A DNA stretch of 64,000 nt from Promethearchaeota archaeon. Its GTDB lineage: Archaea > Asgardarchaeota > Lokiarchaeia > Sigyniarchaeales > SOKP01. Below, in pieces: positions 1-64,000 of this stretch. The notes beneath the pieces were generated by a model that worked only from the letters and a program-made list of their open reading frames with translations, did not search any database and was not told where the DNA came from. The first letter of the stretch is position 1, and every line of letters begins with the position of its first letter. The stretch is from positions 64,001 through 128,000 of the forward strand of contig JAEOSU010000032.1 in NCBI GenBank assembly GCA_016840165.1, read 5' to 3'. The position numbers were made by a program, and so were the translations under genes.

Positions 1-497
1 AGTTTATTTATTATCTCCTTCATTTCTAACATTGTAGTAGTCATGTAACAGCCTAAACCAAGGATATCAGGATTAAGCTCTTTTATCTTTTGTATAAAGA
101 GGTCTTGGGATACATCCTCACCTAGATCAATTACTTCAAATCCTCCTCCACGAAGGGTTGCATTTACCATAATCTTGCCTAGATTATGCATATCTCCAGC
201 AACAGTACCTATTAATATTTTACCTGAGCCTCCTTTTTCTCCACTTGATAATTTAGGCTCTATCACCTCCATAGCAAGACGGAAGGCTTCAGCACATAAT
301 ATTATATCAGTATGGAAATATTCATTGCGTTTCCATAATTCACCTGCCTCGTCTATCCCAGGGATAATTCCTTGATCAACAATCGTCTTTGGCTCAATAC
401 CTTCATTTAAAGCCTTTTCAGCAAGTTCTTGGGCTATATCTTCATCACCCTCTAGAACAGCTTTCTTTAATTCCATTAATACTTTATTTTCACTCAT
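1..497 (-). CDS. Corrinoid (B12-binding) methyltransferase cognate protein, MtaC/MtbC-like; runs off window start
   Basis: Not in ORF track. Manual translation from ATG at 497: MSENKVLMELKKAVLEGDED...GIIPGIDEAGELWKRNEYF...GKILIGTVAGDMHNLGKIMV...GGGFEVIDLGEDV; DxHxxG cobalamin motif plus N-terminal cap domain. Confidence 0.9.
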   Translation of the reverse strand, partial: MSENKVLMELKKAVLEGDEDIAQELAEKALNEGIEPKTIVDQGIIPGIDEAGELWKRNEYFHTDIILCAEAFRLAMEVIEPKLSSGEKGGSGKILIGTVAGDMHNLGKIMVNATLRGGGFEVIDLGEDVSQDLFIQKIKELNPDILGLGCYMTTTMLEMKEIINK

Positions 498-619
498 TAA
501 ATTCACTTTTTTTAAATAAAATTAATTTTAAAATAAATTATGTAAAAGATTACACTACTAAAATCAGCTTATAAGTTAATAAATATTTAATAAAGACATA
601 GTCATTCAACAAACATTTT

Positions 620-1513
620 ATGGTTACAATTATGAAGAAAAGTTGGTATAAATCAAAAGTTTTTGTTATTACAGGCGCAAGTGGAGATATAGGCTCTGAG
701 GTGTGCAGAATATTTGCCCCATTACACATGAAAATGTATTTACTTGACCTTCCGAACCCTAGATTAGATGAGCTAGCTAAGGAGATACTTTCTTTAGGAG
801 CAGAATCAGTGGAAACATTTCATGTAGATTTATTAAATAAAGAGCAAACTGTTGATGTGATTGCAAAAATTGGAGAAAAAGAAAAGTTTATTGATATCTT
901 ATTTAATAATGCTGGGATAGGTAGTAGATGTTCGATAACGAATGACGGGACCTTTGAGGATTATAGGAAGGTTATGGCGATTAATGTTGACGCAATATGG
1001 ATTGTATTGCAGACTGCAATGCCTTTCTTTAGTCGGCCTGCTCCAAGTAAAAAGTATCCAAATAGAAAAGAAGGACAGCTTATATTTTCCTCGAGTGCAG
1101 CTGGCAAAACGGGGGTACCCTATATGGCAGCATATGCAATGAGTAAAAGTGCGATTATTGCATTAGCAGATTCAATTCGTCTGGAGTTTAAGATGCAAAA
1201 TCATAAAGTCGATGTTATTACTTCGGTTGCTGCACCAGCAGATACAAAATTTTACAACACGCCTGAGATGGTTGATTGGATAAAAAAGTATGAAAAACAA
1301 GGCTTTTTGTTTAAATTTGTAAAAGCTAAGGATATTGCCAAACGGATTCTCAAAGCTTCTCGGAAGCATAAAAAAGAAATTTATACGCCTCGTTGGTGGT
1401 GGTTGTTGGGTTTCCTGTTTGTATTAAGCCATAATTTGATTGGGAACTTGCTCATAAAAATAGAAAAAGAAAAAATAACCAAATCTGCTAAAATTATAAT
1501 TTCTTATAATTAA
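620..1513 (+). CDS. Short-chain dehydrogenase/reductase
   Basis: TGASGDIG, NNAG, YAMSK motifs. Confidence 0.9.
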   Translation: MVTIMKKSWYKSKVFVITGASGDIGSEVCRIFAPLHMKMYLLDLPNPRLDELAKEILSLGAESVETFHVDLLNKEQTVDVIAKIGEKEKFIDILFNNAGIGSRCSITNDGTFEDYRKVMAINVDAIWIVLQTAMPFFSRPAPSKKYPNRKEGQLIFSSSAAGKTGVPYMAAYAMSKSAIIALADSIRLEFKMQNHKVDVITSVAAPADTKFYNTPEMVDWIKKYEKQGFLFKFVKAKDIAKRILKASRKHKKEIYTPRWWWLLGFLFVLSHNLIGNLLIKIEKEKITKSAKIIISYN

Positions 1514-1898
1514 ACAAAAACTCCGTGAAGAGAATTCCATAGATTAAATCAATGATGACTGGCCAGAATAACCCAAAATTATAATCTCCTAAAAGGAAAA
1601 ATATTAAAAACACAATAAATACCAAATATTTTTCAAATACGCACATCTGAACTACTCCATGGTTCTTGTCGATATCTTTACTCACGGTATATAATCCTAT
1701 CCCTATTACAATTACCAATATTAAAAACCCATAAATAAAAACGAAACTTGGAGGGATTTCTAATTCAAATAGTGTTGTTGCTAGCGAACTGGCAAAAAAC
1801 GTTAAGATAGTAAAAATAACAAAAACCGCGATATTCCATAATGCACCGCTCAAAAATACAATTTTATAATATTTTCTTTTATCCATATGTCTCACCAC
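1494..1898 (-). CDS. Small multi-pass membrane protein, unknown function
   Basis: 134 aa, about 4 hydrophobic segments. Confidence 0.7.
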   Translation of the reverse strand: MVRHMDKRKYYKIVFLSGALWNIAVFVIFTILTFFASSLATTLFELEIPPSFVFIYGFLILVIVIGIGLYTVSKDIDKNHGVVQMCVFEKYLVFIVFLIFFLLGDYNFGLFWPVIIDLIYGILFTEFLFNYKKL

Positions 1899-2016
1899 AT
1901 ATTTTTCAAAAAATAATGGAAACCCAATTCAAAATATTCAACACAATAAATAAGCTTTTATAGTTATTTGGGCATTATGTATTAAAACACATTCATCATA
2001 ACAAGGGTTTGATTTT

Positions 2017-2970
2017 ATGGAAATTCAATACGGAAAAATGATTCTTTATGGAATTCTGCAGGCTGTGTTGTACCTTGCGGTTCCATTAATTATAATCTAT
2101 TTCATAGAATTATACAACATTATGACTTTCAGCCAAGATTTCATTACCTACTTAATTGTTATTGGCTGTATAGGCGTTGCATTATCTATGGCAAAGCACG
2201 CATTTCCCTCTGACACTTCGGCTAATCGCATCGTTGCATTTATTGGAGCTATATATTCCGGGCTATATCTTTTCTATATCTTTGGAGGTTTTACACCTGG
2301 GGTGAGTTTGGGAACTTATTATATTGATATACCTAGCCTTCAAGTTTTGTTAGGACTACAGGTTATAGCTTGGTTATTTCTTATCTCTACTGGAATAAGT
2401 GCATTAAAATATTTAATTCAGGCTATAGAACTTCGAAAAAAGAGGGAATATGAAATTAAAGCAAAAAAAACATTTAAACTTAGTCGAGTCTTCAAAGGTT
2501 TGGGGACTCTAATGAGTCTCATTATCCTTGGTTATTTTGCCAGCATCGTTTTCAGTGGAATGAATTTAGGAATAAGTCTCGATGATCCTGCCCCTCCCGA
2601 TTATGATAATAAGGGTACTCCAAGCTTTCTTGACGATAGCCTTAATTTTACATTAACCTTTGATGTAAATAATCAAGGATTGTATGCAATTTATGATGTT
2701 GAAATCTTTTTGAATATATTTACTGAATCGACTGCTAATGATACTGCTCTTCCAGAATATACAAAAATTGGAGGATCCTCAGGATATTATTATAGTGCGT
2801 TTCATTCATTTACCCTCACACCGGATCAAAGTATAACAGCTACTATTTCTCCTATGTATATAGAAGGACTACTTACAACTAATGCAACACTGAAATTTCA
2901 AATTTCATTTTCGACGCTCTATGCTAATATCGATATTGCTGTGAATGTATCAATTTCAATACCATGGTAA
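2017..2970 (+). CDS. Membrane protein with about 5 TM helices and C-terminal beta-rich extracytoplasmic domain
   Basis: Hydrophobic N-terminal half; Ser/Thr/Asn-rich C-terminal domain with NxT/S sequons. Confidence 0.7.
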   Translation: MEIQYGKMILYGILQAVLYLAVPLIIIYFIELYNIMTFSQDFITYLIVIGCIGVALSMAKHAFPSDTSANRIVAFIGAIYSGLYLFYIFGGFTPGVSLGTYYIDIPSLQVLLGLQVIAWLFLISTGISALKYLIQAIELRKKREYEIKAKKTFKLSRVFKGLGTLMSLIILGYFASIVFSGMNLGISLDDPAPPDYDNKGTPSFLDDSLNFTLTFDVNNQGLYAIYDVEIFLNIFTESTANDTALPEYTKIGGSSGYYYSAFHSFTLTPDQSITATISPMYIEGLLTTNATLKFQISFSTLYANIDIAVNVSISIPW

Positions 2971-3076
2971 TTAATAATTAAAGAATTTTTTTCTTTCTCT
3001 TTTATTTTCAGTACTTTTCAATAATTAATAAATTAAACACTATATCTTTAAATTCGCTTTAGATTAAGACAATATT

Positions 3077-3589
3077 ATGAATGATGAGGAACCACCACGG
3101 CCAAATGGACTTCCAACTGGATCTTCAGCCCCACTTATTGATACTAAAGATATCAACGGTAATTCATTAAATTTGAAAAAATTACTCGGAGAATACAATG
3201 GTGTGCTTATTGATTTTTTTCGGGGAAACTGGTGAAAACATTGAAAGGAACATCTTTCCTTACTCACAAAACACATAGAAGAATTTGAAAGAAAGAATGT
3301 AAAAATATTATCCATAGCTAATGACAGCCCTAGACTGCTCGCGAAATTTAAAGAAGAGAATTATTTTAAAATAGATCTTATTGCGGATAGGGGAGCAAAG
3401 ATTGCCAAAGATTATGAAGTCTATTGGTTTGCTCCCGGAGGAACAGGTAAAATGAAGGTAAAGCAAGCAATTCCAAGCAAATTTTTAATTAATGCCAAAG
3501 GAGAAATCGTCTGGATTTATATCGGTAAGGATAAAACCGATAGACCTTCTATCGAAATGATGATGGATGCAATTGATAAAAACTTATAA
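3077..3589 (+). CDS. Peroxiredoxin-like (AhpC/TSA, thioredoxin-fold) selenoprotein with UxxU motif, 170 aa
   Basis: ATG 3077; MNDEEPPRPNGLPTGSSAPLIDTKDINGNSLNLKKLLGEYNGVLIDFFRGNW-TGA(3233)-K-H-TGA(3242)-KEHLSLL...ILSIAND...LIADRGAKIAKDYEV...AIPSKFLINAKGEIVWIYIGKDKTDRPS...-TAA 3587-3589. The two TGAs sit exactly where FxRGxWCxxC cysteines belong and the fold continues in frame. Confidence 0.9.
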
Positions 3590-3592
3590 TAA

Positions 3593-3659
3593 TCCCATTT
3601 GAATGAATCATATATAAAAATTATAGATATATGAGGACAACCTTGTAAAAGTTATGGGA
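3593..3659 (+). promoter_or_regulatory. SECIS-like element (eukaryote-type AUGA/GA core) in 3' UTR of the selenoprotein gene
   Basis: ATGA-A (3603-3607), 8-bp stem TCATATAT/ATATATGA (3608-3615/3627-3634), A-rich loop AAAAATTATAG, G-GA-C (3635-3638), possible lower helix TCCCAT (3593-3598)/ATGGGA (3654-3659). Confidence 0.8.
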
Positions 3660-3664
3660 AATAC

Positions 3665-3674
3665 TTTTTTTTTT
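3665..3674 (+). terminator. Oligo-T tract, probable archaeal terminator
   Basis: 10 consecutive T directly after the SECIS-like hairpin. Confidence 0.5.
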
Positions 3675-3750
3675 ACTTATTAAATTATGATTAAAGTATA
3701 GGATCATTTTTACGATATGAAACTTATTTAGAATCAAAAGATTTAGTCAT

Positions 3751-5070
3751 ATGATAGAAATGTCTGATAAGGAATATGCGTGGTATGAGGATCCTAGGGT
3801 TGAGTATTTATATCTTGCAAGTAGCACAAAAAATATGCGTGGATATCATGCTCCTATAGTAAATCCAAAGATTACATTTACCGGAACTAATAGTTTCATT
3901 GATTTTGCAAATTTCATTGGAAGCTATTTTGGGCCTGATGATAAACGACTTTTAATTGTTGTGGATAAAGAATTACGACAAATCGGGGAAAGAACAGGAA
4001 ATAGATTGTCAGAGATGAAGGGATTTGAGTTTAAAATTTTTGATAATGTATTGTCCGATGCACCTAAAAATAATCTTATGGATGGAGTTAAAATATGTGA
4101 GGAATTTCAACCAAAGGCAATAATCGCAATTGGAGGAGGTTCCACTATGGATACCGCTAAAGGGATCTTCTTATTATATGAAAAACCAGAAGTGAATCTG
4201 AATAATTTAATTATCCCAAGTTATTTAGGATTAAGAAAGAAAATAGATTTATTAATAGCGATTCCTACCACATCTGGCACAGGTTCGGAAGCAACTACGA
4301 CCAGTGTAATAACCGATACAGATAGGGTACCTCCAAAAAAAACAGCCGTAACTCTCTATGAGCTCTGCCCCGATATAACAGTTTTACATTACGATTTTGT
4401 GAAAACAATGCCTCCTGAATTAACTGCGGCAACTGGTATGGATGCGTTAAGCCATGCTCTTGGAGCTTATACGTTAACCATGAGTAATATCTATACTGAT
4501 ATGCATAATCTAAAAGCTATTGAATTAATCTTAGAATATTTACCTCGAGCAGTTAAAAGAGGAGATGATATGGAAGCTAGAGAGAAAATGTTATTAGCGG
4601 CATATATTGCTGGGGTTGGATTCTCTAATGTGGTGACCAGTTTCGATCATGGCTTGGGACATTCATTTGGAGCTATTTTTCATATCCATCATGGAGCTGC
4701 AGTAGGAATATTCCTTCCTACAGCAACCGCATTTCAAGCAAAAGTTTCCAATAGGTTTATAGATATTGCCCGTTTGTTTGGAGTGGATGTAAAAGAAAAA
4801 AGGAAAGACATAATATTAAAAGAATTTTTGGAGAAACTTCGAGAATTTGTTCGCTCTTTTGGATTTCCCATATGTGTTAAGGAGCTTGAACATCCAAAAA
4901 TTAACTATGAACAATATATGCAAGAAATTGATCAAATGGTTAACTATGCATATAAAGATGTTACTAGGTTATTTTCCACGCGAAGAATTACAATACCCCA
5001 AGTGCGACGACTCTTTGAAGTTGGTTATGAGAATAAAATAGAAGATTTATTAAATTTGTATTATCATTAA
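3751..5070 (+). CDS. Iron-containing alcohol dehydrogenase
   Basis: AIGGGSTMDTAK, IPTTSGTGSE, GMDALSH, HGLGH..HIHHG metal ligands. Confidence 0.92.
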   Translation: MIEMSDKEYAWYEDPRVEYLYLASSTKNMRGYHAPIVNPKITFTGTNSFIDFANFIGSYFGPDDKRLLIVVDKELRQIGERTGNRLSEMKGFEFKIFDNVLSDAPKNNLMDGVKICEEFQPKAIIAIGGGSTMDTAKGIFLLYEKPEVNLNNLIIPSYLGLRKKIDLLIAIPTTSGTGSEATTTSVITDTDRVPPKKTAVTLYELCPDITVLHYDFVKTMPPELTAATGMDALSHALGAYTLTMSNIYTDMHNLKAIELILEYLPRAVKRGDDMEAREKMLLAAYIAGVGFSNVVTSFDHGLGHSFGAIFHIHHGAAVGIFLPTATAFQAKVSNRFIDIARLFGVDVKEKRKDIILKEFLEKLREFVRSFGFPICVKELEHPKINYEQYMQEIDQMVNYAYKDVTRLFSTRRITIPQVRRLFEVGYENKIEDLLNLYYH

Positions 5071-5083
5071 AGGAGAAATTGAT

Positions 5084-6967
5084 ATGACTAACCAAAAATT
5101 GTTTGGATATAATGGAAAAATTATCTACATCAATTTAAATGAATCAAAAACCGAAGTGAGAGAATTAAGCAAGGAGATTGCTGAACTATATGTTGGAGGA
5201 GTAGGTCTATCGGCAAAATTGACTTATGATTTACTTGTTGAACAAGATTATCAAACGTTGGTAAAAAATCCCTTAGATGAAATAAATCCCCTAATATTTG
5301 CTACGGGACCGTTAACAGGAACTTCCACCCCTTCAAGTAGTAGATATTCAGTAACGGCTATTTCTCCGTTAACAGGAATATGGGGGGAATCAACTTCCGG
5401 GGGCTTTTTCCCATTATCTTTACGGAAAAGCGGTTTTGATGCGATTATTATAACTGGCAAATCAAATACTCCCGTATATATTTTATTGGAAAATCAGAAA
5501 GTTGAGATTAAAGATGCTAATTCCTTATGGACTAAAACGACTTATGATACAATTAAAAATATTCACGATGAAAATGATAATCCCAAACTCCGGATTGCAT
5601 GTATTGGAAAAGCAGGGGAAAATATGGTTAATTATGCTGCCATTATTAATGATGAGGGAAGAGCTGCTGGAAGATGTGGAATGGGTTGTGTTATGGGAAG
5701 CAAAAACCTTAAAGCAATTGCTCTCTCTGGTTCTGGAACTATTCAATATAAAGATAAAAATAGTATTGTAAAAACGTCGAAAACAGTGCTAGGGATCATA
5801 AAATCATCTTTTGGAGCACAATTTTATTCTCATTATGGTACCCTTTCTGGTATGGATATTGGAATGGTCTATGGGGATGTTCCCGGATTTTATTTCACGA
5901 AATCTGAATTTCCAGTGGAAAATATAACTGGTTTAGCATTAAAAGAACAATATCCTGTATTATCCTACGCATGTGCTGGCTGTACGATTGGATGTGGCAG
6001 AAGGACGTTCGTTGAATTAGATGGAAAGGAAATAGAAATAAATGGACCAGAATATGAAACCACAGTGGCTTTTGGCCCAATCTCAGGAATATTTACCTTC
6101 GAATCAATTATTAAAGCAAACTACTTATGTAATCAAGAAGGGATTGATACCATCTCATGTGGTGTTTCCATATCATTTCTAATCTATCTGGTGGAAAATA
6201 AGATTGCTCTAAAAGATATCTCTCAATTTTTAACGGATATTAGTATTAAAGAGATTAGATGGGGAAACGAAGATCTTGTATTAAAGCTGATAAACAAAAT
6301 AATCGAGAGAAAAGATATAGGCAAAGTATTGGCAAAAGGAACGCGGGAAATGGCAAAAACTTTAAATGTAAATCCTGAATTAGCTGCCCATGTAAAGGGT
6401 TTAGAAGTTCCATTCCATGATCCTCGGGCTAATTTAGGCCAAGCTTTGTCCTACATGACTTGTTGTGTGGGAGCAAATCATTGTAAAGGTGATTTTTATT
6501 TGGTAGACTGGGGACAAACGAGTTATATGAAAATAAAAAGAGATGATCCACTTAAAATCATTGGGAGAGAAAATTCAGTAATAAATATGCAGGATATGGC
6601 AAATATTTATGATTCGGCGGTAATCTGCTCTGTAACAAAAATTAGTGAAAAGTTTATAAGCAAGTTATTACAAGGGTCTACTGGTTTTGATTCATTAGGA
6701 AGTGTAAAGAAAGTATTATTAGCCGGAGAACGTGCCACCAATTTAAAGAGATTAATTTCATGTAAACTTGGATGTTCTCGAAAAGATGATACCCTTAAAG
6801 ATATAAACTCGAGAGCTTTGAAGACTGGAGCAACAGCCGGTATTAGTTCTAACTTAAATGATAGTTTGAAGAAATATTATGAAATTCGAAAATGGAATTG
6901 GGAAACGGGTTGGCCTACAGAAGAAAAGCTAAAAGATCTCAATATAAAGTTAAATTTCTTTACCTAA
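5084..6967 (+). CDS. aor: W/Mo aldehyde:ferredoxin oxidoreductase
   Basis: SPLTGIWGESTSGG, GRAAGRCGMGCVMGSKNLKA, CAGCTIGC, GPEYET, GIDTIS, HDPR. Confidence 0.92.
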   Translation: MTNQKLFGYNGKIIYINLNESKTEVRELSKEIAELYVGGVGLSAKLTYDLLVEQDYQTLVKNPLDEINPLIFATGPLTGTSTPSSSRYSVTAISPLTGIWGESTSGGFFPLSLRKSGFDAIIITGKSNTPVYILLENQKVEIKDANSLWTKTTYDTIKNIHDENDNPKLRIACIGKAGENMVNYAAIINDEGRAAGRCGMGCVMGSKNLKAIALSGSGTIQYKDKNSIVKTSKTVLGIIKSSFGAQFYSHYGTLSGMDIGMVYGDVPGFYFTKSEFPVENITGLALKEQYPVLSYACAGCTIGCGRRTFVELDGKEIEINGPEYETTVAFGPISGIFTFESIIKANYLCNQEGIDTISCGVSISFLIYLVENKIALKDISQFLTDISIKEIRWGNEDLVLKLINKIIERKDIGKVLAKGTREMAKTLNVNPELAAHVKGLEVPFHDPRANLGQALSYMTCCVGANHCKGDFYLVDWGQTSYMKIKRDDPLKIIGRENSVINMQDMANIYDSAVICSVTKISEKFISKLLQGSTGFDSLGSVKKVLLAGERATNLKRLISCKLGCSRKDDTLKDINSRALKTGATAGISSNLNDSLKKYYEIRKWNWETGWPTEEKLKDLNIKLNFFT

Positions 6968-7804
6968 TTTCTTACGTGCTTTCTTTAAGTCTCTATCGCT
7001 CACCCAAAATACCAATTTTGGAAAGAGCCTTTTCATTCTCCATAGAAATTTTGCAGATCCGGGTAAAATATAAAATTTTTCCTTTAATACATCTTTAAGG
7101 ATCTTTTCAGCGACTTCCTCAGGTTGTAGTAATCCTGCTCGCTCTGAAATTATATTTAACTCTTCTGGTCTAGTTTTTGCTTCCTCATGAAGCCCATATG
7201 TATCTGTATCTGGTGGAAAGATCAGAGAGACTTTAATATTGTAGGCTTTATACTCATTTCGTAAAACTTCGCTCAATCCGACAATAGCAAATTTGGTGGG
7301 AGTATATCCTGCATATCCCATTACACCAATAAATCCTGCCACAGAGGACATATTAACGATATGCCCCGCCTTATTTTTAAGGAAATGAGGTAAAATGGTA
7401 ATTAGTGGTATTAATTGACCGTAATAATTTGTTTCCATATGGAATTTCAAGTCCTTAAATTCAAACTTATCAGTATAGTTTGGATAAGAGATACCCACAT
7501 AATTAAAAAGATAATCTGGGATCCGATACTTTTCGAAAAATTCATTGAAAAGTTGCTTTACTTGTTCTAAATTAGAAGTATCGCAAGATATAAACTCAAC
7601 TATCTGTTCCTCATTAACTTTCAGTTTTTTAATCTCATTTACTGCTTCCTTAAGTGTGTCAAGGGTTCTAGCAACGATACATACATTTCCTCCCAGTTGT
7701 ACCAGTAACTTTGCGGTTGCTTTACCAATTCCTCTCGAACCTCCACATATCATAGCAAGTTTACCATTATAAGGTTGTTTTTTGATCAATTTTTCTTTAA
7801 CCAA
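6950..7804 (-). CDS. SDR, 3-ketodihydrosphingosine reductase (KDSR)-like subfamily
   Basis: GGSRGIGK, YTPTK catalytic motif, PPDTDTxG..EE..TRPEE signature. Confidence 0.8.
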   Translation of the reverse strand: MVKEKLIKKQPYNGKLAMICGGSRGIGKATAKLLVQLGGNVCIVARTLDTLKEAVNEIKKLKVNEEQIVEFISCDTSNLEQVKQLFNEFFEKYRIPDYLFNYVGISYPNYTDKFEFKDLKFHMETNYYGQLIPLITILPHFLKNKAGHIVNMSSVAGFIGVMGYAGYTPTKFAIVGLSEVLRNEYKAYNIKVSLIFPPDTDTYGLHEEAKTRPEELNIISERAGLLQPEEVAEKILKDVLKEKFYILPGSAKFLWRMKRLFPKLVFWVSDRDLKKARKKLGKEI

Positions 7805-7825
7805 TCAATTCACCTTTATTTAATT

Positions 7826-8221
7826 TTAGAAATTAAAGATACCATACAAAAGACATAATAGACCCATAATCAGAGCAACTGCGACAATGAAAATACTCAT
7901 ATAAGCATCCATATCTTTCGTAGTAAACCGTTTATTTTGTAGATTAAAGGAAAAGTCAATCAACCCTAAGAAAAATAATGCTCCACTTGCTACTATTGTA
8001 AAAAAGGTACCAAATCTTTGATTTAGAAGTAGTCCAATTGCTGCTACTATTAAGCAAACAGCAATAAGTCCTATATCAGGGAGTGGAAATGATCTTTCAT
8101 GCTTTAAATACCATTCTTCTTGATTCGGATCTTTATTTTCAACTAAGAAAAAATAAATCCAAAATCCAATTAAACCAACAGCAAATACAATTTGAAGGAT
8201 TGCTAATATAGTTCCAATCAT
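7826..8221 (-). CDS. Small 4-TM membrane protein
   Basis: Four hydrophobic segments, HERSFPLPD loop. Confidence 0.7.
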   Translation of the reverse strand: MIGTILAILQIVFAVGLIGFWIYFFLVENKDPNQEEWYLKHERSFPLPDIGLIAVCLIVAAIGLLLNQRFGTFFTIVASGALFFLGLIDFSFNLQNKRFTTKDMDAYMSIFIVAVALIMGLLCLLYGIFNF

Positions 8222-8313
8222 GGTTTCACTAGTTTAATTTTAAATTCTTTATTAAATAAATTTCTTTTCTGGTAAATAAAAAGATTTACAAAAATAAAAA
8301 GAAAAAAATTGAG

Positions 8314-9132
8314 TTAAATATCTGTTTTGATATAATACGCAGGAACTCCCGCATCTACAATTCCACCGTCTACGGGAATATTTGTGCCAGTGATGAAATT
8401 AGATAAGGGTGAAGCCAAAAAGAGTGAAACATTTACTACATCTTCCACAGTGCCAAGTCTGTTAAGTGGTGTTTTGACATGACCATCCTTCATTGTCATT
8501 ACCATAGCTTCCTCGGAATCATTATATATACCAGTTACGTGATAACCAGGCGAAATGGCATTAACCATTATCTTCGGCGCTAAACTCTGAGCAAGTAATT
8601 TAACCATACCTATTACTCCCATTTTACAAAGCGAATAAGCGGGTATTTTATTATCCACAATCATGCCTGCGATTGAGGCTGTATGAATTATCTTTCCCGC
8701 TATAGGTTCAAATGTTTGTTTTTTCATTCTTTTTGCTATATATTTGGAGACAAGCCACTGTCCTCTAAGATTGATGCTAAATAGCTGATCCCAGTCCTTC
8801 TCCTTCAATCTTAGTAGATCTGGACCGTAAGGAACACCTATTCCTGCATTATTATTTAAAATAAAAATATTATCTAAATCTGAAAATGCTTGCTTTGCCA
8901 TAGCTTGCACTTCTTCAGATTTCGCTACATCACATTTAATAGGAATAACAGTTTTTCCCGTTTCCTTTTTAATGTCGGCTGTGGTTTTTTCTAATTGTTC
9001 TTCATTGATATCCACTAGAATGAGATCTGCTCCTCTTTTAGCATAAGCTAGTCCAAAACCTCTTCCAAAACCAGAAGCTCCCCCTGTGATGAGTGCTCCT
9101 TTTCCTTCCAATGAAAATTTAATTGGTGTCAT
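8314..9132 (-). CDS. Classical SDR (FabG-like)
   Basis: TGGASGFG, NNAG, YSLCK, VNAISPG, ITGTNIPVDGG. Confidence 0.9.
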   Translation of the reverse strand: MTPIKFSLEGKGALITGGASGFGRGFGLAYAKRGADLILVDINEEQLEKTTADIKKETGKTVIPIKCDVAKSEEVQAMAKQAFSDLDNIFILNNNAGIGVPYGPDLLRLKEKDWDQLFSINLRGQWLVSKYIAKRMKKQTFEPIAGKIIHTASIAGMIVDNKIPAYSLCKMGVIGMVKLLAQSLAPKIMVNAISPGYHVTGIYNDSEEAMVMTMKDGHVKTPLNRLGTVEDVVNVSLFLASPLSNFITGTNIPVDGGIVDAGVPAYYIKTDI

Positions 9133-9292
9133 AATTCTTATTCATTTAAATTATATGTGAATAATTTGCTTTTAGGATATTTATAGTTTCATTAGAAAAA
9201 AATCGAGAGAAATAATTGGTTAATAAAACCAAAAATTTAATTACTTGACTCTTTTTAAGTTTTAATATAGAAAGACTATGTGATTCAAAACT

Positions 9293-10873
9293 ATGGTTGA
9301 TAAAATAATTCCATTTTTAATCGATGTTGGAAATGTTATTCCTGCTCGTTCAAAGGCTACATTACTTAATGAAATGGCTATGGGTTTAATTGAATGTATT
9401 AATATCTATGGAAAAAGCCTTAATAAACTTGGAAAAATCAATAGGATATCTGTTTGTTTTTGGCCGGTACGTTTAATTCCTTTGAATGAAACTCGAGCAT
9501 GTGTGTGCAGTTATCTTTTAAATAAACAAGAGAAAATCAATGCCGGGGAATTCTCTCAAGTACCGCCCAGTCCAAATAATGTGGTAACTGGCGCTGATCC
9601 AGAGTCGTTTTTGAGTTCCTTACAATCATATAATAGTACTTATTTGAAAAAATCTAAAAATTTTAAACGAAATACCGTGATGCAGGAAGCTCTCTTTAGT
9701 TCAAGCGAGGTGGAGTATTTTAAGAATTTTTTTCTGAATCAGTATAATATAAGCTCATTTAATGAACCATATTTTCTCTTAGAGGGTGGACCAATACCTA
9801 AAAGCATAAATCAAGTAAAAATGAGCCCTGAAATTTTCGAATTTATCTCACAGAAGGATGTGCATATGTTAGATTCGTATGGACAGCAGATTATAAAATT
9901 ATGCGAACGATGGATTCAGAAAGGTGCTCAAGAAGCTGACAAGATACGAAATAGAAAAGTGGATACCAGTGAAGAGGAAAAACAATTAGCAATGCTCAAT
10001 AAGGAACTCCAAGCTGAGAAAGAACGGAAGATAGAATCATCTCCAGAGGAATTGGTTAAAACGGGAAAATATAAAATAAACGATAAGACTGGAGAATTTT
10101 TAAATAATACCAGTGCAATTAAAAATTCAATTGATCGGTTAAAAAATGCTATTAATAAAAACGACCTCTTTCAAGTAGAGGCAGGTGTAAAAGACCTTGA
10201 TATAAAACATCAAGATTTAGGCAATTCCATCAGTAGATATAAAACAGAAATCGATCAATTAAAGAAAAACATACAAAAAGAGATTAGTGATTTAGAAAAA
10301 ACGAAACAACAAAAAATTCGCGAACTAGAAAAGAAAATATCTGAAGTAGAGCGCAAAATAGAAGCAAAACATAGTGAACTTAGTGGTGATTTAAGTTCAA
10401 CTGAAGATATCGTCGCTAAAATTAAACAAGAGAAACAAACATGTCTTGATAATATCGAATCGGTGAAGGATACCGAAATGACTAACGTTCAAGATTTTTT
10501 CAAAACATATTCCATTGAAATCAAGACCAAAGATGTTGTTGTTGGAATCCCAATGTTTATCTTCTACTTTGTAGATCCTAACACTAGAAGAACCACTGAG
10601 AGAGCCCCTATGTTGCCAATTCTGATTGAAAAAGGAAAACCACAACGTACTAAAGTTTTATCTTCTTTTAGAGATAAACTAAGGGCTCTAATGAACAAAG
10701 ATAATGCTATGATTAATCTTGTGGAAAAAGGAGGAGAACAAGGTAATCTTATGGACATGAAAAACTTAGATACACAGCTAGAAGACGCAATTAATGATTT
10801 GAGGATAAAAAAAATACTTGGAAAAAAAGAGGCAGCGAAAGCAAAGGATATAATTCATAATCTTGTATGGTAG
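9293..10873 (+). CDS. Hypothetical protein with long central coiled coil
   Basis: 526 aa; heptad-rich E/K/Q region roughly residues 215-400 flanked by globular segments. Confidence 0.75.
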   Translation: MVDKIIPFLIDVGNVIPARSKATLLNEMAMGLIECINIYGKSLNKLGKINRISVCFWPVRLIPLNETRACVCSYLLNKQEKINAGEFSQVPPSPNNVVTGADPESFLSSLQSYNSTYLKKSKNFKRNTVMQEALFSSSEVEYFKNFFLNQYNISSFNEPYFLLEGGPIPKSINQVKMSPEIFEFISQKDVHMLDSYGQQIIKLCERWIQKGAQEADKIRNRKVDTSEEEKQLAMLNKELQAEKERKIESSPEELVKTGKYKINDKTGEFLNNTSAIKNSIDRLKNAINKNDLFQVEAGVKDLDIKHQDLGNSISRYKTEIDQLKKNIQKEISDLEKTKQQKIRELEKKISEVERKIEAKHSELSGDLSSTEDIVAKIKQEKQTCLDNIESVKDTEMTNVQDFFKTYSIEIKTKDVVVGIPMFIFYFVDPNTRRTTERAPMLPILIEKGKPQRTKVLSSFRDKLRALMNKDNAMINLVEKGGEQGNLMDMKNLDTQLEDAINDLRIKKILGKKEAAKAKDIIHNLVW

Positions 10874-10985
10874 CCATAAACCTAAATCTAAATTTTTTAA
10901 TATTCTTTTTAATCTCTTAAATTTAAAATATTTGTATAATTATATTTCTTACCTAATTTTGAAAATTTAGAAATGGAGAGCTATA

Positions 10986-12239
10986 ATGGCTAATAAATTA
11001 AATTTAACGAAAAGCTTTGAATTGTATGAAGAAGCTTTGAATCTTATACCTGGAGCTATATTAGGAATTCGAAGACCATATAATTTTGTTGAAGGAGAAT
11101 ATCCTATATTTTTTAAAGAAGCAAAGGGCGGGAAGGTTATTGATGTAGATGGGAATTCTTACATTGATATGCTTTGTGCTTATGGACCAATAATAATAGG
11201 TCATCAAGAGCCAGAAATTGATAATGCTGTTATTGAACAGATTAAAACTAAAGGATTTTGTATGTCTCTTACTCAACCAATTCAAAATGAATTAGGGAAG
11301 TTATTGAGAAAGCATATCCCTTGCTGTGAAAAATTAGTATTAATGAAGATGGGGACAGACGCAACAACTGCAGCAATCCGCGTTGCTCGAGCATATACTA
11401 AAAAAGTAAAAATCTTAACATGTGGATATCATGGATGGTACGATGCTTTCAGCGAGGTTCATGGTATAGAAGCTGGTATTCCCGAGAAATTATATGAAGA
11501 CTTCTATGAATTCCAATTTAATAATATAGTTGAAGTCGATCAATTGTTTAAGGAACATAAAAATGAAGTTGCTGCCGTTATTGTGAATCCAATTCATACT
11601 CCTGGAGGGAGAGAGGTTCAAGAACCAGAAAATGATTTCCTTAAAACTTTAAGAAATCTATGTTCTGAAAATGACGCTTTATTGGTCTATGATGAAATAC
11701 GTACTGGATTCAGGGTAGATATGGGAGGCGCTCAGAAAAAATATGATGCTATCCCTGATTTAGCAGCCTTTGGAAAAGCGATGGGGAATGGCTATCCTAT
11801 CAGCACGTTAGTTGGAAAGAAAGAATATATGGATGTGTTAGTCGAAAAAGTATTTTTAAGTTCAACTTTCTTTCCAAACAGTTTGGCACAAATAGCAGCA
11901 ATTAAAACCATCCAAATGTTAGAACGAGAAAAGGTTTTAGAAACTATCGCAGAAAATGGAGATCTTTTTGCTAATCAAGTTAAGGACTATATTACAGATA
12001 GCAGAATTCCTTGCAAATTTAGTGGAGCACCTTGGATGCCTTATATAACCTTCGATCCTGATCCTAATTATTTGTATCGTAAACTTAGGGAAGAATTTTA
12101 TCGACAATTAATACGCCAGAAAGTATTTTTGCAACCTTTTCATCATGGTTACATCGCATACCGGCACACAAAAGAAGATTTAGATTATGCTGCTCAAGCA
12201 ATTGATAATGCTTTGAAATCATGTAAATCATTAATTTAA
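10986..12239 (+). CDS. kat: Class III PLP aminotransferase, probable 3-aminobutyryl-CoA aminotransferase
   Basis: GIRRPYNFVEGEYPIFF..DVDGNSYIDMLCAYGPIIIG N-terminus recalled for Kat; DEIRTGFR, FGKAMGNG PLP lysine; near kce/kdd/kam genes. Confidence 0.8.
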   Translation: MANKLNLTKSFELYEEALNLIPGAILGIRRPYNFVEGEYPIFFKEAKGGKVIDVDGNSYIDMLCAYGPIIIGHQEPEIDNAVIEQIKTKGFCMSLTQPIQNELGKLLRKHIPCCEKLVLMKMGTDATTAAIRVARAYTKKVKILTCGYHGWYDAFSEVHGIEAGIPEKLYEDFYEFQFNNIVEVDQLFKEHKNEVAAVIVNPIHTPGGREVQEPENDFLKTLRNLCSENDALLVYDEIRTGFRVDMGGAQKKYDAIPDLAAFGKAMGNGYPISTLVGKKEYMDVLVEKVFLSSTFFPNSLAQIAAIKTIQMLEREKVLETIAENGDLFANQVKDYITDSRIPCKFSGAPWMPYITFDPDPNYLYRKLREEFYRQLIRQKVFLQPFHHGYIAYRHTKEDLDYAAQAIDNALKSCKSLI

Positions 12240-12372
12240 TAATAAAATCTGGTAAATTTGAATATTTTTTTATAACTTAAATTATTTTATAATATTTCAT
12301 ACATTAAAAATGAAAATTTGTTAATTATTTATAATTAGAAGAATTAAATAATAGATTTGTTTTTTATTCAAT

Positions 12373-12915
12373 ATGAATCTATCTTCAGAATCTGAACCTA
12401 AACAGAGTTTACTTAAAAATAAATTTTTTATTGTAGAAACAATCTATCTCATTATCATCGTTATCATTACGATAACAATTTTTCTTGATTTCATAGACAC
12501 GGGATTTTTCCTCGGTCCATTACGCTTCTCTCATTGGATGGGAATAATTGGAGCTTTTTTTATCATTTTTTTCGCACCATTATTTTATTATCTGAAACGT
12601 CGTTATCCCAAACGATATAAAATTTTGATGAACATCCATGTATTTGGTTTTACTACTTCTTTCTTACTTGTGTCTATACATTTTGCTGGACAACTTAGTC
12701 GTCCATTACAATTTTATCCAGATTTAGGAGCAGGATTAGCTCTCTACATTATCGTAGCTCTCCTCGTTGGCACAGGGTATTTGTTCAGATATAATCCCTT
12801 CAAATGGAAACGTAAAAAAGTTTCCCCTCATTTTAACAGGACATTACACGTGGGTCTTATAAGTGGATTATATATCGTAATGATCGTTCATGTCACATTA
12901 AACTTTTTAATCTAA
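12373..12915 (+). CDS. Membrane protein with His-bearing TM helices (ferric-reductase/cytochrome b-like)
   Basis: About 5 TM; His pairs IHVFG..SIHFA and LHVGL..IVHV. Confidence 0.55.
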   Translation: MNLSSESEPKQSLLKNKFFIVETIYLIIIVIITITIFLDFIDTGFFLGPLRFSHWMGIIGAFFIIFFAPLFYYLKRRYPKRYKILMNIHVFGFTTSFLLVSIHFAGQLSRPLQFYPDLGAGLALYIIVALLVGTGYLFRYNPFKWKRKKVSPHFNRTLHVGLISGLYIVMIVHVTLNFLI

Positions 12916-12952
12916 TTAAATCTAACAAAATTTCCTTTTTTAATTTCTCCTC

Positions 12953-13198
12953 TTAATCTTTTCGTATATCTGATAATTCTGAAAGGAAATTAACTCTTAA
13001 AGTGTTTAGTTCTTTAGCTTGTTTATCATGCCTTTCCTTTAAATCTGCTAATTTATCTTCTAGTTCTTTATTTGTTTCCTCTAATATCTCAACCTTTTTA
13101 TCAACCTTAGATAATTTTTCATTACCATTTCCTAATAAAGTTATGTGTTCAATATTCTCTACATAGTGATTCATAAATTCTTCTGGATCACTTAACAT
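12953..13198 (-). CDS. Short coiled-coil ORF, possibly a gene remnant
   Basis: 81 aa heptad-rich; frame stays open upstream to a TGA at 13253-13255. Confidence 0.4.
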   Translation of the reverse strand: MLSDPEEFMNHYVENIEHITLLGNGNEKLSKVDKKVEILEETNKELEDKLADLKERHDKQAKELNTLRVNFLSELSDIRKD

Positions 13199-13306
13199 TG
13201 TTTCATATCTCGCTGAAACACCAACTGATGTCCCCTCATTCTTTCCACAATCTCATAATCTATACGGTTTCTTTTTAATTCTGTGTTGAACCATCTTCGA
13301 AAACTT

Positions 13307-14473
13307 TTAGGTGTAACATTTTCTAAAAAGAAATTTTAATCCTTTCTTTTCAATGTACCACCAAAGAACTCCAACCGAAATACAAATTATCCAATTTATA
13401 ATTAATAAGCCAATATTTACAAAAAGATCCCCAGATGCGATGCCAAGGGGATTAACTATTCCCGCAAATCCTAAAGTGTTCCACACGTCCTCATAAGCGA
13501 TATATAAACAGACATAATATAGATCTTGAACTAAATAAATATGAAACGTTGCTCTACCGACTGGAGAGATAACTTTTGCTATTGGATTTTTAGGATTTTT
13601 CGGCAATAAACGTAGGACTATTAAAAAGATTAGAGCGGAATACACAAAAGTAAGATAATTATAATCTCCCCTTATAATTTCAGAGCCATTAATTACCAAT
13701 CGAAAATCAAAGAAGTCCCAAGCAATCATGTATATTAAATTGACTGGAAATAATATCCACACAAATAAGTTCCTTTTACTAAACAAATTATGATTCTGTG
13801 AAAACCAGATCCCCATACCCACAGCTGATAGATATAGGAAAATAACCTGTCGAAAAGGTAACTCTCGTAAAATATCATCAATTCCAGTTATTGGCCCAAT
13901 ATAAAAAAACAAGAATAAATGCATACAGATTTCAATAAGAAAACAAAGAATAAGAGTCAAAATAGGCTTTTTACTAAACAAATAATATAACAGAGGAAGT
14001 AATAGTATTGATTGGATTAATACTGGAATGAACCAATTACCAGGGCCCTCTAAAAGTGATTTTTGAAATACAATATATTCTAAAAACCAGTTTTCATTAA
14101 GCGTTTCCGGGAAATATGCTCCATAAATGATAAATCCAATTATAGTTGATATAATATAAAAGATAATATAAGGAAATATAAAACGCCAGAATTTCTTTTT
14201 AAAGTATGAGAGTGAATATAACTTTTTTAAAGATGCATCTCCTTCTCGGGCAAAAGATTTTCCCATATTAAAACCTAATATAACCAAGAATACGGGGATA
14301 GACATTCTTTCCCATAATTGATAACCAATTCCAAATATTTGACTATAAGCCAAAGAATGATCTAAAACGACGAAAGCAATCATAATTGCTTTCAATAAAT
14401 CAATCTGGAAAAGATTTTTTGATTTATTTTCCTGTTCAATAACTACATCATCATTCAATAAATTATCTTGCAT
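13307..14473 (-). CDS. Acyltransferase family 3 membrane protein
   Basis: IDLLKAIMIAFVVLDH, IPVFLVILGF, GNWFI, about 10 TM. Confidence 0.85.
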   Translation of the reverse strand: MQDNLLNDDVVIEQENKSKNLFQIDLLKAIMIAFVVLDHSLAYSQIFGIGYQLWERMSIPVFLVILGFNMGKSFAREGDASLKKLYSLSYFKKKFWRFIFPYIIFYIISTIIGFIIYGAYFPETLNENWFLEYIVFQKSLLEGPGNWFIPVLIQSILLLPLLYYLFSKKPILTLILCFLIEICMHLFLFFYIGPITGIDDILRELPFRQVIFLYLSAVGMGIWFSQNHNLFSKRNLFVWILFPVNLIYMIAWDFFDFRLVINGSEIIRGDYNYLTFVYSALIFLIVLRLLPKNPKNPIAKVISPVGRATFHIYLVQDLYYVCLYIAYEDVWNTLGFAGIVNPLGIASGDLFVNIGLLIINWIICISVGVLWWYIEKKGLKFLFRKCYT

Positions 14474-14674
14474 TCTTTTATTCTCTTAAAGAATATTAAT
14501 TGAATTCAAATGTCTTTGTAAACTAATAAATGTTATATATCATTACTTCTAAAATCTTAGAAGTTAGATACACCCGTATAAAATATGACCGAAACAATCA
14601 TAAAATTTTATTAGTTAAACAATTTTTTATCCTCACTAAAGTTATATTATTTCAAACGTATAATTGAAATAACT

Positions 14675-15496
14675 ATGGAGAAATTGATAATCACTGCTGC
14701 TATATGTGGTGCTGAAGCCTTTAAAGAGAATAATCCAGCTATTCCATATACAGTAAAAGAAATTGGTATAGAAGCAGAAAGAGCGTTTTTAGCTGGAGCT
14801 AGCATTATTCATCTTCATGTTCGTGAAGATGATGGAACTCCTACTCAAAATAAAGAACGGTTTAAAGCATGCATGGAAGAGATAAAAAGTAGGATAGAAG
14901 AGGTTATTATTATGCCGTCTACGGGAGGAGCTGTTGGTATGACAGATCAGGAGAGGCTTCAACCCATATTTCTTGAAAATATTGAAATGGCTAGCTTAGA
15001 TATGGGAACAATGAATTTTGGAGGTCAAGAAATTTTTGTAAATACCGAGAAAACCATAAAACACTTTGCCGAAGAGATGTATAAGCGAGGAATTAAACCT
15101 GAACTAGAATGTTTTGACAAAGGGATGATTGATACCACTTTACGATTGAACGCTCAAGGTTTAATTAAATCCCCAATGCATTTTAATTTAGTGTTTGGGG
15201 TTAAAGGTGGAATAAACGCAACTATCAGAGATTTGGCATACCTTATTGATAATCTTCCTCATAATTCTACCTACACAGTAACTGGTATTGGTCAATATGA
15301 AATGCCAATGGCGGCCTTAAGTATAGCTTTAGGTGGACATGTTCGCGTAGGCCTTGAAGATAATATTTATATATCTAAAGGAGTGTTAGCTGAGTCGAAT
15401 GCTCAATTAGTAGATAAAATAGTTCGTATCGCAAATGAGATGGGCAGAGAAATTGCCTCTCCATACGACGCGAGAAAGATTTTAAAAATTAAATAA
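14675..15496 (+). CDS. kce: 3-keto-5-aminohexanoate cleavage enzyme
   Basis: LIITAAICGAE, IIHLHVREDDG, STGGAVGM, HVRVGLEDN. Confidence 0.92.
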   Translation: MEKLIITAAICGAEAFKENNPAIPYTVKEIGIEAERAFLAGASIIHLHVREDDGTPTQNKERFKACMEEIKSRIEEVIIMPSTGGAVGMTDQERLQPIFLENIEMASLDMGTMNFGGQEIFVNTEKTIKHFAEEMYKRGIKPELECFDKGMIDTTLRLNAQGLIKSPMHFNLVFGVKGGINATIRDLAYLIDNLPHNSTYTVTGIGQYEMPMAALSIALGGHVRVGLEDNIYISKGVLAESNAQLVDKIVRIANEMGREIASPYDARKILKIK

Positions 15497-15526
15497 AAAA
15501 TATGAAAAGATAAGATTGGGAATAAA

Positions 15527-16234
15527 ATGTATAAAGATTTCGCAGATGTTTATGATTTAATTTATTCTTTTATTGATTATAAAAAAGCTTGTAAAAAGCT
15601 CTCTAAGTTAATTAAGAAATACAAGAAATCTTCTGGAATAGAGTTACTTGATGTTGCTTGTGGGACGGGTTCCCACTTATTTTATTTACAAAATGAATTT
15701 ATTTGCTCAGGTACAGATATAAATACAGAAATGTTAAACATTGCCGGAGAAAAAGTAGAAAATGCGACTTTTATTCACTCCGACATGATAAATATGGATC
15801 TTAAAAAGAAATTTGATATCATTACCTGCCTATTTAGTTCAATTGGTTATGTAAAAACATATGAAAACTTAAAAAAAACGATTGAAAATTTTTCTAATCA
15901 TTTAAACCCTGGAGGTGTGGTAATCATTGAACCATGGATATCAAAATCAGATTATCAACCCGGAAGGCCTTCAATGAATACTTATGATAACGATAATATA
16001 AAAATCGCCCGGTTAAACACAGCAAAACTCAATGATAATTTGTCTATCATGGAAATGCATTATTTAATGGTCAAAAAAGATGAGGATGTACAATATTTTA
16101 AGGATTGCCATGAGTTAGGCTTATTTGATCATGAAGAGACAATCCAGATAATGAAAGATTCAGATTTGGAAGTAATATCATTTCAAAAGGGAGTAATGGT
16201 TGATAGGGGTCTTTTTTTAGGGATCAAGAAATAA
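15527..16234 (+). CDS. Class I SAM-dependent methyltransferase (N-methyltransferase-like)
   Basis: LLDVACGTG, CLFSSIGY, HLNPGGVVIIEPW. Confidence 0.88.
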   Translation: MYKDFADVYDLIYSFIDYKKACKKLSKLIKKYKKSSGIELLDVACGTGSHLFYLQNEFICSGTDINTEMLNIAGEKVENATFIHSDMINMDLKKKFDIITCLFSSIGYVKTYENLKKTIENFSNHLNPGGVVIIEPWISKSDYQPGRPSMNTYDNDNIKIARLNTAKLNDNLSIMEMHYLMVKKDEDVQYFKDCHELGLFDHEETIQIMKDSDLEVISFQKGVMVDRGLFLGIKK

Positions 16235-16255
16235 TATATCAAAACTAAGATGTGA

Positions 16256-17299
16256 ATGAATATGAAAAAAGGAAACAAATATGGAACCCATAGGGTGATC
16301 AAGCCTATAGGGGCTCTTCCACAACCAGCTCAGAAAATATCCAATGATGAAAACTTATTTGATAATGAGATATTAGTTGATGTTGATTACTTGAATATTG
16401 ATTCAGCAAGTTTTACTCAATTAAAAGAAGAAGCACGCGGCGATTTAAATAAAATAGAAAAAAGGATTATACAAATAGTAAGTGAAAAAGGAAAAATGCA
16501 AAATCCAATTACAGGTTCAGGGGGAATGCTAATTGGTACAGTGGAGAAAATTGGGGATGCGATTTTAGGAAAAATAGATCTCAAAAGTGGGGACAAAATA
16601 GCGACATTGGTCTCTCTTTCTTTAACTCCTCTTAAAATCAATAGGATCAAGAAAATTTATCCAGAAATTGATCGTGTAGAAATTGATGGTAAAGCAATTC
16701 TGTTTGAAAGTGGAATTTTTGCAAAATTACCTAAAGACATGGAAGATACTTTGGCACTAGCAGCACTCGATGTTGCAGGAGCTCCCGCTCAAGTGCAAAA
16801 GCTTGTGAAACAAGGAGACACAGTACTGATTCTAGGTGCAACAGGCAAATCAGGTCTGATGTGTTCATATATGGCTAAAAGAATGGTTGGAAAAGAGGGG
16901 AAAGTTATTGGTCAGGCAAGAAATGGATCGCGAGCTAGTTTTCTCAAAGAAACACAATTTTGTCATGAGGTTATAATTGCTGATGTGCTAAAACCCATTG
17001 AAGTATTGGAAGAAACATTAAAAGTGAATAATGGAAGAGAAGTAGACATCTCGATAAATTGCTTAAGTATTCCGAATACAGAAATGTCGAGTATTTTACC
17101 GGTTCGAGATGGTGGCATAGTATATTTCTTTTCGATGGCAACTAGTTTTACAAAGGCCGCATTAGGAGCAGAAGGTGTAGGAAAAGATGTTACCATGATT
17201 ATTGGGAATGGTTATACCAAAAATCATGTGGAAATAACGTTAAATCTTTTGAGAGAATCTGAAAAGTTAAGAAGAATATTTGAAGAAAAATATTGTTAG
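16256..17299 (+). CDS. kdd: L-erythro-3,5-diaminohexanoate dehydrogenase
   Basis: KGNKYGTHRVI.P.G.LPQPA, NIDSASFTQ, ALAALDVAGAPAQ, FFSMATSFTKAALGAEGVGKD. Confidence 0.93.
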   Translation: MNMKKGNKYGTHRVIKPIGALPQPAQKISNDENLFDNEILVDVDYLNIDSASFTQLKEEARGDLNKIEKRIIQIVSEKGKMQNPITGSGGMLIGTVEKIGDAILGKIDLKSGDKIATLVSLSLTPLKINRIKKIYPEIDRVEIDGKAILFESGIFAKLPKDMEDTLALAALDVAGAPAQVQKLVKQGDTVLILGATGKSGLMCSYMAKRMVGKEGKVIGQARNGSRASFLKETQFCHEVIIADVLKPIEVLEETLKVNNGREVDISINCLSIPNTEMSSILPVRDGGIVYFFSMATSFTKAALGAEGVGKDVTMIIGNGYTKNHVEITLNLLRESEKLRRIFEEKYC

Positions 17300-17742
17300 C
17301 TAGAATTTTTATAATCCTCTCCACAATAACAAGTTTCGGAATTAGGAATTTCATTTCCACAGGGACAAAAATTTGGATGGTTATATTTCTCACAAATTCT
17401 ATTGATAGTCTCACAAGAGAACATTAAATTAAGTTTTTCACTTTCTTCGTGTGCCTGATCTATAGTTAACTCCAACTCATTATAGAGGAGAAGTTCTAGT
17501 AGTTGGGCATGACGCAATAATTCCTTGGCAAGATTTACTCCTTTTTGAGTAAGCTCGACATGAGAATAACGTATCCATTTAATTAACTCAGCTTTTTCAA
17601 GTCTTTCAAGACAACTATTTATAGTTGATAAAGCTATTTTAATAGCTCTAGTAGATTTGATTTCTGATTGAATTTTCTTCAATCTTACCTTTTCATCGTT
17701 CCGGAAAATAATTTTTAATATTTGGTAATCGATATCCAACAT
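17296..17742 (-). CDS. DtxR/MntR-like metal-dependent transcriptional regulator
   Basis: wHTH then VELTQKG..A..LLRHAQLLE, AHEESEKL; Cys-rich tail HPNFCPCGNEIP..CYC. Confidence 0.85.
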   Translation of the reverse strand: MLDIDYQILKIIFRNDEKVRLKKIQSEIKSTRAIKIALSTINSCLERLEKAELIKWIRYSHVELTQKGVNLAKELLRHAQLLELLLYNELELTIDQAHEESEKLNLMFSCETINRICEKYNHPNFCPCGNEIPNSETCYCGEDYKNSS

Positions 17743-17759
17743 ATTTTATCAATCCTTAT

Positions 17760-18515
17760 TTAATGATTGTGTCCTCCTAAAAAGAGAAGCAGTGTCATTA
17801 GGACTATACCAAGAACAATTAGGAATAATTGTTTAACAATTTCTTTCGTTTCTGTACGTTCATGAAGTTGAGGAGTTAAGTCAGATAATGCAATATATAT
17901 AAAACTGGCAGCGGAGAAAGCCAAAAAGATCGGAACGACTGTCTCAAAAACATCTAAAATGAAATAACTTATAATTGCTGAAGGTATGGTAGTAGAACTA
18001 GATAGAATATTATATAAAAATGCTTTTTTGTTTGACATTCCACTATGGATCAATATTGCAAAATCACCCGTCTCTTGTGGGATTTCATGCATAATAATTG
18101 TGAAACTCGCTGCTAAACCAATATTAAAATCAGTTAGAAATGCTGCAGCAATTACAATGCCATCAGTAAAATTGTGAAATGCATCCCCAATTAAAACTAA
18201 TGGTCCAGGTGCATGAGCATGAACCTCACATGCATTATTTTGACAATTTCTCCAAATAAGGAATTTTTCTAGAAAGAAAAAAAATAAGATCCCTCCTAAT
18301 ATTATGGTAGTTATAAGATGTGGCTCCGTTACAGCCTCTATTGACTCTGGAATTAAACCCAAGAATGCAGCGGTTAATAATGTTCCCGTAGCAAAGGATA
18401 GTAATGCGGGAATTAACTTTTTTTGAATTTTTTCTCCTAATACAACAAATATTGAAGCGGCTGCGATAGCCCCGACACTCCCCAAAATACTAAAGAGTAT
18501 AACCCATATTAACAT
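17760..18515 (-). CDS. ZIP family metal (Zn) transporter
   Basis: GDAFHNFTDG, HEIPQETGD. Confidence 0.92.
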   Translation of the reverse strand: MLIWVILFSILGSVGAIAAASIFVVLGEKIQKKLIPALLSFATGTLLTAAFLGLIPESIEAVTEPHLITTIILGGILFFFFLEKFLIWRNCQNNACEVHAHAPGPLVLIGDAFHNFTDGIVIAAAFLTDFNIGLAASFTIIMHEIPQETGDFAILIHSGMSNKKAFLYNILSSSTTIPSAIISYFILDVFETVVPIFLAFSAASFIYIALSDLTPQLHERTETKEIVKQLFLIVLGIVLMTLLLFLGGHNH

Positions 18516-18554
18516 ATTTTTCCTTACTTTTAGATTAATAATTTATAATTCTAT

Positions 18555-19310
18555 TTAAATCAAAGATTTCCAAAGAAAGATTAAGATCATTATACCTATT
18601 CCAGCTAAAATTAGTGTTATTTGCCTCAATGAATATTTAAATCCCACTTTTTTATGCAGTTCTGGTGTTAAATCAGATAGTGCGATATAAATGAAACTAG
18701 ATGCGGAAATCGCCAGTACGTATGGTATCGCTAGGCTGAGTATATCTAAGATAAAGTATCCGATAATTGCTGCGGGGATAGTCGAAAGACCAGAAAGAGT
18801 ATTGTATATGAATGCTTTTTTCTTAGTGTAATCTTTATCAATTAAAATAGCTAGATCTCCAATTTCTTGTGGGATCTCATGAGCTATTACTGAAATACTT
18901 ACTACAATTCCAACAAATGGATCTAATAAGAAGGAGGCAGCAATTACTATACCATCAACGAAATTGTGAAAAGCATCACCAATTAGAATAATCGGTCCTG
19001 CTGCACTTTCGGTGACTTCGCAGGAATCCTCATGACAATGTCTCCATATGACTAATTTTTCTAAAATGAAAAAAAACAAAATTCCTCCTAAGAAAAATGA
19101 CATTACAAGCTGAATTTGATTCCCTGAATTTATAATGGCCGTAGGAATCATTCCTAGGGATGCGGCTGCGAGAAGTGTTCCGATAGCAAATGAAACCAAA
19201 CAACTTACAAGTCCTTTTTGGGATCGTTTTTTAATTGACAAAAAACCAAAGGCAATTATAATTGCCCCAACACTCCCTAAAATGCTAAATAATATAACCC
19301 AAAATATCAT
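18555..19310 (-). CDS. ZIP family metal (Zn) transporter, tandem paralog
   Basis: GDAFHNFVDG, HEIPQEIGD; same length (251 aa) as neighbour. Confidence 0.92.
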   Translation of the reverse strand: MIFWVILFSILGSVGAIIIAFGFLSIKKRSQKGLVSCLVSFAIGTLLAAASLGMIPTAIINSGNQIQLVMSFFLGGILFFFILEKLVIWRHCHEDSCEVTESAAGPIILIGDAFHNFVDGIVIAASFLLDPFVGIVVSISVIAHEIPQEIGDLAILIDKDYTKKKAFIYNTLSGLSTIPAAIIGYFILDILSLAIPYVLAISASSFIYIALSDLTPELHKKVGFKYSLRQITLILAGIGIMILIFLWKSLI

Positions 19311-19358
19311 CTTTTTATAAAATTCTTAATTTATTGTATATTTTTTCTTATATATTAA

Positions 19359-19374
19359 TTACGATAGATCGTAA
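19359..19374. promoter_or_regulatory. Candidate operator palindrome between ZIP operon and kamA
   Basis: TTACGAT-AG-ATCGTAA perfect 7-2-7 inverted repeat next to TATA-like AT tract. Confidence 0.55.
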
Positions 19375-19519
19375 ATCTTCATTTTTAAACATTTCGCTCC
19401 CAAATACAATATAATATGATTTTCAATAAAAGAGCGATATTTATTAAACAAATAACTATTTGAACAAAAAATCTTTAACTAACTTGATATATCGGGATTT
19501 AATAAAATATTGAATCATT

Positions 19520-20758
19520 ATGAAAGTAAATAGACGAAAGGAATTATTTGGAGATGTCAGTGACGATGATTGGAATAATTGGCGATGGCAATTTAAGTCC
19601 AGAATTACAACCTTAGAAGAGTTAAAAGAGTATATTCCATTGACTAAGGAAGAAGATGACCCTCGAATTCAGGAGAAAATGCGGATGGCTATTACTCCAT
19701 ACTATCTCTCATTAATTGACCCACACGATCCATGGGATCCTATCAGAAAACAAGCTATACCGACAATACACGAACTTGCCCGAGCATCAGAAGATCTTGA
19801 AGACCCTCTCCATGAAGATGTGGACTCTCCTACTCCTGGTTTAACACATAGGTATCCTGATCGTGTATTATTTCTCGTAACTGAAAATTGTTCAATGTAT
19901 TGTAGACATTGTACCAGAAGGAGATTCGCTGGTCATCATGATAAAGCACCGCCTCAGATACAAATCGATAAGTGCATTGACTATATTAAGGAGACTCCAG
20001 CTATTCGGGATGTGCTTTTATCTGGGGGAGATGCACTTCTCATATCTGATAACACTTTAGAAAGTATTTTAAAAGAGCTAATTGAAATTCCTCATGTGGA
20101 GATTATTAGGATAGGTTCAAGAACGCCAGTAGTCATGCCCCAAAGAATTACTCCCCAACTTTGTGAAATGCTGAAAAATTACCATCCGATTTGGTTTAAT
20201 ACCCATTTTAATCATCCTAATGAAATCACTTCAGATTCTAAACGTGCTTGTGAGATGTTAGCAGATGTTGGGATTCCTATGGGCAACCAATCAGTCCTAT
20301 TAAGGGGAGTAAATGATTGTATTCACGTTATGAAAAAACTGGTCCATGAATTAGTAAAAATCCGCGTTCGCCCTTATTATATATATCAATGTGACTTATC
20401 AATAGGCTTAGGTCATTTTCGGACAACTGTATCTCAAGGTATCGAAATTATCGAAGGCCTCCGTGGTCATACATCGGGATTATGCGTTCCTACCTTTGTT
20501 GTTGATGCCCCTGGAGGCGGGGGAAAAATTCCTGTAATGCCCGATTATACAATATCTCAAGGTCATAAACGAGTGGTATTAAGAAATTTTGAAGGGGTTA
20601 TTACAACTTACGAGGAACCTGAAGATTATGTGCCAGGATGCAGATGTGAGGAGCAAGAGAAACAAATTGGAGTTTCAGCGCTATTAAGTGGACAAAAAAT
20701 AACGATAGAACCTAGTGATTTAGAACGAAATTTAAGACGGCGACGATTAACCAAATAA
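19520..20758 (+). CDS. kamA: Lysine 2,3-aminomutase
   Basis: GLTHRYPDRVL, CSMYCRHCTRRR radical-SAM motif, DAPGGGGK PLP lysine. Confidence 0.96.
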   Translation: MKVNRRKELFGDVSDDDWNNWRWQFKSRITTLEELKEYIPLTKEEDDPRIQEKMRMAITPYYLSLIDPHDPWDPIRKQAIPTIHELARASEDLEDPLHEDVDSPTPGLTHRYPDRVLFLVTENCSMYCRHCTRRRFAGHHDKAPPQIQIDKCIDYIKETPAIRDVLLSGGDALLISDNTLESILKELIEIPHVEIIRIGSRTPVVMPQRITPQLCEMLKNYHPIWFNTHFNHPNEITSDSKRACEMLADVGIPMGNQSVLLRGVNDCIHVMKKLVHELVKIRVRPYYIYQCDLSIGLGHFRTTVSQGIEIIEGLRGHTSGLCVPTFVVDAPGGGGKIPVMPDYTISQGHKRVVLRNFEGVITTYEEPEDYVPGCRCEEQEKQIGVSALLSGQKITIEPSDLERNLRRRRLTK

Positions 20759-20776
20759 TATTAAAAATTTTATTTT

Positions 20777-21817
20777 TTGCCAAATATGGAGTTTATAGAA
20801 TTTATACAAAAGATATTATTGGACCATAAAATCATATCAATTATTGGTTTGGCTAAAAACGTAAGTAAAACAACGACATTAAATCATATTTTAAATCAAT
20901 TATCATCCACTCATCAATTAGGATTAACTTCAATAGGAAGAGATGGTGAGAGGTATGATATTATTTCAGAATTCCCTAAACCACGGATTAAAATAAAAAA
21001 GGGTACTTTTGTTGCCACAGCTGAGGAGAGTATAAAAAATAGTGAAATAGATGTAAAGGAAATATTAAATACGAACATCTCAACACCAATGGGAAAGGTA
21101 CTGATTTTAATGGCAATGAGCGAAGGCTTTATTGAATTAGCAGGTCCATCGAATAACTCTGGTCTTAAGAAAGTATGTAAACAATTGATAGATCTTAAAT
21201 GCGATTTGATTTTAATAGACGGTGCTTTTGATCGAAAATCTTTCGCATCTCCCTTAATATCCGATGCTACCATTCTAAGCACTGGTGCTTCAGTTTCAAA
21301 AGATTTTAACAAAGTTGTGGATGAAACTACTCATATAATTAAGTTATTATCCATTGAAATTGAGGAGGATCCAAGCGTACGTAGCCTCATCAATGAATTA
21401 TTAAGTCATGAGAAAGTAGGATTCATATTTGAAGATAAATCAACTAAGAGTCTGGATTTGGCAACAGCATTAACTTCAGGAAGTAAAATTGGAAAAATGC
21501 TAACCGATAACTTGCGATACGTAATCATTAATGGAGCTATTACGGATAGACTTCTGGAAGATATTATGAAATCAACAAAAAAGTATGTTGGTATTACTTT
21601 TATTGTTGAAAATGCCACAAAGCTGTTTATAAGTAAGAATATATTTAATAAATTTCTAAAGAAAGGTGGAAAAATTAAAACTTTGCATCCAATTAATATT
21701 ATTGCGATCACCATAAACCCCACCTCTCCATATGGATATAATTTCGATAAAAATGTTTTTTTTAAAACTTTACAAGATAAAATTAAGATCCCAATCTTTG
21801 ATCTCGGACCAAATTAA
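20777..21817 (+). CDS. kamB: KamB-like accessory P-loop protein of lysine fermentation cluster
   Basis: IIGLAKNVSKTTTLN, TSIGRDGE, ELAGPS, IDGAFDRK; sits between kamA and kamD; true start may be a few codons downstream. Confidence 0.7.
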   Translation: MPNMEFIEFIQKILLDHKIISIIGLAKNVSKTTTLNHILNQLSSTHQLGLTSIGRDGERYDIISEFPKPRIKIKKGTFVATAEESIKNSEIDVKEILNTNISTPMGKVLILMAMSEGFIELAGPSNNSGLKKVCKQLIDLKCDLILIDGAFDRKSFASPLISDATILSTGASVSKDFNKVVDETTHIIKLLSIEIEEDPSVRSLINELLSHEKVGFIFEDKSTKSLDLATALTSGSKIGKMLTDNLRYVIINGAITDRLLEDIMKSTKKYVGITFIVENATKLFISKNIFNKFLKKGGKIKTLHPINIIAITINPTSPYGYNFDKNVFFKTLQDKIKIPIFDLGPN

Positions 21818-21842
21818 ATAATAAATAAAGGAATTAGGAATC

Positions 21843-23429
21843 ATGAAAAAAAATAGAGAGCTTAAAAATAAAAAGCTAAAACTTAACCAATCTTTAATAA
21901 GAGAAGCCAGAGAAATGGCAAAAAAAACAGCATTGGAAGTTCAAAATTTTATTGATCAGCATACTACCACCACCATCGAAAGAACAATATGTCGATTATT
22001 AGGAATCGATGGAGTGAATGAATTTGATATACCCCTCCCAAATGTAGTTGTAGATACACTATGGAAAGAGAACCATCTCGGTAAGGGTGTTGCTTTTTTT
22101 ATGGGGAATGCGATTCTTCACTGGGGTTTAAATCCTCAAGCGATCGCTGAAAAAATGATAGAAGACGACTTTGATTTCCATGAAATTCCAACTCACGATA
22201 TTTCTGCTATAAAAGATGCGATTAATCCAATTGTAGAAACTACACTAAATAGGATACTTCATAATAAGCAAGAAAGAGAAGATTTTTTGAAGAAATATGG
22301 AGATAAAACAGAGCCTTTAATCTATGTAATCGTAGCTACAGGTAATATTTATGAAGATATAATCCAAGCTCAAGCAGCAGCAAAGCAAGGAGCTGACGTT
22401 ATAGCCGTAATACGATCTACAGGGCAGAGTCTATTGGATTATGTCCCTTATGGTCCTACAACAGAGGGTTTTGGAGGAACTTTTGCTACTCAAGAAAATT
22501 TTAAACTAATGAGAAAGGCTTTAGATGAGGTAGGAGAGGAACTTGGAAGGTATATTAGGTTAACCAATTATTGTTCAGGGTTGTGCATGCCAGAGATTGC
22601 TGCGATGGGAGCATTTGAACGATTAGATATGATGTTAAATGATGCACTCTATGGAATTTTATTTCGAGATATAAATATGAAGAGAACTATGATAGATCAG
22701 TATTTCTCTCGTGTGATTAATGCATTTGCGGGAGTAATCATTAATACAGGAGAGGATAACTACCTAACTACCGATGACGCTTATGAAGCCGCCCACACAG
22801 TTCTCGCATCGCAGTTTATTAATGAGCAATTCGCATTATTAGCCGGGTTAAAGGAAGAACAGATGGGATTAGGCCATGCGTTTGAAATGAATCCCGATCT
22901 AAAAAATGGCTTTTTATATGAGTTAGCTCAAGCGCAAATGGCTCGTGAGATCTTCCCAAATGCGCCATTAAAGTACATGCCGCCTACTAAATATATGACT
23001 GGAAATATTTTCAGAGGCCACGTTCAAGATGCACTATTCAATATCATTACGATAATGACGGATCAAAGAATCCATCTCTTAGGAATGCTTACAGAGGCTA
23101 TCCATACACCGTTTATGAGCGATAGAGCTTTATCAATTGAAAATGCTAAATATATTTATAATAATCTAGCTGCCTTTGGAGAAGAAGTTTATTTTAAAGA
23201 GAATGGCATCATCCAAAATAGAGCAAATAAAGTATTAGAAAAGTCATTAGATTTACTTAAGGAAATCCAGCATCATGGCTTATTTAAAACTATTGAATTA
23301 GGAAAATTTGCAGGGATCAAAAGACCCATTGATGGCGGTAAAGGTTTAGAAGGGGTTTTAAAAAAGGAAAAGGAATATTTTAACCCCTTTCTGGAAGAAA
23401 TGTTAAAAAAACTGGGAGGTGATGCTTAA
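21843..23429 (+). CDS. kamD: D-lysine/beta-lysine 5,6-aminomutase alpha subunit
   Basis: YVIVATGNIYED, QSLLDYVPYG, NYCSGLCMPEIA, KYMPPTKYMTG. Confidence 0.95.
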   Translation: MKKNRELKNKKLKLNQSLIREAREMAKKTALEVQNFIDQHTTTTIERTICRLLGIDGVNEFDIPLPNVVVDTLWKENHLGKGVAFFMGNAILHWGLNPQAIAEKMIEDDFDFHEIPTHDISAIKDAINPIVETTLNRILHNKQEREDFLKKYGDKTEPLIYVIVATGNIYEDIIQAQAAAKQGADVIAVIRSTGQSLLDYVPYGPTTEGFGGTFATQENFKLMRKALDEVGEELGRYIRLTNYCSGLCMPEIAAMGAFERLDMMLNDALYGILFRDINMKRTMIDQYFSRVINAFAGVIINTGEDNYLTTDDAYEAAHTVLASQFINEQFALLAGLKEEQMGLGHAFEMNPDLKNGFLYELAQAQMAREIFPNAPLKYMPPTKYMTGNIFRGHVQDALFNIITIMTDQRIHLLGMLTEAIHTPFMSDRALSIENAKYIYNNLAAFGEEVYFKENGIIQNRANKVLEKSLDLLKEIQHHGLFKTIELGKFAGIKRPIDGGKGLEGVLKKEKEYFNPFLEEMLKKLGGDA

Positions 23430-23430
23430 A

Positions 23431-24225
23431 GTGGGAGGTGGATTATACTCTACTGATTCAAAAAAATATGATAAAAACCTTGATTTAACTCAAATCATAC
23501 CATATGGCGACACGATGAATGATGGGAAGGTTCAGATTAGCTTTACGCTCCCCATCAAGAATGATGCAAAAGCAACTAAAGTAGCCATGTTATTTTCAAA
23601 AAAAATGGGCTTAAAAGATCCGTCAATAGTGCATCAAGAAGAATTATTCGAGAATTTTACTTTCTTCATCATTTATGGAAGTCTTATCCACACTATTGAT
23701 TATACAGCCATAAAGTCAGATCAAATTGAAACTGAAGAAATGTCTATGGATGAGATAAATGATTATATAAAAGAAAATCTAAAACGTAAAGTTATCGTTT
23801 TGGGAGCTACTACTGGGACCGATGCTCATACGGTCGGTATTGATGCGATTATGAATATGAAAGGATTTGCTGGGCATTATGGATTAGAACGTTATGAGAT
23901 GCTTGAGGTCTATAACTTGGGTTCTCAAGTATTAAATGAGGATTTCGTACAAAAAGCAATTGAATTAAAAGCAGATGTATTGCTTGTATCTCAGACTGTC
24001 ACTCAAAAAAAGATTCACGTTTTAAATTTAACAAATCTAGTTGAGTTATTAGAGGCAGAAGGAATAAGAGATGATGTGATTTTAATCTGTGGAGGTCCAC
24101 GAATAAGTAATGAACTTGCTAAAGAATTAGGATATGACGCTGGGTTCGGTCCTGGAACATTTGCTGAAAATGTAGCAAGTTTTTTCATAAAAGAATTAGT
24201 AAAAAGGAAAAAAAGAAATTATTAA
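23431..24225 (+). CDS. kamE: Lysine 5,6-aminomutase beta subunit (B12/PLP-binding)
   Basis: PYGDTMNDGKVQ, GTDAHTVGIDAIMNMKG; start moved to GTG 23431 (MGGGLYS) behind GGAGGTGA at 23415-23422. Confidence 0.93.
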   Translation: MGGGLYSTDSKKYDKNLDLTQIIPYGDTMNDGKVQISFTLPIKNDAKATKVAMLFSKKMGLKDPSIVHQEELFENFTFFIIYGSLIHTIDYTAIKSDQIETEEMSMDEINDYIKENLKRKVIVLGATTGTDAHTVGIDAIMNMKGFAGHYGLERYEMLEVYNLGSQVLNEDFVQKAIELKADVLLVSQTVTQKKIHVLNLTNLVELLEAEGIRDDVILICGGPRISNELAKELGYDAGFGPGTFAENVASFFIKELVKRKKRNY

Positions 24226-24231
24226 AATATT

Positions 24232-25047
24232 TTACACTGGAATATCCCTTTTATTAAATATAATAATAGATACTATTACTAATCCAATCGAATATCCTAT
24301 TAAGATTATATTATTTATTAAAACATTATCCCATACTTGATTAACCATTAGATTGGATGTTTCGAAGTAATTAAAAATACTTAGATATTTAAGAAATTCT
24401 AAATTCTCTCCAAAACTTTGCCAATAGACTCCTATGATATAAAAAAATATTACCAGTCCAAGCGTTAATCCTAAAGATTTACGTGGGGTCAAAAATGTTG
24501 AGAAAAATAGTCCAGTACTTATTAAAGCAACCAGAAATACAAATAACCAGACAAAGGCAATAATGAGTTCATTAAAATATACGATATTTGGATCAACATT
24601 TGGAAATGCAAATATTCCTGCGATTACAGCAATTCCCGCCCAGAAAGTTAAAAATGCTGCTGATGTAACATGCCTTAGAAACTTTCCAATAACAAATTTC
24701 CATCTTTTAATTGGTTTTGATAACATTATATCAATGGTTTTATCGTCAATTTCCTTCGGAATATCTTGTGAAACTTTCATCATAAAATAAATTCCAAAGT
24801 AGAACCATGAAAGAGAGAAAAGATATACATTTATAAATCCTGTAAATATTGTTAAAGATATAGATTCGCCAATCATTCGTTGTATTGCTTCAGGATAACC
24901 CGCTACTAACTCTTCCAAATCTCCAAAGAGTTCTGGGTCAAACATAGTCGTAAACCATAAGAAAAACAAAGCCATTAAAATACTAAAGATCAAAAATCCT
25001 TTGAGATTTTGCCTTAAATCATTCCAAGTTATTCTTAGAAATTTCAT
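24232..25047 (-). CDS. ABC-2 type exporter permease
   Basis: EIDDKTIDIMLSKPIKR, 6 TM; overlaps ATPase gene by 4 nt. Confidence 0.88.
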   Translation of the reverse strand: MKFLRITWNDLRQNLKGFLIFSILMALFFLWFTTMFDPELFGDLEELVAGYPEAIQRMIGESISLTIFTGFINVYLFSLSWFYFGIYFMMKVSQDIPKEIDDKTIDIMLSKPIKRWKFVIGKFLRHVTSAAFLTFWAGIAVIAGIFAFPNVDPNIVYFNELIIAFVWLFVFLVALISTGLFFSTFLTPRKSLGLTLGLVIFFYIIGVYWQSFGENLEFLKYLSIFNYFETSNLMVNQVWDNVLINNIILIGYSIGLVIVSIIIFNKRDIPV

Positions 25048-26000
25048 ATCAATCCCTCCTTTACATCAGTCTTTCCTTGATAATATTGGAGGAAAATATT
25101 CTCTAATGTAGAATGTCTGATAGAAAAATCTTTTATAGCTGTTCCATCCCACTCTTTTTCAAATATTTCATGTAATATTTCCCTTGATTCTCGAGGAGGA
25201 AGTAAGAATTCAATTTGAACATCAAAATTGTATTTCACTATAGCTTGAGGATATTCGCTTGATAAGAAAGAATAAAATGATTCCATACTTCTTGGGGATT
25301 CAAAAATCAGCTCAATATGTTTGAGATTTTTAGCTTTTAGATCTTGTACATTAGCAATTTCAACTATTTTTCCTTCTTTTATTATAGCAATGGTATCGCA
25401 GAATTTTTCAACTTCTGGTAAAACATGACTTGAAACAAAAACAGTTATATTTGACTCTTTCTGGCGTTCTGATACTATTCTATAGAATTCTGACTGCATT
25501 AATGGATCCAAACCAGATGTAGGCTCATCCATAATAAGAAGATCAAAATCTCCCATCAAAGCAGTCAAAACTCCCACTTTTTGTTTATTTCCTTTACTTA
25601 AAACTTTAGTTTTCCTTCCCATGTCTATTTGAAGGCGTTCTGAAACATCCTGAACAAAATCCCAATCGATCTCAATATCGTACAGTGTCGCAAAATACTT
25701 AATTAAACTTTCGGCAGTCATTTGTTTATATAAACCTAATTCACCGGGTAAATATCCTACTTTATTGCGATACTTTACATCCTTCTTAGGATTTATGTTC
25801 TCACCGAAAATAGAAATTTGACCTCCATCAAGATTAAGGAATCCAAGAATACAACGTATAGTAGTGGTCTTTCCTGCCCCATTCGGTCCTAAAAATCCAA
25901 ATCGTGCTCCTTTTTCTACATTAAACGAAATATCATCAACAGCCTTTACTTTTCCTTTATTATAATATTTTTTAAGATTTTCAACTTCAATAACATTCAT
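25044..26000 (-). CDS. ABC transporter ATP-binding protein
   Basis: GPNGAGKTT, LSKGNKQK, LIMDEPTSGLD, SSH. Confidence 0.95.
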   Translation of the reverse strand: MNVIEVENLKKYYNKGKVKAVDDISFNVEKGARFGFLGPNGAGKTTTIRCILGFLNLDGGQISIFGENINPKKDVKYRNKVGYLPGELGLYKQMTAESLIKYFATLYDIEIDWDFVQDVSERLQIDMGRKTKVLSKGNKQKVGVLTALMGDFDLLIMDEPTSGLDPLMQSEFYRIVSERQKESNITVFVSSHVLPEVEKFCDTIAIIKEGKIVEIANVQDLKAKNLKHIELIFESPRSMESFYSFLSSEYPQAIVKYNFDVQIEFLLPPRESREILHEIFEKEWDGTAIKDFSIRHSTLENIFLQYYQGKTDVKEGLI

Positions 26001-26145
26001 AGTAAAAATTCCTTATTTTCATAAATTTTAAAATTTAAAAAGATTCTATGAATTATATATTCAAGTATCTATTTAAATATTTTCACAATCTTTAAAATTT
26101 GAAAATAAAATATAAATATATTAAAACTCTTAATACTTAATAGAG

Positions 26146-26691
26146 ATGCCTAAAGATGAGAAATTATCAAAAGAATATGTTTATCAAAAAAGAATTCGTG
26201 AAATTGAAAAAGAGATTATTGATTTCTTTGTTAAAATTGGAGAACAACGCTATTTAACTCCTAAGTTTTCAATAATTTTCGGATATTTAATTATTCATCG
26301 AGTTCTTTCTCAATCAGAATTAAGTGACCTAACAGGTTATTCAATAGCAACGGTTTCAAATACGCTACGATTAATGCTCAGCTTAAATTTAGCTAGTAAG
26401 CGTCTAAGGCCTAATTCACATGAATATGAGTATTATATCTTCGGGGAAAATACAAGCTTAACTCCACAATCGAGTAAATTTAAATTGGAATCCGTACAGC
26501 AGGGTTTAGATTTTTTTTCTAATAAAAAGCAGCAGCTTGAAAAGAGCAATCTAAAAGAAAGGAAAGGGTATAATTTATTACTCCAAAGAATAGAAGAATT
26601 ACTTAACTTCTTAATTGTTTGGAAATCAATGATTGAATTCCAGACAACATTATTTATTGAATTTATGAAAAAAAACCAGCTATCCATTTAA
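26146..26691 (+). CDS. GbsR/MarR-like wHTH regulator
   Basis: LSQSELSDLTGYSIATVSNTLRLM. Confidence 0.8.
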   Translation: MPKDEKLSKEYVYQKRIREIEKEIIDFFVKIGEQRYLTPKFSIIFGYLIIHRVLSQSELSDLTGYSIATVSNTLRLMLSLNLASKRLRPNSHEYEYYIFGENTSLTPQSSKFKLESVQQGLDFFSNKKQQLEKSNLKERKGYNLLLQRIEELLNFLIVWKSMIEFQTTLFIEFMKKNQLSI

Positions 26692-26695
26692 TCCT

Positions 26696-27199
26696 ATGAG
26701 GAATATCAACCCTATAGATAAAGATGTAGCCAAATTTGAAAAGGAACTTATCGAATTCATGATAAGATCTCCGCTCTTTTTCGACCAAAATCAAATTTTT
26801 TCGATGATTAAATCATATTTTGTAACTCGTAAATACCTTGATCAAGCATCTCTTAGAAAAATTACCGGGCTTTCTGCTGGAAAAGTATCCCAGGAACTAC
26901 ATAATCTCATTGAAATGGGATTAATAGAAGAAAATAAAATAGAAAATTCTCGAAAGATTATCTACTCAATGAAATCAATACAAAAATCATTTCTTGCATC
27001 TGCAATTAATGCAGTAAAAGAGATTGCTGAATGGCAGTCTAATTTAAGAAAAATAAAAGAGGAGCTAGATAGAGATAAAGAAGAATTGCAAAAACTTAGA
27101 GGTTATTCTGACATTTATAAAATTGTCAACCTCTTTTCGATTTCTTTACCTTTGAATGAAAAAATGCTAGAAAAACTACAAGAATATTATAATAAATGA
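26696..27199 (+). CDS. GbsR/MarR-like wHTH regulator, second copy
   Basis: LDQASLRKITGLSAGKVSQELHNLIEMGLI. Confidence 0.8.
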   Translation: MRNINPIDKDVAKFEKELIEFMIRSPLFFDQNQIFSMIKSYFVTRKYLDQASLRKITGLSAGKVSQELHNLIEMGLIEENKIENSRKIIYSMKSIQKSFLASAINAVKEIAEWQSNLRKIKEELDRDKEELQKLRGYSDIYKIVNLFSISLPLNEKMLEKLQEYYNK

Positions 27200-27233
27200 A
27201 TTATCGATTCAAAACAATTTTCAAATATTTTAA

Positions 27234-27479
27234 TTATTTCTCCCACGATTTCATTATAACATGAGTATTGCTTTGTACTATTCCCTCTATTAAGTCAATC
27301 TGATTGGCAAAAATGTCAAATAATTCTTCTGAACTTTCAACTTCAATTTCTGCAAGCAGATCATAGTCTCCAGTTAGCGACATTATCTTTTTAATCTGTT
27401 GTATCTTTTTTAATTCTTCAATTACCTTATTAATAACACTTAATCCTAGCTTGCAAAACATAACAGCTTTGATTGTCAA
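27234..27479 (-). CDS. Stand-alone Lrp/AsnC ligand-binding (RAM) domain protein
   Basis: LTGDYDLLAEIE...IEGIVQSNTHVI, no HTH. Confidence 0.85.
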   Translation of the reverse strand: MTIKAVMFCKLGLSVINKVIEELKKIQQIKKIMSLTGDYDLLAEIEVESSEELFDIFANQIDLIEGIVQSNTHVIMKSWEK

Positions 27480-27498
27480 TCTAAATCATCCCTTTTCT

Positions 27499-28815
27499 TT
27501 AAGTTATTTTTTCAATCTTATTGATAAAATAAATATCTACTTTTTTAATATCACTTATGCTTTTAAGTTTTTTATCTACAAGGTAGTAGAAATCTTTAAT
27601 CGAGCTAATTTTTATATTTATTAATAAATCATGATAACCAATTAAAGCATGTATAGCAACAATCCCATAATTTTTTAATATTTTAACGGGTAATAACCCC
27701 ATCGAACCTTTTCTTAAGGTAATTAATAAATAAGCATTTACCATATTTTTAACTTCATGGGCATAACGTAAAATTATGGAGATCACTATCAGAAAGATGA
27801 ATATTATCAGAAGCTCAAAAGGAAAGAATTCACTAACTAGAATTACTGACAAGATGATTGAACCCATCGGATCTATCAGATTTAAGATACTACTCCACTG
27901 GCTATAAGTTAGATTCAATGATTTCCAATTTACATTCGCAAGGTATATGAGTAAATAAGGAATGATGGTCGAGAAAATAATGAGATAAATGATTTCCCAT
28001 CGTTCAAGATATAAGAAGATATTTGTAAATTCATTAAAAAATAAGATAATTTCAAGCTTTAAATCACTAAAAATCGGTAAGAAATTTAAGACCATTAAAA
28101 AGGGTATCATTAGTAAAGTTCCAATAAGAAATGATAAAGACATTTTAATTAAGAATCGTGGAATTTTGTAATATTTATTTTCATTAATGCTGGTTAACTC
28201 CAATTTGGAATATGAATCCTTATTAATGCCTACATAAAGAAATGATATCGAAACACTAAATAAGATAAGATAAACAAATCCATTAAGAGAAATTGGTTCA
28301 CCATGAAGTTGAGCACTTTGATATGAGACAAATAAAATTATTAAAATTGCAAAAAACATCAAAGCAATATATAAGGCTTTAAAAACATCGAATTTTTCAA
28401 AATTTCGACCTGCTTCATATATAGCAATGATAATTACGCTTAATAAGAAACCAATCATCGTAAATGAAATTGACGTGACCTTTAATGTGAGAAAAAAGAA
28501 GACAAGATTGAGAATAACTCCGCAAAATCCAATTAAAATATAATAGTGATAATTTCGTATATTGTTGAATCTTCTATTCTTATGCCTAATATTTTCAAAC
28601 AGGAGTTTGATAGAAATTTTTGCATTATTGGTTAAATGATTATTTATTAGAGTAAACAAAATCGCAATAAATAATAGAAATGAGCCCGAGACAGTAAATC
28701 GAATAAAAATTATCATAAATACGGAAATCTCGGAGACCAAATCAGAAACTAAAACAGGAATAAAACTCCATAATAGATTTGCAACAACTATGTTGATTAC
28801 ATACTTGTTCTGCAT
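27499..28815 (-). CDS. DMT/EamA-type transporter fused to C-terminal Lrp/AsnC-type domain
   Basis: LLWSFIP..IRF..SG EamA start, about 10 TM; C-terminal AYLLI...LIGYHDLLINIK...ISDIKKVDIYFI. Confidence 0.75.
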   Translation of the reverse strand: MQNKYVINIVVANLLWSFIPVLVSDLVSEISVFMIIFIRFTVSGSFLLFIAILFTLINNHLTNNAKISIKLLFENIRHKNRRFNNIRNYHYYILIGFCGVILNLVFFFLTLKVTSISFTMIGFLLSVIIIAIYEAGRNFEKFDVFKALYIALMFFAILIILFVSYQSAQLHGEPISLNGFVYLILFSVSISFLYVGINKDSYSKLELTSINENKYYKIPRFLIKMSLSFLIGTLLMIPFLMVLNFLPIFSDLKLEIILFFNEFTNIFLYLERWEIIYLIIFSTIIPYLLIYLANVNWKSLNLTYSQWSSILNLIDPMGSIILSVILVSEFFPFELLIIFIFLIVISIILRYAHEVKNMVNAYLLITLRKGSMGLLPVKILKNYGIVAIHALIGYHDLLINIKISSIKDFYYLVDKKLKSISDIKKVDIYFINKIEKIT

Positions 28816-29050
28816 TAGAATTTCACTTCTATTGATTCTTTAATTTTTTCCCATAAGCTTGGCGAGAGTATATGTAGAATTATTTGAATACTTTACGATC
28901 TTCATAATAATTTACTCTAGTTTGATTTATAAAACCATCTGTGCCCATTTCATTCCCAACATTAAAATTGATATTGATGGTCTAATGTTATAGATAAAAA
29001 TATAAATTATCGGCAATAATCTTACAAAAGAATTACAATAAGAAGATATT

Positions 29051-30310
29051 ATGCCAAGTTCAAAAGATTTTATTGATATGGATCATGAGTATTGTGCTCA
29101 TAATTATCATCCCATACCCGTTGTTATTAGTAAAGCTGAAGGGGTTTGGGTATATGATCCAGAAGGTAATAAATATTTAGACTGCTTATCAGCATACTCA
29201 AGTCAGAATACGGGACATTGTCATCCCGAAATTATTAATGCATTGAAAGAACAAGCTGATAAGGTCACACTTACATCTCGTGCATTTCATAATGATATGA
29301 TGGGCCCGTTTTTGAAAAAGCTCTGTGATATTGTTGGACCACATGTTAATGATCCAAATAATTCAGGAATCATGAGTATTCCAATGAATACGGGAACAGA
29401 AGCAGTAGAAACTGGATTAAAAGTCTGCCGTGCATGGGGATATATAAAGAAGAAAATTCCTAAAGACGAAGCAAAAATAATCATCTGTAGAAATAACTTT
29501 CATGGAAGAACGATAACTATAGTAGGTTTTAGTACAGATATTTCTGCAGTACGCTATTATGGAAATTTTGGTCCTTATACCCCTGGGTTCGTAATAATAC
29601 CCTATGGAGATGCTGATATCTTAGAAAATACTATTTTAGAATTGGGTCCTGAAAAAGTTGCGGGATTCTTATTCGAGCCTATTCAAGGAGAGGCGGGAGT
29701 AAATGTTCCTCCAGAAGGATATGTAAAAAAAATCCGAGAAATTTGTACCAAATATAATGTCTTAATGTTAGCTGACGAGATTCAAACTGGTTTTGGCAGA
29801 ACTGGTGAGTTATTTGCTTGCGATCATGAAAATGTGAAACCTGATATGTTACTTTTAGGCAAAGCTCTTGGTGGAGGTGTTTATCCTGTCTCGGCAATTG
29901 TGACAACTAAAGATATTGTTGGACCAGACGTAATCAAACCTGGAACACACGGATCCACTTTTGGGGGAAACCCACTTGCATCAGCAGTTGCTATGAAATC
30001 ACTTGATATTCATATTGATGATCACCTTGCCGAAAGAGCGAAAAGAAGAGGGGGATACTTCATTGAAGGGCTTAGAAAGATCGCATCGAAAAATACTATC
30101 CTCCCTATCAAAGAAATACGTGGTAAAGGATTATTAATGGCAATTGAATTTACAACAGATGCGAGGCATATTGTAGAGATGTTGAAAGATAAAGGAATTT
30201 TAGCTAAGGATACCCATTCCACCACTATACGTTTTGCTCCACCTTTAATAATTACAAAAGAACAAGTGGATTGGGCTCTACAAATTATTGAAGCAGTACT
30301 TGTAAAATAA
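29051..30310 (+). CDS. rocD: Ornithine--oxo-acid aminotransferase
   Basis: AHNYHPIPVV, DCLSAYS, LTSRAFHND, EPIQGEAG, DEIQTG, LGKALGGG, HGSTFGGNPL. Confidence 0.93.
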   Translation: MPSSKDFIDMDHEYCAHNYHPIPVVISKAEGVWVYDPEGNKYLDCLSAYSSQNTGHCHPEIINALKEQADKVTLTSRAFHNDMMGPFLKKLCDIVGPHVNDPNNSGIMSIPMNTGTEAVETGLKVCRAWGYIKKKIPKDEAKIIICRNNFHGRTITIVGFSTDISAVRYYGNFGPYTPGFVIIPYGDADILENTILELGPEKVAGFLFEPIQGEAGVNVPPEGYVKKIREICTKYNVLMLADEIQTGFGRTGELFACDHENVKPDMLLLGKALGGGVYPVSAIVTTKDIVGPDVIKPGTHGSTFGGNPLASAVAMKSLDIHIDDHLAERAKRRGGYFIEGLRKIASKNTILPIKEIRGKGLLMAIEFTTDARHIVEMLKDKGILAKDTHSTTIRFAPPLIITKEQVDWALQIIEAVLVK

Positions 30311-30382
30311 TAAAACTTCAATTTTTATTATAAAAAAAAAAGGAAAAATCGATTACCGATTTTTTTATTTTTAAGATCTAAA

Positions 30383-32914
30383 TTACATATAAAGATTTAA
30401 TACTGATTCAGCAACTTTCATAACATCCCAATAATTGTAAAGCATGGGTTTGTATGTCCAAGTTTCATATAAAGCAAGTTGATCGTATGCATGGTTATAT
30501 TCTCCTAAATAATTAAGAAATCCGCTTTGACCTGGTGGAATAACATTCACTGCATGAGGTAACGCGAAAAGGTTTCTCCAATCATAATAGTTCCATACAA
30601 TCATTTCTGCTATTTGATTGTAAGTACCACGGTTCATATAATGCATTACCGGCCTAGGTAGGGCTCCAATTTGGTCAGGAATCCATTTAATGACAGGAGT
30701 AAGCCAGGTAGACATATCTGGCCCAAGATTTTCCGTTAAATTACCAATAGTCCATTTGAGCACTCGGCAAATGACCTCATCTCGGTCTTCTCCATTAAGA
30801 TAATCATAATTCAATGGTAACTTAGAAGCTGAGCCGTCAAAGACGTGAATTATCGTACTTGGCCACACTCTTGCATATTCTCGGTGTATAGGTCCAACTT
30901 CAGCATATGTCGGAAGATCATCTTCAAACACTTCTTCAAATATTCTATCGTACCAATCGTCAAAGATTGTTAAACCTGTGTCGTCATAAGTAGCATCGAC
31001 AGCAGGCCACATAGGATCTATATAGTCATTATAATGGTGATCCCAAGCCTCCAAATAGTCAATTACTTCACTTGGAATAGTTGGATCTGTTTTAGCGGCA
31101 TCCACTACGAAATCTAAGAGATTCATTCCGGGAATGTGATTATATCCGGCGTCTCTGACAATTCTATTCATATCTTCGAAAGTAATATCATTATCTGCAG
31201 CTAAAAGTTCCATTATTATTCCAACTCGATGACCTTGACCCCAACCAGCATCAGATTCTCCAAAAGGCCAATTTGTAACAGGCTTATTATTCCAATTAGC
31301 AAGATAACCCTGTGAAGGATTGTAGCATTTTGGCATTTCTTTAACGCCAGTAACACCAAGCCACTCTTCTTCTCCAGTACCCCATAATGGTAACCTGTCA
31401 TCAATCATTCTACCATTCTTTCCAGTAGTAGGTTTTATTGGCCATTTACCTGAATGAAAATATGCAATATTTCCGTCCCTATCAATCCAATAGAAATTAT
31501 GGGCAGCATGTACTTTTCCAGCTGCAACATACATGTCCCATGCATCTGTACTTTGTTGGAAAAGAGACCATCCTTCTTCAGCTGCAAGTTCATCCTTGTA
31601 ATAAGGAGTTTTCATCGTAAAACAAAGATTGTTATCAAGATCCCATCCAATTATCGGGCCATGAATAGTTCGATAAATATCTCTATCTTCATAGGTTAAT
31701 TTTAAAGGACCATAAAATCTTTCTGTTCTTTTTTCCATGTCAACCCATTCACCATTATACCTATATTGATATTGATTATCTGGATTGAGAACCTCTATGT
31801 AGGTATCCATGTTATCTGAGACTCCAGTAGTTGAGGTCCATGCGCCCCATTTACTTACACCAATTAGAATACTTGGAGCATGAGGCATCATCATCCCAAC
31901 AGCATCGATTCCTGCACCATGTAAACCAACTTCAAGAACAATCTGGGGGATAGATTGACCCATTTGTGGACCACCTTGTAGAAGAGGATTTCCATTTGTG
32001 GCTTTAAATGGACTTACCATAAACGCATTACTACCAAATTTAGTAGGTAAACCCAACGATTCAAACAAATGAGTCTGTCCCATCTTCATTTCTTCATACT
32101 CACTAGATACTGTTCCTAAGCTTGGAAGATCAGAGCCACAAACAAAATCCATCGAATAAGAACTAGAAAATTCAGGCCAACTGTCGTATTCAGGAGGAAT
32201 AGTCACTTCTGCTCCAGGATCATTCTGTGGGAAATGATCATTGAACATTGCCCATCCAAATTCATCTCCATACTTATCTTGTAAAGCTTCTAGGGCAGCA
32301 GCATATGAGAGTTCGTCACCCCCACAACCACCGAATCTCCAAGCCATCATTACCACTATTGCAACACAATCTTCAATCGTAAAAGGCTCAAGAGGTAGCC
32401 CAAATGCTAGATATTCGACTGGCATCATAGAGGGATCCCCTGAAGCAAGTTTCGTTAACGCTTGTGAGATGTAAAGATTTATACCATCAACATATGCAAG
32501 CATCATTTCTTTTAGTTTTGCACTGGCTCTATGAGGTACCCAATTATCAAAAATTTCCCTTAATTCTTCTTTACTATACGCCATACTTCTAATATTATAA
32601 TCAACATCTATGCTAGCAAGGCCAAATTCAGCAAGACTTCCATATCCTTGCCTGCGATATAAATCTGCTTGCCATAACCTATCCTGAGCCATCGCATACC
32701 CACATCCATAGGCTAAACCCTCTTTGGTTCCTGCGTAAATATGTGGAACACCATAATTATCTCGGACAATAGTGATTTTATTACCGTAAAACCAAAAACT
32801 ACTCTCAGCTTCATTATTACTAGAGTCAATACTAAATGGAATCGTTATAACTGCAGGGAGTGTGGTTATTAAAAATACTAGTGATATTAACACTACCAAT
32901 AGTTTTTTCTTCAT
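30383..32914 (-). CDS. Secreted penicillin acylase / Ntn-hydrolase family amidase
   Basis: Signal peptide; RDNYGVPHIYA, AQDRLWQ, G-SNAF cleavage nucleophile, NWNNKP, PPGQSG. Confidence 0.92.
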   Translation of the reverse strand: MKKKLLVVLISLVFLITTLPAVITIPFSIDSSNNEAESSFWFYGNKITIVRDNYGVPHIYAGTKEGLAYGCGYAMAQDRLWQADLYRRQGYGSLAEFGLASIDVDYNIRSMAYSKEELREIFDNWVPHRASAKLKEMMLAYVDGINLYISQALTKLASGDPSMMPVEYLAFGLPLEPFTIEDCVAIVVMMAWRFGGCGGDELSYAAALEALQDKYGDEFGWAMFNDHFPQNDPGAEVTIPPEYDSWPEFSSSYSMDFVCGSDLPSLGTVSSEYEEMKMGQTHLFESLGLPTKFGSNAFMVSPFKATNGNPLLQGGPQMGQSIPQIVLEVGLHGAGIDAVGMMMPHAPSILIGVSKWGAWTSTTGVSDNMDTYIEVLNPDNQYQYRYNGEWVDMEKRTERFYGPLKLTYEDRDIYRTIHGPIIGWDLDNNLCFTMKTPYYKDELAAEEGWSLFQQSTDAWDMYVAAGKVHAAHNFYWIDRDGNIAYFHSGKWPIKPTTGKNGRMIDDRLPLWGTGEEEWLGVTGVKEMPKCYNPSQGYLANWNNKPVTNWPFGESDAGWGQGHRVGIIMELLAADNDITFEDMNRIVRDAGYNHIPGMNLLDFVVDAAKTDPTIPSEVIDYLEAWDHHYNDYIDPMWPAVDATYDDTGLTIFDDWYDRIFEEVFEDDLPTYAEVGPIHREYARVWPSTIIHVFDGSASKLPLNYDYLNGEDRDEVICRVLKWTIGNLTENLGPDMSTWLTPVIKWIPDQIGALPRPVMHYMNRGTYNQIAEMIVWNYYDWRNLFALPHAVNVIPPGQSGFLNYLGEYNHAYDQLALYETWTYKPMLYNYWDVMKVAESVLNLYM

Positions 32915-33153
32915 TATTTTTCTCCATTTTTTTGTTACTTTTTTTAGTTAGATTTCATAAACAATTTTGTAAAACCAATATTTAAGTCTTATTATTATAG
33001 GTTTTGTGGAAAAAAAGGTGAAGTTTACTTAGGTTTTATCACACTAAATTAACTTTTTGATCATTTTCGTTAAAATTTTACTTCAAAAAATAAAAAAAAT
33101 AAAAAAAAAATTAAGTCGCTTTCTTGATCTCAAATTTACATTCAAAATATATT

Positions 33154-34065
33154 CTATTTAACATAGAAGTGGGTTCCTGCTTTCTCTTCTAAAGCATCCT
33201 TAATTTTTTCAATAGAAGTTATAATAGCTCTTTTCCCTCCCTTTTCTAAGAAGTTAATTACAGCTTCCACTTTAGGTCCCATACTTCCTGGTGGGAAATG
33301 TCCTTCATTTAAATATTTTTTAGCTTCAGATATAGAAACTCTTTCTAAAAATCTCTGATTTGGCTTTCCATAATGAAGTGCAACCTTTTCTACATCTGTT
33401 GCGATTAATAAAATATCTGCTCCAACTTGCTCCCCTAACTTTGAACTCGCAAGATCTTTATCAATAACTGCTTCTACACCAGATAAGCGTTTTCCTTCTT
33501 TTATAACTGGTATACCCCCTCCACCACAAGCAATAACAATCCATCCTCCTAGCTCCATCAACCGCTTTATTTCTCGCCATTGATAAATTTTTTTTGGTTT
33601 TGGAGAGGGAACAACTCTACGCCATCCTTTCGCTGTTTGAACATATCCTGGTTTAGGCTCATCATATGCAGGTCCTATAGGTTTTGTTGGATTATGGAAC
33701 GCGGGATCTTGAGGATCAACTTTCACATAGGTGAGAACAGTAATAAAAAGTCTTTCTTCATCTAATCCTATTCTCATTAACTCTTCATCTAGCGTTGACT
33801 CAATCATGTATCCAATTTGACCTTGAGTTTCTGCAACCAAAACTTGTAATGGTCTTTTAGAAACCTCAGAAGTAGCCTCTTGTTGCATTAAAAGCATCCC
33901 AACTTGAGGCCCATTCCCATGTGTAATAATAAGTGAGAAATCTTTAGAAAGCTCCGCTAATTGACTAATTGGGACTCTTAGATTCCTGAATTGCTCTTCT
34001 GTAGTACCTTCTTCTCCAAATCTAATTAATGCATTTCCACCTAGCGCAACAATTAAGATCGTCAT
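33154..34065 (-). CDS. arcC: Carbamate kinase
   Basis: ALGGNAL, THGNGPQVG, PTKPIG, RRVVPSP, AVIDKD, GSMGPKV. Confidence 0.95.
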   Translation of the reverse strand: MTILIVALGGNALIRFGEEGTTEEQFRNLRVPISQLAELSKDFSLIITHGNGPQVGMLLMQQEATSEVSKRPLQVLVAETQGQIGYMIESTLDEELMRIGLDEERLFITVLTYVKVDPQDPAFHNPTKPIGPAYDEPKPGYVQTAKGWRRVVPSPKPKKIYQWREIKRLMELGGWIVIACGGGGIPVIKEGKRLSGVEAVIDKDLASSKLGEQVGADILLIATDVEKVALHYGKPNQRFLERVSISEAKKYLNEGHFPPGSMGPKVEAVINFLEKGGKRAIITSIEKIKDALEEKAGTHFYVK

Positions 34066-34188
34066 TCAATTAGTCCTTTATGTTTCAAAATGATTATGCG
34101 TTAAAATAAAAAATAATAATATTTTACTTATTATTTAAAATTTTTCTCTAAACTCAATTCTTTTTGCTTAATCAGTATAATTTTGCTA

Positions 34189-35691
34189 CTATTTTGTGGT
34201 TGGTTCTTTTACTACCAAGCTAGAAGCAATATTTTTAAAATTTTCGGCTATTTCTTCATAATCAGCATCATATTCAAACCACCAGAGGTCCTTTTCCTTA
34301 TATTGATCGATATTGATATGTAATGGGCGTGTCGCTTCAATAAATCCAAATTTACCATGAGTTCTACCAATACCCGAATTTTTAACTCCGCCCCAAGGAG
34401 TTGCAGCAAGCGCAAAGGTATATACAACCTCATTTATCATTACTGTACCCGTTTCTAATTCTTTAGCAATTTTTTTACCAAATTCAATATTATTTGTCCA
34501 CACACTTGACACTAATCCATATTGATTATCATTTACCATTTCAATGACATTATCTTTGCTTTTAAATTTTAGAACAACAAGTACAGGACCAAAAATTTCT
34601 TCTTGAACAATGTGCATATTGGTGTCCTGTGCTTCTATTATCGTTGGCTCGTAAAAATATCCCTTCAAATTAGGATTTCTTCTCCCCCCGATTAAAACCT
34701 TGCCTCCTTCTTTAATTCCTACTTGAACCATTTTATCTACCCAGTTTAGTTGTTCTTCATTGATCATCGCACCTACATCTACGTTAGACTTTGTCGGGAT
34801 ATCTTGCTTTAATTTGCTAGTTAAATTTACGAGATTTTCAAGAAAATCATCGTAGATATCCTCATGAAGAAAGAGTCTCTTAACCGCAGCACATACTTGT
34901 CCGGAGTTCGTAAAAGCGCCCCAACGAGCAGCTAATACAGTGCGCTCAAGATTTGCATCGGGAAATACAACCATCGCTGCCTTTCCTCCGAGTTCAAGAG
35001 CAACCTCAGTAAGCGTATCCGCTCCTCGTTGCATTATTTTTTTTCCAGTTGCGGTGCTTCCAGTAAATATAATTTTATCTGCATTATCTATTAAAGGATT
35101 ACCAATCTTTGAACCATTTCCATATACAGTTTGTACTAATCCTTTTGGTAAATCAATCGCATTAAATATTTCTTGGATTTTTTCACCTACAAGCGCGGTT
35201 TCTGATGAAGGTTTAAATACGACACTATTCCCTGCCATCAGACTCTGAACTATCTGTTGGAAAGGTATTGTAAAAGGATAATTATAAGGTCCAATCACAC
35301 ATATTACTCCAATTGGTTTCCTTAAAATAAGGCTTCGTTTATCTAACGATTCATAGAATCCTAAAGAAATTTCCTCCTCTGATCCTAAGAAGTCAACTAC
35401 ATTAGTATAATAGTAAAATGTGGAATCTACCACACCATAAACTTCATTAACGAATGCTTCTGAGGGAGGCTTGCCTACCTCTTTAGAAATCAATAACGCA
35501 ATTTCATCAAATTGTTTAGAAATTACTTCATTAACCTTCACTACGCGTTTTGCCCTTTCTTCCAGTGGAACTTTCGCCCAATTCTTTTGAGCCACTCGAG
35601 CATCTTTAAAAATCTGATCCAGCTTTTCTATTGGAGTTTCTTCCACTTCTCCGATTAACTCAAGAGTTGCTGGATTTATACTTTTAATCAT
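34189..35691 (-). CDS. NAD(P)-dependent aldehyde dehydrogenase
   Basis: FTGST, LELGGK, GQVCAA, EEIFGP. Confidence 0.93.
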   Translation of the reverse strand: MIKSINPATLELIGEVEETPIEKLDQIFKDARVAQKNWAKVPLEERAKRVVKVNEVISKQFDEIALLISKEVGKPPSEAFVNEVYGVVDSTFYYYTNVVDFLGSEEEISLGFYESLDKRSLILRKPIGVICVIGPYNYPFTIPFQQIVQSLMAGNSVVFKPSSETALVGEKIQEIFNAIDLPKGLVQTVYGNGSKIGNPLIDNADKIIFTGSTATGKKIMQRGADTLTEVALELGGKAAMVVFPDANLERTVLAARWGAFTNSGQVCAAVKRLFLHEDIYDDFLENLVNLTSKLKQDIPTKSNVDVGAMINEEQLNWVDKMVQVGIKEGGKVLIGGRRNPNLKGYFYEPTIIEAQDTNMHIVQEEIFGPVLVVLKFKSKDNVIEMVNDNQYGLVSSVWTNNIEFGKKIAKELETGTVMINEVVYTFALAATPWGGVKNSGIGRTHGKFGFIEATRPLHINIDQYKEKDLWWFEYDADYEEIAENFKNIASSLVVKEPTTK

Positions 35692-35814
35692 TATAATTTA
35701 AACACGACTAAAATGTTATTTAAACATTTTTTACATGTTTTATAATTGGGTTTTAACTTAGATGAGATAACCCTTAAGTTTATGATTAAAAAAATTATAA
35801 TTAATAAGTAGAAT

Positions 35815-36747
35815 TCAAAACTTTCCCCGTAAAAACAACATGATTGCTTTTTGGATGTGTAAACGGTTTTCCGCTTGGTCAAAGACTATTGATTGGGGTC
35901 CATCAATTACTTCTGCTGTTTGTTCAAACCCTCGCATTGCGGGTAAACAGTTCATGAAAATTGCATCCGTGTTTGCTGCCTCCATAACTGAGGAAGTAAC
36001 TTGATATGGCATAAATGCTTTTTTCCGCGCGTCTTCTTGTTCCTTGGGAATGCCATAGCTCATCCAACTGTCTGTATATATAATATCCGCTCCCTTTGCA
36101 GCATCTAGTGTATCATGTATAACTTCTACTTCAGCATCGGTTTTTTTTGATAGCTCTGCAACCTCACTTAGCACTTCTAGTTCTGGCGTATATTCTGGAG
36201 CCTCAGGGCAAGCTACATATATTTTCCACCCAAATAAGGCGCACATTCGCATTAAATCATAAGTGACATTATTATGAGCATCACCGAAATATGCCAATTT
36301 TTTTCGTTCGAGATTTCCTTTCTTTTCCTTAATCGTTTGGAAATCTCCTAAAATTTGACAGGGATGGGCGTAATCATCTAGCATATTAATTACTGGTACA
36401 CTTGAATATTTGGCAAGATCCCAAATATCTTGCCGCTTATATACCCGAGCTGCAATAATATTTACGAACCGTGAAGCAACTTTTGCGGTGTCTGAAATAT
36501 TCTCTTTTACTCCTAAAGGTGAATCTTTAATTGAGTAAAAGATGGCATGACCTCCTAATTGTTGCATACCTGTTTCAAATGAAATGCGTGTTCGAAGGGA
36601 AGGCTTTTCAAAAAGCATAAGAAGGGTTTCATGCTTAAGTGATTTATAATATTTCCCTGGATATTTTTTTATCTCCATTGCTTTGTTTATAATAAGTTCG
36701 CATTCCGCTCTTGAAAGATCTGAAATCTTATGTAAATGTCTAACCAT
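35815..36747 (-). CDS. arcB: Ornithine carbamoyltransferase (probably catabolic)
   Basis: KPSLRTR, HPCQ, DSWMSYG, NCLP, QAENRLH. Confidence 0.9.
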   Translation of the reverse strand: MVRHLHKISDLSRAECELIINKAMEIKKYPGKYYKSLKHETLLMLFEKPSLRTRISFETGMQQLGGHAIFYSIKDSPLGVKENISDTAKVASRFVNIIAARVYKRQDIWDLAKYSSVPVINMLDDYAHPCQILGDFQTIKEKKGNLERKKLAYFGDAHNNVTYDLMRMCALFGWKIYVACPEAPEYTPELEVLSEVAELSKKTDAEVEVIHDTLDAAKGADIIYTDSWMSYGIPKEQEDARKKAFMPYQVTSSVMEAANTDAIFMNCLPAMRGFEQTAEVIDGPQSIVFDQAENRLHIQKAIMLFLRGKF

Positions 36748-36855
36748 ATTTTATCAATTTTTTATTATTTCTAATTACTATAAAATAGAAGATCCCTTAA
36801 AATTTACTCTGAAACTTCTAGTTTAGGTCATATAATATACAAAAGAAAGTTTCTA

Positions 36856-38610
36856 TTATGACTTATTTGGATTCATATTTGATTTTTCATAATCTTCTAA
36901 TTTTTCATTCTTAAGCTGCCTTAAACTATCGAAGTCATAGGTTTCCTCGAAAAATAAATCAAACGGATCTTTAATATCTTCTAGTATTGGCTTAGAATAA
37001 AAATTTTCATACAAAAACGAGCCTTTATCAGTTATATCTATATTGTCTTCTCTGTCTAGTGTTAAAATTCCATTAGCAATCATATCTTGGACAACAGCGC
37101 TGATCCCACGCTCTTTATAAATATAAAGACCAAAATAAGAAAAGCTTGTATAAACTTCTTCGCTTTTCCTTAAAGAATCCTGAAACCTTTCGTTTAATTC
37201 ATTTACAGTAATTTTTGTTGTTAAATTATCATAATAAACTAATAAGATCCATTTAATTATGTATTCTTTAATATTTTCTTCATATGACATTTGAAACTTT
37301 TCAAATTCAAGTTCTTCACCTTGTCCTTTTATAAATTCAACGAATATTTCAATCACTTCTCTGAATATGAAGTAACTGATGATTATTGCAATGATTGGGT
37401 CAAAATAATACATAAATGGTATTCCCTGGGATCTACCAAATTCAGAGAGTAATGCTCCCAATATTATACCTATAGAAAGCAAAATATTAACCCTAGAATC
37501 AATTGCACTAGCAACTAACGAAGAATTTCTATTCTTTTTTCCAACGAAATTTTTCAACACCCGTAAATAAGTGTTCAAAAATATAGATACAATGGAAATG
37601 ATTATTGCTATATATGGGACTTCAATCGGTTCGGGCCCAGTGATTAATGAAATTATTGACTCATAAATGATTGATGAACCCGCAAAAATCATTAATAATA
37701 TTAGAAGAATATTCACAAGCTTTTCTTTTTTAAATCGAATTCCCAAACCTATTAATATTACGGCTAAACAATCGAGGAAGTTCTCGATCCCTTCTGCTCT
37801 TAGTGATTCTGAACTAAATGTACCAATTGATATCTTGAGTATACTAAGTAGAAATAATCCAATGAAAGATCTGATTAAAACTCCCTTGCTATTTAAAACT
37901 GCGAGATATTTCTTAATTTGAGAATTTAGAGTATCTTTCCATAATTTATATTGCTCTCTACCCTCCTTGCTTAAGTTGACTATAAATTTTTCATCTATAT
38001 CCGCCATTCTAATACCACATAATTGATATATTGAAGATGCGGAAGTTTCTTCATTAAAATAGATTTCTGGTATGAAAACATTAGTAATTCCCCTAATTCG
38101 ATTTTTTAAACGGATGAATTTCATATTCCCCTCTTTATATAAGTAATGTAAAGCGGCATATTCAACTCTATTAATAGGAAATAAACTTGATTTTCTTCTA
38201 TGAAAAGAGACTGCGATGATTCTAATCAAGTGATTAATTGATATAAGCGTGAGAACTATAATTCCTAATAAAAAAATAAAATTAGTTATAGGACCAAAAC
38301 CAATATAACTATTGTATCTTAGGTAATAAAAAAGGAAATAAATTTGTACATAGAGAAAGATTATTCCAAATAATATCCAAGGAATTAATAAATTTCTAAC
38401 AACTTTCTTAATGTGGAATTGCTTGAAAAAATTATTAATTGCTCTTCTTAAAAACGGGGCAATGAAAAAAACACCAACATAAGTAAATATAAAGCTAAAC
38501 TGAAATGTACCAGTCAGTATTATTTCTATGATCGATGAAATTAAAGAAATTAAAAAATAAGAAACTAATACTATTTTATAGTTAAATTTCCATACCCTAT
38601 TGAGTTTCAT
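36856..38610 (-). CDS. Multi-domain membrane protein containing a cation-diffusion-facilitator-like domain
   Basis: N-terminal 4 TM, soluble linker, SESLRAEGIENFLD and SSLVASAIDSR CDF-like helices, YFDPIIA, soluble C-terminus. Confidence 0.7.
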   Translation of the reverse strand: MKLNRVWKFNYKIVLVSYFLISLISSIIEIILTGTFQFSFIFTYVGVFFIAPFLRRAINNFFKQFHIKKVVRNLLIPWILFGIIFLYVQIYFLFYYLRYNSYIGFGPITNFIFLLGIIVLTLISINHLIRIIAVSFHRRKSSLFPINRVEYAALHYLYKEGNMKFIRLKNRIRGITNVFIPEIYFNEETSASSIYQLCGIRMADIDEKFIVNLSKEGREQYKLWKDTLNSQIKKYLAVLNSKGVLIRSFIGLFLLSILKISIGTFSSESLRAEGIENFLDCLAVILIGLGIRFKKEKLVNILLILLMIFAGSSIIYESIISLITGPEPIEVPYIAIIISIVSIFLNTYLRVLKNFVGKKNRNSSLVASAIDSRVNILLSIGIILGALLSEFGRSQGIPFMYYFDPIIAIIISYFIFREVIEIFVEFIKGQGEELEFEKFQMSYEENIKEYIIKWILLVYYDNLTTKITVNELNERFQDSLRKSEEVYTSFSYFGLYIYKERGISAVVQDMIANGILTLDREDNIDITDKGSFLYENFYSKPILEDIKDPFDLFFEETYDFDSLRQLKNEKLEDYEKSNMNPNKS

Positions 38611-38704
38611 AAGTCATTCATTATTTTGGATTTGCTAATTAAAAATTAATTAAGAGATTCTTAAAAATTATTTCAAATACTTTAAAATTGTAAACTTTTG
38701 CTGT

Positions 38705-39868
38705 TTACTTCAAAACTTCCTCTCGAGAATAATCTCGATTAAATGAAAGATCTTCTAAAATCTCTTTATCTTGAGTTCTTAATTTTTCCCTTACAAGACG
38801 ACTAAGCAACTCTCCCACTGCTGGACCAAGCATGAAACCCTGACCACACATCCCGACTGCGAGAAGAAAGCCTTTTATATTATCTATTTCACCAAGAATA
38901 GGATTTCCATCAGGAGTCATTGGGTATAATCCTCTCCACGTCCTTCTTACTTTTATATTTTTTAATCGTGGAATCAAGTTGATCATTCTCTTAGTTATTT
39001 GTGGTAAGAATGAACTAGTTTCTCTTCTGTCTACTCCTATAATACTAGGTTCAGGGGTAAGACAGAAAATGATTTTTCCTTCATTGTTTTGATAAAAGTA
39101 GTAGTTTTTAGAATTTCCAAATTTAGGATCTTGTGCCGGGCGTATATCTACTATCATTGGATTAAAAAATTTTTTAACTGGTTCTGTTATTCCAGCTTCA
39201 TGAGATTCTGATTGCACATCAACATCTAAATCAACCATTTTTGCTATTGACCTAGCATTTGCACCTGCAGCGTTAATAACAAATCGACTACTATAGGTTG
39301 CTTTATTTGTTTTTACTCCAACTATCTGATTATTTTTTGTTAGGATATCAATTACGGTCTCATTAAATTTATACTCTGCCCCATGTTCCCTCGATTTGCG
39401 ATAAAAGGCGTGTAAAGCTAACAATGGAGAGGCATTTCCATCTTCAGGACTATAGGTTCCGCCCAGTAATCCATTAGAATTTATACCAGGAATAATTTCT
39501 TCGATCTTTTCTGAATTTACATAATTGATGTTTAAACCATAAGTTTTTTGAGCTTGGACAGTCCTTTTTAGTACATCTTCATCTTTTTTTGTATATACGA
39601 CGAAACAATAGCCTCCTTGGCTCCACCAGATATCATCACCATGTTTTTCTTGCCAACTTGAAAAGATTTTTATAGAACGTTGACATATTTTAATTTTAGC
39701 TTTATGAGTATGTGTTGCCCGAATGCCGCCAATTGCATGTTTATTATCACCTTGCGATACAGAAGGAAAGGAATCAATCACTAATGTCTTTAATTCTCCT
39801 TGTGAGAGCGCTAAGGCAGTGGGTACACCTACACTACCTGCACCGATAATAATTGCGTCATACTCCAC
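38705..39868 (-). CDS. FAD-dependent oxidoreductase, proline dehydrogenase/sarcosine oxidase beta-like
   Basis: IIGAGSVG, VINAAG, YPMTPDGNPILG, GMCGQGFMLGP. Confidence 0.88.
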   Translation of the reverse strand: MEYDAIIIGAGSVGVPTALALSQGELKTLVIDSFPSVSQGDNKHAIGGIRATHTHKAKIKICQRSIKIFSSWQEKHGDDIWWSQGGYCFVVYTKKDEDVLKRTVQAQKTYGLNINYVNSEKIEEIIPGINSNGLLGGTYSPEDGNASPLLALHAFYRKSREHGAEYKFNETVIDILTKNNQIVGVKTNKATYSSRFVINAAGANARSIAKMVDLDVDVQSESHEAGITEPVKKFFNPMIVDIRPAQDPKFGNSKNYYFYQNNEGKIIFCLTPEPSIIGVDRRETSSFLPQITKRMINLIPRLKNIKVRRTWRGLYPMTPDGNPILGEIDNIKGFLLAVGMCGQGFMLGPAVGELLSRLVREKLRTQDKEILEDLSFNRDYSREEVLK

Positions 39869-39870
39869 TC

Positions 39871-41955
39871 TTAAGGCTCCTCCTTGTTTTTATTCACTTT
39901 TGTAAAGATACCCATCGGAACTTCAATAAAAAGGGGACGTTTCGTACCTTCATTAATTTGATCAACAGAAACACCCTCCTCTCTAAATATACGATTTATT
40001 AAAGGTGTACACGTTTTTCCTCCACATGCCCCCATACCTACTTTAGTTAAAGCCTTGAGTTCATTAAAATCTCTAACTCCGTATCGTATCCATTTCCTAA
40101 TCTCTCCAACACTTACTCGTTCACAACGGCACACAATAATATCATCATCCGTTCTTTGAGATTGGTAAAGATCGATCGATTCGTCATAGGTTGCTTTATC
40201 GAGCTTAATAGCAGTCGCTATCTTTGCAATATTTTTTGGCAATTTTACCGAAATAAGTTGAGTTTTTGGGAACTCTTTTAAAATTCGAGAACGAGAAACA
40301 GGGAACTTGCCAAGATCACCATCTTCACTCAACACATACAAATTCTGCCCAACTTCTAACTTTTCATCACTTAATTCTAAGGGAAAGGTGACAGATGGAT
40401 TATCTTTGTCCTTTCGATAATCTACTAATGTGACTGCTAAACCCGGACAGACAGCTACACATTTTCCACAACCGATACATTCTTTATCCCCCATAAAATA
40501 AGGCAATTGGGTTATTTGATCGTCAATAGTCTTTATTTGTTCTTGAGGACATACTGTAGTGCAAGGATTGCATGGAATTTCTTGAGTACAATGAAAGATC
40601 GGCATTACTCCTTCTTCTTGTTTAGGTAGTTCGATCATCTTAGGTGAGGGAGGTTTAGCTTTCATTATCTCTGCTTTTCTCTCTAAATCGGTTAAATTGA
40701 AACCATGTGAATATCCCATCTCATTAAGCATTTTTATTGCCTCAATCTTTCCGGTATATATCGCAGCTGAGGCTTCTGCGATTTCTTGGGCGTCGCCTGC
40801 AACCCATACTTTAAATCCAAATTGTATTGCTTTGGAATAAAATTCATCTACGGGATTTAAACCCACGGCTATTAAAATAGTATCACAAGAAAATGTTTTT
40901 TCTGAACCTGAAATTAAATTTCCCTTATCATCTAACTGACTGATAGTAATAGATTCAACCTTATTCTTTCCATTTGCCGAAATAATTGTATGTTTTGTTA
41001 AGATAGGAACCCCTAAATTTCGCAGTTTATCCTCGTGGACTTTATATCCCCCACATTGGGGTAGTGCTTCAATTAAGCCTACAACGTGAATTCCTGCCTG
41101 AATAGCATGGTAACCGGCAATTAGTCCTACGTTACCTCCTCCTACGATGAAGATTTTTTTAGCACATCTAACAAAATCACGATTTACGAGGGTTTGAAAG
41201 GCGCCTGCACCATAAACTCCTGGTAAGGTATTTCCTGGAAATACCAACATTTTTTCCCGTGCTCCCGTTGCAACTAAAAGATACTCGGGCTTAATTAGCA
41301 TATATTCCATGTTTTCCTTTAAAACTCCTACAATTCCATCGCTAAAAACCGCTATTGCCGTTGATTTTAACCATACCTTCACAGAAGCCAAATTTCTTAC
41401 TTCTTCACCGAGTATTTGACCTATTTCTATTCCTCGTTTCCCCGCATAAACATCTTCTTGAGATCCGAAAAATTTATGGGTTTGAAGAACTAATTTTCCT
41501 CCTAAATGATTCTTATCATCAATTAAGAGAGTATCAATATTAAATTCCCCTAATATTTTTGCAGCAGATAATCCAGCTGGGCCCGCTCCAATAATTAAGA
41601 CCTTATGTTCAACTAATCGAGGATTTCCCGTTTGTGGATTATTATCAACGTCAGGTAACTCCGGTAAACCATTACAAGGCTCTATTTTCATTTCCTCTTC
41701 AAGGAAAGTCATACAGGCTTTAACTGGGATGCCATTTGCTATCACATTACATTGAGAACATTGTCCGTTAGCACAAAAAATTCCTTGATCTGCATTATCC
41801 TTAGGATGATGTCCAAAAATTTTTATGTTATTGAGAAATAAGGCAGATGATATAACCATTCCCTCAAAAGCAGTTAACTTCTCACCATTAAATGTGAATG
41901 AAATCTTCTTTCTTTTCGGTATCTCTAAAATTGGGTGCTGGCTTATAGTGTCCAT
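39871..41955 (-). CDS. Proline dehydrogenase/sarcosine oxidase alpha-like fusion: 2Fe-2S, FAD/NAD, 2x4Fe-4S, BFD-like domains
   Basis: CANGQCSQC..C, GAGPAGL, ATGARE..FPGNTLPG, CNPCTTVCP, CIGCGKCVAVCP, CRCE..GMGACGGKTC. Confidence 0.88.
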   Translation of the reverse strand: MDTISQHPILEIPKRKKISFTFNGEKLTAFEGMVISSALFLNNIKIFGHHPKDNADQGIFCANGQCSQCNVIANGIPVKACMTFLEEEMKIEPCNGLPELPDVDNNPQTGNPRLVEHKVLIIGAGPAGLSAAKILGEFNIDTLLIDDKNHLGGKLVLQTHKFFGSQEDVYAGKRGIEIGQILGEEVRNLASVKVWLKSTAIAVFSDGIVGVLKENMEYMLIKPEYLLVATGAREKMLVFPGNTLPGVYGAGAFQTLVNRDFVRCAKKIFIVGGGNVGLIAGYHAIQAGIHVVGLIEALPQCGGYKVHEDKLRNLGVPILTKHTIISANGKNKVESITISQLDDKGNLISGSEKTFSCDTILIAVGLNPVDEFYSKAIQFGFKVWVAGDAQEIAEASAAIYTGKIEAIKMLNEMGYSHGFNLTDLERKAEIMKAKPPSPKMIELPKQEEGVMPIFHCTQEIPCNPCTTVCPQEQIKTIDDQITQLPYFMGDKECIGCGKCVAVCPGLAVTLVDYRKDKDNPSVTFPLELSDEKLEVGQNLYVLSEDGDLGKFPVSRSRILKEFPKTQLISVKLPKNIAKIATAIKLDKATYDESIDLYQSQRTDDDIIVCRCERVSVGEIRKWIRYGVRDFNELKALTKVGMGACGGKTCTPLINRIFREEGVSVDQINEGTKRPLFIEVPMGIFTKVNKNKEEP

Positions 41956-41985
41956 TTACAATCGTTTTATTTTCTTATTTGAAAA

Positions 41986-44166
41986 TTATTGATATGGAGC
42001 GATTATATCAATCATATCATCATAACCCAAATCTAATTCCTTTAATTTTTGAATAGTTGGACAACCATTTTTATTCCAACCTCTCTCAAAATACACTGCA
42101 TCCTGTAATTTTGTATATTGTTTTTCCCGATGTTTTCTTAAAATTTTGATCTTTTCTTCTACGTTTTTATTTGAAATATCAAATCCAAGTTCTTTTAATT
42201 GGCTATCATATCTTTCAATCCGACTATTATATTCTAAAGGGGTCACTGGTCCCATTGCTCGATAGGGAAAGTTGGAATCGTGTTCTCTTAACCCCTTCCC
42301 TTGTCGGATGTTAAAAATCCTTTGAAGGTTATATACCCGTTCAGACATTTTAATTAAATCATCGGGTGCGGATTGACGACCAGTTACCGCCGAAAAATAT
42401 TTTGCGTACCACTTAACGTGATCGGGTACTTTCGCTCGGACTAACTCACCAGTTTCGGGATCTTTTATTGGATAATCTGCTTGGCTTTCAGGTTGAATGT
42501 CATTCCAAGGTAATTTACAAAGTCCACATAAACTAAACCATGTTCGCCAATACGGAAACCACCGCAATGCTCTTGCCTTATCCTCAAATGTAGGTATCGA
42601 TTGACGGATAACATCCTCAAAAATAAGCCAAGCTTCGTCATGTTGGGGCCCTTTATTTGTAAATCCATAACCACCTTGTTGAGAAAGAGATTCTTTGGTA
42701 ACATACTCGGAAAACTCTAATCCTTTATGTTCCATTCCAATGTCTTGCAGAAATTGAGGATCAGCATTGTATTTCTCTACGAATAGTTTTTTCATTTCTC
42801 TTATTCCTTGACCTGCAATAGCTCCAAAATTCTCGTCTCTCGCCATCTGGTGGATTAATTCTACGGCATCTCGTGCATTTCCGAAATTTAAATCCAAACC
42901 TCCTGTGATATCTTTATTTAAAATTCCCGCTTCAAAACATTCCATGACAAACGCGATCCCCGTCCCTACGGATATGGTATCAAGACCGTAAGTATCACAA
43001 TAAAAATTGACCTCTAATACCCATTTAGGATCCCACACTCCCCAATTAGAGCCTACTCCAGCAATTGTCTCATATTCTGGACCATCAACAATAATTGATT
43101 GCCCTTTAAATGGTCCTGTCATTACTTCATACCCTTCTGAATAATGAGAACAACTAACCGTACAGCCTATCCAACAACCATCTGCTCCTTCCTTCCCAGA
43201 ATATATCTCTTTCCATACATCACGTGCATAAGGTATATCTTTACCGGGAATCTCTTTATGTGCTCCATATCGAAAATTTTCAGTTGGAAGCAGATCTGCT
43301 GCATTCATGATATCTGGCAAATGTCCTGTGCCAACCCTTCTCATTTCGTTCTGTTTGGGATCCAACCTAATTACTTCTTGCGTATGGATTATACCTACTT
43401 TTCGAGCCTCTTCTAAATCTGCTGGATTATTTGAACCAATTGTTGCTTTTGGAGAATGGCACACCAAAGCTTTAATATTTTTATCTGCAAATACAGTACC
43501 AATACCTCCGCGTCCTGCTTGTTTACAAGATGCCCAATCTCTTCCCTTTACAAACCAAGAGAAGTTTAATATCCCCCATTTTGTATGTTTCGCAGCTGGA
43601 CCAGTGCTCACCACTGAAACCCGTTGCTTTTCATTTGGATCCTCAGCATATTTATCAGTTAACTGCTGTGTGAGTTCATGGGAATATTGAGAATAATTAT
43701 CGTCCTGCTCCACGGACTCAATCTGAACTACATGGTTGAGGCCATCTATAAAAATGATAACTTCTTCTTCAGATTTCCCTTGGATCTCTAAGGCATCAAA
43801 TCCCGAAAATTTCAGATAGGGACCAAAATATCCTCCTACATTAGAATCAATAATAATCCCTGTTAAAGGAGAAATAGTGGTCACAATTGACTTTCCAGAA
43901 CCAGGATAGAAAATACTACCACCTAATGGTCCAGAAGAAATACAGATTTCATTCTCAGGATCATCCCATTTAACTATTCTATCCTTGGGTAAATTATTCC
44001 ACATTAACCATAAGTCAAACCCTTTGCCACCGATGAATTTATCTTTCATTTTATCCGATACGGTTTTTATTTGGATGTCTTTCGTGGTTAAGTTAATATA
44101 TAAGGTTTGATTAGTATATCCTTTTTGAACTTCATCAAATTGATATTCTTTTCTCGCTAAAATCAT
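41986..44166 (-). CDS. W/Mo aldehyde:ferredoxin oxidoreductase family protein
   Basis: SPLTG..DSNVGG, QAGRGGIG, CWIGCTVSC, DGPEYET, GLDTIS, GLCKLPW. Confidence 0.9.
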   Translation of the reverse strand: MILARKEYQFDEVQKGYTNQTLYINLTTKDIQIKTVSDKMKDKFIGGKGFDLWLMWNNLPKDRIVKWDDPENEICISSGPLGGSIFYPGSGKSIVTTISPLTGIIIDSNVGGYFGPYLKFSGFDALEIQGKSEEEVIIFIDGLNHVVQIESVEQDDNYSQYSHELTQQLTDKYAEDPNEKQRVSVVSTGPAAKHTKWGILNFSWFVKGRDWASCKQAGRGGIGTVFADKNIKALVCHSPKATIGSNNPADLEEARKVGIIHTQEVIRLDPKQNEMRRVGTGHLPDIMNAADLLPTENFRYGAHKEIPGKDIPYARDVWKEIYSGKEGADGCWIGCTVSCSHYSEGYEVMTGPFKGQSIIVDGPEYETIAGVGSNWGVWDPKWVLEVNFYCDTYGLDTISVGTGIAFVMECFEAGILNKDITGGLDLNFGNARDAVELIHQMARDENFGAIAGQGIREMKKLFVEKYNADPQFLQDIGMEHKGLEFSEYVTKESLSQQGGYGFTNKGPQHDEAWLIFEDVIRQSIPTFEDKARALRWFPYWRTWFSLCGLCKLPWNDIQPESQADYPIKDPETGELVRAKVPDHVKWYAKYFSAVTGRQSAPDDLIKMSERVYNLQRIFNIRQGKGLREHDSNFPYRAMGPVTPLEYNSRIERYDSQLKELGFDISNKNVEEKIKILRKHREKQYTKLQDAVYFERGWNKNGCPTIQKLKELDLGYDDMIDIIAPYQ

Positions 44167-44249
44167 GAAAACACACCATTGGTGAGGTATCTTATCCTCA
44201 CGTTTAATAAAAGGGTTAATAGTATTGAAACCCTCATAAATATAAAAAA

Positions 44250-45593
44250 TTACTTATTAAGGAATTTTTGAATAAAATCATCTAATACCTTTTCAATAGT
44301 CGGTTCTTTTACCGGCTCAATATCATAAGATACTTTAACAATTGGTTTATTCACATTTACTAACTTTTTCAAATCGATAGGACTTCCATTTAAAATTATA
44401 TCCGCTTTTACCTTGTTAAGGGTTTTTTCTAAATCTTCGATCTGCTGATCAGTGTAACCCATTGCTGGCACGATTTCGGTAATTTGAGGAAATTCCTCAT
44501 AAACATCTTTCATAGAACCTGCTAAATATGGTCGCGGATCTACAATTTTAGCTCCGGCATTCTTTGCAGCTACATAAGCGGCGCCTATTGCCATCCCTCC
44601 GTGTGTGAGCGTTGGACCATCCTCCACCACGACCACCTTCTTTCCTTTCAGCTTGAGTGGGTCTTCAGCTTTCACCACGGAATTTGTATATATGCGAATT
44701 GCATCCGGATTCAACTCTTGGAGATTCTTTTCGACAATCGCAACATCTTCTGGTTTCGCACTATTCATTTTATTGATAACAAAGGCATCTGCATATCGTG
44801 TATTGACCTCTCCGGGATGATATTTATTTTCGTGTCCTGGTCTTAAGGGATCAACGACAATAAACAAAAGATCGGTAATATAGAATGAAATTTCATTATT
44901 TCCTCCATCAAATATTATGACATCCGCTTCTTTTTCTGCTTCTCTGACAATCTTCTCATAATCTACCCCTGAATAAATAACAAGTCCTTGTCGGATATAA
45001 GGCTCATACTCCTCACGCTCCTCTATAGTACAATCATATTTATCTAAATCCTCATATTTCTCAAATCGCATAACGTTTTGCTGAACTAAATCTCCATAGG
45101 GCATAGGTTCTCTTATAGCAACTACTTTATATCCCTTCGATTTTAGATATCTGTATACTGCTCTTGATACCTGACTTTTGCCGCATCCTGTCCGTACCGC
45201 ACATACTGCAATAACTGGTTTATTTGCTTTTAGTTGCGTAAATCGACCGGAAATGAGACGATAATCAGCACCTGCACTCAACGCACGAGATGCTTTATGC
45301 ATAACCTCCTCATGTGAAACATCAGAATAAGCAAAAACAACTTGGTCAACATTATGTAATTTTATTGCTTGTTCTAATGCTTCCTCTGGTATCATGGGAA
45401 TTCCTTTTGGGTATAATTTTCCAGCTAATTCAGCAGGAAATTTTCTTTCAACGTCCTCTGTGGTACCAACGTTCTGTTCACCTGCGATTGTGAAGGCGAC
45501 AACCTCGTATTCTTCATTATCTTTAAAGACTGTGTTAAAAACATGGAAATCCATCCCTAAAGCTCCTATAATTATAACCTTTTTCTTCATCAT
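44250..45593 (-). CDS. arcE: COG2403 P-loop enzyme (cDPG-synthetase-like), probable arginine synthetase
   Basis: DFHVFN, FAYSDVSH, AVRTGCGKSQ, PMPYGDL, CTIEEREEYE, DGGNN, VEDGPTLTHGGM, PAMGY; same strand and region as OTC and carbamate kinase. Confidence 0.75.
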   Translation of the reverse strand: MMKKKVIIIGALGMDFHVFNTVFKDNEEYEVVAFTIAGEQNVGTTEDVERKFPAELAGKLYPKGIPMIPEEALEQAIKLHNVDQVVFAYSDVSHEEVMHKASRALSAGADYRLISGRFTQLKANKPVIAVCAVRTGCGKSQVSRAVYRYLKSKGYKVVAIREPMPYGDLVQQNVMRFEKYEDLDKYDCTIEEREEYEPYIRQGLVIYSGVDYEKIVREAEKEADVIIFDGGNNEISFYITDLLFIVVDPLRPGHENKYHPGEVNTRYADAFVINKMNSAKPEDVAIVEKNLQELNPDAIRIYTNSVVKAEDPLKLKGKKVVVVEDGPTLTHGGMAIGAAYVAAKNAGAKIVDPRPYLAGSMKDVYEEFPQITEIVPAMGYTDQQIEDLEKTLNKVKADIILNGSPIDLKKLVNVNKPIVKVSYDIEPVKEPTIEKVLDDFIQKFLNK

Positions 45594-45896
45594 ATAAAAC
45601 CTTTAAAATACTAACTGTAATCGATCAAAATATTTAATTTGGGAATTGTTATTAAGCTTATTGATTCGAATTTGGGGAATTATAACCCATCTTAGAATTT
45701 TCTAATAATAATTACCTCAATGTGATTTGAGTCAATCAACCCAAGCCTACACATGTCTTTGGTAAATTAATTGCGGTATTAAAATCGCACTTAAAATAAA
45801 AAGTAATTTAAACGACAATATATTCGCAAAATATAGGGAGGTAAAAATCACTAGAATCATTTTTAGTGATAAATATATATATTAAGAGGAAATATT

Positions 45897-46418
45897 ATGA
45901 AAGAAGTACCTGATTATGAAAAGTATCCGATTAGCGAGGAAGAAATGGGAAAGCGCTATAAGAATTGGACAAAAGCCTTAGCTCAGATGGCAGTGTTGCT
46001 TTATACAGTAGGTAAGGAAGTCGGAGGCGAAAAATTCGTCGAAAGACTTAAGGAAGAAAATCGAGAAAGAGGTAAGAGAGATGCGGCAACAATAATGAAA
46101 ATAGTGGGTTGTAAACCAGAAGATTTCAAGGATTGCATGAAGATTCCCAAGATGGTTGATTTCATAGATGATAGATATGCGAATTTCTGGGATGGGTATA
46201 TTGAAAACACGCCTAAAGCTTTTGAAAAAGCACTCTTTACTTGTCCGGTTACCGAACCATGGTCGATGGAACCTGATCTTTGTGAAGTATTAATTGGTGA
46301 GTCTCTTAAAAGCTTTGCCAAAGCATTAAACCCGAAGTTTAAAACTGAAGGATTTACAAAATTACTCACTAAGGGTGATAAGTGCTGCCGATACAGAATT
46401 GAATTGCAGGAGGACTAA
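45897..46418 (+). CDS. ATC-hydrolase/V4R-like protein
   Basis: TCP....W....LC...NP.....TK.L..GD.CC.Y pattern. Confidence 0.7.
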   Translation: MKEVPDYEKYPISEEEMGKRYKNWTKALAQMAVLLYTVGKEVGGEKFVERLKEENRERGKRDAATIMKIVGCKPEDFKDCMKIPKMVDFIDDRYANFWDGYIENTPKAFEKALFTCPVTEPWSMEPDLCEVLIGESLKSFAKALNPKFKTEGFTKLLTKGDKCCRYRIELQED

Positions 46419-46463
46419 ATTTTTAACTAAATTAGTAAAAAAAGAGAATGATCTGGAAGAAGA

Positions 46464-48863
46464 TCATTCATTTAAAATTTTATTAAGTGTTTCTATCGCA
46501 TTTTCTTTAATCGATTTTGAGGTCATTTTCTTTATGGTTTTTGCCATCATTTTATAGGCTCCCGAGACTTCAATCTCTATTTCAACGATAAGACCAATAC
46601 CTGACTCAATCTCTTCAAAACTTAGAGTATAAAAAGTTGTACCGGCAGAAGGAACGACTTCAAATTTCGTGGAATGTTCGGTTCTTGGGCCAATCTCATT
46701 AGTTGATATCTCTACTCCCCGAACCACTGTAGTATGTTTTCCAATTGCATCAAAGAACATATCTACTACCTCTTGAAAATTGACCGGTATTTCTTTTATT
46801 TCAAAGATTAATTCTTTTTCTCCGGCTTCTTCCTTTTTCCTTTCTTTTCCTGTCACTACTACCCTCACACGATCAATATTCTGGACCCGTGCATGAGGAA
46901 TATTTGGATTGCCTTCTCTATGCGAGCTTACACGAATCGTTGGGAAGTAGGTACCAGGTTCCGAAAAAGTATAAGTAGTTTTTACTTCTACATCAGTACT
47001 CTTAGTGTCTTTGAGGTTCTCATGTATTGGATAGTCCCCAGTACCTTCGAAGTCCCATTCTGCATCAACTATTGAACCTGCATCTGGTGGTGTTTCAATC
47101 ACTGCAGAAAACTTAAATTTTTTTCCGACCTTGGCTTCTGCCCGCTTACCTCCATTTACTTTAAGATTAACCACTGGTTGGATCCCCTTACGTTCCGAAG
47201 CAGTCGAAGGCACTTCTACTTGGGCATCCACTACTTTATATTCAGTACTTGCTGGAGGTGCCACGCCTTTTTCGACCCATGCGCTCAAATCGCGTAGGGC
47301 TTGTTGCAAAACACCACCGTAATTGATCACTCGTGTAGTTATTACTGGAGGAGTATCAAACTGCGTAACCACAGGTGGTACATGCATTGCATGATCAATG
47401 TACCAGAGCCGGTAGGTATCGTCAAACTTATCTCCTAGTGTCTTTTTTATTCTCGAGCGATACCATTCGGCACCCCATGGATAGGCGATTTCATCCATCA
47501 GCATATTTACTACAATCATCTTACCATCAAATTGACCGCTTAAGCGTGCAACAGTACTTTTCGAATAACGAGTACATAATAACTCGTCGCGTTGTGGGTA
47601 TATTGGTTTACCATCATGATCTCGAAATTGTTCATAACCATAATAATCAGGTGAGGGAATTTGGTGACGATGGTAAGTTTGAGCAGCAAGGTACACAGAG
47701 TTGTCTATCTCTACTTTATCACCTGCTTTAACTTTTGCCAATTCTTTAAAATGTTCCTCTCCGAAAGCAATCATGATGAATTTTTCAAACGCTCCAGCAA
47801 TATAGACTACACAGCCCTCAGCCTCACCACTCTTCAAGATTAATGAAGCTCCTTGAAAATCTTTATCCGGTAAATCCTCCATCACAAACCCTGCTGGTAC
47901 TTTTATCTCACTCTTACTCCCCGCAGATAAAGTTAGACTAAATCCCATTTCCTTCAAATCTTCGGGGAAGATTAATTTGTTGATCTTTGTTTCGTGCTGA
48001 ACTCTGGCATTTAGGAGGGACTCGGGTGCCTTTGCACCAAGATATCCCGGTTTATTCCAAAAATCCTCAAAGTAGGTAGGATCCCATTTGACCATTTGAT
48101 CAAAAAACATGGTTAAAACTCCCGTATACCCAAATGCGATCCTTCTGTAATTAAACCAAGCACGTGGTGGAAATCCCATTTTAGTCACTTCAGTGAGCGC
48201 TTCTTGTTCTTCGGCATTTAAGCCAGCATAAATATCACCACTACCACCTGGTTCCATTGCATCGATAATACCAGACATTTTATCTTTTAATATACGCATC
48301 GCATGAGCTTGCACCGTAAAATTATTGGGTATAGCTATCGGTGTTGCGTGAATAAAAGGCACAGCACCATCCCAAACACCTTTCGTGTTTTCCACACAAG
48401 CAATCGTTTTAAACGCCCCACCACTTCCACCATAAACATAACCAAAAGGGCGATGGGGGCCATACATTTCAGAAGCTAAAACACGCGAATACTTCGCTAC
48501 TGCCGCACTAGCCCGATAAGCGGTGATGGTCGGATCATCCCCTACAAACATGTTTAGTCTCCCTAAATTTGATTCTACAAGATATGCGCCACTCTCGATA
48601 GCGAATCCTAATGAATAGCTGGGATCAGGATACTCTGGGTTCTGAACAGCATTCTCGTTTCCCGATATCGCCATAAGATATTGGAAAAACCGACCGTCAT
48701 ATTGTTCCGTTGGGGGGAAGTAGATTGAGAATCGAGTATCGGTACCCTTAAAACCACCATGGATATATCGATGACGTACTGGATTGTCACGCCACTCATC
48801 AATATCTATGTACGGCTCAGTGAAAAGAGGATCATCTAAATCAATAGGTTTATTTGATTCTAT
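46464..48863 (-). CDS. Large alpha/beta-hydrolase-like protein with PKD-like and C-terminal SRPBCC-like domains; start extended to ATA 48863
   Basis: GGSGG nucleophile-type motif, EWDFEGTG..TYTFSEPGTYFPTIRV PKD; frame open 63 codons upstream of ATG 48674 (..DPLFTEPYIDIDEWRDNPVRHRYIHGGFKGTDTRFS..). Confidence 0.75.
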   Translation of the reverse strand: MESNKPIDLDDPLFTEPYIDIDEWRDNPVRHRYIHGGFKGTDTRFSIYFPPTEQYDGRFFQYLMAISGNENAVQNPEYPDPSYSLGFAIESGAYLVESNLGRLNMFVGDDPTITAYRASAAVAKYSRVLASEMYGPHRPFGYVYGGSGGAFKTIACVENTKGVWDGAVPFIHATPIAIPNNFTVQAHAMRILKDKMSGIIDAMEPGGSGDIYAGLNAEEQEALTEVTKMGFPPRAWFNYRRIAFGYTGVLTMFFDQMVKWDPTYFEDFWNKPGYLGAKAPESLLNARVQHETKINKLIFPEDLKEMGFSLTLSAGSKSEIKVPAGFVMEDLPDKDFQGASLILKSGEAEGCVVYIAGAFEKFIMIAFGEEHFKELAKVKAGDKVEIDNSVYLAAQTYHRHQIPSPDYYGYEQFRDHDGKPIYPQRDELLCTRYSKSTVARLSGQFDGKMIVVNMLMDEIAYPWGAEWYRSRIKKTLGDKFDDTYRLWYIDHAMHVPPVVTQFDTPPVITTRVINYGGVLQQALRDLSAWVEKGVAPPASTEYKVVDAQVEVPSTASERKGIQPVVNLKVNGGKRAEAKVGKKFKFSAVIETPPDAGSIVDAEWDFEGTGDYPIHENLKDTKSTDVEVKTTYTFSEPGTYFPTIRVSSHREGNPNIPHARVQNIDRVRVVVTGKERKKEEAGEKELIFEIKEIPVNFQEVVDMFFDAIGKHTTVVRGVEISTNEIGPRTEHSTKFEVVPSAGTTFYTLSFEEIESGIGLIVEIEIEVSGAYKMMAKTIKKMTSKSIKENAIETLNKILNE

Positions 48864-48955
48864 TTTAATTCACCTTCTTAAATATTTATTTTAAAATTTT
48901 TAATTCATTTTTATCTCAACTTTAGTAATTTGGTTTTTTATAAGTCTAAATCTAG

Positions 48956-49765
48956 TTAATTCTTGTTTACATAATCCAAAAAAGCTTTTACTATAAAGTG
49001 AAATCTGGGATCACTGACAACACTAATATGGTCTTTTCCTTCGATTTGGATATGACAAGAACCTGGTACTAATTGAGCTAAAACGGATTTATCTTTTGCT
49101 AAGCGATCCTTAGATCCAAAAACAGTCAGAACTGGCACATTGATATTTTTAAGAGCTTCTTTCCTTTTGGAATCAGTTGGGATTATACCGTCGGGACGTT
49201 GAATATCCCCCTCTAAAACATATATTAATGCTTCAAGATCTTGGGAGTTAGAATCTGTATAAGTTGATATTACTTTTCGGAATCTTAATGCACTTTTATT
49301 TTTTACATCATTAATATCTGCTTTTTTTAAACCCTTTATCCATTTTTTCATCATTATTTTACCAATAAATTTTGTTCTTTTTTTGGAATAATGGAGTGGG
49401 AATCCTCCAATAATCGCACTAATAAAAAGTTCTTGATTTTCAATTAAAATATCTGTGGTAATTCTTGCCCCCATAGAATATCCAAAAAAATTAGCCTTCT
49501 TGATAGATAAATGATCAAGTAATTTAACAATATCATCATTTATCTTTTCTCCATACTGATCAGCATCTTTAGGCTTATCACTTTTTCCATGTCCACGACA
49601 ATCCACAAGTATTAATTGATAATCTTCCTTTAGAACATCTACCCAATTGCTATCTTTCCAATTACCTTGGATGTTTGCGGCAAATCCATGAATCATTATC
49701 ACAGGTGGCCCTTCCCCTTCAATTTCATAATATATTTTAATTCCTTCATTATCAAAATATGGCAT
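48956..49765 (-). CDS. Alpha/beta fold hydrolase
   Basis: MIHGF, DCRGHGKS, GYSMG, GSKD, DH. Confidence 0.92.
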   Translation of the reverse strand: MPYFDNEGIKIYYEIEGEGPPVIMIHGFAANIQGNWKDSNWVDVLKEDYQLILVDCRGHGKSDKPKDADQYGEKINDDIVKLLDHLSIKKANFFGYSMGARITTDILIENQELFISAIIGGFPLHYSKKRTKFIGKIMMKKWIKGLKKADINDVKNKSALRFRKVISTYTDSNSQDLEALIYVLEGDIQRPDGIIPTDSKRKEALKNINVPVLTVFGSKDRLAKDKSVLAQLVPGSCHIQIEGKDHISVVSDPRFHFIVKAFLDYVNKN

Positions 49766-49923
49766 TTTTAATGACTCTTTTAAATTATGTAAAATTTTTT
49801 TCTATACTATTTCATGATTAAATTAACCAAGATTTTAGTTTTCAATCACATCTTTAATTAGCTAATTGTAAAAAACCATAAAGTTAAAAAAAAAATTATT
49901 TTTTTTTATTTAATAAACTTAAG

Positions 49924-49937
49924 CTTGAATATTCAAG
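49924..49937. promoter_or_regulatory. Candidate operator, 14-bp perfect palindrome
   Basis: CTTGAATATTCAAG in divergent intergenic region, 31 nt before the HTH-10 gene. Confidence 0.45.
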
Positions 49938-49968
49938 TTTTTAAAATTACTTAATACTTCACTATCAA

Positions 49969-50616
49969 ATGAAGAATTTAAAAAAAATCGTTCTGAAAGT
50001 ACCTTTAGATCCAAAATCTAAGGTTTTCTTTGATCTATTAGAGAAATATGAATTACTTCAAATCCACCGACAAGATGATGATCAAATCTTTGTAACCCAA
50101 AAGGTAAAATTTAAGGATTCTCAAATGCATCCGAAAATGTTAGAAAGCGATCGTTATGGGATGTCATATATAGAAGTAATAGAAGAGGATAAGGCGAAAA
50201 ACGAATACATCTTTTTTTCTAAACATAATTGGGTTAAGGAAACAAAAAAACTCCTCGATAAACATGACCTAATTATCGATCCTCCTATTATTCTAGATAA
50301 AAATCGACTTTTAACAAGTATTATTACAGAAAGTAAAAATATTGATCAATTCGTTAATTCTCTAACTAACTTTTATAAAGGCAGATTGGAGATTCTAAGT
50401 ATATCTCATATACCTCTGAACTATGAAAATCTGTTCTTAAAATTAACAGATCGTCAGAAAGAAATAGTATATTATGCTGTTCAACATGGATATTTTGAGA
50501 TACCTCGCAAAATAAAATCAGAGAAAATCGCTGATCATTTTCAAATTACTCAAAGTGCTTTATATGACCATTTAAGGAAAATAGAAAGGACCATTTATCA
50601 CTCAATATTTAATTAA
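49969..50616 (+). CDS. HTH-10 (bacterio-opsin activator-type) regulator
   Basis: LTDRQKEI...A...GYFEIPRK....IA......S....HLRK. Confidence 0.9.
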   Translation: MKNLKKIVLKVPLDPKSKVFFDLLEKYELLQIHRQDDDQIFVTQKVKFKDSQMHPKMLESDRYGMSYIEVIEEDKAKNEYIFFSKHNWVKETKKLLDKHDLIIDPPIILDKNRLLTSIITESKNIDQFVNSLTNFYKGRLEILSISHIPLNYENLFLKLTDRQKEIVYYAVQHGYFEIPRKIKSEKIADHFQITQSALYDHLRKIERTIYHSIFN

Positions 50617-50795
50617 TTATTCTTGAATATGAATCAGATAATTTACAATCAAAAAGTAAACTATTTGGATATATTCATACTTAATTCTTAAACACTTTTG
50701 TTAAAAATATGGTTATGAGATTTTTGATAAATAACTTTTAAATAAAATATAGATTTTTGAAATTATAATAGAATATGATATAAATAGAAATCATT

Positions 50796-51692
50796 ATGAT
50801 GTTTGAAATTTTAAAGAGATATAAGTTATGGCTGATTATATGGATTATATTTATTGTTTTGTTTAATATATTGCTCCTTTTAAATGGGCAGCTTCTAGGA
50901 TCTTTTACTATATATGCTGTCTTAACTCAAAATTTCTGGTTTGATATTGTCTTAATTTTTTCATTCATTCCAATTCTTTCAATACTTGCTTATTTCTTGG
51001 GAGGATATCTTTTTACACCACTCTTGATATTTCTTCATAAAAAGACAATTGGAAGGTCTTTTATTTATGGAATAGAAGAACGTGAGCAACCAAAGTTGTT
51101 TAAGGGAGCCCTTCGTAAATCAGTTTTTCCAGCATTAATGGGTTTTAATATAGCAATTTTATTAAGTGACGAAACTGTGATTCATAATTTCATTTTTACT
51201 CCAACATTCTTATCAGGAGTTCCTCCTGCTGTCTTACAAATTCTTACGATAACGATATTTCTTCCCCTTGTTTCTGCTATTGGAATTGCAGCTTTTTCAG
51301 CTACTTTTTTCTTAATTGATTCCGGTATTAAATATACCAACAAAGAACAAAAGAAAGTAAGAAATGGTTCTTATCCAATTGAGGTTAGATCGATTGGAAC
51401 TTATTACTTATATTTTCTTAAAGGTTATGCCGGTATTTCTGTAATCATTAGTATCATTCAATTAATATCAAATTATATTGCTTCAATTCAAGATGTTGGC
51501 TCCATTATATACATTATCAATCTCATTCTTTGGCCATTAATGCCCTTAGTAATTGCGCTCTTTATGATTCCAGCTGTTATTATTCAGGATGCCACTTTTA
51601 ATAGTCGTAATAAGTTTGTAAGAAAATGGGCAGGAAAAATGAGTATTAGCGGAAAATTGGTAGATCCTCTAGGAAATAAAGAACAAATCTAA
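50796..51692 (+). CDS. Hypothetical multi-pass membrane protein
   Basis: About 6 TM; LIDSGI and LKGYAGIS motifs. Confidence 0.7.
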   Translation: MMFEILKRYKLWLIIWIIFIVLFNILLLLNGQLLGSFTIYAVLTQNFWFDIVLIFSFIPILSILAYFLGGYLFTPLLIFLHKKTIGRSFIYGIEEREQPKLFKGALRKSVFPALMGFNIAILLSDETVIHNFIFTPTFLSGVPPAVLQILTITIFLPLVSAIGIAAFSATFFLIDSGIKYTNKEQKKVRNGSYPIEVRSIGTYYLYFLKGYAGISVIISIIQLISNYIASIQDVGSIIYIINLILWPLMPLVIALFMIPAVIIQDATFNSRNKFVRKWAGKMSISGKLVDPLGNKEQI

Positions 51693-51756
51693 TATTAATT
51701 ATAAAATATTCTTAGACATATTATTACAACAATAAATACGTAAGTAGGATGAAAAA

Positions 51757-52074
51757 ATGATAGCACGGATCTGGCATGGTTGGACTTCATTTGACAATGC
51801 TGATACCTATGAAGCTTTACTTAAAAAAGAGATTTTTCCATCAATTCAAAACCGAAATATAAAAGGATATCGAAAAATAAGTCTTTTAAAACGCCCTTTA
51901 GAAAATGAGGTGGAGTTTATCACAATAATGTTGTTTGATAATCTAAGTGCTATCAAGGAATTTGCAGGAAAGGATTATGAAAAATCTTATGTCCCAGATA
52001 AAGCGCAAAAAATTCTTTTAAGACATGACAAGTTTTCACAACATTATGAAATTATTAATGAATTTAATTACTAA
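51757..52074 (+). CDS. Antibiotic biosynthesis monooxygenase (ABM)-like protein
   Basis: MIARIWHGWT, FAGKDYEKSYVP, HYE. Confidence 0.85.
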   Translation: MIARIWHGWTSFDNADTYEALLKKEIFPSIQNRNIKGYRKISLLKRPLENEVEFITIMLFDNLSAIKEFAGKDYEKSYVPDKAQKILLRHDKFSQHYEIINEFNY

Positions 52075-52078
52075 TTTA

Positions 52079-52444
52079 TTATTTTTTTTTCAAATTTTCT
52101 TTAACTCTAAACTCCACTATATTTCTTATAAGATCATAGGGTATAGGTTTGTTTAAAGGAAATTTAACCGAACCTTTCGCGACTTCATAAGCTGATAATT
52201 CATCTTTGAAGTGTTCAATACCTGAAGGTGTAGGATAAAATCCAATGTGGTTCTTATAAGCCGCAAAATGGACTAAATTTCCATTTAGTCTAAATGTTGG
52301 GATTTGATAGTTAATTGTCTCTTCAGCTTGTGGTGCCGCCTTCTTTATCACATCCCTCAGATTTTCTAAAATTTTTTGGACATTTTCGGGAAATGTGCTG
52401 ATATATTCATCAATAGTTTTAAATTGATTCTTTGTAGATGGCAT
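52079..52444 (-). CDS. DUF1801/YdhG-like protein
   Basis: TIDEYI, ETINYQIPTF, HIGFYPTP, KGSVKFP. Confidence 0.88.
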   Translation of the reverse strand: MPSTKNQFKTIDEYISTFPENVQKILENLRDVIKKAAPQAEETINYQIPTFRLNGNLVHFAAYKNHIGFYPTPSGIEHFKDELSAYEVAKGSVKFPLNKPIPYDLIRNIVEFRVKENLKKK

Positions 52445-52545
52445 GATGAATCATTACCTTTTTAATAATATAATGCTGATTCCTATACTATATAAAATTA
52501 AAAAAGATCGAGAACTTAACTTTAAAAAAAGATTAATTAAAAAAA

Positions 52546-53061
52546 ATGAATTATATAGGCATTATTCTCGGTATTACAGTAATTATTATTGCGTATTTTA
52601 CTCTTTGGCCTCTTATTAAAGGGGCACCCTGGGTTCCAACTCGAATGAAAAAGGTACGTCAAATGCTATCTGTGATTGATATTCAGTCTGATGAAATTAT
52701 TTACGATTTAGGTTGTGGAGATGGACGATTTATAGTAAGTGCAGTACGCAAGTTTAATGCAAAAGCTATAGGTATTGAAATTAATCTTTTGCTTTATCTA
52801 TGGTGTCAGTTATTAATAACATTCTTAGGTTTGCGAAGGAGAGTTAAAATTCGTTATGGCAATTTTTTTAAACTTGATCTGAGTGATGCGGATGTAGTAA
52901 TATGCTATTTATTGCAAGAGACGAATGATAAATTGGAAGATAAACTTTTAAAAGAATTAAAGCCGACTGCCCGTGTAATTTCAAATTCCTTTCTGTTTAA
53001 TAAACTTCCAGTTGTTAATGAAGATGAAGATACTGGAATTTATATTTATAGGGTTAGATGA
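52546..53061 (+). CDS. Membrane-anchored class I SAM methyltransferase
   Basis: N-terminal TM, GAPWVPT, YDLGCGDGR, ADVVICYL. Confidence 0.88.
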   Translation: MNYIGIILGITVIIIAYFTLWPLIKGAPWVPTRMKKVRQMLSVIDIQSDEIIYDLGCGDGRFIVSAVRKFNAKAIGIEINLLLYLWCQLLITFLGLRRRVKIRYGNFFKLDLSDADVVICYLLQETNDKLEDKLLKELKPTARVISNSFLFNKLPVVNEDEDTGIYIYRVR

Positions 53062-53086
53062 GAAAATCAAATAAAATGAATTTTCA

Positions 53087-54499
53087 TTAATGATATTCAA
53101 TTGACACAGTATCAAGACGCTTAACCGCCACTTTCTTTTTTCCCCAAAGAATCTCTGCTTCTTTTACCCAATTCTCAAAATTACTAGGCTTGTCAGGGTA
53201 CTCTTCATAATGCTTTTTTATTTTTCCAGCAAGACCATTTGCCTGTAATAATCGTTTTATATGCTTAAAAGATAATTGTCTGCGGATTAAACCTCCTAAG
53301 ATTTTAAATAGGAATTTTATCATCTCTCCAAATGTCATTTCCTCTTCATATTCTTTATTTGGTTCAGGAATATCCTCCCCTTCACCAGTTTGATAAATCA
53401 AATCTTTCTTTAAAAAGTAATTCCATTCCTTTTCATTAAAGTTTAACACACCTGATAATTGAGTGAAGAGACTTGCGAATTTTGCTCCTTGATTTCTAAA
53501 GTATTTTGTATTTATCTCCCAGAGTACATCTCGACTCAACTCCTTTCCCATGTTTAAATTATCCGAGATTATATCTGAAGCAATCATACATAAAACCCAA
53601 GTTGCAGTTACTCCATGACCTGAAAAGGGATAAGTTATTGCGGCCGCATCTCCGATGCATAAAAGCTTATCTGCTACTAAAGAATAGGGTGGCCTCCGAT
53701 AAGGAGTAGAACCTTGTTCCTTTTTTACCACTTCGTAAGGTGGAAGATCCATTCTATTCAAAAAGTCCTCACGTGCTAATCGAGCATTTTCAAATGAGCC
53801 TGGTTGGCCAACCCCGAGAATGGCACCATTAGGGTCATAGGATGGACCAAACCACAATAACCACCATTGATAGCCTGTATCTGGGGTTGGATGAGGCTCA
53901 TCTGGATTCTCCCATTTAACATATTGTAACAGTACATACATGACGTCATTAGGACCTAACTCAAATGTTTCTATTCCATAGCTTTCGGGAATAGAAGTTC
54001 GAATGACTGCTTTTTTTCCTGAAGCATCTATAATGAGTTTTGCTCGAATTTCGATAGATTCTTCGTCCTTTTCCGTAATTACACCAGAAATTTGTCCATT
54101 ATCAAATATCAACTTTTTAAATTCGCATGAAAACCATAATTCAGCTCCCTCTGATTCAAGAAGCTTATACATACGATATAAGAATGGAGTTAACCTTACA
54201 ATCGTTTGAAGTGCTCTAATTTTAATATTTGTTTTAAGATCAGGTGTAACTACTGTAGAATGCTCTCTAATTTCGATACAATCGGGACTACCTACTTGAA
54301 AAGGTGGAATACCCGCTTTTTCAACTCTATCGGATTCAAAGTGAATAACATCTAATCTCTTTCCTACTTGTTCTCTTTTATCTTTTTCAATAATGATGAC
54401 GGACAATCCTTTTTTTGCAAGAAGCCATCCCATGTAAGAACCAGCAGTTCCAGCGCCTACAATGAGTATATCACACTTTTCTGTCACTTTTTCTTTCAC
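53087..54499 (-). CDS. Geranylgeranyl reductase-family FAD oxidoreductase
   Basis: VGAGTAG, IIDASG, IGDAA..YPFSGHG. Confidence 0.85.
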   Translation of the reverse strand: MKEKVTEKCDILIVGAGTAGSYMGWLLAKKGLSVIIIEKDKREQVGKRLDVIHFESDRVEKAGIPPFQVGSPDCIEIREHSTVVTPDLKTNIKIRALQTIVRLTPFLYRMYKLLESEGAELWFSCEFKKLIFDNGQISGVITEKDEESIEIRAKLIIDASGKKAVIRTSIPESYGIETFELGPNDVMYVLLQYVKWENPDEPHPTPDTGYQWWLLWFGPSYDPNGAILGVGQPGSFENARLAREDFLNRMDLPPYEVVKKEQGSTPYRRPPYSLVADKLLCIGDAAAITYPFSGHGVTATWVLCMIASDIISDNLNMGKELSRDVLWEINTKYFRNQGAKFASLFTQLSGVLNFNEKEWNYFLKKDLIYQTGEGEDIPEPNKEYEEEMTFGEMIKFLFKILGGLIRRQLSFKHIKRLLQANGLAGKIKKHYEEYPDKPSNFENWVKEAEILWGKKKVAVKRLDTVSIEYH

Positions 54500-54657
54500 T
54501 CCTAACTTTTTTTCATTCTATTTTTAATTATATATAAGTGTTAATACAACTTATAGTTAAAGACTTCTCATCCATTCAAATTATTAAAAATCACTTTGTA
54601 ATTTATGGAATGAGCTAACAAGTATTTCTCTTCAGATAATTAAAAGATTTATGCTTG

Positions 54658-54855
54658 TTATCTTAGATCTAAAATGCCAAAATGATATTCACGTGAGTAT
54701 TGGTTGCATCTTAAACAATAATATATAGGAGGTTTATTCTTAGGGGTATGTAAGACTCTTTCCATTTTTCCACCGCATATCGGACAGAATTTTTCGTGTT
54801 CTTTCTTTTCTGAAGTAATAAACCAATTTGGTTTTATTCTGGTTTTAGCTTCCAT
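54658..54855 (-). CDS. Small zinc-ribbon protein
   Basis: CPICG and CLRC knuckles. Confidence 0.6.
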   Translation of the reverse strand: MEAKTRIKPNWFITSEKKEHEKFCPICGGKMERVLHTPKNKPPIYYCLRCNQYSREYHFGILDLR

Positions 54856-54978
54856 AATTATGAATTATGAAAAATGATAAAAGAATGTTTGCATTTGATC
54901 AGAAGAATGATCAGGATCAGTAATATAGATTTATAAATAATAATTAGAGTCCTTGTAAACAGTTTTTATAATTAATCT

Positions 54979-56232
54979 TTATTTTATGATTTGATTAATG
55001 ATTGCCACCGCTTGATCAACCCCATTTTCTTCTTGGATTTTTTTTCCAAGAACACTTGCTTGTTCTTGCATTTCTTGATCCGTGCTCACTTTTTCGATCG
55101 CTTTCACAAGTCGATTAATGGTTAAATTTTTACGTGGAATTGGAGCAGGTCCAACATTCAATTTATTTACAAGATGCCCCCAGAAAGGTTGATCCCCATG
55201 GTATGGAATAATAATAGATGGAATTCCTGCCCTAAGACCAGCAGCTGTAGTTCCCGCACCACCATGGTGAATTACAGCCTTAACTTTTGAGAATAACCAA
55301 GCGTGGGGAACTAAATCCACTATTATGATGGAATCTGGTAAGTTTTGCCCCGATAATCCTCCCCAACCCGAATATATTACTGCACGTTCATTAGTTTTTT
55401 CCAAGGTTTTAATGATTAAATCAGTAAATTCTTCTGGTTTTTGGCTACTCATACTCCCAAATCCAATGTATAATGGGGAAGGTTCCGTTTGAAGAAATTT
55501 TTCTAAATCCTGAGGAGGAGTCCAATTTTCTGGGGGATCTACAAACCAAAAACCAGTGAGATGAATATTATCAGACCAATCCTCTGGTCGAGTAAAAACT
55601 GATGGACTTATGCCGTAGATAATAGGATCGTTTTTCAGTGATTCAGATTTAAATGGCCCAAAAAAGGGAGATTTTTTTAATTTAAGTATATCTTCTCTCA
55701 CTATTTTATCTGTTGGTCTATAAGCCTGCCATACCATTTGCTGAGTAAGACGATGTGAAAACCGATATCCAAGCCAAGAGGGAAATTTAGGAAAAAGAGC
55801 TCCAGAAAATAATTTGGTTGGAGTAAAAGGGATATTATAGGCTTGAACAAAGGGAATATTTAACTTTTCTGAGACTGAATGAGCTGTGAATAGACCGCTT
55901 ATTCCTGCCATTATCATATCCACTCCTTGGCAAGCATCTAAACTTCTTTCTACTAATAACGCCGCGTTTTTTTTGAGTTCCTCTCCCATTCGAGCCATAG
56001 ATCTTAGAAGCTTACCGCTCTCTAACGCTTCGCGCATTTTCTCAGTTCTAATAATATCTTCCATACTAACTTCAATTGGCCAAAATTCTAACCCGTGCAA
56101 TTTAACTTGTTCTTCATAATTTTGGTTAGATACTAATCGTACTTTTTTTCCATCATTTAATAAGCCTTTTCCAAGGGCGAGGAAAGGTTGAACATCTCCT
56201 TGGCTTCCCGGAGCAATTATCGTTATTTGCAT
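54979..56232 (-). CDS. GT-B glycosyltransferase, sterol 3-beta-glucosyltransferase-like
   Basis: GSQGDVQP, YIGFGSM, VPHAWLF, HHGGAGTT, GDQPFW. Confidence 0.9.
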   Translation of the reverse strand: MQITIIAPGSQGDVQPFLALGKGLLNDGKKVRLVSNQNYEEQVKLHGLEFWPIEVSMEDIIRTEKMREALESGKLLRSMARMGEELKKNAALLVERSLDACQGVDMIMAGISGLFTAHSVSEKLNIPFVQAYNIPFTPTKLFSGALFPKFPSWLGYRFSHRLTQQMVWQAYRPTDKIVREDILKLKKSPFFGPFKSESLKNDPIIYGISPSVFTRPEDWSDNIHLTGFWFVDPPENWTPPQDLEKFLQTEPSPLYIGFGSMSSQKPEEFTDLIIKTLEKTNERAVIYSGWGGLSGQNLPDSIIIVDLVPHAWLFSKVKAVIHHGGAGTTAAGLRAGIPSIIIPYHGDQPFWGHLVNKLNVGPAPIPRKNLTINRLVKAIEKVSTDQEMQEQASVLGKKIQEENGVDQAVAIINQIIK

Positions 56233-56423
56233 AATAATACCATATTAATAATTGTATACTTAAAAATTAATCTCGCTTGCTTATTAAAATAATTCAGCTG
56301 GATGCGAAATTACTTCATAGAATATCAAAAACCATTAGATTTAATTACTTTTTCATCTTAAATCTAGATTTGTACAAAATTGTATATTCAATTAATTCGA
56401 AATCCTACAAGGTGAAGAAAAAT

Positions 56424-56747
56424 ATGCCATATATAGTTGTGACAACCTGGTCTCCCCTCACTAAAGGGAAAGAAATTATAGATATCTATGCTCAGATTAG
56501 AAAAAAATTCCCTGTGGATAAAAATTTAACTAAGGAACTTATTCAAGGAATACTCAAGGTGGAAGGAGATAAATCAAAAAGTATATCCATAAGCAAGGTG
56601 AAAGAAGGAATGATGGATAAAGCACTACTCCGACAGCAAGAAGCGATGGCCCCATTTCATGATGTCGAGGGATTTAAATATTCTATTGATGTGTATTTTG
56701 ATTTTCCTGAAACATTTACCATGATTGGAAAGCAAGCACCCGATTAA
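56424..56747 (+). CDS. Small hypothetical protein (start moved to ATG 56424)
   Basis: AAGGTGA RBS just upstream of MPYIVVTTWSP; upstream part of ORF-track call looks non-coding. Confidence 0.7.
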   Translation: MPYIVVTTWSPLTKGKEIIDIYAQIRKKFPVDKNLTKELIQGILKVEGDKSKSISISKVKEGMMDKALLRQQEAMAPFHDVEGFKYSIDVYFDFPETFTMIGKQAPD

Positions 56748-56782
56748 ATCAAGAAAATATGTTACCAACTATTTAATTTTAA

Positions 56783-56798
56783 TTTTTTTTTTTTTTTT
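56783..56798 (+). terminator. Oligo-T tract, probable terminator
   Basis: 16 T between convergent genes. Confidence 0.5.
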
Positions 56799-56829
56799 AT
56801 TATGCTATTCTACAAACATATTCCTAAAT

Positions 56830-57651
56830 TTACTTACCAATAAAAATTGGTTCTCTTTTTTCTTTTAATGCTTTTAAAGATTCATTGAAGTCCTTACTAC
56901 GTATTGCTTTACTCCAAACTTTATTTTCCAAATCTAATTGAGTTTCAATAATCTCCCGAAAGTATGAGTGCATCGTCTTTTTCATTAACTTAATCGATAG
57001 GGCTGGTCCTTGAGGAGGAATAAGTCTTAGCGCTTGCTTTCGAGCATAGGACATTAATTCACCTTCGGGAAGTACTTTATTTACAAGACCTAGTTTTTCT
57101 GCATCTTGAGCTGTCATTCGATCTCCAAAATAGAAGAGTTCTTTAGCTTTATTGATACCAATCATGTATGGTAAAAGAATAGTAGTCGCGAAATCGGGCA
57201 TAACTGCTCTTTTTACAAAGTACAATGCCCACCATGCATCTTCTGCCATATAAACTAAATCTGAACAGATTACTGGAAGGGTAAAGCCCCCTCCTACAGC
57301 AAAACCATTGATTACGGAGATTACAGGTTTGGGAAAATCCCAAAACTTTAGACATAATCTTTTTGATGCCATATCTCTTAAATTAATTTCTACGCGAAAA
57401 TTCTTTGGTATATTTTTTACCATATCTTCCAAGAAATAACCTCCCGAAGAAAATGCTCCTGCTTCTTTTGAACCAGTAAGAATCACAACGCCGATTGTGT
57501 TATCTTTTTCTGCATGATCTATGGCATACCAAAGTTCTAATAATCCTAATGGGGAAAGTGCATTTTTTTTTTCAGGCCAGTTGAGAGTAATGGTTAATAT
57601 TCCATTTTCCTCTTTTTCATATTTAATTTGCCTAAAATCTTTTATCAACAT
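56830..57651 (-). CDS. Enoyl-CoA hydratase/isomerase (crotonase) family
   Basis: KKNAL, AFSSGG, PKPVISVINGFAVGGG, AEKLGLVN, EKREPIFIG. Confidence 0.9.
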   Translation of the reverse strand: MLIKDFRQIKYEKEENGILTITLNWPEKKNALSPLGLLELWYAIDHAEKDNTIGVVILTGSKEAGAFSSGGYFLEDMVKNIPKNFRVEINLRDMASKRLCLKFWDFPKPVISVINGFAVGGGFTLPVICSDLVYMAEDAWWALYFVKRAVMPDFATTILLPYMIGINKAKELFYFGDRMTAQDAEKLGLVNKVLPEGELMSYARKQALRLIPPQGPALSIKLMKKTMHSYFREIIETQLDLENKVWSKAIRSKDFNESLKALKEKREPIFIGK

Positions 57652-57739
57652 TAATTCAAGAAATCAGTGAAAAAATAATTATTTTTTTAATTCTTTTTAA
57701 TGAGATATAAGAAAAAATAGGAGTATAAAAAAGTTAAAG

Positions 57740-58933
57740 CTACTTTTGGTAGGCATTCCACTTTTCTTCTAAATTAGGGTCGATAAGTGTGTCCATAATA
57801 TACTTTGCGTATTTTTCTCCTGTAGCACCCGTATCTCTTCCCGTCATCTTTAACTTCCTTTCATAAGTAGCACAGATATCTAATGCCATTTCAAGCTTCT
57901 TAGCTTTTTTCACGAAACCAATATGATTGATAAGAAGAGCGGCGGCTTTTATGATGCTTGAAGGGTCTGCATATTGAATTCGTCCCGTTTCTACCATTCT
58001 GGGGGCTGTTCCATGGATTGCCTCGAACATTGAATATCGCTTGCCAATGTTTGCACTACCGGCAGTCCCAACACCTCCCTGTATCTGAGCGGCTTCATCG
58101 GTGACAATATCTCCATATAAGTTCGGTGCAACGATTACCTTAAAGTCTCTTTGACGCGCAGGGTCAACTAGCTTAGCTGTCATGATGTCGATGTACCAAT
58201 CATCCCAATTAACTTCAGGATACTCTTTCGCAATTTTCTCCGCCATTGCAAGGAATTTCCCGTCAGTTCTCTTTACAACATTTGCTTTAGTTACCACTGA
58301 TACTCGATTGATATCATTTTTCTTAGCATAATCAAACGCAAGCCGAATAATTCTATCCGAACCTTGAGTAGTAATTACTTTAAAGTCAATGGCCAAGTCA
58401 TCGGTTACATCAATTCCTTTAGATCCTAAGACGTATGCTCCTTCTGTATTCTCCCTAAAAAACATCCAGTCAATGCCTAATTCTGGAACTTTTACTGGTC
58501 GAACATTTGCAAAAAGATCTAACTCCCTTCGCATCGTAACATTCGCACTTTCGATATTAGGCCAACCATCACCCTTTCTGGGCGTATGTGTGGGTCCCTT
58601 CAAAATGACATGACATTCTTTTAGTTGTTTTAAAACGTCATCTGGGATTGCTTTCATTTCCTTTGCTCTATTCTCAATTGTTAAACCTTCAATATCCCGT
58701 ATTTCTACTTTTGCACTATCAATCTCTTCTTTCAACAGAAACTCCATGATGTGACGAGCATGTCTAGTTATTTCAGGACCAATTCCATCTCCACCAGCAA
58801 CACCTACAATTATTTTATCTATTTTAGAATAGTCTATCCAATCTCCAGCACTTTTTAGTGCCTCCACTCGTTCTAACTGTTCTTTTACAAGTTGTTCAAA
58901 ATGGGTTTTTGCTTTTTCAATAATATCATTCAT
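57740..58933 (-). CDS. Isocitrate/isopropylmalate dehydrogenase family, probably isocitrate dehydrogenase
   Basis: GDGIGPEI, SANVTMRRELDLFANVRP, RENTEG.Y, NLYGDI, FEAIHGTAP; follows ACL genes. Confidence 0.85.
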   Translation of the reverse strand: MNDIIEKAKTHFEQLVKEQLERVEALKSAGDWIDYSKIDKIIVGVAGGDGIGPEITRHARHIMEFLLKEEIDSAKVEIRDIEGLTIENRAKEMKAIPDDVLKQLKECHVILKGPTHTPRKGDGWPNIESANVTMRRELDLFANVRPVKVPELGIDWMFFRENTEGAYVLGSKGIDVTDDLAIDFKVITTQGSDRIIRLAFDYAKKNDINRVSVVTKANVVKRTDGKFLAMAEKIAKEYPEVNWDDWYIDIMTAKLVDPARQRDFKVIVAPNLYGDIVTDEAAQIQGGVGTAGSANIGKRYSMFEAIHGTAPRMVETGRIQYADPSSIIKAAALLINHIGFVKKAKKLEMALDICATYERKLKMTGRDTGATGEKYAKYIMDTLIDPNLEEKWNAYQK

Positions 58934-59014
58934 TCTAAATTGCCTTTTTATTTTGATATATTTTTTTTCTAATTTTGTATAGTATATTATTTTTGACTTT
59001 ATAAAAAAAAGATT

Positions 59015-60859
59015 TTACTTTGTAAATAAAATCTCATCATATGGTTGCCTATACAACCTTGATCGTTGGCGCTTTTGGTCAAAAATATGTCCCATCATTC
59101 CAATGGAACGACCAAGGACAAAAAGACCATTTAAAGCTTCACTTTCTATAACATCTTCAATTTCTTCTCGTGAAAAATCTAAGTTTTCCAGTAAATCCAA
59201 AAATGTAATTCCTATGCACCCATCTACGTTTAGAATTAGATTATTACGTTTCGCAGTCGTGATCTCTTCAACTTTTAAAGCATAATCTAAATAAGGATGC
59301 TTTGGAAAGTTATTAAGTACAAATTCCTTGAGCAGTTGTACCCGCATGTCAGGATTTTGGACAGATTTAATTCTATGCCCTATTCCAGGAATATTGATCT
59401 GAACCACATTTTTCATATAATTAACAAACTCTAAAGGTGTCAATTCTTTTTGTAATGCTTCTCTAATATATTTAGCTGCGTCTGAAATCGCGCCCCCAAA
59501 TCTCGGGCCAATTGTTAGAATCCCACTGGCTAATGCTGACATAAGATCCTTTCCTGCACGTGCGGTGATAATTGCATTATGTGCACCAGAGACTGCTGGA
59601 CCGTGGTCTGCAGTAAGTTTAATGACCATTTCTATATATTTTTGGGCAAATTCTGGTAATTCCTTTTTGAACCAGAGTAGTCCAATAACATATCCAATTG
59701 ATTTTTCCTGTTTTATTATTTCATCGAGAGGAACTTGATTGAAGGTTACTATTTCCCCTCTATCATCTGAAATTGTGGTCACTACATCGGAAGATCTTCG
59801 AACTAATCCTAATCTTTGAGCATCCTTGTAATCTAATGGTACCTTAGGGGGTTCAAATTCATCCACTGGACTTATTTTACCCTCTGCTTTCAGTTTTTCA
59901 AAAGTTTCTCTTATGGCTTTATCCAGATTTTCATAGGAGTCAGGAACTATGGCCCCTGCTTTTCTTAAAGCATTATTTTTCGCTTCTGCGGTTTCAATAT
60001 CACTGCCTGCCATCGCTCCTGCATGGCCAAACTGCAAACCCGAAGGTAATATTTTGGCTGCAGTACCTGCGACCCAGATCACGATCGGTTTTGTAATTTT
60101 TCCCTCTTTCAGCGCATCGACAATTGCATATTCATCTTTCCCCCCGATCTCTCCTAATGCAACGATGATTTTTATGTGAGGATTCGCTTGATATCTCATC
60201 ACATGATCAATTAATCGAGAACCAGGGTATCTATCTCCACCAATAGCAATTCCTTCATAGATACCATCAGAAGTTTGAGAGATCATGAAATTCATCTCAT
60301 TTGACAATCCTCCTGACTTCGATACAAATCCAACTGATCCCGGTCGATATAATTTTGATAAGATAATATTTTCAATCGTACCTGCTGTATTTGCAATCTT
60401 AAATGCACCCGCTTTTATACCTCCCACAGTTGCTGGGCCGATAATTTTTTTTCCCCTTTCATTTGCTAGTTTAATTAATTCTCGACTTTGTCTTTCTGGT
60501 ACTCCTTCCGCTATTATAACGATAGTTTTTAACGTGTCTGATTCTATGGCTTCTTTGCTTGTAGGAAAGGCTGATCGAAATGAGGAGAAATTGATTAGTA
60601 CAGTAGCATTAGAATGCTTTTTTATCGCTAATTCGAGTGTTTTATAAATTGGAATTACAATTTCCTCCGCACCCCAAAATACTTTATGATAAGCAATTGC
60701 TGCATCTTGGGTAGGTCGAATCACTGCGGCAACAGATGGGGTTTCTCTTCGACATACATAATCAAAATCTAGCATTCGTTGGATTGCATTGGTTTGAAAC
60801 CCATAAATTATTGCTTGTGTATTTCTATCAAATAAATCATACTCTTCCATCATATTCAC
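59015..60859 (-). CDS. aclA: ATP-citrate lyase alpha subunit
   Basis: QRMLDFDY, GPATVGGIK, SKSGGLSNE, QFGHAGA phospho-His, ADHGPAVSGAHN, GIGHRIKS, LILNVDG. Confidence 0.95.
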   Translation of the reverse strand: MNMMEEYDLFDRNTQAIIYGFQTNAIQRMLDFDYVCRRETPSVAAVIRPTQDAAIAYHKVFWGAEEIVIPIYKTLELAIKKHSNATVLINFSSFRSAFPTSKEAIESDTLKTIVIIAEGVPERQSRELIKLANERGKKIIGPATVGGIKAGAFKIANTAGTIENIILSKLYRPGSVGFVSKSGGLSNEMNFMISQTSDGIYEGIAIGGDRYPGSRLIDHVMRYQANPHIKIIVALGEIGGKDEYAIVDALKEGKITKPIVIWVAGTAAKILPSGLQFGHAGAMAGSDIETAEAKNNALRKAGAIVPDSYENLDKAIRETFEKLKAEGKISPVDEFEPPKVPLDYKDAQRLGLVRRSSDVVTTISDDRGEIVTFNQVPLDEIIKQEKSIGYVIGLLWFKKELPEFAQKYIEMVIKLTADHGPAVSGAHNAIITARAGKDLMSALASGILTIGPRFGGAISDAAKYIREALQKELTPLEFVNYMKNVVQINIPGIGHRIKSVQNPDMRVQLLKEFVLNNFPKHPYLDYALKVEEITTAKRNNLILNVDGCIGITFLDLLENLDFSREEIEDVIESEALNGLFVLGRSIGMMGHIFDQKRQRSRLYRQPYDEILFTK

Positions 60860-60868
60860 CTCTTCTAA

Positions 60869-62173
60869 TTATACTTGCTCCTCTGTTTTTTTAATTAAGT
60901 CGACCACCCTTGTCATATGAGTGTATCGATCGTAAACTTCTATAGGAATTCCAGTTTCTTCTCCTACTTTTTTCATAAGTTCTAAACCCTGTTTTTCATT
61001 AGGTCCTCCACGTCGTACAAAAATCTTTACGTTTGCCTTTTTTAATTTTTCAACTGAATTTCGAATAGCATTAACGATACCCGTAAAGGTTGCCTTCACA
61101 TCAGTAAAATTGGCAATCCCTCCACCAATTATTAAATATTTGGGATGGCCTTTCGGATCAGGATGTTCTGTAATAAGATCAATTATAGTTTGAGCATAAA
61201 TCTCAGTGTGCTCCCTTGATGGATTACCTGAATACTCTCCATAATTCCCTAATTCTGATCCAAGTCCTAAATCAACTATAGTATCCGTGTAAATAACCGA
61301 AGCTCCACCTCCTGCAACCATTGTCCAGACTCTTCCTTCAGGATTTAATATCTTAAGTTTCAGCGATGCTCCCGTCTTCTCGTCAAGTTCACTGATTTTA
61401 GCTTCTTCTTTTGACATTACTTGACCAAATCCAGCGGGGAACTCAATGGGGTTCTTTGGATTTCCCCATGTGTCTGGATGAAGAAATTGGGCAGTATCAT
61501 CTAATCTTGCTTTCACATCTAAAGGAACAATTCTCTTATCCTCTGTAATAGCAAAAGGATTAATTTCTAAAAATGCAAAATCTTGATCTTGATATACTTG
61601 AAATAATCCCTTAATAAATGGGATTAAAACCTCCTCATATTCACCCAAATCTGGAAGGTTACTTTTTAAATCGAAATTATTAATATCAACCCCTATAGGT
61701 ACGGGAATGTGATGCACCTTATCCCAATTCTCTTCAATAAAGATACCCCCTTCAAAACTAAAATGAATAATGTCGGATTCCCGATCGGATGTAATTGAGA
61801 CGTAATATTCCTTTTCATGAGGTATAAATGGCTCTACAAGTAATCTCTTCAATTCCCCACGAACACTACCAATCTCAAAAACTCTACCGAGATTGTTATG
61901 ACAAAAATTTTTCATATCATCAGAATCAGCATCAAGTAAGAGGAGGTTTGCCTTCCCTCGTTTCCCAAAGAGTTGATCTGGTTTAACAACAACTTTTTCA
62001 GTTTTTATCCATGGATTTTCTATGATAGTTCTATCTAAATCTGTAGCAGAATCAATAACAGCCAACTTATTATGATATTTAAAATCAGGAATATACTTGG
62101 GTAATTGACTTGCTAAGAGTTTTTTTGCGTCATATTCAAAAATACTTTTTTGCGCCAATTCTCTCGTTCTCAC
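60869..62173 (-). CDS. aclB: ATP-citrate lyase beta subunit
   Basis: KPDQLFGKRGK, GASLKL, WTMVAGGGASVIY, NYGEYSG, GGIANFT, VRRGGPN; start may be TTG 62158. Confidence 0.95.
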   Translation of the reverse strand: MRTRELAQKSIFEYDAKKLLASQLPKYIPDFKYHNKLAVIDSATDLDRTIIENPWIKTEKVVVKPDQLFGKRGKANLLLLDADSDDMKNFCHNNLGRVFEIGSVRGELKRLLVEPFIPHEKEYYVSITSDRESDIIHFSFEGGIFIEENWDKVHHIPVPIGVDINNFDLKSNLPDLGEYEEVLIPFIKGLFQVYQDQDFAFLEINPFAITEDKRIVPLDVKARLDDTAQFLHPDTWGNPKNPIEFPAGFGQVMSKEEAKISELDEKTGASLKLKILNPEGRVWTMVAGGGASVIYTDTIVDLGLGSELGNYGEYSGNPSREHTEIYAQTIIDLITEHPDPKGHPKYLIIGGGIANFTDVKATFTGIVNAIRNSVEKLKKANVKIFVRRGGPNEKQGLELMKKVGEETGIPIEVYDRYTHMTRVVDLIKKTEEQV

Positions 62174-62441
62174 TTACTATTATTCTAAATTATATATATG
62201 AAATTAATAATAAGTAGAGAGTCCTTTTTAATATAAATTTTTCCCACAGAATTAATATGGGAATAGTTTCCCTTGTTTTAATGAAGAGCGCTTAGATTTT
62301 TGAATGAATTATGATTTGTAAATATCAGATTACTGATAATCGTAAAATCATTGTAAGGATCTGATGATTTACTGATCATTATTAATGATATATCATTTTC
62401 TTTATAGATTCAAGACTTATAAAAAAAGAAAAAATTAATAT

Positions 62442-63173
62442 TTATTCTTTAATAAAAAGCTCTTTTATGAATCGGGGTAAAATAAATCCAATATAGAACT
62501 CTATAGCACTTGAAATTAAAATTATTCTCGCTATCGTTAGAGTGACGATATTTAGAGGGAGAGCTGCATCCATCATTGCCCCAATACTCCATGATATAAA
62601 AGCAACGATTAAGAACTTACCTTTTAAATTTACCGTAACATCTTTAGATCGAAGTGATTCAAGTCCAAATAGTACTCCTGTTATTAATACAGTAATTACA
62701 ATGAATAAAGCAAAAATCAGAACAATACCTCTATACGTCACATCAAAAATTCCCGTAATTTCTCCGATTACATTTGGATCAACGATAAGGAAGTATACAA
62801 GATATATCTCATAAACAATTCCAATTATTGCATAAATCGCTACTATTAATTTTTGTTTACTTTTAAATTTCAGATCGGTAAATGCAAGAATCCAAATCAC
62901 TAGAATTAATGGAGAGGCGATATTACCAATAGTGAAATAAATCGCTGGGCTTATGCCTGAATTTGTAATTAAATATGTCAGAAATGCCACAGTACTCGGT
63001 AACCAAGGAGTAGTAAGTCCAATCCATGTTATACCCACCAGTAATAGTGTTCTATTTTTGAATTGAAAGTATTTAGAAGCAATAATAATGCCCACAATCA
63101 ATGACACTATAACAAAAATCAAACTGAAAGTTCCATTTAAAATGTCAAGTGGTTCTAAAGTCATTTCTATCAT
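62442..63173 (-). CDS. Seven-TM membrane protein of unknown function
   Basis: Seven hydrophobic segments, no soluble catalytic domain. Confidence 0.75.
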   Translation of the reverse strand: MIEMTLEPLDILNGTFSLIFVIVSLIVGIIIASKYFQFKNRTLLLVGITWIGLTTPWLPSTVAFLTYLITNSGISPAIYFTIGNIASPLILVIWILAFTDLKFKSKQKLIVAIYAIIGIVYEIYLVYFLIVDPNVIGEITGIFDVTYRGIVLIFALFIVITVLITGVLFGLESLRSKDVTVNLKGKFLIVAFISWSIGAMMDAALPLNIVTLTIARIILISSAIEFYIGFILPRFIKELFIKE

Positions 63174-63308
63174 CTATTAAAATAATTATAGAGAAATAGT
63201 CTTAGAACTTCTTTATTAATTTATCTTAATTTCATATTTCTAGCGCTTATTTGACAAAAAAGTAAGGATATAAAAATATATCTTGAAAAACGATTAAATT
63301 AATGATAT

Positions 63309-64000
63309 TTACTCATCTTTCGTTAATTTTGTGGTTACTGGGGTACAACCCAGTACTTCTTTAAACTGTAACATATAATTCATATCAATAGGATCATGAG
63401 CATCTTCCCAAGATAGCTTTAAAAGCTCTTTAGCTTTTTCTGGTTTTTCTGAGATGATATTATGGTTTAATTGTGGATCGTTATTGACATCATATAAGCT
63501 TCCCTCTTCAGTGTCCCATATAAAACCGTTATACCAATAGTCTCCATCGAAGACAGCAACAGATCCACCCCACGCAACTGTGACATGATCATAATATATT
63601 AAATCATCATCTTCAACTAATCTTAGTAGGTCTTTTCCTTCCATTTTATTCGCAGATACACTACAAGCATTACATATAGTCGTTGCAATATCATGATGAT
63701 AACAAAATTTTTCACAAGTTTTTCCACTATGTTTTCCTCCTGGAAAACGTATCATAGCTACAAGATCAGCAACTTCACGCCCTAATGGATTAGCTGCTTT
63801 CGCTATAAGACCGTGTTCTCCAAGCATATGGCCGTGATCTGAAACAACAACTATAATTGACTCATCCCATATTCCTATTCGTTTAATATAATCGATGAAA
63901 TAACCGAACCATGTATCTACAAGTGAAACTTCTGCCGCATATCTTGTTTTGATATTCTTTAATTCCTGTGTTGTAAGGATTCTTGCGGGTCCATAAAGGG
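63309..64000 (-). CDS. Sulfatase family protein, C-terminal part; starts beyond window end
   Basis: Frame open to window edge: RYAAEVSLVDTWFG...IVVVSDHGHMLGEHG, HHDIATTI, LYDVNNDP. Confidence 0.88.
   Translation of the reverse strand, partial: LYGPARILTTQELKNIKTRYAAEVSLVDTWFGYFIDYIKRIGIWDESIIVVVSDHGHMLGEHGLIAKAANPLGREVADLVAMIRFPGGKHSGKTCEKFCYHHDIATTICNACSVSANKMEGKDLLRLVEDDDLIYYDHVTVAWGGSVAVFDGDYWYNGFIWDTEEGSLYDVNNDPQLNHNIISEKPEKAKELLKLSWEDAHDPIDMNYMLQFKEVLGCTPVTTKLTKDE

Follow-up and report, generated by a model that had tools for sequence, protein, structure and literature searches.

Mariotti et al. (2016; PMC4989117) described a SECIS element of Loki archaea, the lokiSECIS, which lies in the 3' UTR and consists of an AUGA, a 9-bp stem, an 11-nt loop with five leading A's and a final G preceded by A, and a GA behind the stem. 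Eukaryotic, archaeal and bacterial SECIS models all missed these Loki elements, and SBP2 was absent from Loki (PMC4989117). In the same study, both redox-box Cys residues of Loki PrxL.1 were replaced by Sec and the protein had no other Cys, none of the Loki PrxL proteins carried a Cys outside the redox box, and the AUGA of Loki VhuU.1 doubled as the stop codon. Huang et al. (2024; PMC11227280) extended the description to more than 400 Asgard genomes, with elements of an eSECIS-like type I. Two further systems are of use for comparison, namely, the VhuD SECIS of methanogens, with AUGA and GAC/AAC around an extra stem, and SelL of some metazoans, with two Sec residues in a U-x-x-U and one SECIS (both PMC4989117).

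We analyzed a window of 64,000 nucleotides, that is, the whole stretch of DNA presented here, to which all positions refer unless a contig or locus is named. Judging from sequence comparisons, positions 3592-3660 very probably constitute a Loki-type, eukaryote-like SECIS in the 3' UTR of the mRNA for a Prx-like selenoprotein. This kind of element is already known, and the locus holds no new kind of system; since Mariotti et al. described the same type of element, our result is a rediscovery and a confirmation, not a discovery. It provides a clean and well-supported example of a SECIS form connecting selenocysteine decoding in archaea with that in eukaryotes. Translation table 11 splits the gene in front of the element, and reading TGA as Sec restores a single frame with the following features:

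3077-3589, forward strand: Prx-like (AhpC/TSA family) selenoprotein gene, 170 aa with TGA read as U
3233-3235, forward strand: first in-frame UGA, Sec53 by translation; UGA at this place in 30/30 orthologue loci
3242-3244, forward strand: second in-frame UGA, Sec56; Cys in the closest orthologues, UGA in 20 UxxU relatives
3587-3589, forward strand: stop codon UAA
3590-3592, forward strand: second, back-up UAA immediately behind the first stop

The redox box of the protein translated in this way reads U53-K-H-U56, in the context W-U-K-H-U-K, and the 170 residues include no Cys. Pfam AhpC-TSA matched residues 15-146 (3.2e-22) across both UGAs, and thus the fold continues through both; Redoxin was matched as well. 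The features of a PrxL.1-type protein were all found, these being the AhpC/TSA fold, the U-x-x-U box and the lack of any other Cys. Homologues with a UGA occurred in 84 of the 151 genomes covered by a class-level search, and the nearest relatives were Promethearchaeota (Lokiarchaeota) MAGs. The closest orthologues (65-73% identity) have U-S-H-C at the redox box. One other genus has a U-x-H-C gene in tandem with a U-x-Y-U gene, with one SECIS each, which, together with U-K-H-U here against U-S-H-C in the orthologues, suggests that the second redox position of Prx-like genes has switched repeatedly between Cys and Sec. Immediately downstream on the same strand (window positions 3751-6964) follow an iron-containing alcohol dehydrogenase gene (3751-5067) and, behind it, a gene for a tungsten-type aldehyde:ferredoxin oxidoreductase (5084-6964), an aldehyde/alcohol redox pair adjoining the Prx-like gene.

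The element behind this gene has the following parts:

3593-3598, forward strand: 5' arm UCCCAU of the lower (closing) helix, paired with 3654-3659 in the minimum free energy (MFE) and centroid folds
3601, forward strand: G two bases before AUGA, inferred k-turn position -1b, partner C3638
3602, forward strand: A, after three linker bases 3' of UCCCAU; first base of the putative 3-nt bulge
3603-3606, forward strand: AUGA core, the same in 30/30 orthologues and the defining lokiSECIS feature (PMC4989117)
3607, forward strand: A at the base of the stem, facing G3635; a non-standard pair in 18/30 orthologues
3608-3615, forward strand: 5' arm of the 8-bp upper stem, paired with 3627-3634, all Watson-Crick
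3616-3626, forward strand: apical loop of 11 nt, beginning AAAAA and ending AG, in agreement with the published loop rules
3627-3634, forward strand: 3' arm of the 8-bp upper stem
3635-3638, forward strand: G3635 (opposite A3607), G3636-A3637 (3' half of the quartet) and C3638 (partner of G3601)
3639-3653, forward strand: weak 3' mini-hairpin, A3639-U3653, A3640-U3652 and C3641-G3651 with a C3642.A3650 mismatch
3654-3659, forward strand: 3' arm AUGGGA of the lower helix
3665-3674, forward strand: T10 tract, five bases past the lower helix and the first T-run of at least 5 after the stop

An earlier note on this DNA had listed AUGA-A 14 nt past the stop, an 8-bp stem, an A-rich loop, G-GA-C and an oligo-T tract, all of which are in the sequence; the AUGA starts at the 14th base after the UAA at 3587-3589, with 13 nt between them. 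The nine stem positions of the published description (3607-3615/3627-3635) correspond to eight Watson-Crick pairs, only one of them C-G, plus the A.G at the base, with G3636-A3637 directly behind. The loop likewise follows the lokiSECIS rule of five A-rich leading bases and a last G preceded by A. Oligo-T tracts are an archaeal transcription termination signal, and the T10 tract is a probable terminator of this kind; T-rich tracts also stand a few bases past the lower helix in the orthologues. No T-run of at least 5 precedes position 3665, and thus the sequence gives no hint of a transcript that ends before the element.

Folding energy by itself did not set the element apart. The RNAfold structure of 93 nt (3588-3680) had the lower helix in its MFE and centroid forms, at a z-score of -0.35, which is not significant; nor was the score of the flanks against shuffled flanks (z = -0.8). 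Such weak values are unsurprising given that the genome has 32% G+C (68% A+T). Unconstrained RNAfold preferred a small hairpin (3630-3636/3641-3647) inside the closing helix, and we rejected it for its lack of conservation, in contrast to the covarying 8-bp stem. An Rfam scan of 3000-3800 on both strands at E <= 10 returned no SECIS family and just four chance matches (snoRNA, IRES and sRNA). The earlier label of a eukaryote-type SECIS was right about the layout, which follows the lokiSECIS grammar; judged by the Rfam covariance models, the element falls outside the eukaryotic SECIS family. A covariance model that we built from seven distant orthologues (R1), by comparison, matched 3592-3660 at 59.2 bits (E of about 1e-14). 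This was the sole significant match in the 64-kb window, where the next-best one reached 14 bits.

Each of the 30 orthologue loci compared (L027-L056) had the element in the corresponding position, ranging from an overlap with a UGA stop to 19 nt past the stop. In four of these PrxL orthologues (L046, L048, L049 and L056), the UGA of the AUGA itself serves as the stop codon. The loop had 11 nt in 28/30 and 12 nt in the other 2/30, and the AUGA, the loop A's, the final loop G and the G-A-C behind the stem were invariant throughout. In the 30 orthologues, 89% of the cells at the nine published stem positions were paired, and the stem covariation score was 0.715, against 0.334 in shuffled alignments and at most 0.20 in slid registers, so that the covariation among orthologues on which the earlier reading depended is there. 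The first of the nine positions was unpaired in 18/30 orthologues, and a stem of 8 bp plus a non-Watson-Crick pair is therefore the better description. Without guidance, RNAalifold returned the same eight pairs, with compensatory changes in seven and an eighth that never varies; it gave the upper stem only because the MAFFT alignments left the 3' flank unaligned. These data bear on whether the structure might be a chance A+U-rich or terminator hairpin behind a pseudogene with two stops. The nonsignificant z-scores, a genome with 68% A+T and the T-tract behind the hairpin would suit such an origin, which we nevertheless regard as highly improbable: all of the orthologues keep the element with compensatory changes, the model match reaches 59 bits, a terminator does not need an invariant AUGA, GA and loop A's, and dozens of genomes have the UGAs precisely at the redox-box positions.

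Measured from the AUGA, the two UGAs are 367 and 358 nt upstream, and a search of 2900-3800 on both strands with relaxed stem and loop lengths yielded no second SECIS candidate. Among the U-x-x-U relatives, 20/20 had one element directly behind the gene, and each gene of a tandem owned one; the extra elements in those 20 loci sit just behind a neighboring upstream gene. From this regularity of one element per gene, we infer, as had been suggested for this locus, that a single SECIS probably serves both UGAs. It is very unlikely that the element serves the first UGA only and that the second TGA is a real stop or a sequencing or strain artifact of a Cys codon. Cys is the usual residue at this second position in the closest U-S-H-C orthologues, and TGA is a single base away from TGY. 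Against this, U-x-x-U also appeared in two genomes of the same genus and in 18 other relatives with one SECIS each, the AhpC/TSA match runs about 90 residues beyond the second UGA, and a two-Sec PrxL.1 has been published (PMC4989117).

The same grammar recurred elsewhere in the genome. A strict version (ATGA; segments of 9, 11 and 9 nt; then GA or AA; at least 7 pairs; at least 4 A's among the first 5 loop bases; G as the last loop base) gave 13 sites in the 3.6-Mb genome, compared with 0 to 5 (mean, 1.7) in ten block shuffles, and most of the 13 were directly 3' of UGA-containing genes. The motif is thus present behind other selenoprotein genes, as it should be if the earlier reading is right, and the sites are distributed as follows:

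Behind the Prx-like gene at 3077-3589, and behind four two-Sec VhuD/MvhD-like genes
Behind a VhuU-like gene, the stop of which is the UGA of the AUGA
Behind two small G-U-G-C membrane proteins
Elsewhere: a few ambiguous cases and two likely false positives

At C19:6626, C29:63686 and C79:12174, the UGA of the AUGA is in frame and forms the apparent stop of three genes, one VhuU-like and two VhuD-like. The two predicted membrane proteins are small (about 60-85 aa) and are encoded at C82:~26143 and C37:~3243, both on the minus strand, with the G-U-G-C placed after a transmembrane segment; with a canonical lokiSECIS behind each, the two may represent a small selenoprotein family.

The genome encodes SepSecS (371 bits), a PSTK-like kinase (134 bits), EFsec (246 bits, above the cut-off) and a SelD with an in-frame UGA. 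A genome-wide search for tRNA-Sec gave none with ARAGORN and nothing above threshold with the Rfam tRNA-Sec model; at E <= 10, the latter pointed to C63:16346-16450, with 20.6 bits compared to a gathering score of 47. The candidate is placed as follows:

C63:~16335-16480 (locus L023:8336-8481), minus strand: tRNA-Sec candidate adjoining SepSecS, about 5.4 kb from EFsec

Its anticodon, UCA, sits in the loop CUUCAAA, and the T-loop holds an insert of about 30 nt; with pairing assigned by hand, the acceptor stem has 9 bp, the discriminator base is G and the CCA is encoded. A second insert, of about 29 nt, probably lies in the D-loop; the intron reading of the candidate was made by eye. The Loki tRNA-Sec described previously carries an intron in the T-loop and is located on the strand opposite to EFsec, about 6 kb away, and the candidate agrees with it in the T-loop insert and in the proximity to EFsec. 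The genome is rated 99.7% complete, yet ARAGORN found 13 tRNA genes only, the majority containing introns, and the tRNA genes seem to be heavily interrupted or poorly assembled. Two frames in the genome, of 135 and 126 aa, matched Pfam L7Ae, and neither of these matches was a long SBP2-like protein. TGA ended 232 of the 1496 stop-to-stop frames of at least 300 codons and is therefore a normal stop elsewhere in the genome. A genome-wide reassignment of UGA to a standard amino acid, which would make a SECIS needless, is hardly credible in view of this count and of the encoded Sec machinery. The two in-frame UGAs are all that speaks for it, and in-frame UGAs occurred solely at sites that align with Cys in known selenoprotein families.

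The lokiSECIS reading can be extended at the base of the stem. Around the core, positions -2/+3 formed a standard pair in 67/67 elements (G/C in 38, U/A in 23, U/G in 5 and A/U in 1), and this pair covaried between gene families. With a standard pair at this place, the core becomes a textbook k-turn composed of a closing pair, a 3-nt bulge N-A-U, a G.A and an A.G. The present copy has these parts at the sequence level, with A3602-A3603-U3604 as the bulge, G3605/A3637 and A3606/G3636 behind it and G3601-C3638 as the closing pair; G3605.A3637 and A3606.G3636 would be sheared pairs. The tandem G.A pairing envisaged before is compatible with the sequence.

A lower helix and a 3' mini-hairpin, the latter absent from the earlier note, adjoin this core. 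In an alignment fitted to the covariance model (A4), which was fitted to the structure and leans toward it, the lower helix was 86% paired, with compensatory changes in 5/7 pairs and an invariant CCC/GGG core, and the mini-hairpin of the orthologues (AACC, 6-7 nt, GGUU) was 95% paired, also with compensatory changes. The lower helix UCCCAU/AUGGGA, previously put forward as possible, gains support from this result. Constrained folds contained the lower helix together with the mini-hairpin in 25/30 PrxL elements, 27/28 VhuD elements and 9/9 of the other elements of this genome, compared with a fraction of about 0.2 for shuffled flanks. The VhuD family (L078-L107) has UGUGUU/AACACA as its lower helix and AUGG/CCAU in its mini-hairpin, and the junction layout is kept between the gene families although the helix sequences differ. 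GC(A) was frequent in the mini-hairpin loops.

These observations raise the possibility that the working unit is a three-way junction made up of the k-turn, a small helix on the non-bulged strand and the closing helix, with the junction and the A-rich loop as important as the GA quartet. This would be a refinement of the SECIS reading more than a rival to it, and we consider it a serious possibility, although we stop short of favoring it. The frequency of the layout in three sets of elements, the compensatory changes in both helices and the four types of -2/+3 pair all argue for it. The layout also fits the k-junction as defined in PMC10573300 and PMC4005666, namely, a k-turn that carries an extra helix on its non-bulged strand. 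On the other side, the mini-hairpin of this copy is weak, having 3 bp and a C.A mismatch and being missing from the constrained MFE fold, and the flank z-score is the nonsignificant one given above; in addition, the fitted alignment is biased toward the structure, and the relatedness of the orthologues inflates their independence. Neither the closing helix nor the 3' mini-hairpin nor the junction is mentioned in the running text of PMC4989117 and PMC11227280, and the junction may already be drawn in the figures or supplements of these two papers.

A second Prx-like family of the genome also bears on the importance of the junction and the A-rich loop:

C30:148380-148470 (locus L124:1421-1498; orthologues L125-L143), minus strand: element in the 3' UTR of an H-U-P-Y-C Prx-like gene

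The H-U-P-[YF]-C family occurred in 53 of the 81 genomes of the taxonomic family that were searched, always with one UGA, and had a conserved 3'-UTR element. The AUGA/GA quartet was absent behind the C30 gene and from the conserved fold of the family, and model R1 matched neither this element nor the SelD element of the same genome. Unconstrained RNAalifold folded the UP[YF]C element as a three-way junction with a 7-bp lower helix, an 11-bp upper helix and a 4-bp mini-hairpin, with an A-rich apical loop and compensatory changes in 12/22 pairs. We regard it as a candidate for a SECIS variant that lacks the k-turn core; as a modeled structure that lacks the quartet in the same genome, it suggests that AUGA/GA is perhaps not a universal determinant. 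A bolder reading of this family is that lokiSECIS elements are not shortened eukaryotic hairpins and that the junction and the A-rich loop are what the machinery reads, the UP[YF]C element keeping both while having lost, or never possessed, the quartet. We think this rather unlikely and offer it tentatively; if it were true, some Asgard mRNAs could do without the SECIS core, and the eukaryotic SECIS would descend from an archaeal junction that subsequently gave up its third arm. Three by-products of the analysis may be of use for work on SECIS recognition, namely, the conserved closing pair, a junction layout common to unrelated selenoprotein families and the quartet-less junction; between them, they delimit a 69-nt RNA (3592-3660) and its natural variants.

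For the Prx-like mRNA itself, the Loki-type SECIS would act as follows. The AUGA/GA core would fold as a kink-turn, with the A-A-U bulge, sheared G.A/A.G pairs and the G3601-C3638 closing pair, beneath an 8-bp helix that ends in the A-rich 11-nt loop. This fold would be recognized by a SECIS-binding factor, or directly by EFsec or the ribosome, and Sec-tRNA(Sec) would be delivered at UGA 3233 and again at UGA 3242, about 360 nt upstream of the element. The product would carry a U-x-x-U redox box that probably forms a diselenide. The tandem UAA stops would end translation before the element, and the T10 tract at 3665-3674 would end the transcript just past the closing helix.

Compared with known systems, the element came closest to the lokiSECIS of PrxL, VhuU and HdrA-VhuD (PMC4989117) and the eSECIS-like type I (PMC11227280), which it matches position for position, with one element per gene; there is no essential difference from the lokiSECIS, and the present copy simply comes from another genome. 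In eukaryotic type I SECIS elements (Rfam SECIS_1 and relatives), the upper helix is longer than the 8-9 positions found here (PMC4989117), a difference that the earlier note had correctly pointed out. The eukaryotic elements also have a plain internal loop where the Loki element has a hairpin on the 3' strand between the core and the lower helix; their Rfam models are without a match here, and the SBP2-like protein is not encoded in this genome. Euryarchaeal SECIS elements (Methanococcales/Methanopyrus) share the 3'-UTR location and the archaeal Sec machinery. In contrast to the present element, they have a GAA_A bulge and consecutive G-C pairs in the upper stem, neither of which occurs in 3590-3665, and the layout differs. 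The likeness to the k-junction of the TPP riboswitch (PMC4005666, PMC10573300), in which the third helix stacks coaxially on the C helix, concerns the topology only, which in our case is predicted from sequence; the linker lengths differ, with 2-5 unpaired nt separating the lower helix and the bulge in the Loki elements. SelL resembles this gene in having its UGAs two codons apart, one SECIS in the 3' UTR, a redox box in a thioredoxin fold and a presumed diselenide. It differs in that the gene and its SECIS are eukaryotic and in that the protein belongs to an unrelated subfamily within the Trx-like superfamily.
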